A stretch of DNA of 64,000 nucleotides from Bugula neritina (taxonomy: Eukaryota > Animalia > Bryozoa). The stretch covers positions 3,483,628 to 3,547,627 of the forward strand of contig OZ037771.1 in NCBI GenBank assembly GCA_964035545.1, given 5' to 3'. Made by a program: the position numbers and the translations under genes. Positions 1 to 64,000 of this stretch are shown piece after piece (the first letter of the stretch is position 1; every line of letters starts with the position of its first letter). A model generated the notes under the pieces. It was not told the origin of the DNA and ran no database searches. It worked only from the letters and a program-made list of their open reading frames with translations.

Positions 1-390
1 TTTTCTCCAAAACTAGTTGTTTTTTATTGAAAGTTTAAGATTTACTCATATCAACATTAAACAAAATCAGAAAATTTTCATTATGATTTAAAAAGTAGCT
101 GGGCATCCATTACCTTAGAGATGAAAATTCTCACTTGAGAGTATTACTGTTTTATATTTAACCACCTTTAGTTTTGTTGCTTTTAATAAGAAAAGATATA
201 CAATATATATATGTGCGCGCGTGTGTGTATATACTGTATATACAGTATATACTGTATATACAGTATATATGTATATACAGTTACACAGTATATACTGTAT
301 ATTGTGTACCATATATGCCTGTGTGGCAGTTGTTACTCGCCTGGTCCCTTTGATTATTTAATTAGTAATTTCTGTGTTTTTTGTTTGCAG

Positions 391-1494
391 TCACTACTAC
401 TACTGCGGGTAGTTGTGGAGGCACCCTCACTGCTTCTTCTGGTACTCTAACATCTCCCAACTACCCCGAAGATTTTCCTGAAAACTCCTACTGCGTGTGG
501 AATATCACGGTACCCAGTGGAGTTGTCTCCCTTACATTTTATGATGTAGACTTTGAGGGCGATGCTGCAGGATGTACTGACAATCTTTATGTGAGTTGGT
601 AGCTGTCGTCTGTGTTTTATATATGTTTGGTTGAAAATTTGCTCAAATGACACTAGCTTTAAAAAGATTTTTGAAAAAATGGCTACATTTCCTTACTTAA
701 AAATGTGCTCTTGTTCCTTTTTTATTAGTGAGGTAACACATTTTTCAACGTGAAAAAGTCATTTTTTTAAAAATAAATTGTAAGCTAAATTCAAAGCACT
801 ATGAGGCTTACTCTTGATACCCAATGTCTAGCTCTCATTGTATAAATAACATGAGTTTACTATATTTTTAGTGTGTAACATTACTTATATCAATAAGGGT
901 GTCAATAAATATAGCACTTTTCACTCAAGAACTATTTTTGCCAAATTAGATTCTGTCCAAAAGTTGTTTATAGTTATTACTTTGTGTGTTTTTGTAAGTG
1001 TTAAAACTTATAACAGTCTTTACAAATATTCTTTCATTTGTTATAGTTTTTTAGTATTGTATAATATTTATCATGCGGTCTTTAAATTCTATTTAGATTT
1101 GAAATGTTGGACGTGGATGTTATTTTAGTTATCAAAGCCAAAGAAACGGTTGATGAAGCTGCATATTAGTATAATTTAAAATTATAATACTGAGATTTCT
1201 TATTTTCAGGTTTATAATGTGCCCAGCAATGACTATTTCTTTTCTCTGTGTGACTCGGCTGTTCCTGTAACTGTGACTGGAAACTCCAGCTCTATCAGTG
1301 TTGTCTTCATCAGTAATAGCTCTAGTCAAGGTCATACAGGGTTCTCTGCTAGTTGGTATGCTACTGTAACTACATCGACTGTTTCCCCAACTCTTTCCAC
1401 TAACACAGACGTTGTGGAGTGCTCTTTTAAAGCTGCTCTTCGTGCAAACTTGTTGTTATTAGTTTTTATATCATTTTTGTATTTTGCTTACTAA
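391..1494 (+). CDS. 3' part of a CUB-domain cell-surface protein with GPI-type tail (paralog 1); 5' end lies before the window
   Basis: Exons 391-590 (ttgcag|...tat|gtgagt) and 1210-1494 (ttcag|...TAA). Protein TTTTAGSCGGTLTASSGTLTSPNYPEDFPENSYCVWNITVPSG..GCTDNLY|VYNVP..LCDS..VVFISNSS..GFSASW is a CUB domain with 4 Cys, followed by a Ser/Thr stalk and hydrophobic end LLLLVFISFLYFAY*. AATAAA at 1645. Confidence 0.9.
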
Positions 1495-1999
1495 CCCTAC
1501 CTGATCTGAGATTATATGGTGTACTGTTGATATTGCCCAGAGGTCTATAATTTGATATTATCTTATTTTATTACTATTAGTATCATGTTTTGATATACAA
1601 TGTTGCTGCTGATTTATTATAATGGAAGTTTGTGCATCTATTTCAATAAATTTTCTAATGAAATTTACCAATAATAGTCATAGTTTGTAATGCAGAGCTT
1701 CACAGTTTTTTTTTATCAACTTAATTCTGCCTCTATGAGTTAGGTGTTAAATGTTAGTATGTACTGCATTGTAATAACTTTACTTAGTTTAAAGTTTTAG
1801 TTTTTGTAAGAAGCCAACAGATTTTCAGTAATAAAGTTGGTTAGTTGGTATGGCTGAACATAAGAACTAAGCCTGTATACCAATATTTTAAAGTGGAAAA
1901 TTTAGGTTTCTATTGCACCACTATTATTTCTGCTGCTTTTGTTATGGTGGGTTTTACTGATTTTGAGTATTGTAAACTCACCTAATAATATATATATAA

Positions 2000-2359
2000 T
2001 GTGGCCTTGGGGTGAGCTCGGGGTCGGTGTGCAGTTGCGGGTTAATAGCTTGGCTGCAAGGTAACTCCAGCTCCTGTCCGTCCGGTAGGGGTGAAGTTGA
2101 GACTCCGGGTTAGAGTAGTTGGCTGGTGGTGCTCCTCAGTCTATGGTCCTGGGTCAGCAGTCTAACACATTCTAATTGGGTCGCATACATTCTATACAAA
2201 TATCCGCAATTGTTCCTCAATCAGTCTCAAGTCTCTCCATTCTCCCATTTGCACTAGGTTATATAGCTATAACACTCGCACGAGCCACACCCACGCTATA
2301 AGTAATATTAGAGTTGTGCACCCCACACACATGCAACAATAAGAGATGACAACTACACA
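2000..2359 (-). mobile_element. Possible solo LTR / GC-richer insertion
   Basis: Sharply bounded, GC-richer 360-bp block with TGTG...CACA termini and a minus-strand TATATAA (2259-2265). No clean target-site duplication. Confidence 0.3.
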
Positions 2360-2469
2360 TATTTATAATACTTATAAATCCAGATATAACAATAGCAACA
2401 GCAATGAAGTGTTTCACATCTGGCCAGTTTCCGGTTAAACTATGCCTAATCTCAAAGCAGAATCTCGTA

Positions 2470-5400
2470 ATGAATTTTGTCCAACTATTCCTGAAGGTTA
2501 TTAGCCTTATCTTATGGCTACAAGGTAAAAATATCAATGTAGTTTGTATATCATTTCAAATAATAAAAGCTCTATTATTTTGTAAATTATAAAACTAAAT
2601 TGCATGGGTTTGTCTTTTAAAATAAATAAGGTTCTGTAACTGTAAGAAGAGCAGGAAGCTACTAGGACTTGTAGTGATATACTAATACTTACTTTGGTGC
2701 TCGGTGTTGTTAAATATAAGGTTCAGCACTAGCCCTAGGAGTAGAAGTACGTCTTAAGATATTGACTTTGAATATCACTCATTACTGATAGTAATTACTC
2801 ATTAGTCATTGAAATATAAAATATATTTATAGCTTTTAAATTTAATACAAGTTTTAAATATTTAATTCAGTGGTATCACTACCAGCACCAGCTTAGTAAC
2901 AGTGTTACTATCAGTTATCAGTATGACTATCACTATGACTATATGAGTATCAGTAACTGTAAGAGTATGCAAAAGTAACTACCCAAACCTGTGTTTTTGG
3001 CTAATAGTAATAGTAATACTAATAGCAATAATTAAACTTTTATCAAAAAATGTATAAAATGATAAGTTTTAAAATGTAGCAAAATTTGCCCAATTTAAAT
3101 TTTTAGTTGTTTGTTGACAGCTCATAGTCATTAGTTTTACCCCTTAAGTATAGGCAAGACAGATATATTTCCTACTAAAGTTTTATAAAAATATGAGTTA
3201 TACTGAAAGTGAATACCTACATTTTCTTACCAGCAATTTTCATTTGATAAAATTGTAATCAGCCAATGCGGACTACTAGTACTGCTACTAGTAGCAGTAC
3301 ACAAACTTAAGGTAAAGTGACCCAGTTCTGTTAGTAAAATAACGGTAAAAATTTATACCAGTTTGGTGTAAATTTTTTCAAATTGCAAATAATTAGGCTT
3401 TATTTCTAATTGATGATTTACATTCTGGTGTAGAAATGTAAAACTCAAAGATGCTAATGCTGTTGTTTTATTTTATAAATCATTTCATGATTGAAACATT
3501 GTATAGGCTTGTTTTGCTCTCTCACATCATAGATTTTACTTTAGTTATGCGTCCACGGCTTTTAGAGCCTTGAGTTATGCCTGAAGTTGAAAATCTGTAT
3601 TAATTACTAAAGATTGAATTACTCTTAATTTTAGAATAATTAATATCAATAAACAAGAATTAGACAATCTAGAAAAGTGCAAATAGTCCCAATTCACATG
3701 CAGTTGCAACATTTTGCTGTAGCTGGTGAATAGCTTTTTTTTCAGAAGTGCATTTTTGTCTATATATTTACAGTGAGTTATAGTGGATCCTCTACTACTA
3801 CCTCTACTACTACTGGTGCGAGTGGTTGTGGAAGCACCCTCACTAGCTTTGCTGGTACTCTAACATCTCCCAACTATCCTGGCAACTATCCACCTGATTT
3901 AAACTGTATCTGGACTATCACTGTACCCGCCGGCATTATTTCTCTGACCTTCATTAAAATAGACCTTGACCCACAAACTGGAATCTGTAGTGATAGTGGC
4001 GATAGTGTGCATGTGAGTTGTGTGTTTTACTGGCAACTAGTAGTTTCTAGGAGAGAAAAAGCATCTTGTTTATAAACCCTCCTTTTATACTGTCAAGGAG
4101 GTGGCTTGCTTTAAAATCTAAACCTTTAGCAATATTGATAGTTAATTTTTTATCATTCACATTAAAATCCAAGGGATAGATGTTTAAAAGCTCTCCGTAA
4201 GCACCAATCTCTTTTCTGATAGACAAATGAAAAATTTATTCATAAGCTAGGTTGGTTCGAATTGCCAATATGGATTTTAGATGTCAAAAATTAATACTTA
4301 AATTGTTGAATGTTCAAACATTTTATACTACTTTTATTCAAATGACAATAAACTTACAGCTTGATGTTACGTTTTACTTTCATTGATTTTGTCAATGCGA
4401 TTGAAATGAAGTGTGCCTTTTATAAAATTATATAGCAATTCTCTACATTTGAATCTTCATTCAGGTTTATGATGGATTAAGTGGTGACATAGTTATTTCC
4501 CTGTGTGGAACACAGGCACCTGTTACGGTTAATGGAATATCTAGATCACTTAGAGTTGTCTTCACTACTGACAGTACTGGAGAGCGAGTAGGATTTGCAG
4601 CCACTTGGACAAGTGAGTCATGTATTCAATATTTGAAGAATGTTTAGCTTCTGTGACCTTCAATGACCTTTCTGTTTAGTCGATATATGTGATGCCATGT
4701 CTTACTATGCTACACTATATACCTTTATATACTATTTTATACTCTCCTATGCTATATCCTGCACTATACTACACTTCACCATACCGTGCTATACTATTTT
4801 ATACTATGCTTCACTACGTTATAATGCTACACTATACTATACTCTATATGTCATACTATACTTTACTATTTTATGCTCTATTTAACAAATATCGTACACC
4901 TAGCACTAATTAGGATAGTTGCTATTATATGCCATAGCATTATAACATTGACCGTTATATTATAACACAGTTATACTGCAATGTTTAGCTGTTGGTTTAA
5001 GTTATTTTTTGCCTATTTGGTTCTAGGCGCTCTTCCCAGTACACAGTCAACATCCACCCCTTCTGGTAAGTTTATATACTTCCATTTTGATCAAATCAAC
5101 TTCTTCAAACAAATACACCAGTATTGTGTACTTGTATAGCCACGGTTGGTGTTTAAACACTGGAATTTTGCGTTTAGTAAACCTTAGTTGTAGTAGTAAA
5201 GGAAATAGGAGAGTAGCAACTGGTTAGTTTCAGGACATTTATTTCTATTGGATTAAAATTTCTGCACATTGGTGTTAGTTTTAGTTCAGAGTTGTTCATG
5301 TCTTTTTGAAACAAAAAAAACATGGATACTGTTAGACTTGACTATCATTTATGGCCACAGTTCTGTTGGAATAACTTTTCATTGATAATTTCTGCATTTT

Positions 5401-6455
5401 GTATTTATGTACAGTCACCACTACTACTGCGGGTGGTTGTGGAGGCACCCTCACTGCTTTTTCTGGTACTCTAACATCTCCCAACTATCCTGGAGATTTT
5501 CCCGAAAACTCCTACTGCGTGTGGAATATCACGGTACCCAGTGGAGTTGTCTCCCTTACATTTTATGAAGTAGACTTTGAGAGCAATGCTGCAGGATGTA
5601 CTGACAATCTTTATGTGAGTTGGTAGCTGTCGTCTGTGTTTTATACATGTTTGGTTGAAAATTGGCCCAATATGACATCAGCTTTTATAAGATCTATGAA
5701 AGAATGGCTAAATTTGCTTAGTAACAATATGCTCTTGTTCTCCTATTATCAAAAGGTTAACAGTTTTGTCAACTTGAAAAAGTCATTTTCTAAAAAAATA
5801 TTTTAAGCTATTTTATGCAAAGCGCTATCCCATGCTTTTTCGCCATTCTATAACTAACATGAGTTAACTATATTCGTACTTTGTAACATGACATATATTG
5901 AAAAAGGTGCCAATATACATGGCCTTTTCCAATTCTACTTTAGCCAAGTTAGATGCTGTTGAAAAAGTTCTATTTTGTTGTTGAGTTTTTAAGCATTGCA
6001 ACAATTTTGACAAAGATTCATTTCAATTCGGGCTATGTTTTAATATAGTATAATATATGCAATGCGGTACTTTTAATGCTATTAAAATTAGAAAACTTGA
6101 AGAGTTATGTTTTGGCTTGATTTTCATTCTAGTTAAAATCGTGTTTTAAGCTGAGGTTTCATATTTTCAGGTTTATGATACGTTCAGCAACGTCCAGTTG
6201 TTTTCTCTGTGTGACTCGGTTGTTCCTGTAACTGTGACTGGAAACTCCAGCTCTGTCAAAGTTGTCTTCATCAGTAATAGCTCTAGTCAAGGTCATACAG
6301 GGTTCTCTGCTAGTTGGTATGCTATTGTAACTACACCTACTGTTTCCTCAACTCTTTCCACTGATGCAGAAGTTGTTGAGTGCTGTCATAAGGAGGCTCT
6401 TTGTGCAAACTTGCTGTTATTAGTTTTTATATCATTTTTATATTTTGCTTACTAA
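2470..6455 (+). CDS. Secreted, probably GPI-anchored two-CUB-domain protein (paralog 2), 321 aa
   Basis: join(2470-2524,3774-4012,4465-4612,5027-5065,5415-5614,6171-6455); all GT-AG, phases 1,0,1,1,0 consistent, 966 nt. Signal peptide MNFVQLFLKVISLILWLQ|VSYS; CUB-A GCGSTLT..TSPNYPGNYPPDLNCIWTI..VYDG..LCG..VVFTTDS..GFAATW; linker SALPSTQSTSTPS; CUB-B; hydrophobic C-terminus. Exon 1 is the least certain; an upstream in-frame ATG exists at 2404. Confidence 0.88.
4704..4880. repeat. Degenerate (TATAC/CTATA)n pentamer microsatellite in CUB intron
   Basis: Visible 5-bp periodicity (ctatg ctaca ctata ...); explains the Tyr/Thr/Leu-rich ORFs at 4689-4913. Confidence 0.75.
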
Positions 6456-9036
6456 CCCCACCTGATCTGAGATTATATGGCGTACTATCAATATTGACTT
6501 CTATCATTTTATAGCATTTTATTTTACTACTATTTTATATTTTTATATGCAATAATGCTGTTGATGTATTATAATGGAAGTTGTGCATTTACTCTAATCA
6601 ATTTTCCTAATATAACTTATTACTTAATCTATGGAAAATGTTCAGTCATAATTTGTGATGCAAAGTTTTAAAGTTTTTGTGAACTGCGTTCTACCTCAAC
6701 GAGTTAGGTGTTGGTGTGTACTGCATTTAAATCACTTTACACGTCTTATAGTTCCAGTTGTTAGAATCAATCAACATATTTTTGTAAAATGGGTCAATTG
6801 GTATGCCTGAATGTATATCATAAGGAAAAATTTAGGTTGCTACTTTTACTGTGCCACTAGTATATATGTACTGTTTCGTAATCCTTTCTTTTAAATTTTC
6901 TGCATATTTAAATTCCTAAGCTTTTTCATCAAAAGGAAGTTTAAACTCAAACTAGCAAAAATACCATGAGTTATGGTCCCCCCACATTTTTAGAATGAGC
7001 TAGCTCTAAAACAGCAGAATGATTAGCAACAAAAAACATATTTCATAAGATTGGAAGAGGAAATAAATTAAAATTTAAGTCATATAATTTAAATTGCAAA
7101 TGCCGCTCAGCATGAGTGTGGGTGGCAAAATAGCATTTCATAAGCAACAGGCATAGCACCTTGAAAAGGGGCTTAAAAAGGTCCATAGAATTTTTATATA
7201 CTATAATTATTTTAGTGATCGTTCACCTATTGAAACCAGTGGGCTTATAAGTTGTATCCCTTTGATTGAAATGATTGATCACTTGGGACATAATATTAGT
7301 AATAATAGTTGACCTCGCATTCCGTTTCAATGCACTAAAATGTGAAATTAGCCCACGTATACCTCCAAAATACTGAAGGGCAATAATGTATCCCCCTATC
7401 GCCAAATTTACTTTAACTATAGTTTTTAGGGCTATATTTGTGTAACCATTATATCTATTTCTTATTTGATTCCGTGCACCAGTGACGTGCGGCTTATAAT
7501 AATAATTTAACTAATGATTCAGTTGTAAAGTTAAAGATAATTGATAATCACAATGAGTATGAGTATCAGCAATGGTCATACTGATCCTGGTAGTGATAAT
7601 GATACTGATACTCATACCCATAGTCATAGTCAAATTCAATGCCATAACAGAGTCATACTCATAGTCAAATTGATATTGTCAAACTCAATCAGTCAATGTC
7701 TATTGTCATTGAATTTCATTAAGTGATTAACCATTTAATGATTAATCATAATGATAATGCATTCATATTTCATAGTGATGTAGATTTAGAATCTTAAAGT
7801 TAAAGCTCACTAACTCTAAAAGTAAGTCAAGTCTAACTCCAAAACTAAGTAAATACTAAATAGTGATACTAGAACTAGAAGTAGCAGTTTACTTAAAGTA
7901 AAATTTTTTTTAAAAAGTAAGAGACTAAATGGCGGATCAGTGATCTGTAATTAAGATACACTAAAAGTAAATCTAAAGTAATTGACTAATAGTAATTCAC
8001 AAACTCAAAGTGCCAATGACAATATCAAAACTTGATTGATAAAGTCAAGTAATCTGAATGAGTAATTTATGAATTGTCAATATCAATATAAAAGTGAATT
8101 ATTACAAGTACAACTAAGAGTTTTAATTGAATTTAATCTTAACAGCAAAATAAAAATACTAAATTAGTAACTAGCTTTTATTGGTGAGCTGTGTGTTAGT
8201 TTTATATGATATATTGATATACTAATGCCAATGCCAATCACTTTCACTTTGTGCCAATGGTTATGGTGATAATCCATTTGTTCTAAATTTCAAATTGACA
8301 GAATTAATACCAAATCAAATCGCAAATAATATAGAATTTTAGTTACAAATGGGCTGATTTTATAAATACTCCTAGTCATGGTAATGCTCTAATAGTTTAA
8401 TAATAGCCTTAATAATAGCTCATATTTGTAATAGTATTATTATTATGATAACTAATAACTTTAAAAGACTTTGAGTTATAGTCATCAGTAATAATTACAA
8501 TAAATGAACAATACAAATGACGTAGAAATGATGCTTACAGTTATCCTCATGCTTATTCTGACACCAATTCAAGTTTGTTTTGATAGTACTAATTGCAATA
8601 GTAATCATACTTTGCTTGGAATATATTGTTATTGTTATACAAAAATAAAGACAAATTATATATTACTACTAAAGCTAATTCTTACTTTTCAATTATGCGT
8701 TCACTAAAAAGCACATCGTGAGTTTTAAACCAATTAGTATATTTGACTTAGTTTGCAATTGTTATGTGTAACTTGCAGTCTGAGATGTAATGAACTGACT
8801 GTGAAAGAGTGACTTGATTCTCTTTGGTTTAAAATGATGGCTGTTTTTCCTTAATAATAGCCATTTTAATAGCTAATTTATAGCATAAAGAGAGAGCTGA
8901 AAAAAAATTTTACAAGCAAGAAAGTAGTTTAATTATAATATGTGCAATTAGTTTGCTGTTTAATTTTATAGTTTCAGTCCCTTAATTTTGCTTTTAAGCA
9001 TATAAATGCATATTAAAGTATAGGGACAAGCTATAA

Positions 9037-13300
<4,264 letters not shown>

Positions 13301-14265
13301 CTACTTTACAAGACAACACGGGCGGGATGAAGACCTCCTGGGTCAACCAGAAACTGCTCCACTAAACTTTGGCTAAGCATGCTAGTCATTTTATAGGCGT
13401 CACCCATTGAGGAAATGACCAAAGTCCTTACCTTTGAAAATAGATTTATTTTGCAGGTGGTAGTAATTTTCATGATGTAAAGTGCGCATGGACATACAAT
13501 TATAATAACTAATCTAGATATGCTAATGCTCTGGTATGCTAGACAGTTGCTTGGTGACATCATGAGACAAGTTGTTAAGTACAATAAGGTTTACTCGTTG
13601 CAGGTCACCTATCATAATGTTGCTGTTCCACTGTTATTAGTATCTTGTTAAATAATAATTATAAATTTTAGTGATTATGCTGTAAATTTATTTTTCTGGC
13701 AATATTGATTTAATATATGGTCTGTGACAAATCTGTAGAAATATTTTGACATTTTTCAACGCGTTGCAGTTGCTAAGAAGATGTTGGAACTATTTTAGCT
13801 CTAATCGCACAGTATGTTATCCCATTCCTGTAAAGTTATTGAATATCTGGCTAAAAATATGCTGTTGTACAGAATCCAATAATTAATCAATTTATATTCA
13901 ATAGCAAAGTTTGCCCAACACTTAATAAATTTCACATCCCTTTTCAATGGCGGCTTTTAATTAAAACTTTACTTTAAGCGAAGCCTTATGACAGAAACGC
14001 TTATAATTAATAATATTGACTTAGTTTAATAGCACAAGGTTCTTATTTCAAAGTGAAAGAGTGTATTTAATGTTTAAACCTTCTTGTGAGGCCATTGCCT
14101 GCTATTGCAATTTAAAGAAACCTTGCAGGTGACATGCCTACTTAAAACTAAGTATAACCTAAAGTGACGCACATTCAATATGACCTCCGAGATACATTAT
14201 TATATACTCTTAGGAAAGACAAGCCTGCTGTGTAATTGCACGTTTCTCTCAGAATGAGTGCCATA

Positions 14266-14279
14266 GTTTCCGTGGCAAC
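14266..14279. promoter_or_regulatory. RFX X-box-like motif
   Basis: GTTTCCGTGGCAAC; a second near-match GTTTCCATGGCAAA at 14697-14710. Confidence 0.4.
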
Positions 14280-14937
14280 CCCCAGGGGAGTATTTTAGGA
14301 ACTATTAATATGAAGGTGGCAGTAAGGCTCTTCCTTCACCACTGGCATATCTTAAAGCACTTTACGGTTATGAGCTAATTTCAGCTATATATATATATTA
14401 TTGTGATATTATAAAGCATTTATCAGTATTTAACATTGTCTTAAAAAGTGGTGTAAACTGTGTTGGGTCAAACCCTGCATGTTAAAATATTCAAATTACC
14501 AAGTTTCAAACCCATAATACTTTCAGGGGAATAATACTACACTGTTTGCAAACAATCTACATTAATCTTTGACTTGCATGCATAAAACATCTCTTAATAA
14601 GTCAACAGCAACTATAATAATTAGATGTATATTATGCAGATTGCTTTTTTTCCAGTTGGACCCAAATGCTTATTTCCAAAAATTAAGTTGTATGAAGTTT
14701 CCATGGCAAATTTGACGACGTACTGAATTTAATATATAATATATTTTTTGTTCATAAACCCACAATGCACAAGTACAGAACAATTGATTGGAAATGAAAG
14801 TTGATGATATTTTGTCGTGGATAACCTCTCCTGCATTCGGTACAGTTGTGCAGATTATCAGTTGTTAGAGCAGCTCAAAAAGTCATGTGACCGTTTAGAG
14901 TTATCAGTGCCTCTACACTTTGTGGTCATTAACATAT

Positions 14938-17900
14938 GTGACCTGGCACCACAAAACAAGGGATGTATATAAAATGTTGAAAACTTAGTTATTATTATGA
15001 ATTGATAGAGCTGACTTTTTCAAACATTTTGCACTTTATTTGAAGTCTCTAGCATAAATAGAACTCGAGATATCAGCATTTAAAAACTTTAACGTTTTTA
15101 GAATTTCTAACTTACTGTTTCGAGAAAATCGCATTTAAAGTTGGCAACTCTAGAATAAGTTGAGAATTGTTTGTTTACAATTTACAAGCCTTAGCAACGG
15201 GTCTTTGTATAATAGGAATAGTGACAAATTTGGTATCAAAATAATTGTGAAAGTTTGGGCTTTCTGTTGAACTAAATTTCATGCTGTCTCAACATAAAAT
15301 TAGGTCAAATATGGCCGCCAAACTTTTTGTCTAATTTATTTGTCAATTCGCTTTTTACTTTGTTCAATGGTTGAAAGGTTTAACAATTCCAGCAAAGAAG
15401 AGAATGTTTTAGCAAGTTTGTGTGTTGAGATATTTAAATTAGGCATCCAAGTCAGCAGGAAGTCTTATAAAACAAAATGGCAGCTGCTTCCTCTTATACA
15501 TTGAATATCTCCCTTTCCTCTAATATATTATGTAATATATCAAACTGCAGCTATTGAGCTGTGCTGTTTCATAATTTTTGCTTAATGAGTAGAACACTTA
15601 TGAGAAAATTATTTTACTATTATGAGATCATGCGAGATTTATTCATAAATATCTTTATAATCTCTAACGGCAACTAAATTTAGCAATTGATTTGGCTGAG
15701 ATGTTGAAAATATAAACATAAAATCAGCTAACAGAACTTTTGAGTTTTATTAGGCATTAATATTCACATTTAAAACATCAAATACATTATTTTAAAAAAC
15801 CAATTAAATGCAGTAAAAAATCCAGCCTCGATACAACTATTATGCTTGAATTAACTCTTATCAAGAAAAGAAAATAAGGTCGCTTCTATGGTTTTTGCAA
15901 AAAAGGCACTTTTCATCTTTCTACTTCCTTGGTCTTCATAATATGAGTTTACGGAGTATGGACACATAACATCATGTATGTGGCAAAAGCTTCATCACTA
16001 TCATCAGCTGATTTTCTAGCAATTATAGATGCTGCTACTTGACATCCATCCTGCCAATCTACCCACTTATTGTCTATTCCAAAGCTGGAAGTACAATGTT
16101 GACTTTTTTTAGATAAAAAAAGGAAACCGTAGCTTGATTAGAAATTATACCCAGTTATATTATAAAAATTTAGTTGGCTAAACACTCTTGTGGTACTATT
16201 ATGGCAGCAGTTAATTGTGATCCTGCATTTCATCAACGTTTAAATTTATTGAATTAAACAGAACAATTTAAATTAAAAAAATTCTTGATAATTTTCAAGC
16301 ACATCATTAAAAGGCTGCAAACCTTTTTATGAATGAAATAAGCAGAAGCCATAACCTTGCAAGCCAAAATTCAGTGTGTCTACATTAGAAGTATTAGATT
16401 GATAGGTAGTAGAGTTGTGTAGATATAAGTCTTCACTCTAATGCCCTCGCAAGTCCACTTTCTAAAACGTACAGAATATCCGATTATTCTATATTAACAT
16501 AGTATTATCAGTAAAATTACACATTATACACTTGAATATCTAGCATATCTGCAATTGGCAATTTTGAAGCAATGTCTTTCGATAACTATTAACCACTCAG
16601 GCATTTAATTGAGTAAAAAAGCTAGCTAAGTGCAATTGAATCTATTAAAGACATTTACTATAAAATCAATTTGAATTCAATAAATTACTTTAAAATATGA
16701 ATAAATTTTTGCTCATCTTATAATAAAATTAAAAAGTTTAGACTATTTATGCATTCAGTTAGTGTTACTACTTACTAAATAATACTAAAAGTAACTTACT
16801 GAAAAACTAAGTCAGTCAACTATAGAATCATCATGAACTCGCATTAATATTCCATCATTATACTCATTTACATTTAGTCACATTTATCATTTCCATTTGG
16901 TTATAGGTGATGCTTTTATCAATATAAATATAATTATCAATTGAGTTTTGACAGTAACTGTAAGCCTGCATAATGTGATAAAGATTTTATCATTATATTT
17001 TAAATCAAACTTTGAGCTAATTTAAAAATCACAAAAGAAACCGGTAGTTTGACTAGTATGCCTAATGTTAATAGTAATAGTAATCAGTAACCGTATTGAC
17101 AAAATCTAAGACAGAGGCTAAAAGTTACTAAGAGCAAGTCCAATGTAAATTGAAAAATCAACTATAGAATAAATCAATAAATATAATACTATAGCTATCA
17201 GTATGAGTATCAAGTTTTAAGAGCAAAGGCGAAACTCAGAGTCAGACTCAAATAGTGAATTTATATATATTAATTACTTATACTATTAATATTAATGAGC
17301 TACATTTGGTTTTACTACCAAATACCAGTATCAGTAAATCATGAATGATATTCATTATGATTATCATTATGAGTAACCGTACCTCAAACTTGAGTCATAG
17401 TGAGAGTCATTTAAATAGTTACTAGTATAGAAATAGAATAGAATAGACTAACTCTAAGACATACTCCTAGTCCTAGTGATGGTATAAATATTAATAAATT
17501 GATAACTACAAATAATCTTGGCAACAATTCTAAGTTAGCAGCGTAAATGATTGTTTTGAGTATAATTACCAGTATTGTTGTGATTTTCAAGCTTGAACGC
17601 TAAAGATAAAGATTAAGTTCAGCATTTATCACCAAAAGGGCAAAACAGCTCAGTAACTTAAAAGCTAACTTCGGATGGAACCCGATGAAAAACTAAAACT
17701 AGCCTTTGATCTTAAATACGATGCTTCTGACAATACGAAGAAAGAGGTGTAAGCTAAATTTATTTGATAAAAAGACAATTTGCAAGATCTCACGCTATAA
17801 AAATAACTAAAATTGTCTTCTTTCTTTAATTGATAACTTCGCAATTTTTTCATCATTTAAAAAATTGAAAGCCTTAGTTACCAACTTTAAATGCAATTTT

Positions 17901-18088
17901 AGAGCTGAAGGAATCATCAAATGCCTACGAAAGTATGATTTTTGAAATCCTTGGATTTTTTTGTATTAGAAAAGTTCAAAATCTAAAAATTGGAAATTAA
18001 TTTCAAATTTAAGTATTTCCAAATTAAACCTTCATTTACTACACTTTATAAACGCCGCCACATCCCCGGTTTTGTCGCGACTGGTCAC
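14938..18088. mobile_element. Degenerate non-autonomous TIR DNA transposon (~3.15 kb), superfamily unassigned
   Basis: Left end GTGACCTGGCACCACAAAACAAGGGATGT vs reverse complement of right end GTGACCAGTCGCGACAAAACCGGGGATGT (23/29 identical). ATAT on both flanks (14934-14937, 18089-18092). A second inverted match (aaaatcgcatttaaagttggcaact at 15125 vs reverse complement ending 17900, 23/25) lies 187/188 bp in from each end. No intact transposase ORF. Confidence 0.7.
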
Positions 18089-18562
18089 ATATTAAGCATG
18101 TAATACATTTCATGTACATATTGCAATGTATTACATACATACCTATTATGTGTGTATATATGTATAGCGTTGCGTGATGGTTGCTATATTAAGAGTTCTT
18201 TTATTGGTTGGCTTACTCAACATGACGTGATAGAAAATTGCAAACAATATCTTGGCAATAATCCATTCATATTGATTTTTGCTAAAATTTCCCAAGCATA
18301 AGCTGAGTGTTAGCATATTAGTGTTATTGTTTTGGCCTTCGTATTTAGCGTAGCCAGATATTTTACTACTTACACAGCTATAACTATGTCACCTTCTCTC
18401 TGATATCCAGGTAAGACTCGAGGAATTTTTTAAAATCATTTTAATACTTTTGCTCGCATACAAATTTAAAGACTCACGCAAATTTATAGTCTCTATTCTT
18501 GCGAGAAAACCTAACTGAAAAAGTTACTTTTGTAAAATGAGTTAATGGACTTATTCATGTGC

Positions 18563-18686
18563 GGCACAGGAGCAATTATGACTGGATGCTCTTCCTAACA
18601 TCACCAACAGACTTTACTGGAAATTAAACCCATGACCTCAAATTTACTAAGACAGTGTTCTGACCCCTAGACCACAGCTGCTCCTA
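18563..18686 (-). mobile_element. tRNA-derived SINE copy (degenerate), antisense in the first intron of the ankyrin gene
   Basis: Reverse complement has A-box-like tggtctaggggtc and B-box-like gggtttaatttcc, then ttggtgatgttaggaagagcatcc..attgctcctgtg; colinear with the copy at 35520-35630. Confidence 0.7.
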
Positions 18687-19090
18687 ACATTTTTGCTACC
18701 TTATAGTTATAAAAACTAAAGATAAATTGTAATCTAGTGAGAATCTATGGTTTTCACCTTACTGTCTACACAATGAATGTCATCATTCAATTTTAATCAG
18801 ATTTGAAATAAAAGAATTCATCTGACATCACTAATATTTCTATGAATGATGTCAGAATCCCTCTTGGCTACTCTGTAATTCACTCACTGTAGCTGATTGA
18901 GGAAATGAAATGGTCATCATTATTAAGTATCTCCCAGCAGGCTAGTTTAACCTGTCTGCAATTCTGTCAAGATATAATAGCTCCATGCTTAAGATTCCTT
19001 CCAAGAAAGAGAGTATACACTGAGTAATAACTCTTCAATAACTGGTTCTATACGCCTTGCAGGCTTAGCTTCTGCCCACATCACTTTATA

Positions 19091-24737
<5,647 letters not shown>

Positions 24738-25789
24738 TGTGTCTCTGCTGTCAATAGATTTATAAAATATATCTGTGTTGAGATATTCCTGTCATGGTTA
24801 TATAATATATGAATTAAGAGCTATACATCTCATATTATACAATGAGATACTATAATAATATATTATATATATGAGATACTAATAATATATTATATATATG
24901 ACCGTGTGTGGTTATTACAAAATTATTCTGAAGCAATTATTATGTAATGCAACATGATATTATATATTGTAAGTTAATACAATATAATATAATATAATAT
25001 ATAATTGCTATACAAGTACATGCTACTGTATAGTTTGCAAAACATATTTTAATTGTTTACGCAGCTACATGACTATTAAATTAGTAGCAGAAGGCAATGG
25101 TGAGAAATGTGAGAAAATAATTTCATGCCGAGGAAGAGTTTTTCTGTTCAATAGCATTAGAAAAGCACCTTATGCTTGGCTTGATAAACTTATCTATTTT
25201 ATTTCGATAATTTAACCAGTCATTACTTTTTGTCAACGTAACAGACAACTTGTAAAGCACTATTAATAACAAATATATTATTTAGAGGAAGCAACTCCGA
25301 ATATAAATTCTTCACCCTGTGCCAAGTAATATTATACTTGGTAGGCTGGTAATTATTGCCATGAGCAGGTTTTACAACACAATATCATTGTTTTTGTTGC
25401 CATTAAGTTTAGAATTGAGAAATTATTCAATTAGTTTTCACAACATAACTAAACATTTTAGCAGTTTTTGGATCAACGATAATATCATAATTACTATAAT
25501 TGAAAGGGCTTATTGTTCTGAATAAACAATACGGTCAGATTAGTACTGCATGTGAACATTCAATTTCCGGAAAAAGTTATCAAGAAAATCCAATCAATGA
25601 AAAATATAACGTTATAACGTTATAAAAATACTATTACTTCTAGTAATTCTCTAATGATCATATAAGTACAACAACAGTTTGTTAATTTTAGTATTTGTGA
25701 TAACACAATCACTGAATAATTACCTAATCTAAGCAAATTCGCTGCATGAACGGGAGTCTTGAAGTATTTAGTAGTAAATTGTAATACTA

Positions 25790-26360
25790 ATACACTATCA
25801 CTGTCACTATGACTATAAGTATAACTATAAGTATAAGTATACAGATACTCATACTGATACTCATACAGTCACAGTGATAGTGATAGTCATAGTGATACTA
25901 ATTGAGTAGCACTATTAGTAATAGTAAATGTAATAAGATTAAAATAGCTATAAGTATAAGTATAACAATTAACATTAAATGATTATTATAACTATAAGTA
26001 GTATAAGTATAACTATAAGCAATAATATTAATTATAATATTAATTCAATAGTAAGACTATTGCTTAGCCTTATGTCTAATAGTACTACTAATAGTAATAG
26101 TAATACTCTAATAGTAATACTAATAGTAATGAATAATAACTGTAAGATATTGATATTATTATTAAATACATTGGTTAATAAATCACTGATACTTTCAGTT
26201 ATATTGATGAGTTAGTGTTACCGTCACTCTATAAGTATAATGCATATCACCATGACTATCACTATCAGTATACATATGTTTTTCAGAGTTCAAACATGCT
26301 GAGTTTAAGTTTTTACTAGTACTATTATTATTACTATTAGTTATAAGTATTAGTATTACT
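25790..26360. repeat. Degenerate hexamer-periodic low-complexity repeat (agtaat/actatc/agtata type)
   Basis: 6-bp periodicity, e.g. gatactcatactgatactcatacagtcacagtgatagtgatagtcatagtgat; similar tracts near 2870-3030, 7540-8700 and 16750-17550. Confidence 0.7.
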
Positions 26361-28812
26361 ATTAATGATGTTTAACTCTGTTTGTGTGTAGATAAGCATA
26401 TCTTTTCACAAAGCCACTCATAATGACAGTAATACTAATAGTGACGGGAACACTTGCCAAGAACAAGCATGGCTGTCACTTTGAGTTTGAGTTTTAGTTG
26501 ATATTGAGAATTCACCTTTTTTCATTTAAATAAGAATGGTTATTTTTATTGCCATTCAAAGAAGTTGGAGTGATAAATGATTATCTGTTAATGGTTTTTC
26601 TATTATAATAATTATTATAATAATGATACACTAAAATAATAAATTGATCAACATGTAATGTTGACATTAGTTTTTTTAATATATATTTATTTAATCTAAT
26701 TGTTTTCACAAATATTTGAAACTAACAAGTTATGATCAATAATTTTTCAATATATTTGTAATGGGGGTGTAATATTCTATTTTTATTCAATCAAGATGTT
26801 TAAATTCTTTATTATAAAAAAATTGCTAGGGTAATGCAGTTACTAAGTAAAAGTGCTAGTTTTACTATTGATATTCATTGCAGGATCATAATAATTACCA
26901 ATACTACTATTCAAAACAGCAAGGGTAGCACAATAGGCAAGTTGGGGATTTTTGACAGTTTTCAAAAGTTCAATTCTCAACATATTTACAATGGATAGCT
27001 CAACTGGCTTAGTATTGCCTGTATCACATGAATTTTTATTAATGAGTTATTACACTAATAGTTTAAAATCAATTTTAAATTAAAAGGATTTCATCATTTT
27101 TATGAAGCCAAGCTCAGCGAAATGAAATTATATATAAAAGCCTCCTTATCCAATGCTCAATATTGCTAAGATAGTCACAGTTACCAAAGAATTTTGTAAA
27201 ATCTGCATAACCAATTCTCACTTTTAGTTTTAGTCTTCATACATTCCAATCACAATCATATCAACGGTTATGACATTTATGTGCTGAATTATCTGTGAAA
27301 TATTCATATTTAAATTTTACTTACACTTTTGTTTGCTGGGTCTGTTGCAAAACTATTTTATTTTAGTATGTCGTATTTGAAATTTACATTATATACCATT
27401 CAAACTCACTCCATGTTAATCTGCAATTTTTTGCCAGGCTTTCATTTTTTTTATATATATGAAAATATTTTTGTATATTCAATTCTCTTCTCAGTTAGAG
27501 TTTCTAACCCTCAATACTTGGGGGCGCCCAATACTTGAGCTGAAACCTCAAACATTTGTCTGTTTTAGACTCAAGAAAGAGTTTTGAATGCAGAGCGGCC
27601 CTGCAATACACAGTATGAGTGGGTAAGGCTTACATGTATGTTACTGCTACTCACAAGGATAGTACTGTATATAGTTTGTAAATTTAGCTGTGTAGTGGTA
27701 TTTTAATTCTCTTTAACTGAGGGTAGCTCTAAAGCATTTAAATGCAATGGAATTTACTGGAGATTGTGAAGTTTATGTTTTAATTAATCTTAAAGCTTAT
27801 GGCAGACTAAAATGTTTTAGTTGGTGGGGAGGGGGGGAGGGGTGGGGGTTAATATATACTAACTACAATGTCGCTGGTTTTTATTATAGTCTTCATTTAT
27901 TTATTATTCCTAAAATTGCTCATCTCTTTTCTCGTCTCAGGAAATTGTATTCAGTTTTTGTAATCAGATAGTATATAAATTATGTTACAAGATGCCAACA
28001 CATAATAAATTTGCACTCTATTATTACAAAGAAAATGTGGAAAAGTAAACTAAATGCTTGGAGTTATCTTCTCAGCATATTACATAAATACAGTGTGTAG
28101 AGTCAGCAGTACAAAAACCTATTGATACAGAGTATTATTATTCCTTGATGCATATTCTTATGTATAAATGCATATTTTTATCACTGCATAATAACAAAAC
28201 GTTTTGTAGTAACCAGATACTAAAACTAGTTGTAATTGTACCTTTCACTTGTTCATAACAAGAAAGAATATAAGTTTTTGATAAGTAATATAATAAGCAT
28301 TAGTTGTACTTACACACACAAGTTTATATTCCCATATTTTAAAAAAAGAGATGTATAGTTAAAGGCTGGAATTATTAGCTTTCACTTACTGTTAGAGAGC
28401 TCATTGCAACTGTTTTTGAGTGAAACTGTTTTAGGGGGTATTTACTAAGTTACAGTTCAACTTGCTATAAGCTTACTGTATATACACATGCACATATTTC
28501 TCAACAATAGGAATAATAGGTTTGAACTGAGGGGGTATTGTGTTACAGATTGATATATTGATAAGTGAGTAATTCAATAAGATTGGCTGAATATCAAATT
28601 ATTAGGAGCACAAAGTCAACTACGAGTGCTCCATTTACCGGACATAATTGCTAGAGTAAGATCTATGATAAGCCACAATACTTCAGCCTATAAGCAGCTG
28701 GCGGAATGCTAAGTCTACTGATAGGCTAAACTTATCTATAAATATACAGAGTAGCTGCTGAGTGCATCGTATGCAGTATACTAGCTACCAGTATCAGTTC
28801 AAGCAAAGTTGT

Positions 28813-29199
28813 AGCTGTGAAAGAAAGCTAGAGCTGTGAAAGTAAAGCTAGAGCTGTGAAAGTAAAGCTAGAGCTGTGAAAGTAAACTAGAGCTGTGAAA
28901 GTAAAGCTAGAGCTGTGAAAGTAAACTAGAGCTGTGAAAGTAAACTAGAGCTGTGAAAGAAAGCTAGAGCTGTGAAAGTAAAGCTAGAGCTGTGAAAGTA
29001 AAGCTAGAGCTGTGAAAGTAAAGCTAGAGCTGTGAAAGTAAACTAGAGCTGTGAAAGTAAACTAGAGCTGTGAAAGTAAACTAGAGCTGTGAAAGTAAAC
29101 TAGAGCTGTGAAAGTACAGCTAGAGCTGTGAAAGTAAAGCTAGAGCTGTGAAAGTACAGCTAGAGCTGTGAAAGTAAAGCTAGAGCTGTGAAAGTAAAG
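28813..29199 (+). repeat. 19/20-bp minisatellite (agctgtgaaagtaaa[g]ctag) x~20 just upstream of the PINCH ATG
   Basis: 20 copies of gctgtga counted; ends about 80 bp before ATG 29281. Confidence 0.97.
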
Positions 29200-29280
29200 T
29201 AATACTGCGAATTAGCGGAAGAAGACTTTGGATATTAAATTCAACTGAACTGGATTGGCTATTCAACTTCCTACCACAAC

Positions 29281-32200
29281 ATGGCCACACTTCATGCGCC
29301 TCAGTTTCTCCAACCTCTGAATGAGCAGAATGCTAGTCCACTGTTTAGGAGGAGAGCAAATACTAGAGAGCGAGATCATGCCCAGGTTGGGGGTGGTGGA
29401 GCTGATGGCCCTAACTTTGGGAGTAGTCGGTTTAGTGATACTCAAGCAAATCAGTAAGTGTCAGTTCAATGGTTGGGAAGGGAAAAAGAAGACTCACACT
29501 ATAAAGCAATTTTTTCTTAATCCATTTTCATCCTTTGACTTTTTAATAGAAAGGTTTAGTTGTGATAAATGCTAATTAACGCTCGTACTTATGTCTTAGT
29601 TTTACACACAACTACCTAGACATACCCTTGTTTAACTCTACAAATTGAGCTAGTTATTGATATGTTATTTTATAATACTCCATAAACTCAACTCAACTAA
29701 TATCATTGAAAAATTCTCTCAAAATAAGTGATGTGGTATGATTTTTGATTTGCAATATTGTGAAATTCGAAAAAATAAGAAAAAAAATTCCCTTTGAAAA
29801 TGTATTGAATGCAGAGATGCAAATTTTGCTCAAGTTTTTAATTTTTATTTTGATGTTAGGGTTTACTTTATCTCATGATTAGACAACTGCTTATGTTGCA
29901 AAGTTCTGCTAGAACTAATGCTAGGAACTTACACCTACAACTGCCACCTAGTTCTGGAAATGACTAGCATTGAAAACTCTCTATGAAGTTATTTCCTGTT
30001 TAAGTTCAGTAACCGAATATTTGGATAGCTTAAGTTTTTAGATTTTATTCTTGAATTTTGGTTTAAATCGCGAGTTGAGTTTCTCCAAAAGACTCCCTAC
30101 GTTATATTTTCATCTAGAACCTAGGCTTTACATAGTTGCTACACCAACATCTACTTGCCTAACAGAGTATGGTCACAGGGCCAGTTGTCTTTACAGTTTA
30201 CAGCTAATAACGAGTACACAACTCATTGCTTTGAACTGGAAGATATTTTCTCTCCTTGGTGAAATCTACTGCTTTTTATAAATATGTATTTCATGGCCCA
30301 CTTACTGATCAGATAGACTGGGGACTTGGTAATAATGCCCTCAGCTGCTGCACTTTGAACTGCTATAGTTTAATGAATGTAGACATTCACAGCTTACACA
30401 CTATCTTATGGCTGCAGTTATATCACCCTGAATACTATATCAAGTTACACTGCATGCCACTTGTACTACGCTAACCTTTATAACTACACAACTGGAACTA
30501 GTTTTTGTTCAGCTTTATTTTGACACAAGACTACTTAATTTCAAGAGAAAACAACTTCTGTCGCTCAGTTTGACTAGAATTTAGGTTACATAGTTGTCAG
30601 CTGTTGAATAAATAACATCGTACAATGAGGTGGTGCTACGTGTGTTATCACTACTTGCACCCAGCATTTGGTGGAGTTATAAGTCATCTGATAATCATGC
30701 ATGGGAAATTAGCCATTGGGTCTAGTGCTACGTACACGTAACTTGTTCTATTCTTTGCCAATAGCGCTGCCTTTGCACCCTTGTGCTGTTATTAGTCATG
30801 GGGGGACGTCTACCACTGGGCTTTCTACCCCCCCCCCCACTTTCGGGGTCAAACTCAATGCACAATTTCCTATCAGCTGATATGATAATCTTGACTAGTT
30901 TCTAGACTACTTACTAATATCCAATATCCATTTAACTTCTACACAACTATGTACCAGTAAATAAGTGCACCTGTTTCATGGTTTTTGTTAGCAATAGAAA
31001 AATATATAATATGTCTGCAAAATATTACATCAATAAAACCAGGTTACTATATCCAGGCAGCAGCAGCTAGTTGTATGCTGACTATATATTTACTCTCTTA
31101 CTATGTTATACAGTGACATGCAGTTGGGACCTGACGGTTCTCTTGCCATATGTACGAGATGTCACGAAGGTTTTGACGTCACCGAGAAGATCGTGAACTC
31201 TGGCGGAGATATGTGGCACCCAAGATGCTTTGTGTGAGTTTAACTTCAACTCCCCCCTCACCCCCCTTTCCCGGTCTGTCTATCCACTTGTAGGCAGAGT
31301 CAACACTGTATAAACCCAGTAGCTGATGATGTAATGTCATTGTGCAGTGGTACATGGGACATTAGCCTGCTGCTGTAAACTCTTTCTGTCTACTCAACTG
31401 TAGCTGTAGTTCTATGCACTGGCGTCATGAGTCAACCCCCCTCTAACCCTCCCCTACAAAAGATATATAAATTAATTTCGCTTTGGCTAGCCAGAATCAA
31501 CTGTAGACAGAAGTATACCATGTCATTTATACTGAAGGTTAACTCCAATTTTATGATATTGAACTATATTGTCATTTAGTTATATATCCGTAGTAAAATT
31601 GAAGTTGTTTCCCTTGACTTGTTCTAGATAATAATTTATAGTATGTCTTACTATTAAGCTGTAGTAGAAGTTGATTGTCTGATTGACCTAATTACCATTC
31701 ATTCGCTATCTCATAATCTAGGTCACCTAATCAATGTACTCATTGTAACGTAGTCATTGATCAAATGAAAGAACAAATGGTCAACTATAAGGGGCGCGTG
31801 TGGCACCCCCAGTGTTTTGTGTAAGTAAACTGCTCAGCGGTGACCCGCCATGTCCTCCTTAACCTCTACATATCCTCTCTAGACATCTACTAACACCCGG
31901 CCATCAGTCTCATTGGTTCCAATTCTTTCATTTCTCATACTCTATCCTAAGACCTAAGTTAACCTCATTTCATTTGACTCTAAGTTTTAGCACAAAATGT
32001 TCATATTTTGTCAAAATATCATTTGTCCCAGCAAGATATCTGTGAATATTGAGCATATTTTGAATCACTCCTTTATTTAAATAGTTACACTGAAGTAAGA
32101 GAGTAAATTTTCACTTATATATCAATAAATTTGATTGAAAAGTAAATAATTCTAGTCACTCATTAAGTCAGCTCTCGCTGCTTTCAATGTCAGGTGGTAG

Positions 32201-35200
32201 AGTGGGTGGTCTTATTCTCGGCTGTCTCTTTGTCTAACGTGATTGGCTCATTGCTCAGCTCATTGCCCGAGTTCTACTCATTCACTTTATGTCATCACGG
32301 AGAGGTTGTCTTGCTGTCCCATCTTTTTGTGCTCTCCGAGAGTAAAGAGTTGTGGTAAGGTTGACTGTTGAAGTGTAAGTGTGAGGTGTAATGTGTAAAT
32401 GTGTAAATGTGATGTGTAAGTGTCATGTGTAAGTGTCATGTGTGAGTGTGGTGTAAATGTGATGTGTAAGTGTCATGTGTAAGTGTCATGTGTGAGTGTG
32501 TGAAGTGTAAGTATGAACTATGAGGTGTAAGTGTGTAGTGTAAGTGTGATGTGTAAGTGCATAGTGTAAGTGCATAGTGTGAGTGTGATGTGTAAGTGCA
32601 TAGTGTAAGTGCATAGTGTAAGTGTGATGTGTAAGTGTATAGTGTAAGTATGATGTGTAAGTGCATAGTGTAAGTATGATTTGTAAGTGTGATGGAGAAG
32701 CTGAGATAGCTGTCGGATGTCATGGCAAATGTCACAAGAGACTCAAGTTGACAGGGAGACTGAGAGGTGGACTGGTGGTAACAATCTCATCCAGAGTTTT
32801 GAAACTTATTGTGTTTTAATCAAGTAGACGGTAGAGGATTGAAATTCCTGTCGATAATCTAGTTTCCAAGAAACTTTACAGTTGAATGCACTCTAGTAAA
32901 ATGTTTAAGTTGCAGGTATAATTACTTCAAGCACCTTAGATTTACTACTAAATGTATAATCATGTCCTTATGGCTTTTTCAACGGTCAAAAGTCTCCAAT
33001 ATATCAGGCCGAGCTTGCACGTGAGATACTGATGGTAGATGAGGTAGTAGTACCACTAAGTGACCGCCATGTTGTGTAGGTCACATGATCAGTCCTGACA
33101 CCTGTAGCTCAGGTCTATTACTCACCCTGTCTACACTTGGTGTTCAGTTGATGCATCATGTACCCTTTTGGTTCTAACTTTATATATTTACTGGCTGTAA
33201 AGGCTGAGACGTCTTTGTGGCTGTGTGCGAAGTGTGTCTGTAGCAACTGTATAGCCCGTGTTCTAACATGTTCACAATTGTCTTGTAGGTGTGCTCAGTG
33301 CTTCCAACCCTTTCCAGATGGTGTCTTTTATGAGGTAATGTGGTTAAAGTGCCTGCGGCACCCAAGTTTTTATCTAGTAATTTTTTTGTACTTAGTTTTT
33401 TCTTCTCATAATTTAAGTTTGAAAATAAATTTTGATAATGCCCAGGTTTTTTGTGGTAATGTAAACTTTATTAATCGAATAATGACTTCTTGGAGTTGTC
33501 TATCCAACCCTATATTTGTAATATTACGCAGCATGGCTGCATGTTTCATGCTGTAATTATGCTCTCAATTTTTAGTTTGAAGGAAGGAAGTATTGTGAGC
33601 ATGATTTCCAAGTGCTCTACGCTCCTTGCTGCAACAAGTGTGGCGAGTTTGTGATTGGTCGAGTTATTAAAGCAATGAACACGTCGTGGCACCCTTCATG
33701 TTTCCATTGTCAACTCTGTGACGCTCCTTTGGCTGATATCGGATTCGTTAAAAATATGGGCAGGTATGACGTCTCTTTCTGATTCCCATGTGAATACTTA
33801 AATGACTATTTGACGGAGTTTATGTGTCCAGATTTAGACAGCGTGGTTTGTCTAATACTTTGGTCAGAGTAGATAGATGTGAACATATTTCTCTTACATT
33901 ATGTAACGTAATCTTAGTAGAATTTTGGTTATTTCTATGTTTGTGGCGTCTTTAGTATACACATCTCTAAATTGTATCAACAACTGCCATTATCAGTGTA
34001 TTTCTTCATATGTAGAAAGTGTGTAAAGTGACTCGCTGTTACCTGGAACTATACTGTTTCCTGTACATCACATTACCCTGTCCTAAACAAAGCTACGCTA
34101 TCTGCATGCATATATCATGAATAAGTACTGGTGGTATTTATATGAGCTGCTTCATTATTTTTTCTTATCCATTATCATATGATGGTGAAGGAGGATATTT
34201 ATAATGTAAAACAATAAGAGATAACTTTGTGTGACAAATAGCTGGGTTAATTTATATTTATTGACTAGTGAGCCTGTTCCATGCGCCAACATGTGGCCGC
34301 TGGTTGCCATAGTAACAGTGAGTATAGCCTAAGGTCCAACTTCCTATTGTAGAGCTCTGTGTAGAGAATGCAATGCTAGAGAGAAAGCATCTGGTAGTGG
34401 GAAATATGTCTGCCATAAATGTCAGTAAGTATTCCACCTGTTTGCCAGCCTTTATATCTGGTGAGGGGTTGACAACTCCAGGTGTTGTCATTCCCAATTT
34501 TTGTGTGAGTAACTTACGGTGAGTGTAATTAGATTGTAAATGAATAATATATAGCATAGCATAATATATATATTATAGGATGGTACAGCATAGCATAGTG
34601 TATATATTATAGAATGGTACAGTATAGCATAGTATAGGCTATAGTGTATAGGCCCTTTAGGTTTACAGTTTTTATTTGAGGTTTTTTATTGTTATTTTCT
34701 GCCAGTTTTTATTTCTATTGAAAAATTATTCATTTCCAATTTGCTAATGCTAAACTAGTACTAAACTTATTTCTAATTGTAGTATGCTGATATATTTTTG
34801 AATTATTTGAATTACAGCAAAAATTGTTTAAGCTTTTCAAGTTTGTGCATTTTGTTGCCTAGTTTTTCTCAAGATGGCAGGACAACTCTTCAAATAAATT
34901 TAGTATATTATAATTATATCATGATGTGACCTCCAATTATAGCATAATAATTACAGCATATTAACATGAATGCTAACCATTGTATTATAATATATCGTAA
35001 CGACGTGGTGATGAGATAGCTTCACGAGATGATATATCGTAGTGTATTTTTACACAAAGCTAGTACTATTGATATTCTTGTAAGAACATTCTAGAATAAG
35101 GATGGTTCATTCTTTCCAATGTTGTAGCGCTATCATAGACGAGGGGCACATCAAGTTGAAAGGGGACGTGTACCACCCGTACCACTTCAGCTGTGCCTCG

Positions 35201-37309
35201 TGTGGCACTGAGCTAACCCCAGACGCCAGAGAGAAGAACGGAGAACTGCTCTGTCTCAGGTGTCACGACAAGGCAGGTGTCCCCATATGTGGAGCCTGCA
35301 GGCGTCCCATTGAGGGTAGAGTCATCAACGCATTAGGTCAGTGTCTGCTACTTCCCCTCTCGGTCTCTCTTATCACCGCAACTTCTACAGCAGTGTTTTC
35401 ATGCAACGCCATGTTTGATTTTTATATACAGTAGCTTTGCTATTGCGATTCAAATTGAATATTTTTGGTGTATAAGGATATGCATTGTATTGTGGGTAGT
35501 GTTTGCCTTATATACAAGAGAGTAGGAGTGGTTATAGCACTGGCATAGTAAATACTAGGTTGTGGGTTCGAATCCCAGCTGGGCCTTTGGTAATGTCAAG
35601 AAATGCATGATTGCTCCTATGACATAGTACACACTGTCCTTAAAATATGTCTCAACTATCAGTGGTTCTCACAGAGATGGGGACTTGAAACGACCAACTC
35701 TTCATGTTGTATAATGTTTACTCTAGTTTCGACTAAAGCAGCTATTTAGTGCTAACTGTCTGCAATACAAGATTATCTGATAATATGCAGGGAAGACATG
35801 GCACCCAGAACACTTTGTGTGTGCAAAGTGTGAGAAACCGTTTCATGGATCAAGACATTACGAGAGAAGAGGTCTGGCGTACTGTGAGAATCATTACCAT
35901 CAGTTGTTTGGAGATCTTTGCTTCGTCTGCAACAACGTGATTCCAGGAGATGGTGAGGCAACTCCCTATAACTATAACTGCTAGGATATTATATTACTCT
36001 ATTACTAAATATATTACTCTATTACTCAATATATTACTCTATTATCAAATATATTATTCTATTACTCAATATATTGCTCTATTACTCAATATATTACTCT
36101 ACTACTCAATATATTACTCTACTACTCAATATATTACTCTATTACTCAATATATTACTCTATTACTCAATATATTACTCTATTATTCATATATTACTCCA
36201 TTACTCACATATACTCTATTACTCAATATATTACTCATTTATTACTCTATTACTCAATATATTACTCTTCTGTTGACAGTGTGCCGTGCCCTCAACAAGT
36301 GTTGGTGTTTCAACCACTTCTCTTGCTCAGCCTGTGATCGTCAGCTCTCAGAAAAGTAAGTGCGGGCAGTAGTCTGTAATCTCAGTTCGTTTCCTGTTTC
36401 CATGTTTTTAGTGTATAGGGTGCCTGGTTTGCAGCATCATTTGCAATCTTGTTCAATTAATTTTGGCGATAATGAATATTTATTAATTAGATTTACAGTT
36501 TCTGTTACATTTTTAGTCGCTATCAGATAAATATTGGTAACGGAACAGGTTGGTTGAACCACTTTTGGCATAATGCTACACCAAAATCAATTGCCCTGCA
36601 ATCTGTCTCCTAAACAGGGTTATCTCTTAGAGTAATAAATTATTTAGAAGACTTGAAGTCAGTCTACACTCGAGGGAAATTTGTGTCTGTGCTGTTTGCC
36701 CAGTTTTACGTACATAACCAATTAGATAGGGTATTATAAAGCTAGTTGAAATTTTGCTCATTGTGAGTTCATCTTTGTTCTCTGTTACTGTATTCAAGTA
36801 CATTCATAATTAAATAGAATCACTTGACTAATAAATTATATAACATTTGTCCGGTTATATTTCACGGCAAAGTTTAATAAGAATATCGTAACCTACTTTT
36901 TCCAAATAGTGTTTCATCATTCCTGGGTCAACGAACTTCATCAGATTTTCCAGCTAAAAACTTTTCAAATAATTTTCAATAATTTTTTTTGTAGTTAGGA
37001 ATAATGTAACGTGGGACTGAAGTCAACTTTCGGACTTTTGACTTAACAGACTATAAAAAGTTGTATATTGGTTGTTTTTTGTATACCATTTAATCTCCAA
37101 ACTGTAGTTGTGTAACATTCCATCTCCATACTGTAGCTGTGTAACATGAAACCAGCATCTACAGTTTTGTCAACTCGTTGTGGATTTATATTTTTAGAAC
37201 AAAGTTCTTTGTGATGGACGTGAAGCCGGTATGCAAGCACTGCTTTGAGAAGTTTCCCAGTGAGCTACAGAAACGGCTGAAGAAAGCTTCTGATGCCGGA
37301 TTGGGCTGA
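29281..37309 (+). CDS. LIMS1: PINCH / LIMS (5 LIM domains; ILK-PINCH-parvin complex), 385 aa with exon 2A
   Basis: join(29281-29453,31114-31233,33289-33334,33576-33763,34353-34424,35128-35336,35791-35952,36280-36355,37198-37309), 1158 nt, phases consistent. [99 protein letters not shown] is clearly PINCH. Likely co-ortholog of LIMS1/LIMS2; choice of first exon is less certain. Confidence 0.96.
31722..31820 (+). CDS. Alternative PINCH exon 2B encoding a second version of LIM1 zinc finger 1
   Basis: tctag|g tca cct...ttt gt|gtaagt; 99 nt, phase 2/2 like exon 2A; [33 protein letters not shown] has all four Zn ligands (C-x2-C-x19-H-x2-C). Confidence 0.85.
32372..32692 (+). repeat. 13-bp minisatellite (gtgtaagtgtgat / gtgtaagtgcata) in PINCH intron
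   Basis: Direct reading; 18 GTAAGT and 3 GTGAGT hexamers counted. Confidence 0.92.
35520..35630 (+). mobile_element. tRNA-derived SINE copy in PINCH intron
   Basis: A-box-like agtggttatagcactg, B-box gggttcgaatccc, body ttggtaatgtcaagaaatgcatgattgctcct; no tRNA acceptor stem; homologous to 18563-18686(-). Confidence 0.75.
35988..36268. repeat. 20-bp minisatellite (atattactctattactcaat) filling most of a PINCH intron
   Basis: Tandem units run to about 11 nt before the acceptor at 36279. Confidence 0.93.
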
Positions 37310-38098
37310 GTTCTCAAGTTTTCTAGCCTTGGAGCCTTGAAAATGCAGCAAATCGTGTTCTTTTTACACTTAATTTAGACAGACAGTCTTAGCTCCCGCA
37401 CCCAGCTGTCAAAACTCTGATTTGGAGTCACAATCAGTTGAATTTGTGTACAGCAAGTCTTGTCTCCCCTGTTTAATGCTCATGCCCGTATACTTACACT
37501 AAGCTTGATATATCAACACCTGTACAGTTGAGAATGACTCTTGACAACCAGTGCACTTGGTAAACTTTGTGTCATCTAGTAAATAATCACTACGTTCAGG
37601 GATTTTTATCCATAATTTATATATTTTTATCTTAAACATATTGACGAAGTTACGCTCTACTGTTTCACTTCATATTGTTATGTATTTTGTATCAGACTGA
37701 TGTTTCACAATTTGGAAAGACGTTGTATAATTGTTTTGTTTAATTTCATAGTAACAAAATACTCTCTTATGTTATGCTTCCATGTTTATAATATCTACCG
37801 GTTATTATTAGCCAGCTGTTAGCATGATGTTGTGTTGACGTCAAATAATGCAATCATCACGAATCAAGACAAATTTGCAGCTACTCTTTTTGTTGAGCTA
37901 TTTATAAACATTTTTTATTGTCATATCTTTTCTCTATTATATCATAGTTAACAAAGCCTCCTTCTGAATGTAGTTAATATTTAACATTTTGAAATATAAA
38001 TATGTGTGTAGATAGTAATTACTTGTAGATTACATTTACCAATCTGTGTGGTATTATATTTTACACCAACTTTATAATGTATTATAAATATATAGTCT

Positions 38099-39852
<1,754 letters not shown>

Positions 39853-40640
39853 TGCACTAATATAGTGTTCTGATGGTGTAAAAATTAAATAGCATATAAA
39901 TAAATTATGAAACTTTTGAATGCAGTTTTATTCCCCTGAGAGAGTAAAAGCATAACTATTACTTTCATTATATTTCATCACAATGAAAATTCAGAAATTC
40001 GGTTTCTTGTTATCAGGTCTATTCTATTAGCTAACACTTTTTAGTGCAATTTTGTTTCATAAGCTGCATTAAAATGATTTATTTCAATTATTCCAATGAT
40101 GGAGAGGTTTGAAGGTGACTGTGGATATAGCTGGTTAGTTCAGTCATTGCAACATGTGGCTAGACATCTATAAAGATAATTTATATGCGAAGTTTAGTCA
40201 ATAACCAACGTTAGTGGTTTGCGAGGCACTTGGCATTTATAGACAGCACTTGAAAGTTTTTTTTTGAAAAGTTGTCTTTCCTTGGAATACACAACATTTG
40301 GGCAAGTCGCAATGAATATTTCAACTGGTTGGTTAAACTTTAATAACTTATACAAAATAATGCTACATTTGATAATAACCAAACAACCAGCTAAGATGGC
40401 TTTCAACAGCAATGCTGATCATATTTGTTGCATTTATTGCACAGGAAAATATAGGTATACACATTGTGATGGAGAAGTTATTTTAATTATATGTTTCAAC
40501 AACTCAATGTAGTGCATTGCAACAGTCAGTATACCTTGTTGCGCCACAAAATATAAATATTTCTTGTTTTTATTATTAATTCTTAGAGCGCTCGAGTAAA
40601 CTGCTTTGCCTTAAGAATGTGCTCTACTATATAGTATAAG

Positions 40641-40955
40641 TGGGTCATTTTACTTAATTTAGTTCGCACACACTATATTTGGTGTGTACTAATTAATTTT
40701 TTTTACATAATTATATAGTAAATTTGGGTGGGCGGGCATGATGCTTTTTCATCACGCCCAGATTATTAAAAAATAGGATAAAACACAGGACATCAAGCAA
40801 AATTAGAGAACAACCTTGCTTAATTATTCATTTGTATCTGTTAATATTTTATCAGTTTAATGCAAGAAACTATAATATAAATTAGTGGCTAAACTGTGAA
40901 AAATAGCTAAAAACTAGATGTGTATAGTGTGTACTAAATTAAGCAAAATAACCCA
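40641..40955. mobile_element. MITE-like element (~315 bp)
   Basis: Imperfect TIRs: tgggtcattttacttaatttagt..cacactata vs reverse complement of right end tgggttattttgcttaatttagtacacactata; non-coding interior. Confidence 0.65.
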
Positions 40956-43627
40956 GGTGCTACGCCATTGCGCATGGGCTACAGTATGAAGTGTGAGAAA
41001 ACTTTAAAAGGAATCTTAAGGGACAGTTTATACTTGCTTGGACAGAACTTCTAAGAAATTACTGATAGAAAATGACAGAACTGTCTTTATCCAATCAGCT
41101 ATAAGCTGCTCAAGATGAGAAGCTGTAAGATCAACCAAAGCTGTCGTTTAATTTCCATATTAGTAAAACATCAATGAGCATGGCATGACTGTTGTATCTA
41201 AAATATGAATTGCTGGGCATATATGAATTAATAGGAAAAATTTTTTAGTAAATGTTTAGCTACAGCAAAACATAATTTCTTATTTGTTTCAAAAATGGAA
41301 TGGGGAGCAGGCATACTGTCCTGCCTAAAAGTGCTTACTAACAAATTAAAAATGAAGGCTATCAAATTTTGATGTTAGCAGTTGAATAAACCCAAAACTA
41401 ATTGCGTATTTTATAGGTTTGATTCCTATCTCACTTTTCCTACATTTTTCACAATAATAGCACATTATAAAGCTTTTAGTTATGGTGCATCTTTGTTATA
41501 ATGTTTACTATAGATTAGAAAGTGAAGGAATTCTAACCATACCTTCTCTCTTGTTAACTTTTGACACGCATCTGCTGGTGAATGAATAAAATCCCATAAA
41601 AAGATTTGGATTTGGATAAAATTCTTTCTTTAATATTAATTGTAATTATATTTGAGGAAAGTTTAAAATGATGCAATTTGTCAACACAATGTTAGCTAAT
41701 GATACTAATTGACAATTTATATCCACCATGGTATCAGCCTCTGATCAAACTTCAACTATGTTATTCTTAATATTTAGTTTACCTTTCACATTGCTAAGAA
41801 ATTCCCATATATTTATCAGTTTCAATGTTTTGTGGCTAAAGGTTTATGCTTGCCAAGGTTTTAAGCTTGAAATATACTATTACTTCTTATAGAATTGGTA
41901 TAAATATTCTACCCTCAGTTTTAGTTGGCATTTTTGAGTAGGATAATAGAAAGCCTCCCATATTTCTCAATTTTAAATTATATAAATATAATTATTAGGT
42001 TTGTTTATTGTTAATATTTTAATTTAAACTTTCAAGAGTTGAAATCAGTGTATTGAAACTACGGCAGGCTGAAATAACAGACTCGCAGTTGCTTCTAATT
42101 ATCTATACTTGAACTAACAAGCGTGAAAAAATTTACTCTAAATATTTAATATTTCCATCAACTAACATGCTATAATTTACACTTTTATAGCCACCTAACT
42201 TACATTTAGCTGAAGATATCAAAGTGAGGCAAATACTTGCTTGAATTCCATTCAAACAGATTCTACTCTACCAAGGAAAGATGTAAAGGGAACCAGAACA
42301 ATTAGTCTATTGGAGACTTTCTTATTATTCATGATATAGATTATATTTATGACTTAATTAAAGAGAATACGGTAGACGGAGAAAAAATGTAGTCAGTGCA
42401 AAAGACAGAGTGGCTGAGGATAGCCATATGCCATGATGATGATATGAATAATAGATTTGTGTTAGCAAGATTACTTATGGGTTAACTTATGAATATAATG
42501 TCAATAAATATTGTTTTATAAATTATATAAGTTGATGTTTATTTTTACCCCCTTTAACTTCTGGTTCTCCACAAAAGTATAAAATATTTATTAAAAAACC
42601 GTTTACAAGTCGAACTTCATTTAAAATAATTTTAAATTCTGCTAAAATCATAATTTGACCCAAAAACCAAAAGGTTAAGCCATCTCCAGCTCTATATATT
42701 GTATTGTTAAATTCTAAATTTCTTAAGTAACTATAAACTTAGAAATTTCATTTCATTCAAAATATTAGTTTTATATCAAAAACACAAAACGAAATTAAAG
42801 CAGCGCTGCATCTTGGAATAGTTGAGCTGCCCCTTTTGAGACCATGCTGTTGAAGCTGTAGCTACTCAAACCTGTACTCATCACAACAGCTTTGAGAAAA
42901 GAATGTTGCTGCCAGTGAAATACAGAACACAGAGACAGCATATTTGCTATTTTTCTAAAAGATAGTTGTGACATTCTATCCTCTGGGTTTAGGCAGCATC
43001 ATGCTAACAGAATCTCTGTCTGATATTCTCACCAAGCATGTATATGAGCACATTGCAATTCTCAAATTCAATAAAGCTTTTGGATCATTTCAAGCAGATC
43101 TATTCAATTTGTGCAATGCTCATGAAACATTCACGGCCTATGTGGTGTCAAAGGTGTTGGTTCGGACTCCCTGGGGGTTATGGTGGCAGTGTATACTTTG
43201 TTTTTATTATTCAGCTCTATAACACCATTTTCATTGTCAAATAATGTCATATATCTATTCATTGTGTACATAAATGATCCCAATTAGACTGTGAGGCATA
43301 AAAAGGTGCATAAGTTTAAATTAAAAATTTAAAAATACAATTTAAAATTACCATGGGGCTGTAAAAACTTTAAATAAATGCATGTACATATTCAAAAAAT
43401 AGTCAATATTTATAATGAATTGTTTTCAACTTCAAAACTGGTGTTAAGAAGAATAATAACATGTTTTTTAACCTGTAGCATAAGCTTTACATTAATATAT
43501 TTTCAAAATTACTTTATAGATTTTTCAAACAATGTTAACATTTTAGCAAACTATCAACAATACTATATCTTTACATGCATTCTCTACCTTTAACTGCCAA
43601 TTATTGAAGACTATTTAATGCTCCTTG

Positions 43628-43705
43628 ATTGGCCCCTTCATTCTTTGTACGTCCGATAAACTAGCCTTTTATAAATGAGTATACTAGCACTCACGTCATT
43701 TGCAT
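43628..43705 (+). promoter_or_regulatory. POU4 core promoter: inverted CCAAT, TATA, Inr overlapping an octamer
   Basis: ATTGG 43628; TATAAAT 43670; TCATTTG 43696 (about 28 nt after TATA); ATTTGCAT 43698-43705; ATG 43740. Confidence 0.55.
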
Positions 43706-43739
43706 TCTATCTTCCTACCTGTTCTAAAATTTTCTAAAA

Positions 43740-46700
43740 ATGTTTTCTTACCAGCAGCAACATGATCGCTGTAAAATACCGACAGCAATATCTGCTGCCA
43801 AACTGAATGCCTACAACATGTACCCTAATCCTTGCCACATGCCACCTCCTTCAGCTGTTCATCAACAAGTGAGTTCATTATTTTATATGTTTATATTATA
43901 TTATATTAATTACTATTTATGTATTCCAACACTGTAATTATATATTCATCTATTGTTGCTAATGTTTTCATCTTTTTTCTTTCTTGCATAAAAAATTTAA
44001 AGCCCATCTTTATTAGCACAGTTTCGCATCTACAGGTAAATTAAATATTTATTTTAAGTTGTGTGGGAAAAGTTGAGATTTTGTATATATTATGACGATG
44101 CTATAAATACATTATATTACTATTATTAGTAACAGAAGTATATGAATGATAATTCTTAGTGTGTTATAAAGATGTACATATGCATGGGAGCTAAAAGAAA
44201 TTTTTCTTCCCAGTTAAAGTATAATCATTTAATGAAACCCATACATAAATATATATACACTCAATTTATTTTTATCAACAATCATCACTCACCTTTCAAT
44301 GTGTTGTAAACTTATGCATTTAATTTCTTTTTAGATATAATATATATAGCTCTAATATTTAATTAGCACATTTGCATAAGAGCACATACCAGTATTACAA
44401 ACAACAAACACCAAATATTTTATTTTAATCTTCTTTTTATATTATACTACATAATGTTTATACAATGCACTTGGGACTGTGTATTTTGGTATATAAAATT
44501 GCATTAGAAGAAGCAAAAACAATAAATTCTTATTTCATTATATTAATTTCATTCATCACTTAATTTGATAAAAGCTGTTTTTTTAACAACCTTAATATGC
44601 TTCTTGCAGCATATTCTTTTTGTAACACTTCGTCCTAATTTATTTGAAATGCATTAATATGTATACATACTATGATTGTATACATATAACTCTATTTATT
44701 ATGCCTTTATATATATTGCATATATTTATTTATATACATATAATTTATTTCCTTATACAGCTTCTTTGATAAAGAGAAAAGCTGTTCATGAGTGTGAATA
44801 TAATATAGTATGATATAGTATAACATAATATAATATAATGTAATATAATATAATATAATATAATATAATATAATATAATATAATATAATATAATATCATA
44901 TAATGCAACTAATTATATAACAAATACTTACAAAGCCTGCAGATTATTTGTGGCAAGTAATATATAATATGTTGCACAATGTTTATAAAACATATATTAT
45001 AATATTATTATAATATATATAATAAAAATAAAATATGTTGTTTAATAATAAATATTATAATCTATATAAGATACATAAAAATACATTATAATCTATATAC
45101 ATAGTTGGATATGTACTTATTACACCTACGCAGCTCAGTATAAGGTAAATAAACTTAACTTACAAGCATAACAAAGGAATCTACCCATAGTTCATACTGT
45201 AGAATTATTTACTAGGTTAAGGTGATATATGGTGCAGCCACACGGCACCGTTTACGACTCCGAGACATCTGGCAATGTGCGGCTGGCTCCCAGTTTCTTC
45301 TATATGGGGGGGTATAATCTAGTGGTGTAGTGAACAGGGGTTTTCACTGTACTGCAAAAGTTTGAACCACACACAGGCATATAGCAAAGATTTTAATAAT
45401 ATTAACATTTTGATAAAGTTAAGCCATCAGCTTCTATGGTGCATATAAAAATTAATCTAGTTTATTGCATATTATATTTACGATTTAATGTGGCATGCAA
45501 TAATGTAATACTGAATTATTTTGTATAAAATATTTTCTTATCTGATATCGTGCTCTATAATTTAATACACAAAATAATAATAGTAAACATTCTTCTAAGG
45601 ACACAACTTACGACCCAATAATTATTCTAATTATAGCTCTGCTTTATAGCATGTAATTAAAATTATTGCAATTTCAGGAAGCAAATTTAGTTAAAAGGAA
45701 AAATTGCTAGCCACTTGTATATAATTTTGTAGTGTTGTTTTGTATACAACAGTCACTATTATAACAAACAGGCTATATATGAAAATTTTAATGAGTCATA
45801 TTTATCAATTTAAAACGTATTAATATCCTTGCATCTATTATAACTTATTATATTACATAAATATAGTAGGTACTATATTATATAGATATACTAGATAACA
45901 TATTATATATTGACATTAGCTAGTATACTATATACATATAGTAGAGGACATAAATTATGCTGACAATTTTTCCAGTCTTAGTAGCTATACTTAGGCTGTG
46001 GCACTTTTTCTTTTTTAGTAGGTGTGACATTAAAAATAACAAAGACAGCTTTTCTACTAATTAGTAGAAAAGCTGTCTTTGTTATTTTTAATGTAGAACT
46101 TTTCATAGCTATTTTGTTGGAGAATAAGTGCAAAAAAATATATCGCTAAAGCAAAATTATTATAACAACAATCTTGCAGCATATGCAAATAATGCTTAGG
46201 AAATTATTTTATTTTGGGCTTGCTCAATAGGCATGTGGAAAGTTAGTTGAAATACACTGAATTTTTATTCCACGACAGGTCAACCTTAGATGGCTCTGTG
46301 GCATTGCTAGCAACATATTGTTATACTCTTTGGTGCTTTATTCATTGCTATTCTTTGTAAAACAAGTTAATATAAATTTATATATGAGACAGAACATAGC
46401 ATTGAAAAAATAATTATCTTATTCTGCTGGAGTTTAAAACCTAAGCTTTATAAAGTTAATAATGTCTTAATGAAATAAATTTTTAAATTACTGACTATTA
46501 TTTGTAATTTAAACATATAAATACAGTTGAAATATACCATGGCACATAAAATAGAATAAGATGTAACTATAATTTCTTGTCTGCTTCAATAGTCATAATA
46601 TTGTCCCTGTCTTCACTTTGACATTGCATTCATTCAGTTGTATAATAATATTCTTATAGTCTTGACTCTAAAATAGTTGGTATAGTGCTTCAGATAAGTA

Positions 46701-49700
46701 TTAATTATTTTCGTCAATAGAAATTTCTTGATTTATATTATGTAATGAAAAGGTTGTTGGAATATGATTATACTTTAAAACGCATAATTTGACACCACAA
46801 TAATTTGGAGTTGTGACTCCTTATAACTCAACAAACACAATTTGTGGAGTTGTCTAACTTCAAATTTGAATGTGTTCACTAATAAATTTAATAACATTTA
46901 TGACAATTGGGCACATTAAATATAACATTAAGTTATTGATGGTGCATGCATGTGCTGCAGTAATGTAATATGGAAATATTACCTAAATCAATGTTGCCTT
47001 CAGCAATATATATATGTACACATGCTATTACTTTGCATTTCTATAATTTCATAATATTTAAATTTTGCTGTGAAAGAGAGTAACACATTTTGTGGAGTTT
47101 TGAGCAATATAGAAAACTTTTTTTTAAAATACAGGGTTTTGTATTCACATCTCATTCAACGAAATAAGTTAAATTTTGCAATAATCTACTACAGAAAGTG
47201 TTTCACTATTAACCAATTGAAATAATATAGCTTCCATTTTAATTATTCCCATAAAGAGAATATATTGTTATAAGAAATTGCAGTCTCTATTCAATCTATA
47301 GCTTTTCTCTTCATTGATTCAAAAACTTGGAAAAAAGTTATTTGAATTTTTTGTGCCTTTCAAAGAGGCAAGTTTTTTTCTTATTTATAGCTACAAGTAT
47401 GATAAGCTAGGCTAGGTATGTTGAACTGTATTTTATCGAGTACAAAACCAACCTGAATTATCTTTTTCTATTGATATTAAGCAGGAATTGTGCACATCAA
47501 CTAAGCAAATTTGATTCATTTATAATAAACAAAATGATACAAGATGGATAATGGCTAAGCCCTGTTCCTTTTCATAAGAAATTGAAAGGTTTTGTTTACA
47601 CAGGTTATTGGTTTCGCTGGATATACTGAATAAGGTTAATGCTATTCGAGCATCGTATTCTTATATACTCAAGACAATAGACTTATTGAACTATACTTTA
47701 CATCATGTCATTGGAATAGCCAAGTAGCAGATGATTTGACGAGAGTTTTTCCCAGCTATCAGAATCAATGTTGAACTGACTTTGCACACATATTCATTGC
47801 TTTCATACCTGCCTTTGTGTGAACATAAATTTTCTTGAAAATTATTTTAATCATGATAACCGGGCATAATTCGAGATTGCCTCATGGGTTTGGGGCACCT
47901 TACACCCCTTCAGGGGGTTATAGGGTCGACCCTAGACAAAATCAGGTTTGTTTTGTTCTACTATTGTTTGATAGGTAATAATATTAGAATGTGGGGCTTA
48001 TTAATTATTCTGATTATTGTATGGTGGTATAGCACTCTCATTAAATATACATGGTAGTCTTTGTGTAAGTATAAAGATATATTATTATATATAACTTCGT
48101 ACTTTCCCCACGGTTCTCATACTATTATTAGTAATTATTTAATAATGTATGAACTGTAACCACTTTGTTGAAATCTTGATACACCAATGGCTATACCAAT
48201 ATAACAATCTTTTGAAAAAAAGAAAATATTTTTTAAATTAACATATGTAATTTATTGCTTTCTAGAAACATCGCATTACCTTAAAGTGAAAAAAATTATA
48301 AAATATGGATAATGTGGATAATGTGTTTAAATTTCTAACATAAAAAATGCAATAAATAATTTTTGTCTTTTGTTGATGGTTATCTTAAATATCAAATGCC
48401 TTTTTGCATCAATTCAAAGATTTTTGATGTTTTTAAAATTGCAAAGACAAAATATATTTTCACCACAGCTAATGCTGTGTAAAGTTTTAAATTATATTCT
48501 AAAAAATAATTTGAGATAATATGACGCCGAATAAATATTCTTTATTATTTTAGAGCAACATGTTTCCGCCGATGGATGAGTCAATGTTGGCGAGGGTTGA
48601 GGCATCATTGGCAGCAGTGGCTGACATTAGATCACACCAGATGCAGCCTCACCACTCTCAGCAGTTCAAACCAGATCTCTACTCTCATGAGACGCCTTCG
48701 TATATGAACTCCACTAAACCACACTTTCCTTTTAATAACAGTAGGTTCTGTCATTTATTGCTGGTGTTTAGAGAATTATAAAGCTTCTTGTTTAAATTTT
48801 TTAGGGTCAAACAGCTTAGGCAATTTTAGTGTTTAAATAGAAAACGTGCTTAAATGACTAAGCATGATAGCAGAATTTCATACAAGTTAATATATACAGC
48901 TTTTTGATGACTCATTTTAAAAATTTTCTCATGCCCAGAGTTTTCAAAATTTTTAAGCGACTTGCATCAATATTCTTATGCACTTGCATTAATAAACGTT
49001 TTCAAGTTGCAACTTTTTCAAACTGAAGCATACATGTAAACAAGGAAGGTTATAAAAATCTAAAAGGTTTCTTCATTCATAAATTATACAATTACACTAT
49101 GTTTTAGTTCATGCTAATGCTTATTTTATATAAATCTCTTTTCCATACGTACAAATTTGTGAAACAGACCCTATGCTTATCAGATTATTAATTACATTCC
49201 TAGATAGCTGATTTCCAGTAGTATAACTTAGCCAACATGCTATAACATTGTTTTCAAACAGCTTACATCTATGTTGTGTTTTAAGTCATACAACTATAGA
49301 AATTATATTAGAGTAATTTGCAAAATGTAACATTTAATATATAATACGTAATATTTAGTATGTAATATATAATATATAATATTTAATATGTATGTAATAT
49401 ATAAAATGTAATGTGTAATATGTAACATATGTAACATTTAATATATAATATGTAATATTCAGTATGTAATACATAATATATAATATCTAATATATAGTAT
49501 TTAATATTTAATATATAAAACATAATATGTCATATATAATTTCTGTACTATATAATATATAATATATGATATGTGACATGTAGTATATAATATACAATAT
49601 ATATAACATAAAATAATGTGTAATATATAATATACTATATGTAATATTTCAGGTGAGACAATGATGAGTCACATGAACTCTGTGGCTGCCCCGGCTATCA

Positions 49701-51350
49701 TGGCGTCTACTGCCAACACATTCCCTCCCTCCCTCACACATCAACTGACTAACATCTCATCCAACACACACAACACCAGCTCCATGGAACATTCCAGCAG
49801 CAACTACCACCACATGTACTCACACAGCACGGCAGCGAGCATGCTCCCTCAGATGACTATGTCACATCCTGTTATGAGTAATCTACAAGAAGTAAGCCTA
49901 CTTCAGCTACTATTCTTACAGGATGTAATAATTTGTGATGTGGTATATATAGTACCATTTTAGTACATTAGTACATAGTACAGAAAGTAACAAAGTAGTA
50001 ATATTATAAAAAAATAGTTTGTAATGCAATATATTTTATAGCATATAACAGATTAGAGTAATAATAAAATATATTCGAATCAATGCATTTATAGATATAA
50101 AACATTGTTTTTATACACAGTTGCTTGCAAAATTTGTAAATTTCATATTGAAACAAATTTAAGCAGATTAGTTCACGTTTCAATAATTGTTTTAATAATT
50201 TTATAAGAAGCAATTGCCATGCAGTTTCTGAAGAATATTTTGCTAAAACTGAACATGTGTTATTTTACAGCAAGTAGACTGTGATCCTAGAGAACTTGAA
50301 GGTTTTGCAGAAAGGTTTAAGCAAAGGCGAATTAAATTGGGTGTAACACAGGCCGATGTGGGTAAGTGAACTCCTAAATCTCTGACACTTGTATAACTAT
50401 CATAGAAAGTGGGTAAAATGTACTTTACATCTGATATAACAAAGATCACACTATAATAGTTATGCTGTACGGATATACAATAAAATAAAATGATCAGGAT
50501 TGTATATTTTTCTAACAAATTAAAAAAAAGTATGCTCTTCCACTTAGCACTATATTTTATTATTGGAGTAGTTTAAAATTTTTTGATTTTAGTTAACAAT
50601 GTAGCATTTTGTATGCTGCAACTGCATTGATACAATAATATGTTTAGTAATGCAGACGTAGTCTAAATCTCACACTATGCATCTTCGTTGTTCTTTCTAT
50701 ACATAATTTTTATGTATAGATGCAAGACAGTAATCAGAACGATAGAAAATGTAAACGATACAACTTGCTATTAATTGCTAGCACATTAACTGTGGAATCA
50801 AATCTGAGAATTAGGAAACTGAATATTGATGTTATAGTTTTTAATTGGTTCTTGTTTGATAAATCAGCGCCTATAGCTTGATGTTTACTGTAAATTTTGC
50901 TTCTTTTTTGTGTAATTAGTTACAACAAAATATGATTTCGTTTTAGGCAAAGCCTTAGGAAATTTGAAATTGCCAGGAGTTGGGTCGCTAAGCCAAAGCA
51001 CCATCTGCAGGTTCGAGTCTTTAACTTTATCTCACAACAACATGATAGCCTTGAAGCCGGTCCTGTCAGCATGGCTAGACGATGCCGAGCAAATAGCCAG
51101 AGAGCGGCAGAGCAGCATGATGCTCGACAGCATGTCACTGGACAAAAAGCGCAAACGTACGAGTATCGCAGCACCAGAGAAGCGCAGTTTAGAAGCGTAT
51201 TTCGCTATTCAACCTCGTCCTTCCGGTGAAAAAATAGCTCAGATTGCTGACAAACTAGACTTGAAGAAGAATGTTGTCAGAGTCTGGTTTTGTAATCAGA
51301 GGCAGAAGCAGAAACGAATGAAGTTCGCTGCAGCTGGACAACAACATTGA
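43740..51350 (+). CDS. POU4: POU class IV homeodomain transcription factor (Brn3/acj6/unc-86 ortholog), 349 aa
   Basis: join(43740-43868,48554-48740,49653-49891,50271-50361,50947-51350), 1050 nt, phases 0,1,0,1. POU-IV box DESMLARVEASLAAVADI; POU-specific DPRELEGFAERFKQRRIKLGVTQADVG..SQSTICRFESLTLSHNNMIALKPVL; homeodomain KKRKRTSIAAPEKRSLEAYFAIQPRPSGEKIAQIADKLDLKKNVVRVWFCNQRQKQKR. Confidence 0.97.
44797..44905. repeat. (ATATA)n pentamer microsatellite
   Basis: Direct reading; a longer degenerate TA-rich tract lies at 49327-49647. Confidence 0.85.
46027..46094. repeat. Perfect 68-bp palindrome in POU4 intron 1
   Basis: acattaaaaataacaaagacagcttttctactaa followed directly by its exact reverse complement. 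Confidence 0.97.
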
Positions 51351-54300
51351 TAAATTCTAACACTCAATGTAACTCTGGATAATAAAGTTTTAGTACTTTT
51401 AATTGTAATATAAAACAGAAACTTATGCGATCATTTTAATCTAATATGTATGTTCAAAGAAAATCTAATTTTCTTATTAGAATAACTTCAGCTGCAATAT
51501 AATATAATGCAATACAATTTATCATATTTTTGAATTCTAATGATGTTTAATTTATGTGCAATGTTAGCTTTCAGTTGTCCACTTTGAGTTTTCCCTGCGA
51601 TCTCCATCCAATTTTTACCAATTCATTGGTAAAATGTACATAGAAATTTCAATGTAAAAGTAGCAGTATTTTTATAAATTTTCAATTGGTTTTCTGTTTA
51701 TTATTTTATCTGGTTATACTTCGATGTAACTAATATATTTGAATTGACAGAGTTTTGCTGTGTGCCATCTAGTCAAATGTTATATATACCATTATACTAA
51801 ACTTGAGGTAATAAAATTTATACACAACACAATTTGGCATTATTCATAGTTGATAGAACTTAGCATGGTCATGCATTTACAACAAGTAAAGTATGTTCAA
51901 GTGACTGAAAAAAGTTTTCTATTAATTGCTGGTTATTTTTGTTTATGTAAATTATAGGCAGCAAAGAGTCAGCAAACATTGTCTTTTATACAAATTGGTT
52001 TTTATTAGTAATAGCTTGATACTCATATTGATATTTAACATACATTAACACTGTTTTTAATTTATTTCCTAACCTCAAAGAAAATCTAACGTTGGCGCAA
52101 AGACCTTTCACATCTTTACAGTTTATTTTCAAATTTAGGCCATTGTTTCTGTCACAACTGTTACAATTATCTCATGCATGTCCGTTCTTTTGATAACTGA
52201 TATCTTTTTCATATTTTTCAATAGAAGGCTTTGCACCTTTTGTGCTCTAAATATCTAAATGCCATAATTATCACAATATTTTGTTTAGGTTTGTGTTTAC
52301 ATTGTTATGCTTTGTTAGGTCTTATGTTTACAAAATTGCTACGAAATGTAAACATTAAAACTGGCCAATATTATGAAACTTCTTACAACTTTCAAAGGAA
52401 AATTGAAAACAATAAGCCTACAATTCCTTTATCAGTGATTGCTTGAAATATATAAATTATGGTGTTTATGAAAACCTATAGTTTGACTTTAGGAACACTC
52501 TTATAAAAAAGTTTTCTCTCTTTTAAAAAGGTACCACGCTGTCTTGACTTATTTAGTATACAGTTTGGCTCATTTTTTAAGATAAAAATGAAGGGCATTG
52601 CTTTTATTATGCAAAAACTTTTTTTAAACACATGTAAACCAATGCTTAGATTACAGTCAACTTTCAATACCTACACTGAATGAAAAAAATATTTTCAACA
52701 TTTGTAAGCTGTCAGTTTTTTAATCAATTGAACTTTGAGGACAAAAAATCTAATTTTATAATAAATCATCCTAGATGATAACATAATACTTCCTACTCGC
52801 TATGTTTTTCGTTGAAAGTTTTTAAAAGAAATAGTTAGCTGACCATTACATAATTTAGACAAGTGAGTTTAGTGCATGTATTTATAGCAGTATTAGCACT
52901 ATCTTAGGAAGAAATAAGATGCCAAGAGCTTTTATTTTTCCAATACATGCCAATGTTTGCATAGCGATTGTTTAATTAATGTATAGAGAGTGAAAGGTAT
53001 TGACTACTTTGCACAATGGCTCAGGTTGTTATGTGAACAAGTCTTCTAGTATTACTGCTTCGTAAGTCCTTCACACAATCAATAATTTCTTAATGCTGAA
53101 ATGACATCCGATGTCAAATAACTTGCCCAGCAATGGCTGCAATTACACGGTTGTTTATTAATTGTATCTATTATGTTTTTTCCTCTCCTTTTCCTTCCCG
53201 TTACAAGTAATTTATTAGTGTTATTATCTTATTAACTATAATATAATTGCACAATAGACTAATACAGAAAATAAGGCATTGTTGTTGTGTTGAATAATAG
53301 CTTGTATCTATTATTCATGGCCAGCTAGTAAACCCTTTATACTCGAGTTCATGCATATTTTATAAGAATTGGCAAATTTTCTTTCTCCATATATAAGCCA
53401 GAGTTGTGTCTAAAAAAATCATTGGTTTTGGAGCAACTGAAGAAAAAACATGAGGTTTGGATGAATTTGGAGAAAAATTAAGGGCGAACCAACGTGGCTC
53501 TACCGCTAAAACTAATGCAGCGACCTGCATACCACAATGTCAAGGTCTTTTAAAGAGAACCTGGAAGTATATCATCTAAGTTGAGGTAATTATTGTTTTC
53601 GAAATAAATTGTATTTTATCTGTTAACTTAAACAACAACTCTAAAAGGCACTTAAATCTTCAGGTCTGTCAGACATTCACGGGTTAGCCACTATATGTGA
53701 GTATTGGAAGCACTTTCTATTTACTTTTGAATGAATAGAAGCTAAATTTCTTAACACTAACGGATTAACATAATCATTTTCTTGTGTTGACATTGGCAGT
53801 AAAGAATTATTGATTGGAGGATATCTAGCTATTTACCAATAATTCCACAACAAGTAGCAGGATGATGTTACACAGCATCAACATAGTGACAGCACCCAAG
53901 TATGATACCTATTGGATGCAGCGGCAGCAGTCAGCTTTCTTGCAGAGTCAGCAAACTTAGTGACATCTTTTATTATTAATAGATGTCAACAAAATAATAT
54001 TGTAATGACTTAAGTCATCTGTATGAAGCTGCTTGTCTGGCAGCACTAGCCTGCTCGTTGATGAACTCATGATGCTGCCACATAGCATCTGCTCACACAC
54101 TTAGGATAATTTGACAGCTCCATTATATTATTTTGTAAAGTGAGAAACCTAAAATTTGATGAAAAATATGGTTATATTCTCTATGTCGTAGATGCACATG
54201 TGACTTTTATTCAATCAAAATTTTTATTTATAGAAAACTTTGTTTCTGTACTGTACTGGGTTCTCATTACATTGTATCATAGTCATACTATACTCCTTAA

Positions 54301-56468
54301 CACAATATATTTTATATAACCTTTATTTCCTACTCAATTTAGTTTATTTTATTATTTAGAATTAATAGAGATGTAATTGTGTTGTATGTATATATTTCGA
54401 GCTCTTCTGATGAAGCAATCTTTTTAGGCTGTGATTGTGTTTAATTTCTAATACTTAAAAATTATAAATACTTTGAAAACTTTATATAAGTATTTTTGTG
54501 AGAAAATACACAATTTCAAGCAAAATTACTATAATTGTTATAATTTGTTTTTTAAGAAAGTATTCTTCTAACAGATTAATTTCTCAATAATTTTTTCTGT
54601 ATAAAAGAATGTTGTAAAAATTACGGGAGCATTCCGTTGGTTGAAATTATATTCCTGTAGCATTTTATTTTATAGCGACACTTTAGGCGAAATATGCAAC
54701 GAATCTTAAAGGATTTTGTTGAGAAATTATAAAGCTTCTAAAATTAATTTTGATTATATTGTAAAATAATTATAATTTGAATACATTCATTACAATAAAA
54801 AGTGTTTATTGAAATAAAGGTGGGCCTGCCACCCTTTAGGCTACGAAATACTCAGATCATCTATATATGTTCTGGCAAAAAACAGGGTGGGATATGAACC
54901 ACATTGTTACACTAACTGGTTATTGCTATGAAATTAATTTATCATTTCCCAGGTTGGTCAACCTTCTTATTGCTAAAAATATTACAATGTCACACAGTGA
55001 AAACTATAATAACCATAATTAATAATCCCGTTTCTTCACCACAATGCCAAGATTTTCCTTAACTCTAGCCCTAAGAAGAAGCACTGTTGTGGGTCTGTGT
55101 TTATTGCTTTAGGAAGGAATCTTCACTATTATCTAAACGGTTTGTCCAGATAATAATATATAGATAAATGTAACTTGATTTATAAACAAGATTTTGTTAC
55201 AAAATATCTATTTGAATCAATGGAAATGTATAATGGGATAAATTTAGAAGCCAGAGCGCTGTACAGTTGAATTTCTGTAATACTATATGGAAATAGTATG
55301 CTATTTATGTTATTTTTCTGACTTTTGAATCTATATTACATGTATTTTACTGCATGACCATTATGATAATTTATGTGCAAGTATTAAGATTATCGAAATT
55401 GTCTCCTCTTCGAATTTCACTAGTCAACATGAGGGCATAACCCCTATTCTAATATATTACTGAAAATGTTTTATTTCTCTTTTATTATTAATTTCTTCAA
55501 CAACAAATTATTTAATAAAAAAGAAATTCAAAAATATTCAAGAGTAATGATTTTCTAAAATGATTGTAAATCGCTCAAGTTTCTGGTTGAAAATTAATAA
55601 TCAAATCTAATTTTTACAGTTATATCTCAAGCTGCCATAAAACACGTCACTATATATAAAAATATATAAGAAATATTCTTTTTATGTAAATCAATATTTT
55701 TAGCTATTTTGTGTGTGATATAATATGTAGCCCTTGAAGTAATAAATTGTTTCAAATTGCAGTCATTTTGTTGAGGTATTTAGAAGTTGTCTCCTTACAA
55801 AGAAACAATTCAGCCAATCGTAGGTCTTGAAACCTCCCAGCTATATGACTGATGTCATCTGATACATGTAGGAGTTATAATTATACGTAATATCTATACG
55901 TAAGTATACACTGTACGCGTGTTGCATGCACACGCACTGCTGTGTAATAGAGGCAGTGCACTATACACACAGGTAAGGGAAAGTATAAAAACATCATTCA
56001 ACCTTTTGACCTAATAATGTTCCAAAGTTCATTTTTCCTACTATTTCACTTGCAGTTTATCTGAAAAATATCTAATATTGCTGTTACTAGTTAATTAGTA
56101 ATAGAAAACTAATTGAGTTCTAGATTATATTTACTGTAGAGTTGGTGCAGTAGTGGCGAAATTGAAATAGTCCATATTCTAGATTGGAAATGTAACAAAA
56201 GAAGTTACGTTCCCCAGAGAATTTCAACCCGCGTCCCAAACAAAAAATTTTTAAGGCAATTAAAGCACTTATGCTATTGAAATTTCTCCACTACTGTACC
56301 AAGCTAGATGTGTTATTAGTCATGCAGATTATAGAAGAAGACCGATGTGTCGCTTATGGAGCTAGAACTAGCTGCTTTACTTTATATTCTTACAACTAAC
56401 CAACCAGCACCAACTATCCTGTATTCAAGTTTCCGAATTATTAATTAGCAACTAAATATATGCAGCAG

Positions 56469-56724
56469 CCAATTCTTATTATAGCTATTCCACCACACCA
56501 ACAAACCGTTGCCATAGCAACTAGTAAAGTGGAAACACACTGCAATCAGTGACTCTACAGCCAGTTATTCAGTTATAGCTGGACTGACGTAGCTAGTGAT
56601 TGAGTTGTTCCGTGTGAGATATTTACGGGGTGACTGTTGCTCGAGCTTGGTACAGGGTGGCTACTGGAACACCAAACTTCTGCAGAATCCACATTTACAA
56701 GTCTAAGGAAACAGATGATTTAAA
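56469..56724 (+). promoter_or_regulatory. Putative promoter with RFX X-box plus non-coding first exon
   Basis: CCAAT 56469; GTTGCCATAGCAAC 56508-56521; Inr-like TCAGTT 56569; GC-richer stretch ending in donor aaa|GTAAGA at 56724/56725. Confidence 0.5.
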
Positions 56725-58140
56725 GTAAGACTACTAGACTATTACTATTAAATTATTCTATTGATAATGTATAATTATTTAACAAAAAATATTTCAATAT
56801 CTAAACTTCAAATTAATGTAATTAATTAGAAGAATAATGCTGAGTAAGTTGGAGTAGAATATTTTTACTCAGCATGTGACTAAGTTTGAAATAAGTGTTT
56901 TTGGGAGATTATTCTGCTGTGATGACAGACAGTTGAGTTCTGTGCTTGGTTTGTGATGATGACTTGCTGTGGAGTTCTATGAAGGCAAACATCATCTAAT
57001 GATTTAGTGATGTCACTGTTTGCTAATTAGCCTGAACTCTCCCTCATTAGTATTATTAGTTGGTTTGGGCAGTTCAGAGCTGTACCTCAAGTCACACAAC
57101 TATTTAGTAACAGCATTTGCTAGACCATAAGGCTAAGAGTTCCTACTCAAAGTGTTCAACTTTACATTTTTTTGCTATAAAAACAGGTTTAGTCTTTTTG
57201 AATTTAAGAAATGAGGAATGACAAGTGGCAGCAGGATAATTTTCTGCTGACTGCAATCAACCTAAGCACCCTGATGCTGCTTTGACTTAAAGCTACAACA
57301 GGAAATAGTACTATATTATAACATAAAGAACTATTCTAAGTAAATCATACTCTCTTTGTGTGCATGAATTAGGCACGCAGAATAAGATAATATAATATAA
57401 TACCTGCTATTGAATCTGTATCCACTTTGCTAGGTAATTTCATTGTGATTATTAGCAGAGAGTGAATACATCGTGAATTAGTTCATAAGTTAATAAGTCT
57501 GCTCTGTTATACTCAGTAAAAACAAACAGACTTTGCTTATGTTATTGTAACTGAAGTAAGCATAGAGCAAGTAAAAGGGTGGATGCAGTAATAAGGTGAG
57601 TTTTGAAGTAGCATATAGTAAGAGTAGTGATAAAGTACATAACAATAAGGTAAGTGTAAGAAGTATACAGTAATTAAAAGGGTAGAAATAGCAATGCAGT
57701 AAGTTTGTAAGTAGTGTACAGTAAATCTAGTAGTAATGATATCAATTTAAGGTAAGTTCGAAAGAGGTTTACAGTAGGTAAAATGGTAGATGCAGCAATG
57801 CAGTAAGTATGTTAGTAGTAGGTTTAGGAGTAAGTATAGTAATATAGTAAGTAAAATGGCAGGTGTGGTAGAGCAATAAGCATAGTCAGTAAATAAGGAC
57901 ATGATAAGTACACTAGTGTTACAAATATTATAAGTTAATCTTTAGGTACAGTAGAAGTAAGTACATTATGTCAGTGGATTATGCAAGCAGTGTTTGGATA
58001 TCAAGTGTGTAAATACAGTAAACCTACACTACTGTGTTAGAGTGGTCATAGCATGGGATTCTAATCACCACAATCACTATAATAACTATTCTAGAGGCAA
58101 AAATTCCTGTTTAGAAAGAAGCAATGCTAATACTATAAGT

Positions 58141-58350
58141 TCATGTATATACACAACACACCCACATACTGTGGCGGTACACAAGTTCATGTATACACAC
58201 AACACAGTGACATACTGTGGCGGTACACTAGTACATGTATATACACAAAACACCAACATACTGTAGTGGTACACAGGTACATGTATATACACAACACACG
58301 ACATACTGTGGCGATACACAAGTACATGCATACACACCAAAATACTGTGG
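58141..58350. repeat. ~46-bp minisatellite (catgtatatacacaacac...catactgtggcggtacacaagt) x~4.5
   Basis: Units start at about 58141, 58187, 58233, 58279 and 58324. Confidence 0.9.
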
Positions 58351-59837
58351 TAGTGGCATAGATTAAGATCTAGCACTGTACTGGTTCTCCTGTGGGATTT
58401 TCACTACGCTTTACCAGTAATCTGTTGAGATTATCAGATAATCATCATTTGTTTCGGCTTCTTAAAACATGATTATCATTTTCTTTGAAAAACTATGTTT
58501 CTTTTGGGCTACAAATTCGGATTTAATGCATTAGTTATGTAAGATAGGATAGTCAAGTATTGGTCTTTGTGGCCCAAGGCTAACCAGTTCACTCAGTTAA
58601 CCTTCACACATGGCAGTGAGATGAAACTATTCACGTCTGCAATCAGTATCTATGCAACAACTTGCTATAACTGTTATATGCTACAGTCTTTGACAAACTG
58701 GTGCATGTGGTTGATAAATGATGAATGGGTTAGTCGTATTTCCATAATCAAGCAGAAATGGGTGTTCCCACCAACAGTCTAATAATGCAATTTACTTGCA
58801 AATGATAATTACTTTAAGTTAAAATATCAGCTAAGTTTTGCAACTAAGTTCGGAGGGGTTTAACTCCAGCCTAAGTTATTGTTTCATACCTCGGGCTATG
58901 ACACTTTCACTTTTGCAATGTTTGTGCAATATTAATGTATTATTTAGTGTGAAGTAGTCCAGTATCTTCCCACTCTTAGCTGTATCAGAGATAACGTGTT
59001 TGTATTAATCTAATCCCCTTTCTAATGCTATTGGGTTTTAAAACCTTTTCTCTCTAACTATTAGTTACGAAGGGCACATGTTGAAACTCTGCATTGAATC
59101 TGAAGGAATGTTCAGGGAAATATTGCCATGGTTTAGCATGTGACCACTTTAGCATTCTGATCATGCAAGGTTTAAGTTGTGATCAGTTAGAAACATGTAT
59201 ATTTGCTGCAATGCTCGGGTTATTCTAGCTTTTGTAAAGCCTTTCATTTATTTTCCAATTTTAGAATACTGTGTTTCACACAGTATGGTCTAATAAAGAC
59301 TATCATTGCAATATATTTCTGAATGCATAGAAACCAGCAATATAACTATAATATGTTGATTCTCTCTTTTGAACAACCTCTCTACTTAAATTGCAAATTA
59401 TTTTTTAATGCAGATGTTTTTATTTTTCAAACTATTATAATAGATTCGTATTGACTCTAAAGGCATACACTATACAGTATAATCTACTGACTATAATAAT
59501 ATATTATACGGAAGTTTGGAGATATAAATTATTTCCATGACTTTAGAGTGAATTTATGCCACCATTGTTCATATAATTATAGCACATAAGTGCACCAGGC
59601 TATCTAGACAGGCTTGTCTGGGTACACTTCCATTATCAGGTGTGCAGAGTTTCTTTGCTTTCATCTTTCTATGCACAATGAATAAACTATCTTGAAATGC
59701 ATCAACATGCAACATGGCAGTAGTTATGAATTAGCTTGAACAAGCTGGCCATTGTGTATACTGTATATTATTCAATAGGCTTGCTAGAGGTAGGGGCAGT
59801 ATTTGAGACCTTTCAAGATCAACTATTTCCTAGTTAA

Positions 59838-59972
59838 TCAGTCACTCAGTCAGTCACTCAGTCAGTCACTCAGTAATCAGTCAGTCAGTCAGTCAGTCAG
59901 TCAGTCAGTCAGTCAGTCAGTCAGTCAGTCAGTCAGTCAGTCAGTCAGTCAGTCAGTCAGTCAGTCAGTCAG
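59838..59972. repeat. (TCAG)n tetranucleotide microsatellite
   Basis: Direct reading; TCAC variants at the 5' end. Confidence 0.95.
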
Positions 59973-62900
59973 CTAAGGTAGAGTGCAATAAATGTTTCAT
60001 CTACAAACACTTTGTTTAAGGTTCTCCCAAAAGCATGATAGCCTTACAAACTTATCAAACTTCAGTTTTCAATCCTACATCATTAATGTTTTCAAGGGCT
60101 ATTAAATTGTTCCTATGTTTTTCTTTAGACCTCTATTTCCAGATTGATATGAGATTAAAACTATTACTACAACCATCTAACATCTTGATGACTGCTTCAA
60201 GTGTTGAGATTTATTTGCTTATCGGATTAAGTGTATGCATAGACATGTGAGTCTAGCTGGGTAGTTTATTACTCTATTGACTCTTTGTTATATAACAGAG
60301 TGTTGACCTTGCAAGTTATGCAAGCAGACAGCTACACATACAACAAGAAATAGCATTTTGCATTAAAGATTTAAACTCTAGAGTTCAGAGTGTAGACCAT
60401 GAGTTTTGTACAATTTCCTACTAACCTATCTCAAAGTGGCTCCCTCACCTTCCATATGCCAGAAATTGTTGTGTCTCAAATTTGGGTGTTAGAATTCTTG
60501 TTTAAGCATTGAGTGGGTGGAAACTTGCAAAGCCTTTTAGAAAAAGTGGTTACTGGAAGTGTAAATGCATACCTGCCTATTTCTGCTAGCTGTAGCTTAC
60601 ATGCTGAATCAAAATCATAGCTAGAGCAATCAGAAAATTAATTTTTTAGTAATATTGATTATAGTATTATGCAGAGCTTAGAATGAATAGTAGAAATAAT
60701 AGATGGTTGTCACATAAATCATTAGAAGCTGTGTGAATGAGTAAATAAGTACAAGATCCACTGGTCAACGGCCTTTTCCACCCAGCCACATCTTCAACTC
60801 ATGAATTGCTGAGAGTGTCAAACCAGGTGGTTCACTTTACGGTTATCCTCATTCTTCGTAATTACTACTACAAGTTAGTTTTCAGTCTTCTGAAATACAT
60901 TCCAGTTAGAAACATTATAATCAATTTCTTGAGGGGAAACAGTGTAGTAGCACAGGTGCAGCCTAAGGAGTTAGGTGAATGATCGCACTGAAGGAACTCG
61001 CTGTTAATTTTTGGGTCATCTAATATTTGGTTTTGAATTTAAAATTGGAGAATCGGCAACAGTAGTTGAAGGTCAGATAACTTCGTTCTGCTGCAAGTAT
61101 TACAGGAAGACTGACTATTAGTTCATAGGACAAAAGTTGTTGTTGGCACTCACTCCCCTTCTCACCCTTTGCACTCTGTCCTCTACCCTATACAGAGGTA
61201 GAACATTGAATAATGTTTACTTTGCCACATCAAACAATACTTCTAAATTTTTATAACAACAAAGAAATGGAAGGTTTCAGCTAATTTTAACTTTGAGTTT
61301 ACACCTCACATGTTTCATAATAACTAATCAGTTATACCTGAATTTATTACTAGGCATATTTGGGTTTGACAAATTAGCTTTTTATTAAGGTAAACCCAGC
61401 TAATCTTTTATAAAATGAATAAAAGAAACTAAATAGGTTGTGGCCTTTGGTAAAAATACCTTGCTACATGCGAGTTAATAGCATGATGTAAAATTGTGTC
61501 AGATGATTTAACCCAGTGATTGGTCAAGATTTTCGAAAAACAATGTGATTATACGTGTTTTGAGTAAGGTCAATGTAACAAGTCGGTGAACAGCAGAAAT
61601 GGGTTCACATTTTCTCCCTGGCACCTGGCCGTGTAAACACTTGTGTCTTCAGTTGCCACCAGTTTCACTAGAGCAGATTTGCTGAGTAAAAGGTTGTTTA
61701 ACACAGCTAAGACTTTCTATAAAACCTGTTACTTTGTGTTTCCTCCGTCTGTTTCCACTAGCCGATCAGAATAATGCTAGTAACTTTTAGAATAACTGTG
61801 ACTCACATGTAGGACTTGTGAGATGGTCACGGGTGTTTAAAGGTGGTAAACAGGAAAATGATAAGCTTTGTCATTAATTATTGGCGTGAGACAAATAATG
61901 TTTAGTAATATGTTATTACTGTTTTGTCATAGATGTTTTATAATTATACTTTGGATGAAGTGATGAAGAGCTTTTGCTTGGCTTCTCTAATACGTTACCT
62001 CAATCAAATGAGTTCATCACGAAATATGCACTGAAGTTTCAATATTAATATTTTATACTAATGGTTGCTGGAAGACGATTCACTCATCTAACATGGATGA
62101 TATGCTATTGAATTGCATTTTTGTATGGTTGGCAAGACTCCAAATGCTAATATTACTTTTTAGTTTTCTCAAAAGTGGCTGATGCTTTTAGATATAATTA
62201 CAAAACTAATAAATAGTTTGGTGATATATAGTATCAATATGTGTAGTTTTAGAGTTTGTTGGTTTTTCATTTTTCATAAAGTATTTGCATTTTAATACAG
62301 AAAGCTAGTTAATATTCACATCACATAACTGATACATTTAGCTATTACTGGTTTCCTTACTTATATTACACTCACACAAGATCGTGAGAGATGATTACAA
62401 AAGCTTGAAGCGAATGATGCAACTCGGCATTGAATAGCTTCTCAAATTGAGTTGTTTTCAGTATAGTGGAGAGGTGCTGTTATATTGCACTTGTATCTAA
62501 TCATGCCCTGCCCTTGTCCTGTTACAACTGGGCGTACTTGCTTGGGTTTCCTTACCTCACCTCAAAGGTGTCATAATACCCCAACCAGTAACTATATGAA
62601 TTGATTTTTGTCCTCTACACTCTACAGCATGGATTTGGAAAAATATTCTGTATTCTTTTCATTTGCACAGTTTGAGATTGATGAAAAGTTGAAGGCTAGT
62701 TCTAGATGACATTGTAGATGCATGGGAGATTTAATCTTGTTTTTGCTTCAGAATACTCATGTCTTTAAACAAAGCATTGCTCTTTTGACAGCTGTGAATT
62801 GTGATTTTCATGTATGCCAAGAAGGTTCTCTATTTTACTGAAAGTAATTGGAGACTAAAGTATAGATTTCAGAATAGACTGCTTGAATATATTAATATTG

Positions 62901-63497
62901 CCACTCTGGACCATTAGCTAATCCGTCTAATGAATATTTCAACTAGTTACTAGTTCTCTTTCATCCCATTTCGGAGACAAAAAAGTCTCAACATAAATTG
63001 AATTAATACGACAACCTGTCAACCAACCAACTTCCTTTATTAATGATTTAATTTTTAAAGCAGGTCTTCTACTTAAGAATATATTATTTGGTGTAAGAAA
63101 TGATATTATCTATTGTGTGAGTTGGAAGTGGCTTAAAGTTTAAACTTTCAAGCTGGCTCAGTGTTTAAGCTGTGTGTTGCAATGAAAATTAGTAATAGTA
63201 GTATAATACCATGGACTCCATATCAAAAATCCTAAATCAATTCAAGATAAATTTGCACAAAATTTAATATAAAAAAAATCGTTTGAGCATACAGTCCTCT
63301 AACAGTCTGTAAATGATAGCTAAGGTATATATGAATGTTTTAATACTGCATAAATGAGATATGTCAGGGATTCTTTAAAGGACAAGGTTGTTGTATGTTC
63401 TCTATTTGATATGTCTTAAAGATCTGGTTGTTGTAGGGAGCCAGTGTGGTGACTCATGGAGCTGACTCACTAGATCGGCTACTGCTCTTTACACATC

Positions 63498-63585
63498 ATG
63501 GCCGCTCAGGCAGCCCCGCCCCCTAAAGATGTTACTATCAATGAAGTTGCCTCAGTTCTAAAATCTGGCTTCTTTTTTGTTACTG
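63498..63585 (+). CDS. First coding exon of a probable SEC14/CRAL-TRIO-domain RhoGEF-family protein (DBS/MCF2L/Trio/SESTD1 group); continues beyond window
   Basis: Acceptor ttgtag|63437; in-frame TAG at 63471 then atcATGG; MAAQAAPPPKDVTINEVASVLKSGFFFVT(G)|gtaggt, phase 1. Resembles the family N-terminal motif 'DV/I..L...AYLSG|G' from memory; only 29 codons are visible. Confidence 0.6.
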
Positions 63586-64000
63586 GTAGGTAATAATAAG
63601 ATCTACTTTTCTAATCAATTAGTGCCATTAGAACTCAGGTGTAGCATTAAAACACTAGACCTTTACTTGTCTATAATTTTTACTATTCAAGTTGATTGTG
63701 GCGCTACAGTAGTGAAGGATTTTTAGTTGCAACATGATTTTAATTTTCTGATAACTAGTAAATTGTAGTTGAATTGAACAGGCCTTACTCTTGATTAGAA
63801 GTTAATTTAAAATCATGAATATGAAATCACCTTAATCACTAAATATAAAAGAGGTTTCTATGTGATATATTCATAGAATTAATAACAAATCATTAAAACT
63901 ATTAAGCCGTCATTTTAATAGTTATTTGATTGAAAGACAACTATAATTATGATAGTGATATATAGCATGGTTATAGCATTATTAGTCACCTGGGTAAAAC

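Follow-up and report, generated by a model that had tools for sequence, protein, structure and literature searches.

The PINCH gene of Bugula neritina carries two tandem exons, 2A (31114-31233, 120 nt) and 2B (31722-31820, 99 nt), each of which encodes the first zinc finger (finger 1) of LIM1, and exon 2B is likely an old tandem copy of 2A that has been kept as an optional cassette, giving a long form of the protein with a new finger-1 surface. All positions are those of the window, the whole stretch of 64,000 nucleotides that was analysed, and all PINCH exons described in it lie on its + strand. Both exons have AG acceptors, GT donors and phase 2/2, and the coordinates, lengths, translations, splice sites and phases reported for them in an earlier note on this DNA were all exact. 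Both matched Pfam LIM positions 1-28 (E about 1e-4), and their alignment contained 15 identical columns, including the four zinc ligands. In a search of the genome (216 Mb), 2A matched only itself and 2B, and 2B matched only itself and 2A; PINCH is therefore a single-copy gene in B. neritina. The tandem duplication that had been claimed was supported.

Together with the seven exons downstream, the gene model is a five-LIM PINCH, and its frame stays open with A, with B, with both or with neither. The common exon E3 (33289-33334) opens finger 2 of LIM1 with the CAQCF segment and was placed by the joint 31233>33289, E4 (33576-33763; gene model and RNA contigs) encodes the end of LIM1 and most of LIM2, and E5 (34353-34424; gene model, with RNA loose ends after 33763) encodes the end of LIM2 and the start of LIM3. 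The gene model further comprises E6 (35128-35336; LIM3 and the start of LIM4), E7 (35791-35952; LIM4 and the start of LIM5), E8 (36280-36355; LIM5) and E9 (37198-37309), which holds the end of LIM5, a helix-like C-terminal tail and the stop. The 2A form is a LIM-only protein with five tandem LIM patterns; its LIM1 is nearest to PINCH LIM1 and carries the CAQCF segment, and the best PDB matches of 2A are LIM1 of PINCH1/2. Two alternative first coding exons precede 2A. E0 (27569-27622, 5' limit approximate, ATG at 27615, phase 2) encodes Met-Ser-Gly and is absent from the earlier note. In runs X2 and X5 it precedes 2A, the loose ends before 31113 mapping to 27592-27621 with 3 mismatches; a similar short start is present in Watersipora isoforms X3/X4. 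E1 (29281-29453, phase 2) encodes a long N-terminus and is joined to 2A (29453>31114) in run X3, in which the contigs that bear it begin at 29241. The E1 motif L-x-x-L...S-x-L-[FY]-x-R-R-[RK] recurs in 81 fetched PINCH proteins, among them long isoforms of molluscs, arthropods, amphioxus and vertebrates, and by this recurrence it can be regarded as a conserved alternative PINCH N-terminus. Among full-length relatives, the closest is Watersipora subatra, which has the same exon lengths.

The surroundings of the gene contain several further features. A pure CA repeat of ~1.7 kb (38109-39849) lies directly past the 3' end of PINCH, and minisatellites of period 20, 13 and 20 (28813-29199, 32369-32694 and 35990-36268, respectively) lie within or just ahead of its introns. 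An upstream gene on the + strand, with last exons that look ankyrin-like by eye, ends at 24000-24740.

Splicing was read from assembled contigs only (four runs from three studies, placed on 29230-33800); the labelling of these runs as RNA is a guess, and spliced joints are present in them. Their haplotypes differed from the window by several per cent. The joint 2A>E3 (31233>33289), which skips 2B, was found in all four runs (depth 92, 861, 141 and 75), and the joint 2A>2B (31233>31722) was found in X3 (depth 8) and X5 (depth 11), two different studies, with a share of ~5% and ~13%, respectively, as crudely estimated from contig depth. Exon 2B thus has both the skipping joint and the upstream inclusion joint of a cassette, and alternative use, as proposed in the earlier note, was supported. 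Exon 2A was present in every spliced form observed and was the only one of the two exons seen joined by itself to both flanks. Among the five junctions that had been listed for checking, 29453-31114, 31233-33289 and 31233-31722 were seen. The remaining two, 29453-31722 and 31820-33289, were not seen in the contigs of the four runs, nor was a joint from E0 to 2B; such assemblies drop short low-depth links, so that an absent joint is not proof of absence. Annotated isoforms from Watersipora, Lingula and molluscs contain the 2B>E3 joint, and we infer that it is also made in B. neritina. It is likely that 2A>E3 is the default and 2A>2B>E3 a minority route through the cassette. Exon 2B would then be frame-neutral, the default route yielding the five-LIM PINCH and the minority route a protein of eleven fingers, or five and a half LIMs.

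Most of the intron at 31234-33288, around 2B, was present in unspliced form in X1 and X2, at about a tenth of exon depth, and it is possibly a detained intron; the intron before 2A was almost uncovered in the same runs. Across 29500-33300, introns of the public individuals (runs X1-X5, L005) differed from the window by 5-10%, which suggests cryptic species or very high polymorphism.

The contigs that contain 2B in X3 and X5 cross its donor unbroken from 31722 to 32208, and in both runs the coverage ends exactly there; bin depths past 32208 fit zero coverage. In X5, the contig with 2B had a depth of 11.4, nearly even with the 10.9 farther along, which indicates read-through in the majority of 2B molecules. 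That the contigs end there because of a repeat was rejected, since 31821-32208 is unique sequence. Reading through the donor directly meets a TAA stop (31822-31824), and the extension (31821-32208), a possible alternative 3' end, contains an AATAAA at 32124-32129. These observations would fit 2B acting in B. neritina mainly as an alternative last exon, with its donor ignored and the RNA ending near 32208; the outcome would be either a 76-aa two-finger protein (from the E0 start) without the ILK-binding finger or a drain on full-length PINCH mRNA. We consider this unlikely. The stop arises from any phase-2 GT|GTAAG donor and follows exon A too in other species, the consensus 2B donor is retained in five genomes, and the Watersipora annotation, for an exon likewise of 99 nt, has B>E3. 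Furthermore, no such short protein was found in the homolog search or among the listed isoforms, and slow splicing of the intron held unspliced in X1 and X2 could also yield read-through. The read-through form may therefore be a side product of the cassette, and a truncated 76-aa PINCH may also exist in B. neritina.

The search for 2B in related genomes that the earlier note had called for gave an orthologous exon in Watersipora, Lingula, oyster and chiton. PINCH proteins were retrieved with an alignment in which each exon reference was placed separately on a length scaffold, with isoforms taken from cluster look-ups, and the fingers ahead of CAQCF were classified in about 300 fetched proteins; the survey is a sample and not a census of taxa. 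Finger A alone was present in 268 proteins, A and B in tandem in 31 (counting Pinctada P0325, the A finger of which has a His-to-Cys change), and a complete B alone in one. The A+B proteins came from Watersipora, Lingula, Patella, Haliotis, Gigantopelta, oysters, scallops, Mytilus and Pinctada, mostly alongside A-only isoforms from the same genus. The same A, B and CAQCF arrangement stands in RefSeq in XP_067949219.1 and XP_067949221.1 (Watersipora), XP_013382896.1 (Lingula), XP_050389046.1 (Patella) and XP_011427146.3 (oyster), all of which are automatic annotation models; the read-through form seen here is not among these isoforms. Watersipora isoforms X1/X2 and X3/X4 differ solely by the 33-aa B segment behind A. 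In genomic DNA, the order A-B-E3, phase 2 and GTAAGT donors are shared by the Watersipora, Lingula and oyster loci. In the chiton Liolophura, an exon of the B type (L011, 19040-19175) is absent from the three listed isoforms, and its first Cys is missing in the assembly (H-G-Q-K-C). No B was found between A and E3 in the loci of Lineus (where the intron is 230 nt), Helobdella, Ridgeia, Priapulus and Ptychodera, and the loci and proteins examined from deuterostomes, ecdysozoans, annelids and nemerteans likewise gave no such exon. A region search with the Patella B returned only itself, a search of 2B against 50%-identity representatives returned nothing but LIM proteins unrelated to it and a single spurious repeat, and a homolog search with the 2A/2B alignment returned one intron-read-through fragment. 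In Priapulus, exon A recurs together with its flanks further down the gene, as a nearly identical but frameshifted copy (L010, about 5120-5270); this copy is a recent duplicate or an assembly artefact and is unrelated to B.

The earlier note had taken 2A and 2B to be mutually exclusive, so that LIM1 would consist of either A or B with finger 2 in a five-LIM protein. The anatomy fits this arrangement, with adjacent homologous exons of equal phase, and a rare joint from an upstream exon to 2B could have been pruned from the contigs. However, the direct joining of 2A to 2B in two studies is evidence against strict exclusion, no upstream>2B joint was found in the contigs, and A+B proteins occur in three phyla. 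The 488-nt intron between the two exons imposes no steric bar, and their joint inclusion preserves the frame. The single protein with B and no A, Ostrea XP_056005636.1, has a start that seems to lie in the intron before B and so appears to be read in from there; two Mytilus isoforms begin at a Met within B. These starts leave room for a minor B-first transcript, but mutual exclusion is very unlikely and that part of the earlier claim was not supported, whereas the three-finger N-terminus that had been foreseen on joint inclusion turned out to be the actual isoform.

In a tree of the fingers, a single branch (support 97/96) separated all twelve B fingers, as one clade, from the 25 A fingers, and the window B was on a long branch; this tree rests on a short alignment of 28 columns with a midpoint root and contains no FHL rows. 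In the B fingers, the GF after the first Cys pair is swapped for another hydrophobic pattern, and VNY-x-G is found where A has VNS-x-G. The simplest reading of these sequences would be one duplication before the mollusc/brachiopod/bryozoan split, followed by losses. Molluscs, brachiopods and bryozoans diverged in the Cambrian or earlier. The window and Watersipora B fingers are identical at 19 of 32 residues with 64% DNA identity, and the introns of the two loci have no detectable similarity. Within the species, no change was listed in 31674-31845, against an intron figure of 5%. P is 0.005 for the exon but would be 0.24 if the three unlisted differences fell in it; the within-species conservation of 2B is thus suggestive only. 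Purifying selection on 2B, as proposed in the earlier note, is supported by its conservation across three phyla. A duplicate in decay, whose inclusion is no more than noise in splicing, would fit the low inclusion of 2B, the long branch of the window B, the chiton copy without the first Cys and the absence of 2B from several lineages, but this explanation is very unlikely, given the four ligands and both splice sites retained, the residues shared with Watersipora across dissimilar introns, and an exon kept with its own signature in bryozoans, a brachiopod, gastropods and bivalves.

With 2B as a cassette, LIM1 would be rebuilt by insertion. In LIM1, the Val codon that separates the two fingers is interrupted by an intron, so that finger 1, at the canonical spacing of two residues, comes from whichever exon is last before E3. 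Exon 2B, like 2A, stops two residues ahead of CAQC in the common exon, and B, not A, would therefore pair with finger 2 as LIM1 when 2B is included, and A would be displaced towards the N-terminus as an unpaired half-LIM with a linker of variable length. Ligand spacing from A to B is 6-17 residues, compared with 2 within a LIM; A thus appears too distant and too variable in position to form a LIM with B and would become a half-LIM of the FHL kind. For Watersipora B with finger 2, a structure model had a pLDDT of 88.5, on an alignment rich in canonical LIM1 that biases the fold, and its best PDB matches were PINCH2 and PINCH1 LIM1 of ILK complexes (TM 0.77 and 0.72, respectively); the model indicates that B with finger 2 is compatible with a LIM fold. 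The model of the whole A+B+LIM2 region was poor (pLDDT 58). A swap of half of LIM1, as the earlier note had put it, therefore stands insofar as finger 1 changes, but the route is insertion of B after A and not exclusion of one of them.

The FHL (four and a half LIM) family also has an N-terminal half-LIM ahead of its full LIMs (PMC3305314). Exon A as an N-terminal half-LIM resembles this arrangement, and 2B alone had its best PDB match in FHL1 fingers (E 5e-7, via a VxYKG..WH motif), with a weak match to PINCH. In FHL, however, the half-LIM is fixed and the LIMs are of the TES class, whereas here it is optional, the displaced finger is the original A and the protein is a PINCH, with no TES-class ancestry of its LIM domains found. 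Derivation of 2B from an FHL gene was rejected by position, junction and the search of its own genome. By its position and junction, 2B looks like a copy of 2A, and its likeness to FHL is thus probably convergent.

ILK binds the second finger of PINCH LIM1 (PMC2198863), and the Q38A change in fly PINCH breaks ILK binding (PMC3610608). In the alignment, the equivalent of fly Q38 is the Gln of CAQCF in the common exon E3. Because the ILK-binding finger 2 is common to both forms, both probably bind ILK, and the tuning of ILK assembly through 2B as an on/off switch would be less likely. The long form would still build the ILK-PINCH-parvin complex, offering its other finger-1 surface and extra finger to another partner, and it would probably be limited to one tissue or stage. 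This functional part, in which ILK binding is kept and a new partner is gained in one tissue or stage, is plausible, with slightly more doubt than confidence on our side. A stronger version, which we regard as possible but rather doubtful, would be a splicing switch older than the divergence of molluscs, brachiopods and bryozoans that rebuilds LIM1 by insertion and releases a half-LIM in one cell type, for example at muscle attachment sites, with a new partner or a changed ILK affinity and with early polyadenylation behind 2B giving a short two-finger product. Sensing of tensed actin by tandem LIMs is not proposed for the A+B form, since LIMS1 is a non-responder in such sensing (10.1101/2020.03.06.979245, 10.1101/2020.03.06.980649) and the length of the A-B linker varies.

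Five LIM domains in tandem are the published description of the PINCH / LIMS1-2 / UNC-97 / steamer duck class (Koch et al., 2012, PMC3305314). The B. neritina gene is like this class in its five LIMs, a LIM1 like that of PINCH1/2 in ILK complexes, its single copy and its CAQCF finger 2, and it differs in the optional eleventh finger inside LIM1. Substitutions derived from tandem exon duplication, with homologous exons that are mutually exclusive (PMC8373072, PMC9741552), are alike in that old homologous exons are alternatively spliced and one domain segment is changed; here, by contrast, the copy is added behind the original, and the substitution in LIM1 results from insertion. The A+B isoforms are already known as automatic RefSeq annotation, and the host gene is an ordinary PINCH. 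No published account of an extra LIM1 finger in PINCH was found in a literature search that was thin in subscription journals, and exon 2B is real, ancient and probably undescribed in print. A conserved five-and-a-half-LIM PINCH in three phyla would be an exception to the five-LIM description across animals, and it would represent domain remodelling by insertion, in which the addition of an exon for half a domain exchanges one half of a folded domain, with no mutual exclusion in splicing. The presence or absence of 2B (present in bryozoan, brachiopod and mollusc, absent in the annelids and nemertean tested) may also serve as a rare genomic character for lophotrochozoan relationships, with losses likely. 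Furthermore, because ILK binding maps mainly to finger 2, the A+B isoform would provide a natural test of the role of finger 1 of LIM1.
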